This document shows, one piece after another, positions 1-32,557 of a stretch of 32,557 bases of DNA. Origin of the DNA: an uncultured euryarchaeote (GTDB taxonomy: Archaea; Thermoplasmatota; Poseidoniia; Poseidoniales; Poseidoniaceae); assembly GCA_937899865.1 (NCBI GenBank), contig CALBRH010000039.1, positions 1 through 32,557 of the forward strand, written 5' to 3'. The notes below the pieces were generated by a model, which had not been told where the DNA came from, made no database searches, and was given only the letters and a program-made list of their open reading frames with translations. The position numbers were made by a program, and so were the translations under genes. Within the stretch, counting starts at the first letter, position 1, and every line of letters begins with the position of its first letter.

Positions 1-55
1 AACTCGGGGCCTCTACCATGCCAAGGTAGCGATCTTCCAACTGATCTACACGCCC
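1..55 (-). tRNA. tRNA-Ala(GGC), 3' part cut off by the window edge
   Basis: Reverse complement reads GGGCGTGTAGATCAGTTGGAAGATCG-CTACC-TTGGCAT-GGTAG-AGGCCCCGAGTT. D arm present, anticodon stem CTACC/GGTAG, anticodon GGC, G at position 3. Confidence 0.9.
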
Positions 56-145
56 ATAGGGTTTGTAATTCGTTCCAAAAGCATTCCCACGATAAGCATT
101 TTCAATTAGCATACAGTTCATGAAGGGTCGATATGTCGACATTGC

Positions 146-694
146 ATGGCGGACTCTGGGATGCTTTCAGACACTCCAATCCCAGAGGATGAACCATATT
201 TTCCCGAAGGAGCCATAGTCGATTCCTTAGCTGTTCTTTCAGGTGTTACAGATGCAGTTTTTATGCCATGGATAGAGGATAGAATTAGTTTGATTTGGCT
301 AGAACCTAATGATGATCGCTTAGGAATTACAAGATTTGAAGAGGGCTCAACTGAATTAAATCGAAGACGCAGATTAAGACTAGATCCTGGTAAAGTAACT
401 ATTGGCTTACATCCAGCATTGCTCGAAGATGAGCAACTTTATCGCCATACTTTTGTCCATGAGTTTCTTCATGCTGCAGGACTTACACTTCATACTCCAT
501 TACACGATGAATTAACCAACAAAGTTGCTCCAACTCCAAAAATGTCAGAATCGCCATTACTTCAACGGCTTCGAGATTCTGTTCTTGGAGATCTAAAAGT
601 AAAAACTTGGTCTTGCGAACATTGTGGTTACACTTGGGATAGAACCACAGTTAGAAAACCAACTCGTTGCCATAAATGTGCTCGTCCGTTGTGA
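146..694 (+). CDS. SprT-like/M48-like HExxH zinc metalloprotein with C-terminal Zn ribbon
   Basis: HTFVHEFLHAAG..H motif, then CEHC...CHKC at the C-terminus. Family assignment is from motifs only. Confidence 0.6.
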   Translation: MADSGMLSDTPIPEDEPYFPEGAIVDSLAVLSGVTDAVFMPWIEDRISLIWLEPNDDRLGITRFEEGSTELNRRRRLRLDPGKVTIGLHPALLEDEQLYRHTFVHEFLHAAGLTLHTPLHDELTNKVAPTPKMSESPLLQRLRDSVLGDLKVKTWSCEHCGYTWDRTTVRKPTRCHKCARPL

Positions 695-740
695 AATAGC
701 ATCCTCAAAGTTCATCAAAGAGATACTTTTCGGGTGGTTT

Positions 741-816
741 GGACGTATAGTGTAGTTGGATATCACTCTGGCCTTCTAAGCCGGCGACCCGGGTTCGAAT
801 CCTGGTACGTCCGCCA
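741..816 (+). tRNA. tRNA-Arg(TCT), CCA encoded
   Basis: Acceptor stem GGACGTA/TACGTCC, anticodon arm CTGGC-CTTCTAA-GCCGG, T loop GGTTCGAATCC, ends GCCA. Confidence 0.95.
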
Positions 817-828
817 CCTAAATATCTC

Positions 829-853
829 AAATTTAGTTGCTGTCGCTAAATTT
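829..853. other. Perfect 8-bp inverted repeat between tRNA-Arg and eL41 (possible terminator hairpin or operator)
   Basis: AAATTTAG-N9-CTAAATTT. Function not determinable from sequence. Confidence 0.35.
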
Positions 854-869
854 CTTACATCAAATCTCC

Positions 870-886
870 CGATGCTCTCATATATG
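870..886 (+). promoter_or_regulatory. Putative BRE/TATA-like promoter for rpl41e-tRNA-Trp
   Basis: CGA-N5-TCATATAT ending about 27 nt before the ATG at 913. The same heptamer recurs at 17483 and 31994. Confidence 0.45.
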
Positions 887-912
887 GCATGTATGTGGGT
901 TGGTTGTTCACC

Positions 913-1020
913 ATGAAGAGAGGCTCACGTGCTTGGAAGAAATCTGGTAATCAAAGATGGAAGTGGCGCAAGAAGAAACTGCGACGCAGAAAGCGTGCTC
1001 GCCGACAGGCTAAGAACTGA
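913..1020 (+). CDS. rpl41e: Ribosomal protein eL41 (L41e/eS32), 35 aa, below the ORF-track cutoff
   Basis: Manual translation MKRGSRAWKKSGNQRWKWRKKKLRRRKRARRQAKN matches the archaeal L41e pattern KRSSRRWKKKG.MRWKW.KKRLRRLKR. Confidence 0.9.
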   Translation: MKRGSRAWKKSGNQRWKWRKKKLRRRKRARRQAKN

Positions 1021-1037
1021 TTCTGAAGGTGAACCGA

Positions 1038-1221
1038 GGGAGTATAGTATAGCTTGGTAGTATCGCGGGCTCCAGTTGCACAGGAATGAAGACGAGTGGG
1101 TTTGCTGAAGTTGATGACCAACTGGAGCGCCGACCTGTTGCATCCTGCTAACCTTGCCCATAATATGGGCGGTTCCAGAAGAAATCCGCTGGGGGGGGTT
1201 CAAATCCCTCTGCTCCCACCA
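1038..1221 (+). tRNA. tRNA-Trp(CCA) with 108-nt intron at 37/38 (1076-1183), CCA encoded
   Basis: Acceptor stem GGGAGTA/TGCTCCC, anticodon stem GCGGG(1065-69)/TCCGC(1185-89), loop CTCCAG|A, T loop TTCAAAT, ends ACCA. Confidence 0.93.
1077..1142 (+). ncRNA. Intron-encoded box C/D guide RNA for tRNA-Trp Cm34 (and Um39)
   Basis: Box C ATGAAGA 1086-92, D' CTGA 1105-08, C' TTGATGA 1111-17, D CCGA 1130-33. Terminal stem TGCACAGG/CCTGTTGCA. D guide 1119-1128 pairs 10 bp with 1069-1078 and its D+5 base G1125 is opposite C34 (1072). Same arrangement as the established euryarchaeal tRNA-Trp intron guide. Confidence 0.88.
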
Positions 1222-1281
1222 ATTAACAAAACATGAATATCTTGATGTGTGATTGGTTTTTGCTTGGGTTGAGGGAGAGTT

Positions 1282-3450
1282 ATGAAGCGACTATTAGCAG
1301 TGTTTCTGTGCGCAGTCATCTTTTTGCCATTAACCGGTTCAATTTACGATCAACCTGTTTACAATAGAGCCAATTGGTCGTCAATTGATGATTCTGGAAT
1401 TCATTGGATGAATCTTGAAGATACTTACCAAATTCCCATACAAGCTGAACCATCATGGGTAGAAGATAATCCAGAATGGTACGAAAGGTCAATCTATGAT
1501 GAAAATAAAAACGCAATCCATGATTCTATAGAAATTTCAGAAGTCCCAGTAGGCATGGGTATTTCTTACAATACTGAAGTCTCAGAGACTCATATCGCTC
1601 AATTAGAGCAGTTAGGAATCGAAGTTGTTGACGTTATTGAAGCGATAAACTCGGTTCTTATTGGAGTTCAAGAAGTATCATTAGCACAGACATTGGTAGA
1701 ACTTCCTAATGTTGTCATGGTACATCATTATGGTACTGTGGTATTCTATGGCGACATCCAAACACCCAATGTTAAGGCAAGAAATTCCTCAATATATCCT
1801 GACGCAGCATGGAACTTTGGCGTTACAGGTAAAGGTGTAAACATCGCAATGGTCGATACAGGAGTAGATAATGAACATCCCGGATTGGTTGGAAAGTTCG
1901 TTGCTGGTTATGATGCAGTTTGTTATTTACACACCGATCCAACTTGTGTTGCAGCAGGTCTTGGAGCCCGTGAGACAGACGGTTCTTATGACCCAGATGA
2001 TGGTAATCAACACGGTACAGCTTGTATAGGGATGTCATCGGCTACGGGTATTGAAGCAGATGGTAGTCAAAGCGAGTTTTATGGTTCAGCCCCAGATTCC
2101 TCTCTTGTCGATGTTAGAATAGGTACTGATGTTGGAGCAGGGCCATTTGAAAATTATCTTCTTGAACAAGAATTCTATGAGTCAGCGATGAATGGAATTC
2201 AGTGGATTATTGATAACAAAGATACTGCTTGGGCAGGTGTTGATGAAAGTCTGCATGGCATTGATATCATTTCTTTATCTTGGGGAATTACTTCTCACGA
2301 AGATGGTGGTTCAGATGGAACAGATATGCACAGTATGATTCTTGATGTTGCAATGGAAGAAGGTATTGTAGTCAGTGTTGCGGCAGGAAATGATGGGCCT
2401 AGTAATGATGGTCTTTCGGGCATGGGCTCTTCAGACCTTTCGATAACTGTTGGCGCTACTGATGATGGCAATACTATTACTAGAGATGACGATACAATCG
2501 CTTCTTACTCATCCCGTGGCCCTAGAAGAGATAATGGTGATGGCAATCCCCTCAACGAATTAAAGCCTGAAATAACCGCGCCAGGGACTAACATCATTCA
2601 AGCAGAAGGATGTGTAACATCTGGCTCATGCAATAATTTCCTTGGCGGCGATGCTTCATCCAATACTTACACGAGTAGAGGTTCAGGGACTTCATATGCC
2701 ACTCCTTCTGTGTCAGGAATACTGGCATTAATGATTGAAGCTAATGAGGACTTGTCTCCGTTTGAGATGAAGGAGATACTCAAGTTTACTGCAGAGCGTA
2801 AAGGTGAGCCTACTCAACCTGATGTAGATCCATACTGGAATCGAGATTTTGGTTGGGGTCTTGTTGATGCATATGAGGCAGTAAAATTGTCTATTGAGTT
2901 GAAGGAACAGAACTTGACAGGTAAAATAGACACAAACACTCAAGTTCATATTGAATCAATGGGCTTTGATAATGAATCAATGCTCTATGTAATCGATGGA
3001 GTTGCATGGGGTCAGATGGGTTCAGTAAATGCTGTTGAATATCGAATAAATGATGGTAATTGGATGTCTGCTGCATTTGAGGAATCTAATACTACTTTGG
3101 GTGCACTTGAAAGATTTGCTTGGTCAATCGCCCTTGATACAGATAAAATCGCTAAAGGTAACAATACCTTAGAAGTAAGAGGAATCAGCGACGATGGACA
3201 ATCACTTCCAGTAATTGTAACAGTTGCAGGAGATGGAAATTCTAATTCACATTCTGAATCATTGTTTGAAAAATTCCATCTTGATTTTATTTTCATCGCA
3301 TTATTCCTAATTGTAGTATTATTGTTATGGAATGCTAGAACCAGCAGTCCAGAAAACTTGACATTAGATAGTAATGAATCGATAAATAAAGTTCTCAAGG
3401 ATGACATGGATATCGCATCAGTAGTCGACGCTGAACTATTGGAAGGGTAA
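1282..3450 (+). CDS. Secreted, C-terminally membrane-anchored subtilisin-like serine protease (S8)
   Basis: Signal peptide MKRLLAVFLCAVIFL; catalytic motifs VDTG, HGT, AAGN (oxyanion), SGTSYATP; C-terminal beta-rich domain, TM FIFIALFLIVVLLLW and a short acidic tail. Confidence 0.92.
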   Translation: MKRLLAVFLCAVIFLPLTGSIYDQPVYNRANWSSIDDSGIHWMNLEDTYQIPIQAEPSWVEDNPEWYERSIYDENKNAIHDSIEISEVPVGMGISYNTEVSETHIAQLEQLGIEVVDVIEAINSVLIGVQEVSLAQTLVELPNVVMVHHYGTVVFYGDIQTPNVKARNSSIYPDAAWNFGVTGKGVNIAMVDTGVDNEHPGLVGKFVAGYDAVCYLHTDPTCVAAGLGARETDGSYDPDDGNQHGTACIGMSSATGIEADGSQSEFYGSAPDSSLVDVRIGTDVGAGPFENYLLEQEFYESAMNGIQWIIDNKDTAWAGVDESLHGIDIISLSWGITSHEDGGSDGTDMHSMILDVAMEEGIVVSVAAGNDGPSNDGLSGMGSSDLSITVGATDDGNTITRDDDTIASYSSRGPRRDNGDGNPLNELKPEITAPGTNIIQAEGCVTSGSCNNFLGGDASSNTYTSRGSGTSYATPSVSGILALMIEANEDLSPFEMKEILKFTAERKGEPTQPDVDPYWNRDFGWGLVDAYEAVKLSIELKEQNLTGKIDTNTQVHIESMGFDNESMLYVIDGVAWGQMGSVNAVEYRINDGNWMSAAFEESNTTLGALERFAWSIALDTDKIAKGNNTLEVRGISDDGQSLPVIVTVAGDGNSNSHSESLFEKFHLDFIFIALFLIVVLLLWNARTSSPENLTLDSNESINKVLKDDMDIASVVDAELLEG

Positions 3451-3467
3451 CAAAAAAAGGTGATTTT

Positions 3468-4616
3468 GTGAGAACATTTAGCGATAGAGCATTATCTATT
3501 CAGCCGACTGGCGTTAGGAAAATGTTTGATTTAGCAGGTGACGATACAATCTCTTTCGGCTTAGGTGAACCAGATTTCCAGCCACCTAAAGTTGCAATTG
3601 ATGCATTTCATCAAGCTATGCTTGATGGACACAACAAATACACAACCACAGCAGGTCTACCTGCATTAAGGGAGCAAATTGCGCAATCTTGGAATTTTTA
3701 TCAAGAAGGTCTAGATCAAAGTAATGTCTGCATTACAATGTCTGGGACAAATGCCTTGTTGAATCTGTTTCTAACACTGGTAAACCCTGGTGAAAATGTA
3801 CTCCTTCCAGAACCATATTTTCCACTCTATGGCCCAGATGTAACTATTTGTGGCGGTGAAGATCGATATTATCCATGTAAGTTTGAGAATGAATTCATCC
3901 CTAAAATAGAGGATTTGGAAGAACTGATTGATGAGAACACAGTTGCGATTTTGTATAATTTCCCAAGTAATCCAACTGGTGGAACCTTAACTGATGCTCA
4001 ACGTGATTCATTACTTGACTTTGCTAGGCGTCATGATTTGTGGATAATTAGTGATGAAGTATATGATCGGATTGTCTTTGATGGCAAACATGTTTCATTT
4101 ATGGGCGTGGATTATGATAAAGTGCTTATTGTCAATTCTTTTTCCAAAACCTTTGCTATGACAGGGTGGAGAATTGGATATATTATCTCGACTAATACCG
4201 AGGCTATGAGTCAAATAATTAAGATGCAGTATTACATTACTGCTTGTTCTAATGATGCTATGCAATATGCAGTACTTGCTGCGATGGAGAAGGCATCAGA
4301 TTATCCTGATTTAATTGCAAAAGAATTCAAAGAGCGCTGTGATTTGATAGTTGATCGATTAAATGAAATGCCAGGGGTTGAATGTCATAAACCCAAAGGC
4401 GCAATCTATGTATTTCCCAAAGTTAATGTTAAAGGGATGAATTCAGAAGAAGTTGCACTAGAATTACTCAAGGATGGAGTATTATGTTCGCCAGGTTCAG
4501 CATTTGGTCCATCAGGAGAAGGTCATCTAAGATTTGCTTATACAATTTCTAAAGAAGATATATCTCGCGGAATGGATAAAGTTGAGGCTACGTTGAAAAG
4601 ACTTAATGGGTTGTGA
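3468..4616 (+). CDS. PLP-dependent aminotransferase class I/II (aspartate aminotransferase-like)
   Basis: Motifs GLGEPDF, NFPSNPTG, SDEVY, NSFSKTFAMTGWRIGY (PLP lysine), HLRFAY. GTG start with GGTGA SD. Confidence 0.92.
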   Translation: MRTFSDRALSIQPTGVRKMFDLAGDDTISFGLGEPDFQPPKVAIDAFHQAMLDGHNKYTTTAGLPALREQIAQSWNFYQEGLDQSNVCITMSGTNALLNLFLTLVNPGENVLLPEPYFPLYGPDVTICGGEDRYYPCKFENEFIPKIEDLEELIDENTVAILYNFPSNPTGGTLTDAQRDSLLDFARRHDLWIISDEVYDRIVFDGKHVSFMGVDYDKVLIVNSFSKTFAMTGWRIGYIISTNTEAMSQIIKMQYYITACSNDAMQYAVLAAMEKASDYPDLIAKEFKERCDLIVDRLNEMPGVECHKPKGAIYVFPKVNVKGMNSEEVALELLKDGVLCSPGSAFGPSGEGHLRFAYTISKEDISRGMDKVEATLKRLNGL

Positions 4617-4623
4617 TTAGGTT

Positions 4624-5229
4624 ATGTCCCTATTTACCTCAGTAATATATTTCTCTTTAGGATTTTTTATATCATTTATTTTTCCTCGCTTACCTATAAT
4701 GTTAATCACTAGAACGAAGGGATTCAATACTACATTTCCAGCTCATCCAGAACCAATCCCTCTTTCACCCAAACTTACTCAGCGAGTATTACATATGAGG
4801 ATGATTTACTGGATGGGATTTGTAGCTTCAACAATTCCTCTTTTGTTTGGTCTAGCATCGATTAAGTGGGGTAATGCGCCATTTGGTTTTGGCTTATGGA
4901 TTTCTTCAGGATGGTTTATTCTCTCAAGAATGCAAACCTTTGTTGGTGGTCCAAAACCACCTTGGACATTAGAGATGGCGCAAAAACTTCAGTTGGTTTT
5001 GGATGAGGCAAAATCGGAATCAGCATGCTGTATCAAACCAAGTCCAGAATGGAAAATGTTGTCTATTTCATGTAATAAATGTGGCAAAGTTCTTGAAAAA
5101 ATACCAAGACCCGATTTAGGCAGAAAAAGAAAAGATGGCTTTTTTGCCGGCGGATTTAGACTACTACTTACCGATGGCTATCCTGTAATTGATAACAATT
5201 TAGGAGATATAGAGGATTCCGAGGAATAA
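4624..5229 (+). CDS. Hypothetical membrane protein (about 3 TM) with CC...CxxC putative Zn site
   Basis: Hydrophobic segments near aa 4-28, 62-80 and 85-100; SACC and CNKC motifs. No recognised family. Confidence 0.7.
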   Translation: MSLFTSVIYFSLGFFISFIFPRLPIMLITRTKGFNTTFPAHPEPIPLSPKLTQRVLHMRMIYWMGFVASTIPLLFGLASIKWGNAPFGFGLWISSGWFILSRMQTFVGGPKPPWTLEMAQKLQLVLDEAKSESACCIKPSPEWKMLSISCNKCGKVLEKIPRPDLGRKRKDGFFAGGFRLLLTDGYPVIDNNLGDIEDSEE

Positions 5230-5304
5230 TTCTACACTAAAAACCAATAATTCTGATGATTAACATTAGCAATCTTTGATAATAAAGTGAAGCAACGTTA
5301 CTTT

Positions 5305-6543
5305 ATGGCGGGTAAAGGTCGTAAAAAACCATTTAGTGCTCGTCTATGGCTAACAGTTGTTGCTCTTTGTCAAGTATTCTTGACACCTTTAATCGCTTTT
5401 ACTCTAACGTATCTTTTTGAATTCAGTTTCTTTGGTGAAAGTATTAACATTACATTTCAGAAAGAAATGATACCTTGGATTACTGCAGCATCTCTTATTT
5501 ATGGTATGGTAGCGCTTTTCCTTGCTTTAATTATAGGTGGCTATACACCTTTAGTTGTTATTGAAAATGGTGGTTGGATGAAATTTTTGAAGTTTTCACG
5601 CTCATCACGAAGTGCTACTCAAAGACGTATTGCAAGACAAAATTATGCATCTTCTCCACATGGGCAAATTACAGTTCTTGCACACAAACGGTGGCAACAG
5701 GGTCATTCAATCATTTCCACTCATGGTGGTTTGATTTTACTTGCAGTTCCATTCCAAGTACTATTAGCAACATTGCCATTGGCATTGGTTTTGATGGTTC
5801 CAGATAGTTTGATGAGAGAAAATAGAAGATTAGAGTTAGCATTAATATTGTATATTTTTACTCTGGGGACCGTTATGAAATATTATCCAAAATTAGCCAA
5901 CAAATATATTGGCATTGCTTCATTTACTAGAAAATGGCTAATTTCTATGACCAAGATATCGTGGCTGGCTCCAGTACTTATTTTATGGTTGATGGGTAGA
6001 ATGGCAAGCGTAGTAGTATTGGGGTGGATAGGTTCTGATATTGATTTAAACATAGATCTTGAAAAGTCATTCTTTGAATCAACACTTAACATCGGTTCAA
6101 TACCAGAAACCTCATTCCTTGACCTTATTGCTGCACTAGCAGTTATTCCGTTGGCCACTTTCACTACTTTGGCAGTTTTGGGTGCAGGTTCAGGAGACCC
6201 ACCTGAATGGATGATTGAAAATTTAGAATTGCAAGATTCTAAAGAAAAAGCAAAGGTAAGTGATGTTGTTGACAATCTGTCCAATACAGTCATCGCTCCG
6301 GAGGTTTCAGAAACTCTAACAAAAATCACTTCAAACAACAACTTACCAATTGTTGAAGAACCTATCCAAGAAGTAATTTCCCCTCAACCAGATTCATTTG
6401 AACCGATAATTAGCCCACCGGTTGAACAGGCTGAAATCGAAACACAGGATGACTTTGATTTCGAACATTTTTTTGACGGAAATTTTGGAGAAAACAACAA
6501 GCAACCATCTCATGATGAGCCTTCAATTAAAGGTTTAAAGTGA
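5305..6543 (+). CDS. Hypothetical polytopic membrane protein with acidic, low-complexity C-terminal tail
   Basis: Long ORF (ATG 5305; track GTG 5287), about 6-7 hydrophobic segments, E/D/P-rich tail. Confidence 0.7.
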   Translation: MAGKGRKKPFSARLWLTVVALCQVFLTPLIAFTLTYLFEFSFFGESINITFQKEMIPWITAASLIYGMVALFLALIIGGYTPLVVIENGGWMKFLKFSRSSRSATQRRIARQNYASSPHGQITVLAHKRWQQGHSIISTHGGLILLAVPFQVLLATLPLALVLMVPDSLMRENRRLELALILYIFTLGTVMKYYPKLANKYIGIASFTRKWLISMTKISWLAPVLILWLMGRMASVVVLGWIGSDIDLNIDLEKSFFESTLNIGSIPETSFLDLIAALAVIPLATFTTLAVLGAGSGDPPEWMIENLELQDSKEKAKVSDVVDNLSNTVIAPEVSETLTKITSNNNLPIVEEPIQEVISPQPDSFEPIISPPVEQAEIETQDDFDFEHFFDGNFGENNKQPSHDEPSIKGLK

Positions 6544-6586
6544 ATGTTTTAGTGAATTTTTTGCCAGTCAAACAACAATTACTTTC

Positions 6587-9500
6587 ATGTGTAGAACCTT
6601 CATGGCTCGAATGTTGATGATGATGAGAAGGCTCTCTTCGATTTCCCTTGTTACTTTGTTACTGTTACAAACACTTGCATTAAATTATGTTCCAGAAGCG
6701 GAAGCTGTTTCTGCTAGAGGTGGTGCAAAAGATGACTTTAGTATCTCCAGCATAGAATTAGGAAATACGTCGTTTGAACCCGAAATTTGGATTCAACCCG
6801 ATGGACAAATCCAAGAGTATTTGCTTCAAAATGATGAGGTTGAAGTAATAATAACAGTATCTAAGGATGGGCCAATCACTGGAACTCAAAAGCAAACAGA
6901 TGCTAAACTTGAGATTGTTCATCCAATCGGATTTGTAATTGAAACATTTTATTGGACTACTGACCTAATTGCTGGTGGCCAAGGATTCGAATATAGTCTA
7001 CTGTGGAATCCACAGGAAGCCCATTCTGTTCTAAATACAACAACTAACGAATTAACCGGTGGATTAATCCTTAGAGCATCGGTGAATTTTACTGACGATG
7101 ATAGAAATGACAACGATGTTATGGAAAAGCAAGTTCCTATCGCTGTACATAAGGATTTAATGGATGGAGAAGCCAATGGCAATATCTTGACATTTAGGCC
7201 TGCAAGGTATCCAATTGGCGGTGGTGATGCAAATAATTACGGCTCTTGGTATGAAGATAGTGACGATTCTGCAGTAGGTAATTCTCATTGGAGAATGTCA
7301 TTACCTGGCAACTCCTACCCATCTAGCGCTTTTGACAGACTAGTCCATTCCTTCAAAAACGGCAACAATGATTGTAGTGGAGATGCTCTTGACGCAGGAT
7401 TGTCGTCAATTAACCAGATACCTGTATGCAGAAAATTATTCCAATCTCAAGAATATATCTCTACACAAGTTCACCTACAAGCATGGGGTACAATGGGTGC
7501 AGGAGATGCAGCCTATCTAGAATTTTGGAACGGTAATGGTAACTTTTCAGATCCGTTACAATCAGTTCATTGGGACGTTGCAGCAATTAATCCAAGTCCA
7601 GTTCCAGGGCAATGGAAGAATATTTCATGGGATCCACAAACAGTATGGTCACAAAACCCAGCATTGATGAATCCAGATTTATTGCTTGGTGGTAATGCTT
7701 GGACCTTTGGCCTAGTTTTACGTTCTGATAGTTCAGGAGCAACTCAAGGTATGCACTTTGATGATTTTGTTCAGTTTGGTATTTCCAAAGTTGATGGATT
7801 TACTTTAACCGCAAATTGTGATAATCCAGTAGGTGGCTTTGAAACAGTTCCTAACGACCTTGTTTCCTGGAAGTGTTTGGTAACTAATAATGGTTACAAA
7901 AATGTTCAATTCCGTGCTGAAACAAATATTACCAATGCTTCTTGGATGGATCCAATAGTACCTCAATTACGTCTTGATACAACAAATCCAAATGATAATG
8001 ATTTTAATGTTGTTATTCCGCCAATTGGTCCTTTTGAAACAACAGAGGTTTGGGCAAATTTATCAATACCTCCTGGTGCAGATGTCCAAATTCAAGATTG
8101 GGAAATTTGGTTCACTGATGCTAGTTCAGCTAATACGGGAGAAAAAGCGCGTGTAGCGACAAAAGTTTCTATTAATTCACAATACAGCGTTAGACTAACA
8201 TCAACAACTTCACAGATTGCTCTCACTATGGATCCAGGGGAATCTCAATTATTGCCTTTCACAATTTTCAATACTGGTAATTTAGATTCTACTTTCCAAC
8301 TTAGTTCTACTTTTAGTGAGGACTTATGGTCTGGAACGGTACAAGATGAATTAGGTAATGCGATTACTTCATTGTTTATGCTCAAAGGGACATCAGCAAA
8401 CTTGAACCTACTTATTTCTGCAGAGCAGCAAGCCTCTCCAGGTCAAGTCAATATCAATATTAGAGCATCACGTACTAGTGGTGATGTAGTTGGGGACACA
8501 TTGTTGACACGAATTATCGATGTGCCAATTTATCGAGATTTTGATTTGGAGACAAGTTATACTCTATTTAGTGATGATAATGGCAGATTGTTTGTTGAAG
8601 GTTTTGCTAATGAGGAATCCAAATCAATACTAATGTCGTTATACAATAATGGAAACGATGAGGAATCTTACAATATTTCAGTAACCAATAATTTCCCAAT
8701 TAAATATCGTGAATCTGGTTCTTATGTCGATACATTACAATCTCCATTACTTGATGAGTGGGGAGGCTCATGGACTTTCTTCCTAAATCTACCAATGCCA
8801 ATTGGATTACCTGAAGGATTCTATGAGGTTATAGTTACTGCAACCAATGTTGATGATCCGTCACTTACAGTTAGTGAGGTAATCCCAGTCGAGATAAGAC
8901 AAACTGCTAGTGTTCATGTTGAAACAGATATTTCAGACCAGTCGTATATTCCAGGGGACATTGCTCAATCAATGACTTTTGAAGTAACCAATAATGGCAA
9001 TATTCCAGACACATTCAACATGAGTCTAAACCTGCCACAAGGAATGAATGCTCAGTTTACCAATTTGGTAAATGGTCAATTGACTCCAGTCATAGACAGC
9101 GGTGCGAGTTACAATGTGACGGTTGAGTTTTCTTTTGATAGCGGCGTTAGTGGTAATTTGCAAATGGTAATTATTGGAAAGAGTGAGTTTGACAACACAG
9201 TTGTTGCTAGTGGTGGCTCGACATACTCTGTAGGAAGCTCCAATCAGTGGCTTAAGATACTGCCATCTCAACAAGTAATTATCGATGATTTTGAAAATGA
9301 AGTAGTTCTTGAAGTTACAGTTAGAAATCAATACTCTAGTGCCCAATCGGTATCAATGGATATTGATTATGGCAATTCCAGTAGTTGGTATCAGTCTAGA
9401 ATCGATAGTAGCGACCGTCAATTTGTTCTAGGTACAGGTGATGATTCAGTTAGAGTGGTAACAATTCGATTTGAGGTTACTGAGGACACTTTGAAGAATT

Positions 9501-10147
9501 TAGATAGTCCAACATTTGATTCTGAAATTATTCTTTGGGCTCGCTCAGATACTGTTAGTGATGCTGCACAATCGAATATTCAAATTCAGTTGAGAAAGAT
9601 AATTATCGAGACTAATGATGATACAAGTTCAGGATTTGACTTTGCCGGAGCAGCTACTTGGCTTGCGTTCATTGTTGTTATTGTTGGTGGAATTGTAGTA
9701 ACAATCAGAATCCTGAGAAGTGTTGAAGAAGAGGAAGATGAATATGCAAATTGGGGTCAAGAAGGCTATCAAGATAGCTTAACCTCAACATATCAGTCGG
9801 TTATCTCAGCACCAACTGTACCTTCTGGACCACCAGCAACTGTCCCAACATCTATGCCGCCTCAAGCCCAAGAGCCTCCAACATCTATGCCTCCACAAGC
9901 TCCAGTGAAACCAGTTCCTGAAATAGCACCGGAACAGGAGTCGACTGGATCAAACCAAACAATAGTCCAAAATATCACATATAATATCCATGATAGTGCG
10001 ATATCTGGAGATGTTCTTGCTAGTGCTGGAAAAGTATCAAACCCTGCTGGGCCACCTTTGCCGGCAACAGGCTTACCTGAAGGATGGACAATGGAACAAT
10101 GGAATGCATACGGTGAAATGTGGTTGTCACAAAATCAGCAAAACTGA
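6587..10147 (+). CDS. Large cell-surface protein: signal peptide, beta-sandwich domains with CARDB/NEW3-like Ig repeats, TM anchor, Pro-rich cytoplasmic tail
   Basis: Hydrophobic N-terminus (start may be 6602, 6611 or 6617). Repeated (F/L)x(V/I)xNxGNxxDTF-like motifs: NNGYKNVQF, NTGNLDSTF, NNGNDEESY, NNGNIPDTF. Many N-x-S/T sequons. TM WLAFIVVIVGGIVVTI. Confidence 0.75.
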   Translation: MCRTFMARMLMMMRRLSSISLVTLLLLQTLALNYVPEAEAVSARGGAKDDFSISSIELGNTSFEPEIWIQPDGQIQEYLLQNDEVEVIITVSKDGPITGTQKQTDAKLEIVHPIGFVIETFYWTTDLIAGGQGFEYSLLWNPQEAHSVLNTTTNELTGGLILRASVNFTDDDRNDNDVMEKQVPIAVHKDLMDGEANGNILTFRPARYPIGGGDANNYGSWYEDSDDSAVGNSHWRMSLPGNSYPSSAFDRLVHSFKNGNNDCSGDALDAGLSSINQIPVCRKLFQSQEYISTQVHLQAWGTMGAGDAAYLEFWNGNGNFSDPLQSVHWDVAAINPSPVPGQWKNISWDPQTVWSQNPALMNPDLLLGGNAWTFGLVLRSDSSGATQGMHFDDFVQFGISKVDGFTLTANCDNPVGGFETVPNDLVSWKCLVTNNGYKNVQFRAETNITNASWMDPIVPQLRLDTTNPNDNDFNVVIPPIGPFETTEVWANLSIPPGADVQIQDWEIWFTDASSANTGEKARVATKVSINSQYSVRLTSTTSQIALTMDPGESQLLPFTIFNTGNLDSTFQLSSTFSEDLWSGTVQDELGNAITSLFMLKGTSANLNLLISAEQQASPGQVNINIRASRTSGDVVGDTLLTRIIDVPIYRDFDLETSYTLFSDDNGRLFVEGFANEESKSILMSLYNNGNDEESYNISVTNNFPIKYRESGSYVDTLQSPLLDEWGGSWTFFLNLPMPIGLPEGFYEVIVTATNVDDPSLTVSEVIPVEIRQTASVHVETDISDQSYIPGDIAQSMTFEVTNNGNIPDTFNMSLNLPQGMNAQFTNLVNGQLTPVIDSGASYNVTVEFSFDSGVSGNLQMVIIGKSEFDNTVVASGGSTYSVGSSNQWLKILPSQQVIIDDFENEVVLEVTVRNQYSSAQSVSMDIDYGNSSSWYQSRIDSSDRQFVLGTGDDSVRVVTIRFEVTEDTLKNLDSPTFDSEIILWARSDTVSDAAQSNIQIQLRKIIIETNDDTSSGFDFAGAATWLAFIVVIVGGIVVTIRILRSVEEEEDEYANWGQEGYQDSLTSTYQSVISAPTVPSGPPATVPTSMPPQAQEPPTSMPPQAPVKPVPEIAPEQESTGSNQTIVQNITYNIHDSAISGDVLASAGKVSNPAGPPLPATGLPEGWTMEQWNAYGEMWLSQNQQN
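9845..9900 (+). repeat. Intragenic tandem duplication, period 33 nt (PTSMPPQA x2)
   Basis: CCAACATCTATGCC occurs exactly at 9845 and 9878. Confidence 0.8.
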
Positions 10148-10217
10148 ATTTAATTATGAAATTCTTTAATCGTAGGGTTCAAGACTTGATTGCTCTCGCA
10201 GACCATGAGGCGACTAT

Positions 10218-11840
10218 ATGTACGGTAATGGACAAGCACCAATTTTCATTTTGAAAGATGGCACTCAAAGAACAAGAGGTAGAACCGCTCAATCAAACAA
10301 CATAGCAGCGGCGAAAGCCGTAGCAGATGCAGTTAGATCAACTCTTGGTCCAAAAGGAATGGACAAGATGCTAGTTGATTCAATGGGTGATGTTGTAATT
10401 ACCAATGATGGTGCAACAATTCTCAAAGAAATGGATATTGAACATCCAGCAGCCAAGATGATTATCGAGGTAGCAAAAACCCAAGAGCAACATTGTTTTG
10501 ATGGTACTACTACTGCAGTAGTTCTATCAGGTGAATTACTCAAGCGTAGTGAAGATTTGATTGAACAAAATGTTCATCCAACCGTTATCTGTGAAGGATT
10601 TAGATTAGCGGCTGAGAAAGCTGTTGAGTTGTTGGAAAGCCATGGTATTGCGACAAAGAATGATGATGCAGTGTTGATGGAAGTGGCAAAGACCGCTTTG
10701 ACCGGTAAATCTGCTGGTGCGGTTAAGTCTTTCATGGCTGATATTTGTGTTAGGTCAGTTAATGCTGTTGGAATAATTGAAGGAGACCAAAGAATTGTTG
10801 ATCTATCTGATATTAAGGTAGAAAAGCGTCAAGGAGGCTCAATCAAAGATTCCAACCTAATTGATGGAATTATTTTAGACAAAGAGAGAGTTCATGCTGG
10901 TATGCCAAGATCAGTTAAAGGCGCTAAGATTGCATTGGTTAATTCAGCAATCGAAGTCAAGAAAACTGAAGTTGACGCTAAGATACAAATTACTGACCCA
11001 AACCAATTATCAAAATTCCTTGAAGAGGAAGAAAACTACATCAAAGGCTTAGTTGAGAAGATTCAAAACTCCGGAGCTAATGTACTAATATGTCAAAAAG
11101 GGATTGATGAACTAGCTCAACATTACATGGCTAAAGCAGGAATTTTTGCTATCAGAAGAGCCAAGAAATCTGATATGGAAGCATTGTCAAAAGCAACTAG
11201 TGGTAAGATTGTCACCAATCTCGATGACTTGACAAGTGATGATTTAGGCAATGCAGAGAAAGTCGAAGAGAAGAAAATTGGGGAGTCAGAAATGACTTTT
11301 ATCACAGGATGCCCTGAGGCAAAATCAGTTTCAGTGCTTCTTCGTGGCGGAACTGAGCATGTAGTTGATGAGATTAGGCGAGCATTCGACGATGCCGTAG
11401 GTGTTGTTTCAGTTGCTTGGGAAGATGGCGCAGTTTTGACCGGTGGAGGAAGTGTTTTGGCTGCTTTGTCAAGAGATCTTCGAACCTTTGCTGAAACTGT
11501 TGGAGGAAGAGAGCAAATGGCAATCGAGGCATTTGCTTCTGCGTTAGAAATTATTCCACGAACTTTAGCTGAAAATGCTGGGCTTGATCCTGTGACTACA
11601 CTAATTGAACTTAGAAAAGCTCATGCTGATGGTCAATCAAATGCTGGAATCAATGTCTATGAAGGCGGAGTCGTCGACATGAGAGGAGCAAATGTACTCG
11701 AACCAATTAGAGTGGTTGAACAAGCAATACAATCTGCTACCGAAACCGCAGTTATGATTCTAAGAATAGATGACGTAATTTCGTCCAAGGGAGTCTCAAT
11801 GGGAGACGAGATGGGTGATATGGGCGATTTCCACATGTGA
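10218..11840 (+). CDS. ths: Thermosome subunit (group II chaperonin)
   Basis: Motifs [41 protein letters not shown], and an MGD-repeat tail. Alpha versus beta cannot be resolved. Confidence 0.96.
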
Positions 11841-11870
11841 TTTGGTCTACAAAAAAGAGTCTATTGAAAA

Positions 11871-11917
11871 GTCTCTCCCTACGGGAGAGCAAGCAAGATT
11901 CAAAGACTACGGGAGAC
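11871..11917 (+). terminator. Hairpin after ths with a duplicated 3' arm (terminator or alternative-pairing element)
   Basis: CTCTCCC-TAC-GGGAGAG at 11873-11889; CTACGGGAGA repeated at 11879 and 11907. No poly-T tail follows. Confidence 0.35.
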
Positions 11918-11946
11918 AGGGCGTGATAAGGCCAAGGTGATTATGC

Positions 11947-13917
11947 ATGACGGTTGTCGCGAAGGTTTGGATTGAAGATGATTGTATCACCTGTGATGCA
12001 TGTCAAGACATCGCTCCTGAAGTATTCGAAGTTACAGATGAAACTTCGAAAATTCTAGCAGCGGTTAGAACTGATGGTACCTTTGACAGAAATACAGGTA
12101 AAGCGCCTTTAGCAGGAGATTTTGGTACTCAATACGGAGAATTAATTCTTGAAGCTTCAGAAGCCTGCCCGGTTGAAATCATCAAATACGAATTGGTTAC
12201 AGATGGTGCAGAAGTTGTCGAAGTAGAAGTTTCTGCAGAAGTAGCAGTAGAAGCCGCAGCTCCAGCGGCTGAAGCAGTCGCAGTTTCAGGCGCAGCCAGT
12301 GGAGAATTGATGGCCTTAATGGAGGGTGACAGATCACTTGCAATTCTATTTGGTTCTCAAACCGGAAACGCAGCTGGTTTAGCAGAAAAGACTGCAAAAC
12401 TTGCAACAAATTACGGATTAGTTCCTACCGTGTATGATATGGATGGACTTGATGTATCTACATTGGCTAATCACAAGAGAACGTTAATCATAACCTCAAC
12501 ATGGGGCGAGGGTGAAATGCCAGATAATGCTGAATCCCTTTGGCAGACCGTTAATTCTCAAGGACCATCTCTTTCAGGTGTTAATTTCAGTGTTTGTGCT
12601 ATCGGTGATACAGCTTACGATGAATTCTGTAAAGCAGGTACTGATTGGGATGATAAGTACCAAGCATTGGGTGCTAACAAGGTTCACGAAATACAGTTGT
12701 GCGACGTCGATTACGAACCTCCTTGGGCTTCATGGGTTGCAGAAGCATTGCCAAAAATCGCTTGTGTAGATTCATCAGGAACACTTCAAATTGAACTTTT
12801 AGATCAAATGATTGCTTATGGTAGCAGTGGTGATGAGGAAGAGGTATCTGGTGATTTCGCACCTAGAGTAGTAGACAAGAGCGAATTAACGGTCACACTA
12901 GAAATTTTCCGATATTGTCCAACAGCTGCAGAATCAGGATGGGATACAGTAGTTTGCTCAATACCCGCAAATGCCTCTATTCAAGATATGCTGATGGCAG
13001 TCAAGAATAGCGTAGATGGCAGTTTGACTTTTAGAGTTGGAAACGGATCAGGTTCGCCAACATCAGGTGTAAGAGTCAATGGAAGACTAGCACTGGCAGA
13101 TATAACCAGTATTTCTGATGTAATTGGAGCAGATGGTAGAATAAAGATAGAACCTATTCCTGGATATCCGGTCATTAGAGATTTAATGGTTGATTATTCC
13201 AAGTTTGAAGAAAACCGTATGAAAGCAAAACCATGGATGTCATCCAGTCCAAGAGAAGGAGAGTATCTAATCAATGGAGTGGCAGTAGGAGTTATGGAAT
13301 CAAGTGAAGCGGTTAAACTGCATTCAATTAGTGATGTTCGATCATATCATCTTGTTCATTCGATGTCTGATACTGTTGCTTATGATTCCAAGTATGAAGG
13401 TCCAGGCATCCATCTACAGAGATGGAATAGAATTATGGATCCAAGGTCTAGTGAGTCGTACAAGAATTCATTGATTGCATCGCTTAACAATTCAAATGGA
13501 ATTTGGGGGGAAGCAGACTTATCCTCAATTGCAAGATATGGGCAGGAAGGTAAGACTGCGTCAGATGGCCTCAATGATATTAGAGCCTATATTCTAAATC
13601 AAACGAATTATCGTGGCCCACATGGCAGATTGGTCAAATGGTATGGCCGTAGTGTTAAATGGACTGGTAAATTGAATGAGACAACTCTATACAGGCAAGT
13701 TTTGGGTCCTGTAGGTTTAATCAGCAATATTTTTGATGGAGTATCAGCGAGAATGGTGCTAGGATTCACCAGAACTGGAGGTCCTCCAATTCGAAGTCTT
13801 CAAGCATTGGTTCTACCACCTGCAGGAATTGGTAAAATACCAAACATGTTCAATTCTAAGGTCAAGAACCATCATCAAGTTGTAGGCTTATTCAATGAAA
13901 TTGATCAGAGGTTCTAA
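11947..13917 (+). CDS. Fusion: [4Fe-4S] ferredoxin + flavodoxin + SdhB/FrdB-fold domain lacking all Fe-S cysteines
   Basis: CITCDAC...CP (C13, C16, C19, C74). Flavodoxin motifs FGSQTGNA, TSTWGEGEMPDNA, IGDTAYDEFC. SdhB-like motifs LEIFRY, SLTFR, VNGRLALA, IEPIPGYPVIRDLMVD, YEGP, DPR with the ligand positions substituted. Confidence 0.85.
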   Translation: MTVVAKVWIEDDCITCDACQDIAPEVFEVTDETSKILAAVRTDGTFDRNTGKAPLAGDFGTQYGELILEASEACPVEIIKYELVTDGAEVVEVEVSAEVAVEAAAPAAEAVAVSGAASGELMALMEGDRSLAILFGSQTGNAAGLAEKTAKLATNYGLVPTVYDMDGLDVSTLANHKRTLIITSTWGEGEMPDNAESLWQTVNSQGPSLSGVNFSVCAIGDTAYDEFCKAGTDWDDKYQALGANKVHEIQLCDVDYEPPWASWVAEALPKIACVDSSGTLQIELLDQMIAYGSSGDEEEVSGDFAPRVVDKSELTVTLEIFRYCPTAAESGWDTVVCSIPANASIQDMLMAVKNSVDGSLTFRVGNGSGSPTSGVRVNGRLALADITSISDVIGADGRIKIEPIPGYPVIRDLMVDYSKFEENRMKAKPWMSSSPREGEYLINGVAVGVMESSEAVKLHSISDVRSYHLVHSMSDTVAYDSKYEGPGIHLQRWNRIMDPRSSESYKNSLIASLNNSNGIWGEADLSSIARYGQEGKTASDGLNDIRAYILNQTNYRGPHGRLVKWYGRSVKWTGKLNETTLYRQVLGPVGLISNIFDGVSARMVLGFTRTGGPPIRSLQALVLPPAGIGKIPNMFNSKVKNHHQVVGLFNEIDQRF

Positions 13918-13926
13918 GTGATTAAG

Positions 13927-14784
13927 ATGCCTAAGATAGCATATTATCCGGGAAATGTTGCAAGAGCTGCATCAATGGAAGTTGAAGATTGCATTCAACC
14001 ACTTTGTAAAACACTTGGAATTGAGTTAATTGAATTGCCAGAGGCAACCAGTGATGGTGGTAACATTATCAAGCAAGCATCAAGCAAACTACAGCATGCA
14101 TTGGTTGCAAGGAATCTTGCTCTAGCCGAGGAAAAAGGACTGGACATTATGACTACTTGCGCAACTAGTCATGGAATAATGAAGGAAACTATGGATGATC
14201 TAAACAATGATCCTGTTTATGCTGCACAACTGAATAACTTGATTGCTCGCTCAACCGGTGTTGAATATCGTGGTGAAGCAGATTCATGGCACTTACTTCA
14301 CTATCTTGTTGAAGAGATTGGTTTGGATAAAGTAACCGATGCAGTAATTAATCCAATTCAACTTAACATTGCACCATATTATGGGCCAAATATGCAAAGA
14401 GAAGGATTCTGTGCTGGTGATGACCCCTTTATGCCAAATTATCTAGAGCAACTAATTAGCGCTATAGGTGGCACTCCAGTTAACTACGACTTAAAATGCC
14501 AAAGTGTAGGAGCGCCATCATTACTTACCTTGGAGAAGCCAGTAATGTCTTTGATTTCATCAGTAATTTCAGATGCAAAATCAAACGGAGCAGAACTAAT
14601 TGTTAGCGCATGTACGGTTTCTCATGCAAACTTAGATTCCTATCAAACCAAAGCAGGAAGAAAGACAGGTAAGAATACTAGTATCCCAGTTGTTCATTTG
14701 GCAGAATTAGTTGCTTTTGCATTTGGGCACTTCCCAGATAGGCTTGCTCAATTGAGAACTAGAGCGATCTTAATTGGTGGCTGA
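13927..14784 (+). CDS. HdrB/SdhE-type (CCG-domain) protein with degenerate cluster motifs
   Basis: KIAYYPG, LGIELIELP, ARNLALAE, HLLHYLVEEIG, PYYG, AKSNGA, NLD and IPVVHLAELV match the HdrB/SdhE layout, but both CCG motifs are absent. ATG 13927 (track GTG 13918). Confidence 0.85.
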   Translation: MPKIAYYPGNVARAASMEVEDCIQPLCKTLGIELIELPEATSDGGNIIKQASSKLQHALVARNLALAEEKGLDIMTTCATSHGIMKETMDDLNNDPVYAAQLNNLIARSTGVEYRGEADSWHLLHYLVEEIGLDKVTDAVINPIQLNIAPYYGPNMQREGFCAGDDPFMPNYLEQLISAIGGTPVNYDLKCQSVGAPSLLTLEKPVMSLISSVISDAKSNGAELIVSACTVSHANLDSYQTKAGRKTGKNTSIPVVHLAELVAFAFGHFPDRLAQLRTRAILIGG

Positions 14785-14785
14785 T

Positions 14786-17356
14786 TTAGAATAAAGTTGC
14801 GATTTTGGCTAAATCTTCAGTTGTCAAGTCATTTGCTAATTCATCTAAATCTTGCTTAAACAAGCCTGCTATTGACTGATATTTATTTATCAATTTAGCA
14901 CAAATATTGTATTCAATATTGGTGATTGAAGATAATAATTCAATTTGATTGGATAAGCCAAAATCATTCCATTTTTGCAATAAATATTCTGAATCCTTAT
15001 TGTTATTTACCATGTTTGAAATTTCTATAGAAGCCGCTTCACAGCACTTGATTACTTCCGATTCATCAATTTCAGTATACTTGACGAATTCTCTTATTGC
15101 TTTAGAGAATTGACCACTTTGTTTTGCAATTAAGTAAACTAGATGAGCTGATTCCATAGAATCTTTAGTAGTAAGTATTGGAACTCCTAAATCAAGAGTG
15201 ACATGAGCTAATGCACCTAAAACAGCATTTGGATGGACTGAGTTGCCAATTTCACCTAATTCAATCAAGAGTAATGGCTGTAATTCAGCATTTTTCATTC
15301 TTTGACATTGTTTGAACAATCTTTGATCAATAATTGAAGTAAGTAAATCTCGTGATGTCTTTCTCTCAATCAATATGTCGCCATGAATCAAAATATCGCC
15401 AGTTGTTAGATTCTCATATTGTACAGTCATTCCAAGACTACTGATATATGCTGATAAAGTTGATGAAGCCTCTCTATAGTCTAGAGTAATTGTTGCACTA
15501 ATGTTTTCTGTCAAAGTATCGATTATTTCATTGGCAGCATTGATAGAATCGATTTCTTGTTCTCTTGTTTGTGGGACTTTATCTGATTGGTTACCAAAAA
15601 AATCATCTAAACCTGTTTGATTACGCGGCCGCTTATCTTTTGCATCGATGATAGTTTTATTCTTAGTTGAACTTTGTCGTGGTTTAATCTCAACGACTTC
15701 AGTAGGTTTTTCATTAGCATAAATTGATTCTAATCTATCAGTTTCTAATTCCAGGAATTTTTCAGATGAAATTATTTCTCCATCTACATTTATTTCAAAT
15801 GATGATAAAGATTCATCAGATGAATTTGGCCTAAATTGAATTCTTCCCTGACGTTCAATTTCCGCTAAATTATTGTACATTTTTCGCTCTCTTGCTTTGG
15901 CAGCATGACTAACAAATTGATCTCGAGTATCTTTTGTAACTAGAGTTTTTACTGTTCCAGACCTTTGACGTGCAGTCCTTCCTCGACGCTGAATAGACCT
16001 TATTGCACTGGGTACTGGCTCATACATCAAAACTAAATCTGCTGCAGGAACATCTAATCCTTCTTCACCAACTGAAGTTGCAACTAGTACATTGACATGG
16101 CCACTCCTAAACTCATCGAGCCTTGCGAGTTGTTGCTTTTGTGTCATTCCTTTTTGCTTGCCACTGGATGATTGACCAATAAATTGTGAAACTTTCACTC
16201 CTTCTATATTTGTCAGCAATTCGATGAGATTAGTTACAGTGTAGCGATATTCAGTGAATATTAGTATTCTTGATGAAGGGTTTTGTTGGATTCTTTGCTC
16301 AACCATAGATCTTACAATTTCAGCCTTAGGATGTAATTCTTCCAAGTTTTTAGCATTCATTCTAAAGTTATGAATTACTGGCTTAGCAAGAAATCTGTTA
16401 GTGCCTCTATCACCACTTCGGCCTTCAGTTTCTGCTTTATCTAAGAAAGCTAATGCCGCTTTTATTCCTTGAGTCTTTAGTAAGTCGAGTAGCATATGCA
16501 TCCGTCGAATATCAGATACTTTTCTTGCAGCATTATAGCCTCTTGCATCTCTACGATTTATTGCCCTGCTAACAGCCATTTGAGTATCGGTGATTATTTT
16601 TGCAGTAATGTGTTTCACCGGTCCCATAAAACCCATTCTTTGAATACTTTCTACTTCGTTCGCTTGATGTTCTTGAAGTGGAAAAATGAGTGTCTTTAGA
16701 GATTCAGGAAGTTCGACATTGATGATGTCATTATGTAATGTCACTGCATATGGTTTCAGTAATGCTTCGTCTTTTATTGAGACATCAAGCCTATCTATTC
16801 CTAAGCGTTTAGCCACTTCGAGAATCGCTGCTTTACTTGAACCAGGGCTTGCAGTTGCTGCTAATGTAAACCCACTGGGATTTTGATTTAGATATAAGTC
16901 TCCAACTTGGGCATAAGCATGATTTCCTGTGGCATGGTGTGCTTCATCAAAAATAATTAATGAGACGTCATCAAGTAATATTTTACCATTAGTGGCATCA
17001 TTTCTAATGACTTGCGGTGTTGCCATTAGAATACGTGCATTATCCCAAATTTCAGAACGTTTATCAGGCGAAGTTTCACCGGTGTAACGCAAAATTTCTT
17101 CTGGGGCAATATCGATCATTTCTCTTGCCATTCGTTGTTGTTGTGCAACTAATCCAGTTGTAGGTGCAATTAGGATTATTTTCTTATCTTGCAATCTAAG
17201 GAATTCTGCCATCACCATCCATTCTACAGCGGTTTTACCAAAACCGGTTGGCATTACCATAAGGCAAGATGAGGATAGAGCATTTTTTAGTGCTCTAATC
17301 TGATAAGCTCTAGCCTCTACCCCATCTTGTAGTAAAGGGTGTACGACGGTAGGCAT
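14786..17356 (-). CDS. hef: Hef (FANCM-like DEAH helicase + ERCC4/XPF nuclease)
   Basis: PTGFGKT, FDEAHH, ATASPG, TSVGEEGLD, QRRGRTAR; nuclease motif GD..ERKTSRD. Likely start MPTVVHP at 17356 (track start 17407). Confidence 0.93.
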   Translation of the reverse strand: MPTVVHPLLQDGVEARAYQIRALKNALSSSCLMVMPTGFGKTAVEWMVMAEFLRLQDKKIILIAPTTGLVAQQQRMAREMIDIAPEEILRYTGETSPDKRSEIWDNARILMATPQVIRNDATNGKILLDDVSLIIFDEAHHATGNHAYAQVGDLYLNQNPSGFTLAATASPGSSKAAILEVAKRLGIDRLDVSIKDEALLKPYAVTLHNDIINVELPESLKTLIFPLQEHQANEVESIQRMGFMGPVKHITAKIITDTQMAVSRAINRRDARGYNAARKVSDIRRMHMLLDLLKTQGIKAALAFLDKAETEGRSGDRGTNRFLAKPVIHNFRMNAKNLEELHPKAEIVRSMVEQRIQQNPSSRILIFTEYRYTVTNLIELLTNIEGVKVSQFIGQSSSGKQKGMTQKQQLARLDEFRSGHVNVLVATSVGEEGLDVPAADLVLMYEPVPSAIRSIQRRGRTARQRSGTVKTLVTKDTRDQFVSHAAKARERKMYNNLAEIERQGRIQFRPNSSDESLSSFEINVDGEIISSEKFLELETDRLESIYANEKPTEVVEIKPRQSSTKNKTIIDAKDKRPRNQTGLDDFFGNQSDKVPQTREQEIDSINAANEIIDTLTENISATITLDYREASSTLSAYISSLGMTVQYENLTTGDILIHGDILIERKTSRDLLTSIIDQRLFKQCQRMKNAELQPLLLIELGEIGNSVHPNAVLGALAHVTLDLGVPILTTKDSMESAHLVYLIAKQSGQFSKAIREFVKYTEIDESEVIKCCEAASIEISNMVNNNKDSEYLLQKWNDFGLSNQIELLSSITNIEYNICAKLINKYQSIAGLFKQDLDELANDLTTEDLAKIATLF

Positions 17357-17474
17357 CAAGTTATCTTCTTGTCGAGGGTTCAAAAGCATGATGATAATTA
17401 ATACCAAACTTTAAACCATAAAAATCTCTTTATTTTTCTGTCGCATAATCGATTGACACAATCCCAATGTAGAC

Positions 17475-17490
17475 CGAACCACTCATATAC
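17475..17490 (+). promoter_or_regulatory. Putative BRE/TATA-like promoter of the ribosomal superoperon
   Basis: CGA-N5-TCATATA ending about 31 nt before the structured leader begins. Confidence 0.45.
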
Positions 17491-17520
17491 CAAAGGTAAG
17501 TCGGATGGATGCTCAAAGGT

Positions 17521-17650
17521 GAGTAGCCAGACACAATGGGCCATCCCCCGAGGACCCCAATAGTCTCGTTCCGCAATCGTCGGAAAGGGGCGCAGTGTCA
17601 CGGCTACTCCTGTCCTGAGAGCCCTCGTACGCCCTCTCGGTGGGGCCCCT
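17521..17650 (+). ncRNA. Candidate structured cis-regulatory 5' leader of the rpl3 operon
   Basis: 83 of 130 nt are G/C (64%) in an AT-rich genome. Stems GAGTAGCC/GGCTACTC, GACAC/GTGTC, CCCC/GGGG, TTCCG/CGGAA, CTGAGAG/CTCTCGG. Confidence 0.6.
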
Positions 17651-17678
17651 GCGTTGTAGAAATAATGGAGGAATCCGA

Positions 17679-18698
17679 ATGGCGAAGAGAAGTCACCCAC
17701 GAAGAGGTTCGATGGCATTTAGCCCGCGAAAGCGTGCTAGACGTCCATTTGGACATGTTAAGTCGTGGCCAAAAACCGAAGCGAGCGAAGTTAGAATACA
17801 AGGATTTGCTGGATGGAAAGCCGGCATGACACACATTTTAGCTCGTGATTTAAACCCAAGAAGCCCATCTGCAGGTCAAGAAACAAGAATTCCTGTTACT
17901 GTAGTAGAATGTCCTAAGATGAGAATTTTAGGTGTTCGTGGATATCAAATGACTCCTTACGGAAAGCAAGCCGTAGGTGAAGCATGGGCTGATGCAGGAC
18001 AAATTGCAGATGCATTTAGCGACCTTTTCAAGAGGTTGCCAGAGCGTAAAGAGCACGATGCAGAGAAGCATTTTGAAAACTTAGAAAATTCAGATTTGTG
18101 TGAAGTACGTATGATCGTAGCTACTCAACCAAGCCAAATCTCTAGTGTCCCAACTAAGATTCCAGATGTTATGGAAATTGGATTAGATGGTGGAACCAGC
18201 AGTGAACAATTAAATTTCGTCAAAGAAAAACTAGGGGAAGAATTTTCTTTCGCTGATTGCTTTGAAGAAGGAGGATTAACAGACATTGTTGCAGTAACCA
18301 AAGGATACGGATGGCAAGGTGTTATCCGAAGATTCGGTGGAAAACTTCAATCACACAAGAACTCCAAGAAGCGAAGACAACATGGTAACATGGGTGACTT
18401 TGGTACTGGATATGTTCGTAAGACAATTAGACAAGGTGGTCAAACTGGATATCACCAAAGAACTGAGTATAACAAGAGAATCCTTAGAGTTGCTAACCCT
18501 GAAGAACACTCAATCACACCTGCTGGCGGTTTCCTACATTATGGAGAAGTAAAGTCAGACTATATCCTAGTAAAGGGTAGTGTTCCAGGTCCTTCAAAGA
18601 GATTGATTAGATTTAGAGATCCTACAAGAGGATCAGACAAGACTCTACATGATTATGAAATCACTTATGTGAGTACCGCATCCAAGCAGGGGGCCTGA
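17679..18698 (+). CDS. rpl3: 50S ribosomal protein uL3
   Basis: MAKRSHPRRGSMAF.PRKRA, GWKAGMTH, KGYGWQGVIRRFG, GYHQRTEYNKRI. SD GGAGGA at 17667. Confidence 0.97.
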   Translation: MAKRSHPRRGSMAFSPRKRARRPFGHVKSWPKTEASEVRIQGFAGWKAGMTHILARDLNPRSPSAGQETRIPVTVVECPKMRILGVRGYQMTPYGKQAVGEAWADAGQIADAFSDLFKRLPERKEHDAEKHFENLENSDLCEVRMIVATQPSQISSVPTKIPDVMEIGLDGGTSSEQLNFVKEKLGEEFSFADCFEEGGLTDIVAVTKGYGWQGVIRRFGGKLQSHKNSKKRRQHGNMGDFGTGYVRKTIRQGGQTGYHQRTEYNKRILRVANPEEHSITPAGGFLHYGEVKSDYILVKGSVPGPSKRLIRFRDPTRGSDKTLHDYEITYVSTASKQGA

Positions 18699-18700
18699 AG

Positions 18701-19582
18701 ATGAAAGTTGCTGTAAAGGATATTACCAATACAATTAGCGCTGATGAACTCGATGCAGGTCGTTTGCAAGACACCTTTGATATTTCTGTCAAAAACGGTT
18801 CAAAGGTAACTCTACCAGGTTCGTTTGCAACTCCACTTAGAGAGGATTTAGTTAAGTTAGCAGTGGCATCAAGCCGTGCTAATAGAAGACAACCTTACGG
18901 TTCAAGACCTCACGAAGGAAAGAAGAGACCAATGGCAGGTATGAAACATTCAGTTGAATGGTGGGGCAAGGGACGAGGTGTCTCAAGAATCATGCGAAGA
19001 ACTGGTCAGCGAAGAGGTGCTCAAAACCCACACACATTAGGTGGTAGAAGAGCCCATGGTCCAAAGGTTGAGAAGAATTGGGGCAGAAAGTTGAATCAAA
19101 AAGAGCGCAGACTTGCAAGAGATTCCGCTCTTGCTGCAAGCACTGATATGGATATGGTAAGTTCTCGTGGCCACAGAGTTTCAGAAGATGTTGACGCTTT
19201 GCCAATTATTCTTGGAAATTATGTTGAAGTTAGAGACGGTAAGTCACAAGAGTTCGATATAGAATCTTTCAATCATGGTTCTGCAACAAGAAAAGTTCTT
19301 GCAATCTTTAACGAGCTTGGACTTGGAGATGACTTGCAGAGAGCTAGAGACGGAAGAAAAATCCGTGCAGGAAAAGCAACAATGCGAGGTAGAGTTCACA
19401 AGACTCCAAAGTCAGTATTGCTTGTTGTTAAGGAAAAGTCAGGTTTGGCTCAAGCAGCAAGAAATCTACCGGGTGTAGATGTTGTAGCTGCTAAGGATCT
19501 AAACGCAGAGGACCTCGCTCCAGGTGGCGATGTCGGCAGACTTACAGTATTTACAAAATCAGCATTGGAGGAACTCAACTGA
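18701..19582 (+). CDS. rpl4: 50S ribosomal protein uL4
   Basis: WGKGRGVSRIMR, GGRRAHGPK, AGKATMRGR, LAPGGDVGRLTVFT. Confidence 0.96.
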   Translation: MKVAVKDITNTISADELDAGRLQDTFDISVKNGSKVTLPGSFATPLREDLVKLAVASSRANRRQPYGSRPHEGKKRPMAGMKHSVEWWGKGRGVSRIMRRTGQRRGAQNPHTLGGRRAHGPKVEKNWGRKLNQKERRLARDSALAASTDMDMVSSRGHRVSEDVDALPIILGNYVEVRDGKSQEFDIESFNHGSATRKVLAIFNELGLGDDLQRARDGRKIRAGKATMRGRVHKTPKSVLLVVKEKSGLAQAARNLPGVDVVAAKDLNAEDLAPGGDVGRLTVFTKSALEELN

Positions 19583-19592
19583 GGTGATAATT

Positions 19593-19850
19593 ATGAATGC
19601 ATACGATATAATCATACAACCATGGCTAACTGAAAAATCCATGGAAGCTAGATCAACTCAACAAAGACTTGAGTTTATTGTAAGAAGAAGTGCATCAAAG
19701 GCTGATATTGCTAAAGCAGTTGAAACAATTTTCGATGTAGAAGTAGACAAGGTCAATGTAAGAAACAGCAAGCATGGTAAGCATGCATCTGTTAAACTTG
19801 CAGAAGGCTATGATGCAGAAGATGCTGCAATGCGTCTAGGAGCATTCTGA
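19593..19850 (+). CDS. rpl23: 50S ribosomal protein uL23
   Basis: IIQPWLTEKS, FIVRRSASKADIAKAVE, KVNV. Start moved to ATG 19593 after the GAGGTGA SD. Confidence 0.96.
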   Translation: MNAYDIIIQPWLTEKSMEARSTQQRLEFIVRRSASKADIAKAVETIFDVEVDKVNVRNSKHGKHASVKLAEGYDAEDAAMRLGAF

Positions 19851-19859
19851 GGTGATAAT

Positions 19860-20576
19860 ATGGGTAAGAGAATACGTGCACAGAGAAAGGGTTCATCCCC
19901 AAGATACCGTGTGGCTAGCCACAGATTCCCAGGTTCTAATCGAATGCCAAGAGAAAATGGCATCGTTGGAGAGGTTACTGAATTGATTCACAGTCCAGTA
20001 CACACCGCACCTTTAGCAAGACTAAAACTACCTGATGGGGAATCAACTTTAGTTGTTGCAACCGAAGGTTTGTCTGTAGGCAGTAATGTTGCAGTCGGCG
20101 AAAATGTTTCACTAAAACCTGGAAATATCACCAATATTGGCAGTATTCCAGAAGGTACAGCAATCAATAATCTAGAATTGCGCCCAGGTGACGGTGGTAA
20201 AGTTGCTAGATCTGCAGGAAACTCCTGCTATGTTGAAGCTAAGATTGGCGATAAAGTTCGTATTAGAATGCCATCGGGTGCTCTAAAAGAATTATCATCA
20301 GATTGCCGTGCTACTATCGGTGTGCTTGCAGGTCATGGAAGAGACGAAATGCCTCTAAGAACTGCTGGTGCAGCATATTACAAGGCCAAAGCAAGAGGAA
20401 AACTGTACCCACATGTTAGTGGTGTTGCAATGAATCCAGTCGACCACCCTCACGGTGGTGGAAATCACCAAGCAGTTCACGGACCGAATTCAGTGGCTCG
20501 TGGAACTCCTCCTGGTGCTAAGGTTGGAATTATTGCTCCAAGAAGAACCGGTAGAGGCCGTGGAAAGAAAGTTTGA
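19860..20576 (+). CDS. rpl2: 50S ribosomal protein uL2
   Basis: MGKRIRAQRKG, GVAMNPVDHPHGGG. Confidence 0.98.
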   Translation: MGKRIRAQRKGSSPRYRVASHRFPGSNRMPRENGIVGEVTELIHSPVHTAPLARLKLPDGESTLVVATEGLSVGSNVAVGENVSLKPGNITNIGSIPEGTAINNLELRPGDGGKVARSAGNSCYVEAKIGDKVRIRMPSGALKELSSDCRATIGVLAGHGRDEMPLRTAGAAYYKAKARGKLYPHVSGVAMNPVDHPHGGGNHQAVHGPNSVARGTPPGAKVGIIAPRRTGRGRGKKV

Positions 20577-20587
20577 GGTGAGATAAT

Positions 20588-21079
20588 ATGGGACGAAAGA
20601 AGAAGAAGTCGTTTATGACTCCAAAAGCCAGTAGAAGAAAGGCAAGAAAGCGCTTGTCAACTACTACTGGTCGTGTCAAGAAAGAATTCACATACCGTGG
20701 TTTCAGCATGGAAGATTTATCTCAAATGGAATTGTGGCCATCTGAAAATTCTGAAACATCAATCATTGAACTATTGCCTTCAAGAGCAAGAAGATCAATC
20801 GGCCGAGGAATGTCCAAGGAAAATGAGCATTTCCTTGCTAGAATGCGTAGAGGTAATTCCAATACCGTTAGAACACACAGAAGAGATATGCCAATCCTTC
20901 CTGAATTTGTCGGTAGAAGAATAGCAATTTACAACGGACAAAATTTCGTTGAAATCGATATCAAGCCTGAGATGATTGGGCACTATTTAGGTGAGTTTGC
21001 ATTGACAAGAAAGGGTGTAGCTCACAGCGGTCCAGGTGTAGGTGCTACACGTTCATCAAAGCACGTTGCATTGAAGTGA
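20588..21079 (+). CDS. rps19: 30S ribosomal protein uS19
   Basis: FTYRG, RTHRRDMPILPEFVG, MIGHYLGEF. Confidence 0.97.
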   Translation: MGRKKKKSFMTPKASRRKARKRLSTTTGRVKKEFTYRGFSMEDLSQMELWPSENSETSIIELLPSRARRSIGRGMSKENEHFLARMRRGNSNTVRTHRRDMPILPEFVGRRIAIYNGQNFVEIDIKPEMIGHYLGEFALTRKGVAHSGPGVGATRSSKHVALK

Positions 21080-21089
21080 GGTGAATAAT

Positions 21090-21686
21090 ATGGTAAAGCA
21101 AAGACAAATGGATAGAAGAACAAAGAGGAGACAATTGCCTCAAAAGGGATTCACCCAATTACTTCAAGGAAGCAGAATTGCTTCTGCAAGAGCAGTAAAT
21201 GTAGATATGCATGCTAAGCATTGTTTTGAAGTGTGCCGTGCAGTAAAGAATATGACTGCAGGTAATGCAATTAACTATCTAAATGAAGTATTGAGAATTG
21301 ACTCTGATAGAGCAGATATTCGAAGGAAGGCAGCAGCAGTTCCTTATCGACTTGGAAGTGGAAACAAGAAGCGTAAGCGAAGTGGACCTTCTATGGTTGG
21401 TCACCGAAAGGGTGGAGTAGGACCAGGTAGATATCCTGTTAAGGCATCTCGTGCTATCATTAAATTGATTCAAAGTGCTATGGACAACGCTAGACATCAA
21501 TACGAAGATATCGATGCAGAAGAAATGGAAATTACTCATATCGCTGCACATCGCGGTCAAATTAGAAGAGGTTGGATTCCAAGAGCTAGAGGAAGAGCAA
21601 CGCCATCTAATCATTATCAAGTAAATTTGGAAATCTTCCTTGAAGACTTCAATACAGTAGACGATGAATTGGAGGATGAATTCTGA
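21090..21686 (+). CDS. rpl22: 50S ribosomal protein uL22
   Basis: KHCFEVCRAVK, GRYPVKAS, PRARGRA. ATG 21090 (the track GTG lies inside the SD). Confidence 0.96.
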   Translation: MVKQRQMDRRTKRRQLPQKGFTQLLQGSRIASARAVNVDMHAKHCFEVCRAVKNMTAGNAINYLNEVLRIDSDRADIRRKAAAVPYRLGSGNKKRKRSGPSMVGHRKGGVGPGRYPVKASRAIIKLIQSAMDNARHQYEDIDAEEMEITHIAAHRGQIRRGWIPRARGRATPSNHYQVNLEIFLEDFNTVDDELEDEF

Positions 21687-21696
21687 GGTGAATATC

Positions 21697-22371
21697 ATGA
21701 GTGGAAAACAAAGTATACTTAGAACAATTGTCAACAGAAATGTTGAGCGACAACTTGTCAAAGAGTTCCTAATGGAGAATACCAAGACTGCAGGTTTTGG
21801 TGGATTAACCATTAATCGAACTCCAAACGGAACAAGTGTCGAGATTAGAGCAGAAAAGCCAGGTAGAGTTATCGGTAAGCGTGGTAAAATAATCAATGAG
21901 TTGCAAAATAGACTTAATGATGAATTTAAATTATTCAATCCTCGATTATCTGTCGAAGAAGTTGAAAATCCAACTTTAAATGCACAAGTAATGGCTCAAA
22001 AGATCGCTTCAGCATTGGAGCGTGGATGGTATTATAGAAGAGCAGGAGCTTCTGCAGCAGTGAACATAATGGATGCTGGTGCAAGAGGAGTTATCGTAAC
22101 AGTCGCAGGTAAATTGACCGGTGCAAGAAATAGAACTCAGAAATTCATTTTGGGTCACGTCAAGTATTGTGGTGAAACTGCACTGCAATTCATGGACAAG
22201 GGATATGCTGTTGCAGTTAAGAAACTTGGAACCATCGGTGTAACCGTACAAATCATGCGTAAGGGAATTACCTTGCCACACGAAATATCAGTTTTCTCAG
22301 AAGAAGAATTGAGAATTCGTTCTGAAGCAGAAACTACAGAAGTAGAAGTTGTTGAGGAGGCGAGCGAATGA
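21697..22371 (+). CDS. rps3: 30S ribosomal protein uS3
   Basis: KPGRVIGKRG, LNAQVMA, GKLTGAR, KKLGTIGVTV. Start ATG 21697. Confidence 0.97.
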   Translation: MSGKQSILRTIVNRNVERQLVKEFLMENTKTAGFGGLTINRTPNGTSVEIRAEKPGRVIGKRGKIINELQNRLNDEFKLFNPRLSVEEVENPTLNAQVMAQKIASALERGWYYRRAGASAAVNIMDAGARGVIVTVAGKLTGARNRTQKFILGHVKYCGETALQFMDKGYAVAVKKLGTIGVTVQIMRKGITLPHEISVFSEEELRIRSEAETTEVEVVEEASE

Positions 22372-22562
22372 GTTACGTATCCAATAGAGAGATAGCAGCA
22401 ATGAGTGCTGAAGCAAGAGAAGCAAGATTGCTTGAATTGCAAGAAGAACTCCTTCAACTGCGTGCTGAGAAGTCACTTGGTGGTACTCCAGCAAGTATCG
22501 GGGCTTACAAGGCAACCAGAAGAAGTATTGCTCGATTAAAGACACATATGAACAATGGCTGA
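22368..22562 (+). CDS. rpl29: 50S ribosomal protein uL29
   Basis: EIAAMSAEAR..L.EL..EL, RRSIARLKT; expected operon position. Confidence 0.93.
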   Translation: MSYVSNREIAAMSAEAREARLLELQEELLQLRAEKSLGGTPASIGAYKATRRSIARLKTHMNNG

Positions 22563-22580
22563 TTAAGGAGAAGAGTATTC

Positions 22581-22883
22581 ATGATGAGCGGAATTTGCAA
22601 TGTTTGTGGACTACCAGATGAATTATGTATATGTCAGGAGATTGCAAAAGAACAACAATGCGCTATTTTGTCAACCGATAGAAGAAGATATGGAAAAATA
22701 GTAACAAAAGTAGAGGGTTTGGAAGATTCAGCGATAGATATCAATCAATTAGCTAAACTACTCAAAAATAAATGTGCTGCAGGTGGAACGGTAAAAGGGA
22801 GAACAATTGAACTTCAAGGAGATCACAAAAAGAAAGCAGCAGTAGTACTCAAAAATAATGGATTTAATGTGGAGGTGAGATAA
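22581..22883 (+). CDS. sui1: Translation initiation factor SUI1 homolog (aIF1)
   Basis: CNVCGLPDELCIC, RRYGKIVT, LKNKCAAGGTVK, IELQGDH. Confidence 0.95.
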   Translation: MMSGICNVCGLPDELCICQEIAKEQQCAILSTDRRRYGKIVTKVEGLEDSAIDINQLAKLLKNKCAAGGTVKGRTIELQGDHKKKAAVVLKNNGFNVEVR

Positions 22884-22885
22884 AG

Positions 22886-23143
22886 ATGAATATTTACAAT
22901 GAAAACTGGTTAGGTAGAACTCTTAATGTCATCCAGTCCAATGATGAAACACTCATTGACAAGCAAGGACTCGTTATTGATGAGACCAAGAAGACCATCA
23001 CAATTCAAGAAGATGGCAGATTTGTCAAACTTGGCAAATCGAGTATCAAATTCACAATATCCGACAGCGATGTCGTAATTGACGGGGCGTTGGTGGGTCA
23101 GCGTCCAGAAAATAGAACCCACCGAAAGTATAGGATGGCTTGA
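22886..23143 (+). CDS. rnp1: RNase P protein component 1 (Rpp29/Pop4)
   Basis: LG..LNVIQSND, GLVIDETKKT, IDGALVGQRPENR; canonical position between SUI1 and uS17. Confidence 0.88.
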   Translation: MNIYNENWLGRTLNVIQSNDETLIDKQGLVIDETKKTITIQEDGRFVKLGKSSIKFTISDSDVVIDGALVGQRPENRTHRKYRMA

Positions 23144-23147
23144 TACC

Positions 23148-23483
23148 ATGCGAGATATAGGAATAGATGTAAAACCCCCTACCGGTGAGTGGGATGGAGA
23201 TGAAAATTGCCCATTTTATGGAAGCTTACGCCTGAGAGGACAAGTTCTCGAAGGAACAGTATCCAAGGTTGGCATGCAAAAGACGATCACATTAGAAAGA
23301 AATAATGTAAGATACATGCAAAAGTATGAGCGATTCGAAAAGAGGACCAGCATACTTTCTGCTCATTTACCATCATGTATTGGTGAAGTAAATGTTGGAG
23401 ATTCTGTCAAGGTTATGGAATGTAGACCTCTATCTAAGACAGTTTCTTTCTGTGTTGTTGAAATCGATGGAGGTGAAGCCTGA
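23148..23483 (+). CDS. rps17: 30S ribosomal protein uS17
   Basis: MRDIGIDVKPP, CPFYG.L.LRG, KYERFEKR, ECRPLSKT. Start ATG 23148. Confidence 0.96.
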   Translation: MRDIGIDVKPPTGEWDGDENCPFYGSLRLRGQVLEGTVSKVGMQKTITLERNNVRYMQKYERFEKRTSILSAHLPSCIGEVNVGDSVKVMECRPLSKTVSFCVVEIDGGEA

Positions 23484-23881
23484 TGCGTGGAATTGCAGGA
23501 AAACAAACCAGAGGTCTTCCAACCTCTGCAAGACTACATGTTGCTGACAATACTGGTGCTAAAGTAGTACAAATTGTCAACATCCTAAAACTTGGAGGTA
23601 CAATGAGAAGATACCCTGCTGGTGGAGTAGGAGATATTGCTAAGGTTTCAGTCAAGAAGGGTACTCCAGATACACGAAGACAGATGTTTAACGCAGTAAT
23701 TATTCGCCAAAAGAGGCCATTTAGAAGAGTCGATGGCACATGGGTGCAGTTCGAAGATAATGCATGTGTAATTACTAACGAAAAGGGTGATGTTCAAGGT
23801 TCCGATATCAAAGGACCAGTGTCAAGAGAAGCAGCCGAGCGATGGCCACGTATTGCAGCGAATGCAAAGCAAATAGTTTGA
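23483..23881 (+). CDS. rpl14: 50S ribosomal protein uL14
   Basis: VADNTGAK, FEDNACVI, GPVSREAAERWPRIA. Confidence 0.98.
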   Translation: MRGIAGKQTRGLPTSARLHVADNTGAKVVQIVNILKLGGTMRRYPAGGVGDIAKVSVKKGTPDTRRQMFNAVIIRQKRPFRRVDGTWVQFEDNACVITNEKGDVQGSDIKGPVSREAAERWPRIAANAKQIV

Positions 23882-23890
23882 GGTGATAAT

Positions 23891-24298
23891 ATGGTAAAAA
23901 GTATGAAACCAGGAAAGCAAAGAAAGGCACACTTTAATGCTTCAATGCATGATAAGAGAAAGAGACTTTCAGCTAGATTACAATTAGAGAAGCCAGATTC
24001 TAGATTTGACGGAGTAAGAACTGTTACTGTTAGAGTCGGTGACACCGTTAAAGTTGTTAGAGGCGATTTAGCATATGGTGGTAAGAGACATGGTGGTACA
24101 AGAAATGCTGAAGCATTGACTGGATCAGTCCTTAGAGTAAATTCAAACAGTGGTAGATTGTACATTGAAGGTGCAAAAGCCAGTAAATCAGACAACAAAG
24201 AAGAAGCTGTTCCGGTTAGTGCTTCAAATGTTGTTGTTGTTAAGTTGGATGAAACTGACAAGTATAGAATCCAACAATTAACCGGTAACAGGAGTTGA
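23891..24298 (+). CDS. rpl24: 50S ribosomal protein uL24
   Basis: KPGKQRKA, VRVGDTVKVVRGD, PVSASNVVVVKL. Confidence 0.96.
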   Translation: MVKSMKPGKQRKAHFNASMHDKRKRLSARLQLEKPDSRFDGVRTVTVRVGDTVKVVRGDLAYGGKRHGGTRNAEALTGSVLRVNSNSGRLYIEGAKASKSDNKEEAVPVSASNVVVVKLDETDKYRIQQLTGNRS

Positions 24299-24303
24299 AA
24301 AAG

Positions 24304-25005
24304 ATGGGTAGCAGTAATCACTTGAAACGTTTGGCAATGCCAAGAAGTTGGCCTTTACCTCGTAAGACATCTATCTGGGTAACTAGAGCATCAGCAGGTG
24401 CACACGCACTTGAGTTGTGTATGCCAGTTAGAGTTGTTATCAGAGATGTATTGGGATATGCAAAATCAGCAAGAGAAGTCCGCCATATTCTACATAATAA
24501 CCTAGTATCAATCGATGGTAGAGTTTGCAAAGACAGCCGTAGAGGCGTTGGTTTCATGGATGTCTTAACTCTTGGAGAAGAAAATTATCGATGTATAATT
24601 GACCAAAAGGGTAGACTAAGATATAGGCCAATTTCCAAGAAAGAAGCTCAGACAAAGGTTTGCCGAATTAATGGTAAAAACACTATCAAAGGTGGAAAAA
24701 CCCAATTAAATCTCCATGATGGAAGAAATATTTTGGTTGATGATGCTACTGAATATAGTACTGGAGACTCATTGGTTCTGTCTCTACCTTCTCAGGAAAT
24801 CAAGGAACACATTAGGTTCGCTGAAGGAACTAAGTGTTACTTGACTGGTGGTGCACACGTAGGAGAATTTGCTGAAGTATCAGAATATATCGTTAAGCGT
24901 TCAAGCATGCCAAATGAAGTTCAATTCGGTGATTTTGGCACTATTATGTCAAATGTTTTTGCCATTGGAGGCGAAAAACTACCGTCAACAGAGGTGGTTG
25001 AATGA
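24304..25005 (+). CDS. rps4e: 30S ribosomal protein eS4
   Basis: HLKRLAMP, GVGFMDV, KGGKTQLNLHDGRNI. ATG 24304. Confidence 0.97.
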   Translation: MGSSNHLKRLAMPRSWPLPRKTSIWVTRASAGAHALELCMPVRVVIRDVLGYAKSAREVRHILHNNLVSIDGRVCKDSRRGVGFMDVLTLGEENYRCIIDQKGRLRYRPISKKEAQTKVCRINGKNTIKGGKTQLNLHDGRNILVDDATEYSTGDSLVLSLPSQEIKEHIRFAEGTKCYLTGGAHVGEFAEVSEYIVKRSSMPNEVQFGDFGTIMSNVFAIGGEKLPSTEVVE

Positions 25006-25526
25006 GCGAAGTTAACCCTATGATGGAACCAAGAATTTCCAAGGTATGTGTCAACATTGGTGTTGGTGAAGGTGGAGACCGATTGGTCAATGCTGAAAAC
25101 GTACTTGAAATGGTTACAGGAGTAAAACCTCAAAGAACTCTTGGTAAAATTCAGAATCGTGATTTGAAGGTAAGAGTAGGAGCTCCAATCGGTTGTAAAG
25201 CAACGATTAGGAATTCAGACAAAATCAAGCAATTCTTAACAGATGCATTTTCTTGCAGAGAGAATTTAATCCCTTCATGGAACTTTGACAGAGAAGGAAA
25301 CCTTTCTTTTGGTGTTAGAGATTACACAGATTTCCCAGGACAAAAGTATGATCCAGACATAGGAATCTATGGGATGGACATTACAGTAGTCCTCGAGCGC
25401 CCTGGTCATAGGGTTAGTCGTAGAAGAAGGGCCAAGAGTAAGATTCCTGTAAGCCACAAGGTTACAGCAGACGAATCTAGGTCTTGGTTTACAAATAATT
25501 TCAATATAGAAATTTTGGAGGAGTGA
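25002..25526 (+). CDS. rpl5: 50S ribosomal protein uL5
   Basis: [39 protein letters not shown]. Confidence 0.97.
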
Positions 25527-25528
25527 AG

Positions 25529-25681
25529 ATGGCAAGAGATCACGGAGAGAGAATTGGACGAACAATTGGCTGCAGAAGATGCGGACGTCGTCGAGGATTG
25601 ATTAGAAGACATGGTCTAAGGCTATGCCGCCAATGTTTCAGAGAAGTAGGACCGGAAATAGGTTTCAAGAAGATGAGTTGA
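25529..25681 (+). CDS. rps14: 30S ribosomal protein uS14 (Zn-binding type), 50 aa, not in the ORF track
   Basis: Manual translation [50 protein letters not shown] has CxxC...CRQCFRE; lies between uL5 and uS8. Confidence 0.96.
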
Positions 25682-25693
25682 GGAGGAATAAGA

Positions 25694-26083
25694 ATGCAAT
25701 TTGACCCGTTAAATGATGCACTAATAAAGATGTACAACGCAGAGCAAGCAGGTAAGTTCAATGTTGAACTTTCTCCAGCTTCAAAACTGCTAGGTAATGT
25801 TCTTGAAATCATGCAAAAATCAGGCTATGTAGGAAATATCGAAAGAACAGAGGATGGCCGTGGAGGCAGTTACACTGTAGAATTGCGTGGAGCAATCAAC
25901 AGATGTGGCACAGTGAAACCACGTCACAGTGTTAGAAGACTAGAGTATGAGCAGTGGGAAACAAGATACCTTCCTGCTCAAGATTTCGGTCTACTTATTC
26001 TAACTACCAACTCTGGTGTAATGCATCACTATGATGCAAAGGATGCAAGAATAGGTGGCAAATTGCTGGCCTATGTATATTGA
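25694..26083 (+). CDS. rps8: 30S ribosomal protein uS8
   Basis: DPLNDAL..MYNAE, INRCG.VKPR, LILTTNSGVM, GGKLLAYVY. Confidence 0.97.
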   Translation: MQFDPLNDALIKMYNAEQAGKFNVELSPASKLLGNVLEIMQKSGYVGNIERTEDGRGGSYTVELRGAINRCGTVKPRHSVRRLEYEQWETRYLPAQDFGLLILTTNSGVMHHYDAKDARIGGKLLAYVY

Positions 26084-26094
26084 GGTGATTATAA

Positions 26095-26637
26095 ATGGTA
26101 AAAATCGACAGAATCGAACATATCGTAACCATCCCTGAAGGTGTAACAGCCGATTGCAGTGAAGATGGCGTCGTAACTATAACAGGTCCGAAAGGATCCT
26201 TGAGCAGAGAATTTACTAGTACTTCTGTAGCATTGTTACAAGAAGGTGGTGCTCTAATTGTTAGATCAGACTTGCCAAGAAGAAAGATGAAGGCACTTGC
26301 AGGCACTTGGAACGCTCACCTAAACAATATGGTGAAAGGAGTGACTGAGGGATTCAAGTACAACTTGAAAGCATTTTATTCTCACTTCCCAATGACTTTG
26401 GAAGTTAAGGGCAATGAGTTTGTTGTCAACAACTACTTCGGAGAAAGAGTTCCAAGAAGAGCCGATATCCTAAGTGGAGTAGAAGTCAAAGTTAACAACA
26501 AAGTTGAGGTTACAGTAACTGGTATTGACAAGGAAAATGTAGGACAGACAGCTGCTAACATCGAGCGATGTGTTGTTGTAAAGAATAGAGATAGAAGAGT
26601 ATTCCAGGATGGAATATATCTTCTTAGTAAGGAGTGA
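26095..26637 (+). CDS. rpl6: 50S ribosomal protein uL6
   Basis: GPKGSLSR, YSHFPM, NYFGERVPR, DRRVFQDGIY. Confidence 0.97.
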   Translation: MVKIDRIEHIVTIPEGVTADCSEDGVVTITGPKGSLSREFTSTSVALLQEGGALIVRSDLPRRKMKALAGTWNAHLNNMVKGVTEGFKYNLKAFYSHFPMTLEVKGNEFVVNNYFGERVPRRADILSGVEVKVNNKVEVTVTGIDKENVGQTAANIERCVVVKNRDRRVFQDGIYLLSKE

Positions 26638-26642
26638 TATAG

Positions 26643-27317
26643 ATGGCAGAAGATTATGAAGGTATGACAGTTGCTGAATTGAAAGTACTACTTAGAGAAC
26701 AAGGTCTTCCAGTTTCTGGCAAAAAGTCAGAACTAATCGAAAGACTCTCTAATGCTCAAGATGTAGAATCTCCTGAGCCAGAAGAAGTAGAAGCTTCAGA
26801 GGCAGAGGAAACTGTAGAAGAAGCTGCAGATGAAGATGATTTTGTTGATGATTCTGATGATGACTGGGATGATGACTGGGACGATGAAGAAGACGAAGGT
26901 CACGTTGCTAAGCAAAAACCAGTTCTCTCAGAAGATATGAAACTCGCTCTTGCTCTAAGATCTGAGCAAAAGAAAAAGACTCCAGCGTTCAAGAGAACGG
27001 AATGGTTCCGTTACAAGAGATTGTCAAGATCAGGTTGGAGAGCGCCTCATGGAATGGATAGCAAGCAAAGAAGGAATTACAAATATCGAAGTTCCCTTGT
27101 TAGAGTAGGCCATGGTAAAGTTGCAGCAGCTAGAGGACTTCACCCATCAGGGTTTAGAGAAGTCATGGTTCACAACACTTTAGATTTGGAAGAAATTGAC
27201 CCTGAGACTCAAGCAGCAAGAGTTGGTAAGACTGTTGGCGGAAGAAAGCGTGAACAGATATACTCTAGAGCAGATGAATTGGGAATTAGAGTTCTCAACA
27301 GAAGGAGGGATGTTTGA
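26643..27317 (+). CDS. rpl32e: Ribosomal protein eL32 with N-terminal SAP domain and acidic linker
   Basis: C-terminal half has P.FKR.EW.RYKRL...WRAPHGMDSKQR and RGLHPSG. N-terminus MTVAELKVLLREQGLPVSGKKSELIERL fits the SAP consensus. Confidence 0.95.
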   Translation: MAEDYEGMTVAELKVLLREQGLPVSGKKSELIERLSNAQDVESPEPEEVEASEAEETVEEAADEDDFVDDSDDDWDDDWDDEEDEGHVAKQKPVLSEDMKLALALRSEQKKKTPAFKRTEWFRYKRLSRSGWRAPHGMDSKQRRNYKYRSSLVRVGHGKVAAARGLHPSGFREVMVHNTLDLEEIDPETQAARVGKTVGGRKREQIYSRADELGIRVLNRRRDV

Positions 27318-27778
27318 TGCAAATAACTAATCAAAAGAGATTGGCTGCAAGACTATTAAAGTGCGGAGTTAACAGAGTTTGGGTAAATCCAGACTATGTT
27401 GATCAAGTTGCTTCAGCAGTTCAGACTGATGACATTAGAGAATTCATCGATGAAGGATGGATTAGAGCTAAACCGATTAAAGGAACTTCCAGAGTTCGTG
27501 CTAGAATGCGTCAAGAGCAAAAGCGTAAAGGTCGTAGAAAAGGACAAGGTAAGCGTGCAGGTTCAGCTAATGCAAGAAACCCAAAGAAATCACGCTGGAT
27601 GAGAACAATCAGAGCTCAGCGAAGAGTGCTCAAGGAATATCGTGAGGATGGAACTATTGAAGCATCTCAGTATCGTAGATATTACCTTAAGGCAAAGGGT
27701 GGTTCATACCGTTCAATTGCCCACATGCGCTCACAAATGACGCTTGAAGGTGTCACGATTAAAGGAGGCGATGAGTGA
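27317..27778 (+). CDS. rpl19e: 50S ribosomal protein eL19
   Basis: QKRLAARLLKCGVNRVW, GRRKGQGKRAG, WMRTIRAQR. ATG overlaps the upstream TGA. Confidence 0.97.
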   Translation: MQITNQKRLAARLLKCGVNRVWVNPDYVDQVASAVQTDDIREFIDEGWIRAKPIKGTSRVRARMRQEQKRKGRRKGQGKRAGSANARNPKKSRWMRTIRAQRRVLKEYREDGTIEASQYRRYYLKAKGGSYRSIAHMRSQMTLEGVTIKGGDE

Positions 27779-28287
27779 TGAGAGGTACACGTAGAAGGTC
27801 TATTTTTAGGAGAAGACAATCTGGTCAAACAGATTATCACAGAAGACTAAAATTGCTTAGAGGTAAAAAACCTAGAGCAGTTGTAAGAGTTTCCAATACA
27901 AGGGTAACATGTCAAATGGTTAACTGGTCGGCTGGAGGAGACATGGTTGTTGCTTCCGTTACTGGTTCAGACTTAACCAAGAAATATGGTTGGCCAGAAG
28001 ATTTCTCACAGAAGTCAGTGCCAGCATGTTATCTTGCAGGTTATGCATTAGGTAAAGAATCAATTTCCAAGGGTTGTTCAGATGCTGTCCTAGACATTGG
28101 TTTGGCAGGCAGTACACCTGGAGGAAGAGTATTCTCAGCATTGAAAGGTATGATAGACGCCGGAATGGAAATTCCTCACAGCGACGAAATTATTCCCGAA
28201 GATGATAGGATTAATGGCGAGCACATATCGGATAAGATTGGCTCTGCTGTTGAAGCAACCAAGAGCAAAATAGAGGGGGCATACTAA
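27778..28287 (+). CDS. rpl18: 50S ribosomal protein uL18
   Basis: FRRRQSGQTDYHRRLKLL, PACYLAGY, AVLDIGL, GMEIPH. Confidence 0.97.
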   Translation: MRGTRRRSIFRRRQSGQTDYHRRLKLLRGKKPRAVVRVSNTRVTCQMVNWSAGGDMVVASVTGSDLTKKYGWPEDFSQKSVPACYLAGYALGKESISKGCSDAVLDIGLAGSTPGGRVFSALKGMIDAGMEIPHSDEIIPEDDRINGEHISDKIGSAVEATKSKIEGAY

Positions 28288-29051
28288 TGAGTGAAGAACA
28301 ACAAACAATGGCACCAGGTTTGATGCTAGCATTTAATCCTGAAGAGTCAGAAGAATCTACAGACGTTAGAAGAAGAGGTAAAGGTCAAGATGATCCAATT
28401 AGGAATCTACTTTCTTGGACTCCAAAGACAAGATTAGGTAATGCTGTCGCAGCTGGCCAAATCGTTACATTCGAACAAGCATTAGCAAGCAAACTTCCGA
28501 TTAGAGAAGTTGAAGTTGTAGACGCACTTATTCCAAATCTTGAGGATGAAATCATTAAGGTTAACATGGTTCAAAGAATGACTGACAGTGGCCGACGTGT
28601 AAGATTCAACGTTATGGCTTGTGTTGGTAACAAAGATGGCTATGTCGGACTTGGGATGGCTAAGGCAAAAGAAGTGTCACAGGCTATTAGAAAAGCGATT
28701 ACTGCTGCTAAACTAAACCTTATCAGCGTCCAAAGAGGCAATGGTTCTTGGGAATCTTCGAAAGGTCCTGGAACTTCAGTACCGTTCAAGATTAACGGCC
28801 GTTCTGCTTCAACAAGAGTTACATTGATGCCTGCAGCTAAAGGTAAGGGTCTAGTAATCGGTGAAACTGGTAAGAAAGTACTTGACCTAGCTGGAATTAC
28901 TGACGTTCTATCCCGTACCAAGGGACAAACAAGAACCACAATTAATTATGCAGCAGCTACTTTTAATGCATTAAAGAATCTAAACACAACAAGAATTTCC
29001 AATGAACAAAGAGAGAAATTGTACATCAATAAAGGGAGGATGTTAGAATGA
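28287..29051 (+). CDS. rps5: 30S ribosomal protein uS5
   Basis: WTPKTRLG, VQRMTDSGRR, PAAKGKGLV, RTTINYA. Confidence 0.97.
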   Translation: MSEEQQTMAPGLMLAFNPEESEESTDVRRRGKGQDDPIRNLLSWTPKTRLGNAVAAGQIVTFEQALASKLPIREVEVVDALIPNLEDEIIKVNMVQRMTDSGRRVRFNVMACVGNKDGYVGLGMAKAKEVSQAIRKAITAAKLNLISVQRGNGSWESSKGPGTSVPFKINGRSASTRVTLMPAAKGKGLVIGETGKKVLDLAGITDVLSRTKGQTRTTINYAAATFNALKNLNTTRISNEQREKLYINKGRMLE

Positions 29052-29518
29052 GTTGGATAGTTGTTAGAGTTAGAAGCAATGTCAATGTAGAGCGCTCCAT
29101 TCGTGAAACAATGGATTACCTTAACCTAACGAAGGTTAACCATGCAGTTATTATCCCAGAGAATGACCAATATCGTGGAATGCTACAAAAGGCAAAGGAC
29201 TACATTACATGGGGAGAAGCTACTGAAGAAACTGTCGAGAAGATGCTTTCTGAGCGTGGTCGAATGTCAGGCGACTCTCCACTTACAGATCAAATTGTTA
29301 AAGATTCAACAGAATTCAAGAGTATTTCTGATTTTGCTAAATCTGTCACATCTGGTGATTCAAAGGTAAAGGATGTACCTGGACTAAAGAGAGTTTTCAG
29401 ACTACACCCACCTAGAGGTCCAAAAGGCTGGGGCGGAATTAAGCGTTCATTCGTCGTTGGAGGCGCATTAGGTGCAAGAGGCGATGCAATCAACAATCTT
29501 GTTGATAGGATGATTTGA
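29048..29518 (+). CDS. rpl30: 50S ribosomal protein uL30
   Basis: VVRVRS.VNV, GMLQKAKDYITWGE, FRLHPPRG, INNLVDRMI. Confidence 0.97.
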   Translation: MSWIVVRVRSNVNVERSIRETMDYLNLTKVNHAVIIPENDQYRGMLQKAKDYITWGEATEETVEKMLSERGRMSGDSPLTDQIVKDSTEFKSISDFAKSVTSGDSKVKDVPGLKRVFRLHPPRGPKGWGGIKRSFVVGGALGARGDAINNLVDRMI

Positions 29519-29527
29519 GGTGATAAT

Positions 29528-29953
29528 ATGGGAATAAAAGCAAACAAACATCGTGGAAGAAACCGCTATCATGGTCGCGGTAAGAAAGCAGGTCGTGGTG
29601 CAGGTAAGCGAGGAGGACGAGGTCTTGCTGGTATCAACAAGCACAGAGTTATGACTAGAATCAAGTATATGCCAAAACACTGGGGAATGCACGGATTTAA
29701 TCGCCATCCATCGCTTAGAAATGTTAACGTTACAGTAAATGTGGGACAGTTAGAAAATATGGCTGGAGACAAAGATTCAGTTAACCTAACAGAAATGGGC
29801 ATCGATAAGTTACTTGGAAGTGGTAGAATTTCTAAGGCACTAACAGTCACAGTTTCCGAGGCTAGCGCAAAAGCTGTCGAGAAGATTGAAGCCGCAGGAG
29901 GATCGCTTGAAACTGATAGCGACGAGGACTGGGGCGAATGGGAAGAAGAGTAA
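29528..29953 (+). CDS. rpl15: 50S ribosomal protein uL15
   Basis: RGRNRYHGRGKKAGRGAG.RGGRG.AG, KLLGSG, AVEKIEAAGG. Confidence 0.97.
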   Translation: MGIKANKHRGRNRYHGRGKKAGRGAGKRGGRGLAGINKHRVMTRIKYMPKHWGMHGFNRHPSLRNVNVTVNVGQLENMAGDKDSVNLTEMGIDKLLGSGRISKALTVTVSEASAKAVEKIEAAGGSLETDSDEDWGEWEEE

Positions 29954-29971
29954 TAATTAGGTGTGATAATA

Positions 29972-31906
29972 ATGAGACATAAGCCAATTCCATGGGCAAT
30001 CGCATTGACCGGAGTTCTGTATTTTGGTCTACTAATTTACTGGCAATCAGATGAATTATCCAGTGAAATTGATGCAGTAAGAAATGCTGCTCAGTTTGGA
30101 TTGGTTCTATCTGTAATCTATGTTGCTTACCTAATGTGGTGTTTCAATAGAGATTTGCCGGAGGGTTTGAAGGATGCCCCAGTTATAGGCCGCTATGGTA
30201 AACTTCTAGGATGGCTTGCTATTGCTGGAATCGCTGTTTGGTATGTTAGGCCAGGAAAGTGGGGCGGCTATGAAGATGGTGTTGGGTTCTTCTTAGTAGG
30301 TATACTACTGCTTGGTTTTGGTGCAGCAGCTGCATTAACATGTTTCATGTGGAGCGGTGATAAGAGCAGCAGATTGTATGCTTTACATCGATTCGTAGAT
30401 GTGTATCCAACAATTACCAAACCAGAGCGCCACGTTCGATTTAATGAAAAAATGTGGACAACTACTTTTGTTCTAATCATCTATTTCGCTATGACCAACG
30501 TAATGCTATACGGTCTATCTGGTCAAGCACTTGACTTATTCAGTGGTTTCCGTTCGATTATGGCAGGTGCATCAGGTACAATCATGCACTTGGGGATTGG
30601 TCCAATTGTTACTGGTTCAATTATTATGCAACTTTTCGCTGGTGCCAAGATCATTAGACTTGACTTATCAAACTCAGAAGACAAAGCCATGTATCAAGGT
30701 GTTCAGAAATTATTGGTATTGATTATGATTCCAATTGAAGCAATTCCACAGACCTATGGTTTCCTAGACCCTATGGAATTCCTCATAGATTCTTATGGTA
30801 TGGGTTGGGCTAACTTTGTCATTGTATCACAATTGTTCGCTGGTTCTTACTTGGTTTTCTTACTTGATGAATTAGTCAGCAAATGGGGTATTGGTTCTGG
30901 TATGTCATTGTTTATTGCTGCAGGTGTTTCACAGTCAACTTTCGTGGGAACACTATCTCCGTTACCTGTAACTAGCGGATTAGGATACTCAATGTCTAAT
31001 CCACCATCTGGTACCTTGCCGATGATTTTCTACATGTTTAGAGAGGCCACGAACTATGAAATGATTTCTAGTAATGGTTTCGAAACTATACTGCTGACGC
31101 ACGTTAATCCATTAGCTGCATTATTTTCATCGGTAGTGGTGTTCTTGGTTGTCGCATACGCGGAATCAAGTAAATTGGAATTGCCATTGACCCACGGAAA
31201 AGTTAGAGGCCATAGAGGAAAGTATCCAATTAGACTGGTATATGCATCTAACATTCCAGTTATTTTGATGGCAGCTCTACTTGCTAACATTAACATGTTC
31301 ACCCTACTATTTTGGAGTCATCCGACGCTATCTCAAACACCGTTCTTGGGCCGAGAAGGTTACGGATCCTTATCGGAATATATTGGGACATATGATCAAG
31401 GGCAAACAACAGCTTCCGGAGGTTTTGCTTGGTATGCCAGCATGGTCAATGGTGTAAATGATTGGCTATTGCCGCTGTTAAATCAAACAGGTGATGTTTA
31501 TGGGCATAGTTTGACACAAATTATGGTACACGTTGTATTCTATGTAGTCTTGATGACTGTTGGTTCGATGGTATTCGCTAAATTCTGGATTGATACGACG
31601 AATATGGGTACTAAAGACGTTGCCAAGCAGATTGAAAGAACCGGTATGCAAATACCAGGTTTCAGAAAGAACCCTAAGGTTCTAGAAAAGATTCTTGAAA
31701 ATTATATTCCACCTGTGACTTATTTCTCTGGTGCTTTCGTTGGTTTACTGGCTGCCGGTGCAGATCTATTAGGTACGGTTGGTAACGCGACGGGTACGGG
31801 TCTGTTACTTGCCGTAGGTATTATATTGCGAACTTATGAGCAGATTCAGAAAGAACAAGCTATGGAAATGCATCCAATGATAAGACAATTCTTTGGAGCA
31901 GAATGA
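29972..31906 (+). CDS. secY: Protein translocase subunit SecY with about 125-aa N-terminal hydrophobic extension
   Basis: LGIGPIVTGSII.QL, DELVSKWGIGSG.SLFIAAG, YPIRLVYASNIPVI, IPGFRKNP, GTGLLLAVGI. ATG 29972 follows the AGGTG SD. Confidence 0.96.
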   Translation: MRHKPIPWAIALTGVLYFGLLIYWQSDELSSEIDAVRNAAQFGLVLSVIYVAYLMWCFNRDLPEGLKDAPVIGRYGKLLGWLAIAGIAVWYVRPGKWGGYEDGVGFFLVGILLLGFGAAAALTCFMWSGDKSSRLYALHRFVDVYPTITKPERHVRFNEKMWTTTFVLIIYFAMTNVMLYGLSGQALDLFSGFRSIMAGASGTIMHLGIGPIVTGSIIMQLFAGAKIIRLDLSNSEDKAMYQGVQKLLVLIMIPIEAIPQTYGFLDPMEFLIDSYGMGWANFVIVSQLFAGSYLVFLLDELVSKWGIGSGMSLFIAAGVSQSTFVGTLSPLPVTSGLGYSMSNPPSGTLPMIFYMFREATNYEMISSNGFETILLTHVNPLAALFSSVVVFLVVAYAESSKLELPLTHGKVRGHRGKYPIRLVYASNIPVILMAALLANINMFTLLFWSHPTLSQTPFLGREGYGSLSEYIGTYDQGQTTASGGFAWYASMVNGVNDWLLPLLNQTGDVYGHSLTQIMVHVVFYVVLMTVGSMVFAKFWIDTTNMGTKDVAKQIERTGMQIPGFRKNPKVLEKILENYIPPVTYFSGAFVGLLAAGADLLGTVGNATGTGLLLAVGIILRTYEQIQKEQAMEMHPMIRQFFGAE

Positions 31907-31984
31907 TTGAAATTTGGACCTGATTTAAATCAGAAAATTAACTCATTCTGTTTCGCAGTTGCGTGTTTTTACACTATTTTACAT

Positions 31985-32003
31985 CGGGTATATTCATATA
32001 TGG
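31985..32003 (+). promoter_or_regulatory. Putative promoter of the 16S rRNA gene
   Basis: CGG-N6-TCATATAT ending about 25 nt before the first leader hairpin. Confidence 0.45.
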
Positions 32004-32025
32004 GATGTTAGTGGCTGAGTTGCTT

Positions 32026-32262
32026 GCGTTGTTGAGAACGGCGTTAGATTCTGAGTCTTCGGACGGTGAAGAAATCTATCCTCTCTTTACGCAAAGCCGA
32101 AGCGATTGCGATTCTGAAAAACCATCATGGTTCAGAGTCAGGAAGGTGATCGAGATTATGATGTATTTTTGTGCAAGAGCTCAAGTGCAATATTTTCTCG
32201 CCAATTTTTTTAGAGACAGCAATAAATCATGCGACAGGTAACCTAAGGATCATAACAAGAGA
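32026..32262 (+). other. Structured 5' leader (external transcribed spacer) of 16S rRNA
   Basis: GTC-TTCG-GAC tetraloop hairpin 32055-64, CGCAA/TTGCG 32090-32110, ATTCTGA/TCAGAGT 32111-32138. Confidence 0.55.
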
Positions 32263-32557
32263 AATCTGGTTGATCCTGCCAGAGGCGACCGCTTTTGGAG
32301 TTCGATTAAGCCATGCGAGTAGAAAGAAATTAGATTCTTTGCGAACTGCTCAGTAACACGTGGATAACCTGCCCTATGCTCTGGGATAACCTCGGGAAAC
32401 TGAGAATAATACCGGATAGATCACAACGCCTGGAACGGTGTGTGGTTGAAAGATTACGGCATAGGATGGGTCTGCGGCGTATCAGGTTGTAGGGGGTGTA
32501 AAGGACCTCCTAGCCATCGACGCGTACGGGTGTTGGGAGACATAGCCCGGAGATGGA
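32263..32557 (+). rRNA. rrs: 16S rRNA, 5' part (runs off the window end)
   Basis: AATCTGGTTGATCCTGCC, TTAAGCCATGCGAGT, ACTGCTCAGTAACACGTGGATAACCTGCCC, GGGAAACTG, GGGTCTGCGGC, GCCCGGAGATGGA are archaeal 16S signature segments. Confidence 0.97.

What the first reader, a model, noticed from the sequence alone, without database searches (positions are those of the whole stretch)
11947..14784. Candidate new redox system: an Fe-S-free SdhB/SdhE mimic pair carrying tethered ferredoxin and flavodoxin
Seen: two abutting co-oriented intact ORFs (TAA 13917, next start 13918 or 13927). Gene 1 is ferredoxin-flavodoxin-SdhB fold; gene 2 is an SdhE/HdrB fold. Both partner folds keep their scaffold residues but have lost nearly every cluster cysteine. 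Established: SdhB plus a CCG-domain SdhE are partner subunits of type E succinate dehydrogenases (Sulfolobales) and resemble HdrC/HdrB. No SdhA or HdrA flavoprotein gene is in this window. Inference: coordinated ligand loss in two interacting subunits with preserved folds suggests a non-catalytic scaffold. It could dock two low-potential electron carriers onto the membrane, onto a flavoprotein, or onto an intact SdhB/E paralog as an asymmetric heterodimer. It might also be an iron-sparing remodelling for iron-poor seawater. I do not recall this architecture being described, but cannot check.
Basis: partly seen in the sequence, partly recalled or inferred. Interest (0 to 1): 0.88.

Follow-up and report, generated by a model that had tools for sequence, protein, structure and literature searches.

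The report
Cluster-less SdhB/SdhE pair with tethered carriers
All Marine Group II archaea sampled keep a strongly conserved two-gene module, made from succinate-dehydrogenase parts, that has lost its iron-sulfur wire and instead carries fused, swappable ferredoxin or flavodoxin domains; its function is untested.

Summary
Gene 1 (11947-13917) is ferredoxin + flavodoxin + an SdhB-like domain in which all 11 canonical Fe-S ligand positions are non-cysteine. Gene 2 (13927-14784) is an HdrB/SdhE-like protein that keeps 2 of its 10 canonical cysteines.

The pair is not decaying. It occurs in 150 of 151 Poseidoniales genomes and in 0 of 237 other Thermoplasmatota. Synonymous sites are saturated while dN is 0.01-0.13. 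The locus sits in fixed synteny, and every high-quality genome sampled also has a separate Cys-intact SDH.

A complex model supports binding (ipSAE 0.89, best control 0.00), though this may reflect likeness to solved HdrBC-type complexes.

- The N-terminal "head" carrier behaves as a cassette: ferredoxin, flavodoxin or none, exchanged among near-identical strains.
- Ligand loss was stepwise.
- Gene 2 is not demonstrably metal-free. Four cysteines stay conserved (C81, C232, C165, plus C30 or C46 depending on family).

My best reading is an iron-minimised electron-input module descended from type-E SdhB/SdhE. The final acceptor is unknown. I found no paper describing it. This scan has met the same module before in other Poseidoniales genomes.

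The parts
11947..12201 (+). Gene 1, aa 1-85: single-cluster [4Fe-4S] ferredoxin 'head' (C13, C16, C19 ... C74-P)
   Evidence: Pfam Fer4_13, 39.2 bits against a cut-off of 24.5. The CxxCxxC...CP motif is conserved in ferredoxin-headed orthologs. Near-identical strains carry a flavodoxin here instead.
12202..12321 (+). Linker 1, aa 86-125: Ala/Glu/Val-rich, poorly conserved flexible tether
   Evidence: AF2 pLDDT is below 50 over aa 86-116. It has the lowest column conservation of any region, 0.48. dN/dS is 0.15-0.42 where defined.
12322..12771 (+). aa 126-275: constant CysJ/CPR-type FMN (flavodoxin) domain
   Evidence: Pfam Flavodoxin_1, 98.7 bits against a cut-off of 25. The GSQTGNA and TSTWGEGE motifs are invariant. 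Foldseek matches CPR and NOS FMN domains. It is the only Flavodoxin_1 domain found in the genome.
12772..12879 (+). Linker 2, aa 276-311: conserved connector with the motifs SGTLQ..LL and GDF.P
   Evidence: Invariant residues. dN/dS is about 0.05 against two orthologs. aa 294-309 are disordered in the monomer model.
12880..13614 (+). aa 312-556: SdhB-like N- and C-domains with all 11 canonical Fe-S ligand positions replaced
   Evidence: Pfam Fer2_3, 46.7 bits. Foldseek matches SdhB/FrdB chains with probability 1.0 and TMt about 0.5. Ligand mapping. No Cys is conserved across both families of the order.
13615..13917 (+). aa 557-656 plus stop: C-terminal extension shared with type-E/MFR-like SdhB. 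It is the most conserved part of the protein and the main predicted interface with gene 2.
   Evidence: dN is 0.013-0.018 with saturated dS. Column conservation is 0.86. It aligns with the extension of Cys-intact SdhBs of about 300 aa. Interface residues 558-603 and 636-656. pLDDT is below 50 in the monomer model.
13927..14784 (+). Gene 2: HdrB/SdhE-like double CCG-fold protein (285 aa from ATG 13927; GTG 13918 is the alternative start). C81 is the codon at 14158-14160 and C232 the codon at 14611-14613, numbered from the GTG.
   Evidence: TIGR03288 3e-38 and MFR SdhE 3e-29, both below cut-off. Profile against PDB HdrB, 6e-42. C81 and C232 are kept in 121 of 121 and 27 of 27 orthologs. C165 is kept in 113/121 and 27/27. 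C30 is kept in 113/121 of the close homologs (mostly Poseidoniaceae), while C46 takes its place in 27/27 of the second family.

Best explanation
The two genes encode a heterodimeric, iron-minimised electron-input module specific to Poseidoniales. It descends from the SdhB (iron-sulfur) and SdhE (CCG 'anchor') subunits of a type-E succinate:quinone oxidoreductase.

The SdhB-like domain no longer conducts electrons; it is a cluster-free scaffold clamped onto the SdhE-like subunit. The redox cofactors now sit in the fused N-terminal modules. One is a constant FMN domain held next to the core by a conserved connector. The other, on a floppy linker, is an exchangeable head: a [4Fe-4S] ferredoxin here, a second flavodoxin in sister strains, and absent in some lineages.

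Proposed working:
1. The head collects low-potential electrons, for example from the genome's 2-oxoacid:ferredoxin oxidoreductase or from free ferredoxins.
2. The head passes them to the FMN.
3. The FMN delivers them to the former CCG site of the SdhE-like subunit. Four cysteines remain conserved there (C81, C232, C165, plus C30 or C46) and may hold a remodelled metal centre.
4. From there the electrons go to an acceptor at the membrane surface, most likely a quinone, as proposed for SdhE.

Shown: the domain content, the ligand loss, the conservation, the distribution, the cassette swapping and the descent. Predicted: the heterodimer. Inferred: the direction of electron flow, the donor, membrane association and the acceptor.
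For: - Domains and ligand loss.
- Descent: the nearest Cys-intact relatives (E about 1e-14, 26-30% identity) share the C-terminal extension and lie in SdhA-SdhB-SdhE gene orders.
- Core gene of the order: 150/151 genomes and 58/58 high-quality ones; 0/237 elsewhere in the phylum. Synteny thermosome - gene 1 - gene 2 - Hef - rpl3 operon holds even in distant members.
- Purifying selection: dS is saturated; dN is 0.013-0.06 in aa 557-656 and 0.046-0.128 in gene 2.
- Heterodimer: ipSAE 0.89 in all three runs against a best control of 0.00. That mark was reached by 58 of 80 solved complexes and 2 of 110 mismatched pairs. The runs agree in at least 81% of contacts and the partner's pLDDT is at least 88. 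I supplied my own alignments, so these counts hold only roughly. One genome has a natural gene 1-gene 2 fusion.
- Carriers are interchangeable modules: Fd-B, Fd-Fd-B, Fld-B, Fd-Fld-B and Fld-Fld-B architectures all occur. On a tree of the constant part, head type needs at least 11-16 changes among 55 sequences and is not clustered. The swap happens at the same locus with conserved flanks.
- The conserved four-Cys set in gene 2.
- Genome context: one OFOR, NuoD present but NuoF not found, free small ferredoxins present, and no other Flavodoxin_1 domain.
- SdhE is proposed to be a monotopic anchor and quinone site, with its cluster possibly structural (PMC2754724).
Against: - No cofactor, membrane or activity data exist.
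- No tool gave coordinates, so I do not know whether the FMN lies within electron-transfer distance of the four cysteines, or whether those cysteines converge at all.
- Both former cluster loops of gene 2 are predicted to be buried against the SdhB-like domain. That fits a purely structural interface as well as an active site.
- The complex may score high because it resembles solved HdrBC and complex II structures.
- The fusion occurs in a single MAG and could be an assembly or deletion artefact.
- Neither protein has a transmembrane segment, and there is no quinone-site motif that I could test.
Confidence: 0.4

Rival explanations
1. Ferredoxin/flavodoxin-dependent thiol-disulfide oxidoreductase. 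The retained cysteines (C81/C232, possibly with C165/C30) form redox-active dithiol/disulfide pairs reduced by the adjacent FMN. This would continue the disulfide chemistry of the HdrB/TfrB/DsrK ancestors without the clusters.
For: Exactly one canonical Cys per CCG half is invariant in 121/121 and 27/27 orthologs, and the second Cys of each CxxC has become Ser/Ala/Thr. Deep-branching members keep a complete N-terminal noncubane-cluster motif plus C232, which is the arrangement of one-cluster disulfide reductases. HdrB is the best solved match. A flavin next to a cysteine pair is standard disulfide-reductase chemistry (established knowledge).
Against: The immediate ancestors are SdhB/SdhE of quinone-linked enzymes, not Hdr. 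A normal thioredoxin reductase is present, so there is no obvious gap to fill. The ex-cluster loops are predicted to be buried in the interface. The distance between the cysteines is unknown.
Confidence: 0.2
2. Non-catalytic docking scaffold. The cluster-less SdhB/SdhE core only anchors the tethered carriers onto another enzyme or onto the membrane. Candidates are the Nuo-like complex that lacks NuoEFG, the 2-oxoacid:ferredoxin oxidoreductase, NadB or SdhA. The FMN would hand electrons directly to that partner.
For: The SdhB-like domain has no conserved Cys, yet its N-domain motifs (FRY.P, DGSL.FR, PVIRDL.VD) are retained. The C-terminal 100 aa are more conserved than an internal interface alone would seem to need. 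NuoF was not found while NuoD is present. CysJ/CPR-type FMN domains normally serve a separate acceptor protein (established knowledge; fold match).
Against: No candidate partner gene is linked in any of the loci examined. The invariant cysteines of gene 2 are left unexplained.
Confidence: 0.2
3. Accessory or alternative anchor subunits of the genome's canonical succinate dehydrogenase, as the automatic 'sdhC' and 'SdhB-like' labels suggest.
For: JGI names for orthologs include 'succinate dehydrogenase/fumarate reductase cytochrome b subunit' and 'SdhB-like Fe-S protein'. The pair and the canonical SdhB co-occur in every genome sampled.
Against: The canonical enzyme is a complete Sdh1-type set. 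Its membrane anchor matches 7D6V chain C at 6e-32, SdhA and a Cys-intact SdhB score above their NCBIfam cut-offs, and the operon lies on another contig. A second, cluster-free SdhB could not pass electrons on.
Confidence: 0.05
4. A decaying relic: pseudogenised SDH subunits with no function.
For: The defining ligands are lost and the flavoprotein partner is missing from the locus.
Against: The frames are intact in 150/151 genomes. dN is far below the saturated dS. The last 50 aa are 100% identical between species. Synteny is fixed. Carrier modules have been gained and exchanged repeatedly.
Confidence: 0.01

Closest known systems
SdhB + SdhE of type-E ('non-classical') succinate:quinone oxidoreductase (Sulfolobus/Acidianus SdhABEF) and of the SdhABE methylmenaquinol:fumarate reductase of Wolinella/Campylobacter
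   Same: The two-gene order is SdhB then a CCG protein of about 288 aa. The SdhB fold carries the long C-terminal extension. The partner has a double CCG fold. A tight SdhB-SdhE interface is predicted.
   Different: No SdhA is linked. All 11 SdhB ligand positions and 8 of 10 CCG cysteines are replaced. One or two ferredoxin/flavodoxin modules are fused N-terminally. All curated model cut-offs are missed by a wide margin.
HdrB/HdrC of heterodisulfide reductase (PDB 5ODC, 8RVV) and TfrB of thiol:fumarate reductase
   Same: HdrB is the best solved-structure match of gene 2 (6e-42), collinear over about 270 aa including the His and Asp after the second CxxC. TfrB is the fused SdhB + HdrB equivalent.
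   Different: The noncubane-cluster ligands are mostly gone. Poseidoniales are aerobic heterotrophs with no methanogenic context. The partner is SdhB-like, not HdrC.
FMN domains of CysJ, cytochrome P450 reductase and NOS; MioC
   Same: Sequence and fold of aa 126-275, and the FMN-loop motifs.
   Different: No FAD/NADPH reductase domain follows. The domain is fused to a ferredoxin and to an SdhB-like scaffold instead.
Ferredoxin/flavodoxin substitution under iron limitation (petF/isiB of cyanobacteria and marine algae)
   Same: An iron-containing carrier and an iron-free carrier occupy the same functional slot.
   Different: Here the alternatives are alleles of one fused gene, exchanged at a fixed locus among near-identical strains. 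They are not two separately regulated genes. A link to iron availability is untested.
Mycobacterium smegmatis Sdh1 (PDB 7D6V)
   Same: This is the type of the genome's real, Cys-intact SDH.
   Different: It is a separate operon on another contig and is not related to the pair by recent duplication. The canonical SdhB is only 17% identical to the SdhB-like domain.

Membership tests
SdhB/FrdB iron-sulfur subunit of complex II | N-terminal 2Fe-2S ferredoxin-like fold plus C-terminal helical domain | tested here: met
   Pfam Fer2_3, 46.7 bits against a cut-off of 27. Foldseek matches SdhB chains with probability 1.0 and TMt about 0.5.
SdhB/FrdB iron-sulfur subunit of complex II | Eleven or more cysteine ligands for the [2Fe-2S], [4Fe-4S] and [3Fe-4S]/[4Fe-4S] clusters | tested here: not met
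   All 11 positions are non-Cys. No Cys is conserved across both families of the order.
SdhB/FrdB iron-sulfur subunit of complex II | Score above the curated NCBIfam cut-offs | tested here: not met
   The best match is PRK12576 at 70.7 bits against a cut-off of 344. The genome's true SdhB scores 353.8 against 256.
SdhB/FrdB iron-sulfur subunit of complex II | Encoded with, and bound to, an SdhA/FrdA flavoprotein | tested here: not met
   No FAD_binding_2 gene lies on the contig. The only SdhA sits in the Sdh1-type operon, and the other homolog is NadB. Physical binding was not testable.
SdhE/HdrB CCG-domain protein (PF02754 x2) | Two CCG-domain folds, collinear with HdrB/SdhE | tested here: met
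   TIGR03288 3e-38 over aa 6-277. Profile against PDB HdrB, 6e-42. Both scores are below the curated cut-offs.
SdhE/HdrB CCG-domain protein (PF02754 x2) | Two CXnCCGXmCXXC motifs (10 Cys) binding noncubane [4Fe-4S] clusters | tested here: not met
   Only C81 and C232 remain. Pfam CCG scores 19.6 bits, below the 20.6 cut-off.
SdhE/HdrB CCG-domain protein (PF02754 x2) | Forms a complex with an SdhB/HdrC-type partner | tested here: inconclusive
   The genes are adjacent in all loci. ipSAE is 0.89 against a best control of 0.00, but the prediction may rest on likeness to solved complexes. One natural fusion exists.
Flavodoxin / CysJ-type FMN domain | Flavodoxin_1 profile above cut-off with the FMN phosphate loop and stacking loops | tested here: met
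   98.7 bits against a cut-off of 25. GSQTGNA, TSTWGEGE and GD..Y..FC are invariant. FMN binding itself is not testable here.
Single-cluster [4Fe-4S] ferredoxin (Fer4_13) | Profile above cut-off with CxxCxxC...CP | tested here: met
   39.2 bits against a cut-off of 24.5. C13, C16, C19 and C74-P are present.

The most novel reading that the evidence does not exclude
A respiratory-type enzyme rebuilt almost without iron. One FMN, plus a remodelled four-cysteine site, replaces five Fe-S clusters to give a ferredoxin/flavodoxin-driven quinone or disulfide reductase unique to Marine Group II archaea. Its outermost carrier exists as a long-lived ferredoxin/flavodoxin allele polymorphism that tracks iron supply in the ocean.
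Probability: 0.2. Interest if true: 0.85.

Novelty: new variant of a known kind. Interest (0 to 1): 0.72.

Why it matters
Poseidoniales are among the most abundant archaea of the surface ocean and remain uncultured. This is a universal, order-specific core gene pair that public annotation labels only generically or wrongly ('flavodoxin domain-containing protein', 'HdrB family', 'sdhC').

If it is an electron-input or ferredoxin-reoxidising module, it fills a gap in their respiratory scheme: the Nuo-like complex has no NuoEFG and the cell has an OFOR.

It is also a clear natural case of an Fe-S 'wire' protein kept as a scaffold while flavin-based modules take over.

The ferredoxin/flavodoxin head alleles could serve as a genomic marker of iron limitation in archaeal populations.

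Tried and rejected
- Decay or pseudogene: rejected.
- Anchor of the canonical SDH: rejected, because that enzyme has its own Sdh1-type anchor.
- A dedicated second SdhA or TfrA: the only other homolog is NadB.
- A separate ferredoxin gene upstream of flavodoxin-headed alleles: none exists; the head is replaced in place.
- AF2 monomer of gene 1: pLDDT 69.7, pTM 0.37, C-terminal 100 aa below 50. It confirmed the folds but gave no domain arrangement.
- AF2 of the natural Fld-Fld-B-E fusion with an unpaired alignment: pLDDT 80.7, pTM 0.38, extension at 31-58. It adds no support for docking and is not evidence against it.
- No tool returned coordinates, so FMN-to-cysteine and cysteine-to-cysteine distances could not be measured.
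- dN/dS ratios are mostly undefined because dS is saturated even between orthologs about 90% identical. Only dN and upper-bound ratios are given.
- Literature searches found no description of this architecture. The archaeal fusion survey PMC11237513 does not mention it.
- A missing thioredoxin reductase as a rationale for a disulfide reductase: rejected, because TrxR is present.
Full report
**What is there**

The window holds two abutting, co-oriented intact ORFs. Gene 1 runs 11947..13917 (656 aa). Gene 2 runs from GTG 13918 or ATG 13927 to 14784. Most orthologs of gene 2 are 285 aa, so the ATG is the likely start. A GGTGA lies 7 nt before the gene 1 ATG. Upstream is a thermosome gene (10218..11840). 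Downstream, convergent and 1 nt away, is a Hef helicase/ERCC4 nuclease, followed by the rpl3 ribosomal-protein operon.

**Domains**

Gene 1 scores above the Pfam cut-offs for Fer4_13 (aa 10-80), Flavodoxin_1 (133-254) and Fer2_3 (317-421). NCBIfam SdhB/FrdB models align to aa 312-582 but far below their cut-offs: 70.7 bits against 344. Gene 2 matches HdrB (TIGR03288, 3e-38) and the MFR SdhE (3e-29), also below cut-off. Foldseek on an AF2 model returns SdhB/FrdB chains (probability 1.0, TMt about 0.5) and CPR/NOS FMN domains.

**Ligand loss**

Alignment with E. coli SdhB and with the nearest Cys-intact SdhBs maps every canonical ligand position to a non-cysteine residue:
- [2Fe-2S] positions: N366, S370, S373, D385.
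- First [4Fe-4S] motif: V464, Y467, V470, S474.
- Third cluster: E522, I528, G532.

Across 119 close homologs and 29 sequences of the second family, no cysteine of the SdhB-like domain is conserved in both groups.

In gene 2, alignment to solved HdrB shows that 8 of 10 CCG cysteines are replaced. Only C81 and C232 survive, each the first Cys of a CxxC motif. They are present in 121/121 and 27/27 orthologs.

**It is not decay**

- The SdhB-like domain is found in 150 of 151 genomes of the order (58/58 high-quality ones, 22/22 genera), with no internal stops.
- It is found in 0 of 237 genomes elsewhere in the phylum.
- Against three orthologs, synonymous sites are saturated while dN stays low: 0.06-0.10 in the flavodoxin, 0.09-0.24 in the SdhB-like domains, 0.013-0.06 in the last 100 aa and 0.046-0.128 in gene 2.
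- The final 50 aa are identical between species.
- The synteny thermosome - gene 1 - gene 2 - Hef - rpl3 holds even in the most divergent members.

**Descent**

An exhaustive search with aa 290-656 finds only about a dozen full-length 50%-identity clusters with E below 1e-50, and all of them are Cys-poor. There is then a gap to E of about 1e-14, where Cys-intact SdhBs of 300-370 aa appear. These share the C-terminal extension. They sit in SdhA-SdhB-SdhE gene orders with a 288-aa CCG protein. The pair therefore derives from a type-E/MFR-like SdhB-SdhE.

**The genome's real SDH lies elsewhere**

On contig 57 there is a membrane protein matching the M. smegmatis Sdh1 anchor (7D6V_C, 6e-32). It is followed by SdhA and a Cys-intact SdhB, both above their NCBIfam cut-offs, and then a DoxX-like protein. 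The canonical SdhB is present in 41/41 sampled genomes of the order. The only other SdhA homolog is NadB.

**Do the two proteins bind?**

A complex prediction of aa 290-656 with gene 2, each supplied as an alignment, gave ipSAE 0.89 in all three runs against a best control of 0.00. That mark was reached by 58 of 80 solved complexes and 2 of 110 mismatched pairs. The runs agree in at least 81% of contacts, and the partner's pLDDT is at least 88. Because I used my own alignments, these counts hold only roughly. Because HdrBC and complex II structures are solved, the pass may reflect likeness rather than this copy's behaviour.

The interface pairs former cluster sites with each other. S474/D475, E522-S527 and 558-603/636-656 of gene 1 meet the former CCG loops 13-18, 41-58, 157-162 and 194-212 of gene 2.

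One genome (G019) has the two genes fused into a single 987-aa frame. AF2 on that fusion left the extension at low confidence, so it adds nothing either way.

**Carriers are cassettes**

Five architectures occur:

| Architecture | Length | Where seen |
|---|---|---|
| Fd-Fld-B | about 655 aa | this window |
| Fld-Fld-B | about 720-750 aa | sister strains |
| Fd-Fd-B | 583 aa | deep-branching member |
| Fd-B | 446 aa | deep-branching member |
| Fld-B (headless) | 551 aa | second family |

A 721-aa Fld-Fld form is 95% identical to this protein outside the head. On a tree of the constant part, head type needs at least 11-16 changes among 55 sequences and is no more clustered than shuffled labels. 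I chose those rows myself to include both forms. The head flavodoxins group apart from the internal ones, so a single old origin is not excluded. The swap occurs at the same locus: the thermosome is 90-100% identical, the head about 20%, and the rest 78-100%.

Linker 1 is disordered and poorly conserved. Linker 2 carries invariant motifs and has dN/dS of about 0.05. The FMN domain therefore looks like a fixed part of the core, and the head looks like a mobile accessory.

**Loss was stepwise, and gene 2 may not be metal-free**

Deep-branching members keep all five N-terminal CCG cysteines plus C232. The second family keeps C46, C81, C165 and C232 in 27/27 sequences. The close homologs of this gene keep C81 and C232 in 121/121, and C30 and C165 in 113/121 each. 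Each family thus conserves four cysteines, with the fourth at a different position. This is what a remodelled metal or disulfide site would look like. I could not test the geometry.

**Context**

The genome (91% complete) has the following:
- one 2-oxoacid:ferredoxin oxidoreductase;
- NuoD, but NuoF was not found;
- small free ferredoxins;
- no other Flavodoxin_1 domain;
- a normal thioredoxin reductase.

Hamann et al. (PMC2754724) describe SdhE as a proposed monotopic anchor and quinone site whose cluster may be structural.

**Reading**

The best-supported picture is an iron-minimised electron-input module. A head carrier passes electrons to a fixed FMN, which passes them to the four-Cys site of the SdhE-like subunit and on to an acceptor, probably a quinone at the membrane. 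The cluster-free SdhB-like domain serves as the scaffold.

Thiol-disulfide chemistry, and a pure docking role toward another enzyme, remain live rivals. Decay and a role as anchor of the canonical SDH are rejected.

No publication describing the architecture was found. Earlier agents of this scan reached similar conclusions on other Poseidoniales genomes. I saw those notes only after my own analyses.

Noticed in passing
window 11873-11889: A perfect 7-bp hairpin (CTCTCCC tac GGGAGAG) lies 33 nt after the thermosome stop and about 60 nt before gene 1. A further GGGAGA copy follows downstream. It could be a terminator or a regulatory element.
   Followed up: no
L016:2809-6685 (own genome, contig 57): The genome's canonical SDH is of the mycobacterial Sdh1 type. 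The anchor matches 7D6V_C at 6e-32, and SdhA and SdhB score above the PRK07803 and PRK12386 cut-offs. A DoxX-like membrane protein follows. This is an actinobacterial-type complex II in an archaeon.
   Followed up: partly
L030:1871-4834 (genome G019): A single 987-aa frame fuses Fld-Fld-SdhB-like to the HdrB-like partner, and the last ~25 aa of the extension are missing. It was seen in one MAG only, so an artefact is not excluded.
   Followed up: partly
L032:1890-3545 (-) (genome G055): A headless 551-aa Fld-SdhB-like form occurs in small (1.3 Mb) genomes of the second family. Its partner keeps C46, C81, C165 and C232.
   Followed up: partly
window 4624-10147: Three consecutive ORFs (201, 418 and 1186 aa) have no Pfam match. 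A large ORF (1112 aa, no Pfam hit on record) also precedes the thermosome gene in a distant relative (L017); I did not compare it with this one.
   Followed up: no
own genome, contigs 54 and 25 (L012, L013): Two large Cys-intact CCG-domain proteins (open frames of 937 and 696 aa) resemble TfrB/LdhH/GlpC. Intact CCG clusters are therefore still made in this organism.
   Followed up: partly

What the first reader, a model, noticed from the sequence alone, without database searches (positions are those of the whole stretch)
12883..13917. SdhB/FrdB-fold domain with all three cluster-binding motifs erased
By-eye alignment to the SdhB pattern. 2Fe-2S motif FRRSCREGxCGSD...NG...LAC reads FRVGNGSGSPTSGVRVNGRLALAD. 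CxxCxxCxxxCP reads DVRSYHLVHSMSD. FRCHxxxNCxxxCPKG reads IWGEADLSSIARYGQEG. Flanking signatures stay near-canonical: IFRY, SLTFR, IEPIPGYPVIRDLMVD, KPW, YEGP, DPR, and an HdrC-like GKLNE tail. The only Cys left (RYCP, VVCS) are at non-ligand positions. Bulky residues (Y, V, I, E) at former ligand sites suggest the cavities were filled, which is how a selected pseudo-domain would look.
Basis: partly seen in the sequence, partly recalled or inferred. Interest (0 to 1): 0.75.

Follow-up and report, generated by a model that had tools for sequence, protein, structure and literature searches.

The report
Iron-sulfur-free SdhB domain kept as scaffold
A core gene of the marine archaea Poseidoniales ends in a true copy of succinate dehydrogenase's iron-sulfur subunit that has lost all eleven cluster-binding cysteines but is still strongly conserved, most likely as a clamp that holds a similarly stripped HdrB-like partner next to tethered ferredoxin and flavodoxin carriers.

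Summary
Residues 313-656 of the 656-aa ORF 11947-13917 are a real SdhB/FrdB homologue: Pfam Fer2_3 3.5e-12, PDB 1nek_B 7e-10, and a Foldseek match of the model to about 30 SdhB/FrdB chains at E about 1e-12 with TM about 0.8. None of the 11 canonical Cys ligand columns holds Cys, in the window or in 24 diverse orthologues.

It is not decay. The domain is single-copy in 120 of 121 Poseidoniales genomes searched and was not found in the other Thermoplasmatota searched. Synteny is fixed, and dN is 0.07-0.18 against saturated dS.

It descends from a type-E SdhB. The next gene (13918-14784) is an HdrB/SdhE-like protein that keeps only 2 of its 10 CCG cysteines. A complex model places the ex-cluster residues and the C-terminal arm on that partner (ipSAE 0.90, controls 0.00).

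Upstream in the same chain lie an intact single-cluster ferredoxin and a CysJ-type FMN domain. In other lineages the ferredoxin was replaced at least twice by a duplicated flavodoxin, and the partner's last intact CCG motif was lost twice.

My reading is a cluster-free scaffold with tethered carriers. The substrate is unknown.

This scan reached the same conclusion earlier on five other Poseidoniales genomes. I found no paper describing it.

The parts
11947..12201 (+). N-terminal single-cluster ferredoxin domain (aa 1-85). The CxxCxxC...CP motif is intact: C13, C16, C19 and C74-P75.
   Evidence: Pfam Fer4_13, 1.1e-09. The four Cys and P75 are invariant in 19 ferredoxin-type orthologues. Model pLDDT is about 86.
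12202..12318 (+). Ala/Glu/Val-rich flexible linker (aa 86-124).
   Evidence: pLDDT 24-45 in the full-length model. Length and sequence vary among orthologues.
12319..12828 (+). CysJ/CPR-type FMN (flavodoxin) domain (aa 125-294). It is the only Flavodoxin_1 domain in this genome.
   Evidence: Pfam Flavodoxin_1, 4.4e-28. NCBIfam cysJ, 5.5e-34 over aa 124-272. The FMN loops GSQxGN, STWGEGxxPDNA and GDxxYxxxC are invariant. It is the single hit in the genome.
12829..12882 (+). Short acidic linker between the FMN domain and the SdhB-like domain (aa 295-312).
   Evidence: pLDDT 38-46. The region is variable in alignment A4.
12883..13245 (+). Fer2_3-like (plant-ferredoxin-fold) half of the SdhB-like domain (aa 313-433). 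The 2Fe-2S ligands are replaced by N366, a gap, S373 and D385.
   Evidence: Pfam Fer2_3, 3.5e-12. pLDDT is about 90 in the domain model. Ligand columns were mapped.
13246..13626 (+). Helical half that carries two clusters in real SdhB (aa 434-560). All 7 ligands are replaced. S474-D475 and E522-x-D524 are invariant at or next to former ligand columns.
   Evidence: The Foldseek alignment spans whole SdhB chains. Columns were mapped and invariants. D475 and E522-D524 are predicted to touch S196-G198 and P157 of the partner.
13627..13917 (+). C-terminal arm (aa 561-656 plus stop), with GKLNE, a family-specific insertion (about aa 601-625, nt 13747-13821, invariant R602, M603, F607, T608, R609, G611) and the HHxVV..F..RF tail. 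It is the best conserved part of the domain.
   Evidence: It aligns with the C-terminal extension of roughly 310-aa canonical SdhBs, except for the insertion. dN is 0.009-0.074, the lowest of all segments. It is disordered when modelled alone, but residues 574-578, 594-603 and 636-656 lie in the predicted interface.
13918..14784 (+). Adjacent gene for an HdrB/SdhE-like two-CCG-domain protein (288 aa from GTG 13918; the start is more likely ATG 13927). Only C81 and C232 remain of the 10 CCG cysteines.
   Evidence: NCBIfam HdrB TIGR03288 at 3.1e-38 and MFR SdhE at 2.6e-29, both far below their cut-offs. PDB HdrB 8rvv_B at 6.6e-32 and 5odc_B at 5.7e-26. Ligand states across 26 genomes are. It is always adjacent to the fusion gene.

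Best explanation
Residues 313-656 are a descendant of a long (type-E) SdhB iron-sulfur subunit. It lost all three clusters before the Poseidoniales radiated. It is kept under strong purifying selection as a structural adaptor, not as an electron wire.

Its C-terminal arm and the remodelled former cluster-2 and cluster-3 surfaces (S474-D475, E522-x-D524) clamp the product of the next gene. That partner is an HdrB/SdhE-like protein whose own CCG cluster sites are dead (second motif, in all lineages) or dying (first motif).

Redox work is done by the domains fused upstream on flexible linkers. An outer carrier (a [4Fe-4S] ferredoxin here, a second flavodoxin in other lineages) passes electrons to a CysJ-type FMN domain. 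That domain must reach its acceptor directly, as a swinging shuttle, because no cofactor chain runs through the SdhB-like domain.

Shown: homology, fold, loss of ligands, selection, synteny and carrier swapping. Supported by a model only: binding of the partner and the position of the ex-cluster residues in the interface. Inferred: the electron path and the scaffold role. The acceptor or substrate is unknown.
For: Homology and fold:
- Pfam, PDB and NCBIfam hits.
- The AF2 model matches whole SdhB/FrdB chains at E about 1e-12, TM about 0.8.

Loss of ligands:
- 0 of 11 ligand Cys in the window and in 24 orthologues down to 35% identity, except one Cys in one orthologue at one column.
- The replacements are variable or hydrophobic, except invariant S474 and E522.

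Selection:
- 120 of 121 Poseidoniales genomes carry it, single copy.
- In the phylum sample, every genome outside the order gave either no hit or only a canonical SdhB hit at E >= 2e-14. Family members score E <= 1.9e-58.
- Only about 10 clusters at 50% identity among 1.8 billion representatives.
- dN is 0.07-0.18 with dS above 1.4. The C-terminal arm has dN 0.009-0.074.

Type-E ancestry and the partner:
- Gene order thermosome, fusion gene, HdrB-like gene is kept in 8 diverse genomes, and the pair is adjacent in all 25 loci examined.
- The nearest canonical relative in a Thermoplasmatota genome sits in an sdhA, sdhB (332 aa), CCG-protein operon.
- Complex model: ipSAE 0.90, best of 3 controls 0.00. 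That mark was reached by 58 of 80 solved complexes and 2 of 110 mismatched pairs. The runs share at least 85% of contacts and the partner's pLDDT is at least 89. The counts hold only roughly, because my own alignments were used. HdrB-HdrC complexes are solved, so the pass may reflect likeness to them.

Carriers:
- Ferredoxin and FMN motifs are invariant.
- The linkers have pLDDT 24-46 and the full-length pTM is 0.35.
- The ferredoxin is replaced by a second flavodoxin in six of the loci examined. Each extra flavodoxin is closer to its own central one (56-65% identity) than to the extra one of the other lineage (41%), which points to independent duplications.

Stepwise loss in the partner:
- The first CCG motif is intact in 7 of 26 genomes, in unresolved or weakly supported positions outside the two loss clades. 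It is lost in two separately supported clades (100/100 each).
Against: - No biochemical data exist, and no cofactor content has been measured.
- The complex score could come from resemblance to solved HdrBC structures.
- The full-length model gives no confident placement of the FMN domain (pTM 0.35), so the 'swinging shuttle' is an inference from linkers, not an observation.
- The invariant acidic and polar residues at former cluster sites (D475, E522, D524) and the invariant insertion R602-G611 could form a new binding or catalytic site rather than a mere interface.
- dS is saturated, so the dN/dS ratios are only rough.
Confidence: 0.75

Rival explanations
1. The pair is still an enzyme. The FMN domain reduces a substrate, either a quinone as at the SdhE site of type-E SQR or a disulfide as in HdrB. 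The substrate binds in the remodelled pocket of the HdrB-like subunit, and the retained C81 and C232 or the invariant D475/E522/D524 act in binding or catalysis. The tethered ferredoxin would link the genome's 2-oxoacid:ferredoxin oxidoreductase to this acceptor. This extends the scaffold reading rather than excluding it.
For: - C81, C232 and H236 are invariant in 24 orthologues, and much of the HdrB core is conserved (R65, H125, Y154-Y155, D168-D169, D240, Q243).
- That ferredoxin and flavodoxin are interchangeable argues that electrons really flow.
- The genome has one OFOR alpha subunit and only one other small ferredoxin-like ORF.
- Flavodoxin-fold FMN proteins such as WrbA reduce quinones directly (my own knowledge).
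Against: - The cysteines that bridge the catalytic iron in HdrB (C81 and C234 of 5ODC numbering, PMC13083937) align with S84 and S235 here. They are lost, and the retained Cys are the non-catalytic C78 and C231 equivalents.
- No substrate can be inferred from the gene context: thermosome, Hef, ribosomal operon.
- No membrane segment was looked for or found.
Confidence: 0.3
2. The SdhB-like domain still docks on an SdhA-type flavoprotein (the genome's SdhA or the L-aspartate oxidase NadB). The tethered FMN replaces the cluster chain and exchanges electrons with that protein's FAD.
For: - The Fer2_3-like half, which contacts SdhA in complex II, is well folded (pLDDT about 90) and conserved.
- The genome has a NadB with no iron-sulfur partner gene beside it (TIGR00551 at 498 bits against a 452-bit cut-off).
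Against: - No SdhA-like gene lies in the conserved neighbourhood in any of 8 genomes.
- The genome's SdhA sits next to a canonical, Cys-complete SdhB.
- No test of such binding was run.
Confidence: 0.08
3. The domain still holds iron-sulfur clusters or another metal centre through non-cysteine ligands (Asp, Glu, Ser, His).
For: S474, D475, E522 and D524 are invariant at or beside former ligand columns. A single metal ion at the interface cannot be excluded.
Against: - No former cluster site keeps more than one conserved polar residue at ligand columns.
- The 2Fe-2S columns are variable and include a deletion. Three of the four cluster-2 columns are hydrophobic. Cluster-3 columns two and three are I/L/V and G.
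- Lineages that also swapped the ferredoxin for a flavodoxin and lost the partner's CCG motifs point to selection for removing iron.
Confidence: 0.04
4. The domain is a decaying remnant with no function of its own, carried along by the useful ferredoxin-flavodoxin part.
For: All cofactor ligands are gone, and Pfam scores are much weaker than for canonical SdhB (46.7 against about 105-111 bits).
Against: - It is present and full-length, without stops, in 120 of 121 genomes.
- dN is as low as in the FMN domain, and lowest in the C-terminal arm.
- 32 columns are invariant across 24 orthologues at 35-87% identity.
- It gives a confident fold.
Confidence: 0.02

Closest known systems
SdhB + SdhE (formerly SdhC) of type-E / non-classical succinate:quinone oxidoreductases (Sulfolobus and Acidianus type; Campylobacter and Wolinella MFR SdhABE)
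   Same: - A long SdhB of about 310-330 aa with a C-terminal extension, followed by a gene for a two-CCG-domain HdrB-like subunit.
- The best NCBIfam models are PRK12576 and MFR SdhB for the domain and MFR SdhE for the partner.
- The nearest canonical relatives sit in sdhA-sdhB-CCG operons.
- The SdhB fold is confirmed.
   Different: - No SdhA gene. In its place a ferredoxin and an FMN domain are fused to the N-terminus.
- 0 of 11 SdhB ligand cysteines and 2 of 10 CCG cysteines remain in this genome.
- A family-specific insertion of about 25 aa with an invariant R-M-x3-F-T-R-x-G motif.
- SdhE of Sulfolobus binds a [4Fe-4S] cluster (PMC2754724). This partner cannot.
HdrB-HdrC of methanogen heterodisulfide reductase (PDB 5ODC, 8RVV)
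   Same: - The partner aligns with HdrB over its full length (E 6.6e-32).
- A cluster-carrying subunit wraps a C-terminal arm around HdrB. The predicted interface here likewise uses the C-terminal arm.
   Different: - HdrC is a two-[4Fe-4S] ferredoxin without the Fer2_3 half.
- HdrB needs two noncubane clusters with bridging Cys81 and Cys234 (PMC13083937). Both positions are Ser here.
EtfD, FadF and DgcB (HdrD-like proteins with altered or missing CCG clusters)
   Same: These are a precedent for CCG-domain proteins of aerobes that remodel or lose one CCG cluster. EtfD has a linear [3Fe-4S] cluster in place of a noncubane one, and FadF and DgcB lack the D1 ligands. The authors link this to life with oxygen (PMC13083937).
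   Different: Those proteins keep a continuous Fe-S wire and a membrane haem domain. Here the whole wire is gone and flavin carriers are tethered instead.
FMN domains of diflavin reductases (CysJ, cytochrome P450 reductase)
   Same: The central domain matches the CysJ FMN domain (5.5e-34) with all FMN loops intact. It sits between flexible linkers like a shuttle domain.
   Different: There is no FAD/NADPH (FNR-like) domain. The electron donor is a fused ferredoxin or a second flavodoxin.

Membership tests
SdhB/FrdB iron-sulfur subunit | Sequence homology and fold (Fer2_3 N-domain plus helical C-domain) | tested here: met
   Pfam Fer2_3 at 46.7 bits, above the 27-bit cut-off. 1nek_B at 6.9e-10. 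Foldseek E about 1e-12, TM 0.75-0.84 to whole SdhB/FrdB chains.
SdhB/FrdB iron-sulfur subunit | Four Cys ligands of the [2Fe-2S] cluster | tested here: not met
   N366, gap, S373 and D385. The columns are variable in 24 orthologues.
SdhB/FrdB iron-sulfur subunit | CxxCxxCxxxCP motif of the [4Fe-4S] cluster | tested here: not met
   V464, Y467, V470 and S474. No Fer4_8 Pfam hit, unlike the canonical relatives.
SdhB/FrdB iron-sulfur subunit | CxxxxxCxxxCP motif of the third cluster | tested here: not met
   E522, I528 and G532.
SdhB/FrdB iron-sulfur subunit | Encoded with, and working with, an SdhA/FrdA flavoprotein | tested here: not met
   No FAD_binding_2 gene in the conserved neighbourhood. 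The genome's SdhA lies beside a canonical 256-aa SdhB on another contig. Physical binding was not tested.
Type-E (long) SdhB subgroup | C-terminal extension of about 80 aa and an adjacent CCG-domain subunit gene | tested here: met
   It aligns to the C-terminus of roughly 310-aa canonical SdhBs. It matches the 317-320-aa models PRK12576 and MFR SdhB. The HdrB/SdhE-like gene is adjacent in all 25 loci.
HdrB/SdhE CCG-domain proteins (the partner gene) | Two CX31-39CCX35-36CXXC motifs | tested here: not met
   In the window the first motif reads N13, S45-D46, C81, S84 and the second P157, S196-V197, C232, S235. The first motif is intact in 7 of 26 orthologues. The second is intact in none.
HdrB/SdhE CCG-domain proteins (the partner gene) | Full-length sequence homology | tested here: met
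   TIGR03288 at 3.1e-38, but 131.7 bits against a 345-bit cut-off. 8rvv_B at 6.6e-32 over residues 6-271.
Flavodoxin / diflavin-reductase FMN domain | Phosphate loop (S/T-x-T/S-G-x-T/A type) and the two isoalloxazine-flanking loops | tested here: met
   GSQTGN, STWGEGEMPDNA and GDTAYDEFC are invariant or nearly so in 19 orthologues. Pfam 98.7 bits. FMN binding itself cannot be tested with these tools.
Single-cluster ferredoxin (Fer4_13) | CxxCxxC...CP ligands | tested here: met
   C13, C16, C19 and C74-P75 are invariant. Pfam 39.2 bits against a 24.5-bit cut-off.

The most novel reading that the evidence does not exclude
The pair is a working oxidoreductase in which an entire Fe-S wire was replaced during evolution by tethered flavin shuttles. 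The wire comprised three SdhB clusters and two noncubane CCG clusters. In the double-flavodoxin lineages this gives a wholly iron-free descendant of a complex-II/Hdr-type enzyme. It would link the cell's ferredoxin/flavodoxin pool (for example from 2-oxoacid:ferredoxin oxidoreductase) to a quinone or a disulfide at the remodelled HdrB-like site. The driver would be iron scarcity or oxygen stress in the surface ocean.
Probability: 0.3. Interest if true: 0.85.

Novelty: new variant of a known kind. Interest (0 to 1): 0.7.

Why it matters
- **Protein evolution.** SdhB is one of the most conserved iron-sulfur proteins known. A clade-wide, strongly selected copy with none of its 11 ligands shows that the fold can outlive its cofactors and take on a structural role.
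- **Stepwise loss of iron.** The SdhB clusters and the second CCG site are missing in every lineage examined. The first CCG site was lost twice. The ferredoxin was replaced by a flavodoxin at least twice. This is a rare, well-resolved case of iron being removed from a redox module step by step.
- **Ecology.** The organisms are among the most abundant archaea of the iron-poor, oxygenated surface ocean.
- **Annotation.** Current records label these genes 'succinate dehydrogenase Fe-S protein', 'heterodisulfide reductase subunit B' or even 'cytochrome b subunit'. That mislabelling misleads metabolic reconstructions of Marine Group II.
- **Open question.** The function may bear on how aerobic archaea re-oxidise ferredoxin.

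Tried and rejected
- **The look-up of encoding contigs.** I studied the context of canonical relatives through the genome search and the fetch from genomes instead.
- **Literature.** Four of the five searches found no paper describing this protein: 'Marine Group II' + flavodoxin + succinate dehydrogenase gave 0 papers, and 'Poseidoniales' + flavodoxin gave 3 irrelevant ones. The CCG-domain search did not find one either, but led to the two papers I cite (PMC2754724, PMC13083937).
- **ESM Atlas.** The look-up of the partner only returned HdrB-like clusters.
- **Full-length AF2 model.** pTM was 0.35 and the linkers were of low confidence. It says nothing on where the FMN domain docks.
- **dN/dS ratios.** dS is saturated (1.4 to above 4, or undefined), so I report only that dN is low.
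- **Catalytic cysteines.** I considered that the retained C81 and C232 were the catalytic bridging cysteines of HdrB. The alignment to 5odc_B shows that they are the C78 and C231 equivalents, and that the bridging C81 and C234 are Ser here (PMC13083937).
- **A second SdhB-like hit in the genome.** The hit on contig C63 is the small subunit of a molybdenum hydroxylase and is unrelated to this module.
- **Natural fusion in G019.** The fusion and partner genes form one 998-aa open frame there. It rests on one MAG and deletes the conserved last 25 aa, so I give it no weight.
Full report
**What is there.** The window is archaeal. It holds a thermosome gene at 10218-11840, a Hef helicase-nuclease at 14786-17407 on the minus strand, and a ribosomal-protein operon from 17640. 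The closest named database proteins are from Candidatus Poseidoniales, the Marine Group II archaea.

The finding lies in ORF 11947-13917, which encodes 656 aa. Pfam sees three domains:
- Fer4_13 ferredoxin, aa 10-80, 1.1e-09.
- Flavodoxin_1, aa 133-254, 4.4e-28.
- Fer2_3, the N-terminal domain of SdhB/FrdB, aa 317-421, 3.5e-12, 46.7 bits against a 27-bit cut-off.

- This part alone matches E. coli SdhB (1nek_B, 6.9e-10), E. coli FrdB (1kf6_B, aligned over residues 5-209) and about 20 further SdhB/FrdB chains.
- NCBIfam places it nearest the long, 317-330-aa SdhB models (PRK12576 1.3e-19, PRK12577, MFR SdhB), always far below their trusted cut-offs.
- An AlphaFold2 model built on 24 orthologues has pLDDT about 90 over the Fer2_3-like half and 80-89 over most of the helical half. 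The last 80 or so residues are disordered.
- Foldseek matches that model to whole SdhB/FrdB chains at E 1e-12 to 1e-9 and TM (target) 0.75-0.84.

I aligned 24 orthologues with six canonical roughly 310-aa relatives. Eleven columns are Cys in the canonical proteins. The family holds no Cys in them, apart from one Cys in one orthologue at one column.

**Can the sites still hold clusters?** No.
- The 2Fe-2S columns are variable (N/A/D/S/P; a deletion; T/S; D/G).
- Three cluster-2 columns are hydrophobic (V/I/F, Y/P/A/F, L/V/A). The fourth is an invariant Ser (S474).
- The cluster-3 columns are an invariant Glu (E522), then I/L/V, then mostly Gly.
- No site keeps more than one conserved polar residue at a ligand column.

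**Selection.**
- The domain is found once in 120 of 121 Poseidoniales genomes, and in all 56 of high quality.
- It was not found in the 7 genomes of the sister family in the same class.
- Elsewhere in the phylum only canonical SdhBs match, at E >= 2e-14. Family members score <= 1.9e-58.
- Among 1.8 billion representative proteins there are only about ten full-length 50%-identity clusters, followed by the same gap.
- Against congeners, dN is 0.07-0.18 while dS is saturated. The C-terminal 96 residues are the most constrained, with dN 0.009-0.074.
- 32 columns are invariant across 24 orthologues at 35-87% identity.

The genome also has an ordinary, Cys-complete SdhB (256 aa) next to SdhA on another contig. 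This copy is therefore not the cell's complex II.

**It is half of a pair.** The next ORF (13918-14784) probably starts at ATG 13927, with a GAGGT 14 nt upstream.

- It aligns over its full length with HdrB (TIGR03288 3.1e-38; 8rvv_B 6.6e-32; 5odc_B 5.7e-26) and with MFR SdhE (2.6e-29).
- Of the ten cysteines of its two CCG motifs, only C81 and C232 remain.
- The alignment to 5odc_B shows that these are the C78 and C231 equivalents. The cysteines that bridge the catalytic iron in HdrB (C81 and C234; PMC13083937) are S84 and S235 here.
- The order unknown 1186-aa protein, thermosome, fusion gene, HdrB-like gene, Hef (opposite strand), L3 is kept in genomes of three families. The pair is adjacent in all 25 loci examined.
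- In a Thermoplasmatota genome outside the order, the nearest canonical relative lies in an sdhA, sdhB (332 aa), CCG-protein operon. That is the type-E arrangement.

The module therefore descends from a type-E SdhB-SdhE pair whose SdhA was replaced by fused carriers.

**Predicted complex.** I modelled the SdhB-like domain with the HdrB-like protein, each with a 24-row alignment.
- ipSAE was 0.90 in three runs, against 0.00 for the best of three controls.
- The mark was reached by 58 of 80 solved complexes and 2 of 110 mismatched pairs. These counts hold only roughly, because my own alignments were used.
- The runs share at least 85% of contacts, and the partner's pLDDT is at least 89.
- HdrB-HdrC structures exist, so the pass may reflect likeness rather than show binding.

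The least-error contacts pair D475 and E522-A-D524 with P157 and S196-G198. The first group sits at or beside former cluster-2 and cluster-3 ligand columns. The second group is the dead second CCG motif of the partner. The GKLNE segment, residues 594-603 and the last 20 residues also lie in the interface. The former cofactor sites of both proteins thus appear to have become protein-protein contacts. The arm that is disordered alone is the part under the strongest constraint.

**Carriers.**
- The ferredoxin ligands (C13, C16, C19, C74-P75) and the three FMN loops are invariant.
- The FMN domain is of the CysJ type (5.5e-34) and is the only flavodoxin domain in the genome.
- In the full-length model the three domains are confident, but the linkers are not (pLDDT 24-46) and pTM is 0.35. 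This fits beads on a string, but it is weak evidence.
- In six of the loci examined the ferredoxin is replaced by a second flavodoxin. One of them is a congener that is 87% identical over the rest of the protein.
- Each extra flavodoxin resembles its own central domain (56% and 65% identity) more than the extra one of the other family (41%). So there were at least two independent duplications.
- A Pfam survey of the order shows tandem flavodoxin hits in roughly twenty of 121 genomes.

**Stepwise loss in the partner.** The second CCG motif is dead in all 26 genomes. The first has three states:
- intact (C..CC..C..C) in 7 genomes;
- N..SC..C..T in one clade of the second family;
- N..SD..C..S in one clade of the window's family.

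On a tree of the concatenated pair, the two loss states form separate clades (100/100 support each). The genomes with the intact motif lie outside both clades, at unresolved or weakly supported positions. That makes two losses. All six double-flavodoxin forms fall in clades that had already lost the motif. These are related genomes, so I attach no statistics. Those forms carry no Fe-S motif at all.

**Mechanism.**
- Shown: a cluster-free, selected SdhB fold that always sits next to a decaying HdrB-like partner, with intact and interchangeable electron carriers fused to it.
- Supported only by a model: that the two bind, through the arm and the ex-cluster surfaces.
- Inferred: the SdhB-like domain no longer conducts electrons. 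It positions the HdrB-like subunit for a mobile FMN domain, which is fed by the outer ferredoxin or flavodoxin.

The acceptor is unknown. A quinone (as at SdhE), a disulfide (as in HdrB), or a docked SdhA or NadB are the candidates. The genome has one OFOR that could feed the ferredoxin domain. Iron economy or oxygen sensitivity of noncubane clusters (PMC13083937) are plausible drivers. Neither was tested.

**Comparison and novelty.** The closest known system is the SdhB-SdhE pair of type-E succinate:quinone oxidoreductases. SdhE of Sulfolobus binds a [4Fe-4S] cluster (PMC2754724). Membership as an iron-sulfur subunit fails on all three ligand motifs and on the SdhA association, and only fold, the long C-terminus and the CCG neighbour are met. 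EtfD, FadF and DgcB give a precedent for altering or losing one CCG cluster, but they keep their wire. No paper on this protein was found. Earlier follow-ups of this scan reached the same reading on five other Poseidoniales genomes. I reached mine before seeing them and tested the shared claims here.

Noticed in passing
G000 contig C57, locus L044:3646-6685: The genome's ordinary succinate dehydrogenase operon reads SdhA (617 aa), Cys-complete SdhB (256 aa), then a 151-aa DoxX-like membrane protein in place of a recognisable SdhC/D anchor (Pfam DoxX_2 1.6e-06).
   Followed up: partly
L033 (G019:C27:8600-12300), frame 241-3234: In one MAG the fusion gene and the HdrB-like gene form a single 998-aa open frame. 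The last 25 or so residues of the first protein (the conserved GKxP..HHxVV..RF tail) are deleted and the frame runs straight into MPLKYSYHPGN. This is either a natural gene fusion or an assembly error.
   Followed up: partly
other Poseidoniales genomes, e.g. G040:C5:30525-30920, G040:C3:96112-96489: The genomes with three or four Flavodoxin_1 hits also hold extra flavodoxin genes elsewhere, in frames of about 150-199 aa (stand-alone) and about 600-640 aa. Many of them are the ones with a tandem flavodoxin-flavodoxin pair at this locus. Most other genomes, including this one, have only the fused one.
   Followed up: no
window 13747-13821: A family-specific insertion of about 25 aa in the C-terminal arm has an invariant R-M-x3-F-T-R-x-G motif. 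Canonical long SdhBs lack it. Its Gly-rich FTRTGG loop is not in the confident predicted interface, and its role is unexplained.
   Followed up: partly
window 6587-10147: An 1186-aa ORF with no Pfam or NCBIfam hit is kept directly upstream of the thermosome gene, at 24-48% identity, in seven of the eight Poseidoniales genomes whose neighbourhood I compared. The eighth locus ends at a contig edge.
   Followed up: no
window 13915-13930 and 14782-14788: The HdrB-like gene can start at GTG 13918, directly after the upstream stop codon. Orthologues begin at the equivalent of ATG 13927. Its stop codon lies 1 nt from the stop of the convergent Hef gene.
   Followed up: partly
G000 contig C63, locus L046:1117-2766 (-): An L-aspartate oxidase (NadB, TIGR00551 at 498 bits against a 452-bit cut-off) is an SdhA homologue with no iron-sulfur partner gene beside it. 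It is a conceivable but untested docking partner for the SdhB-like domain.
   Followed up: no
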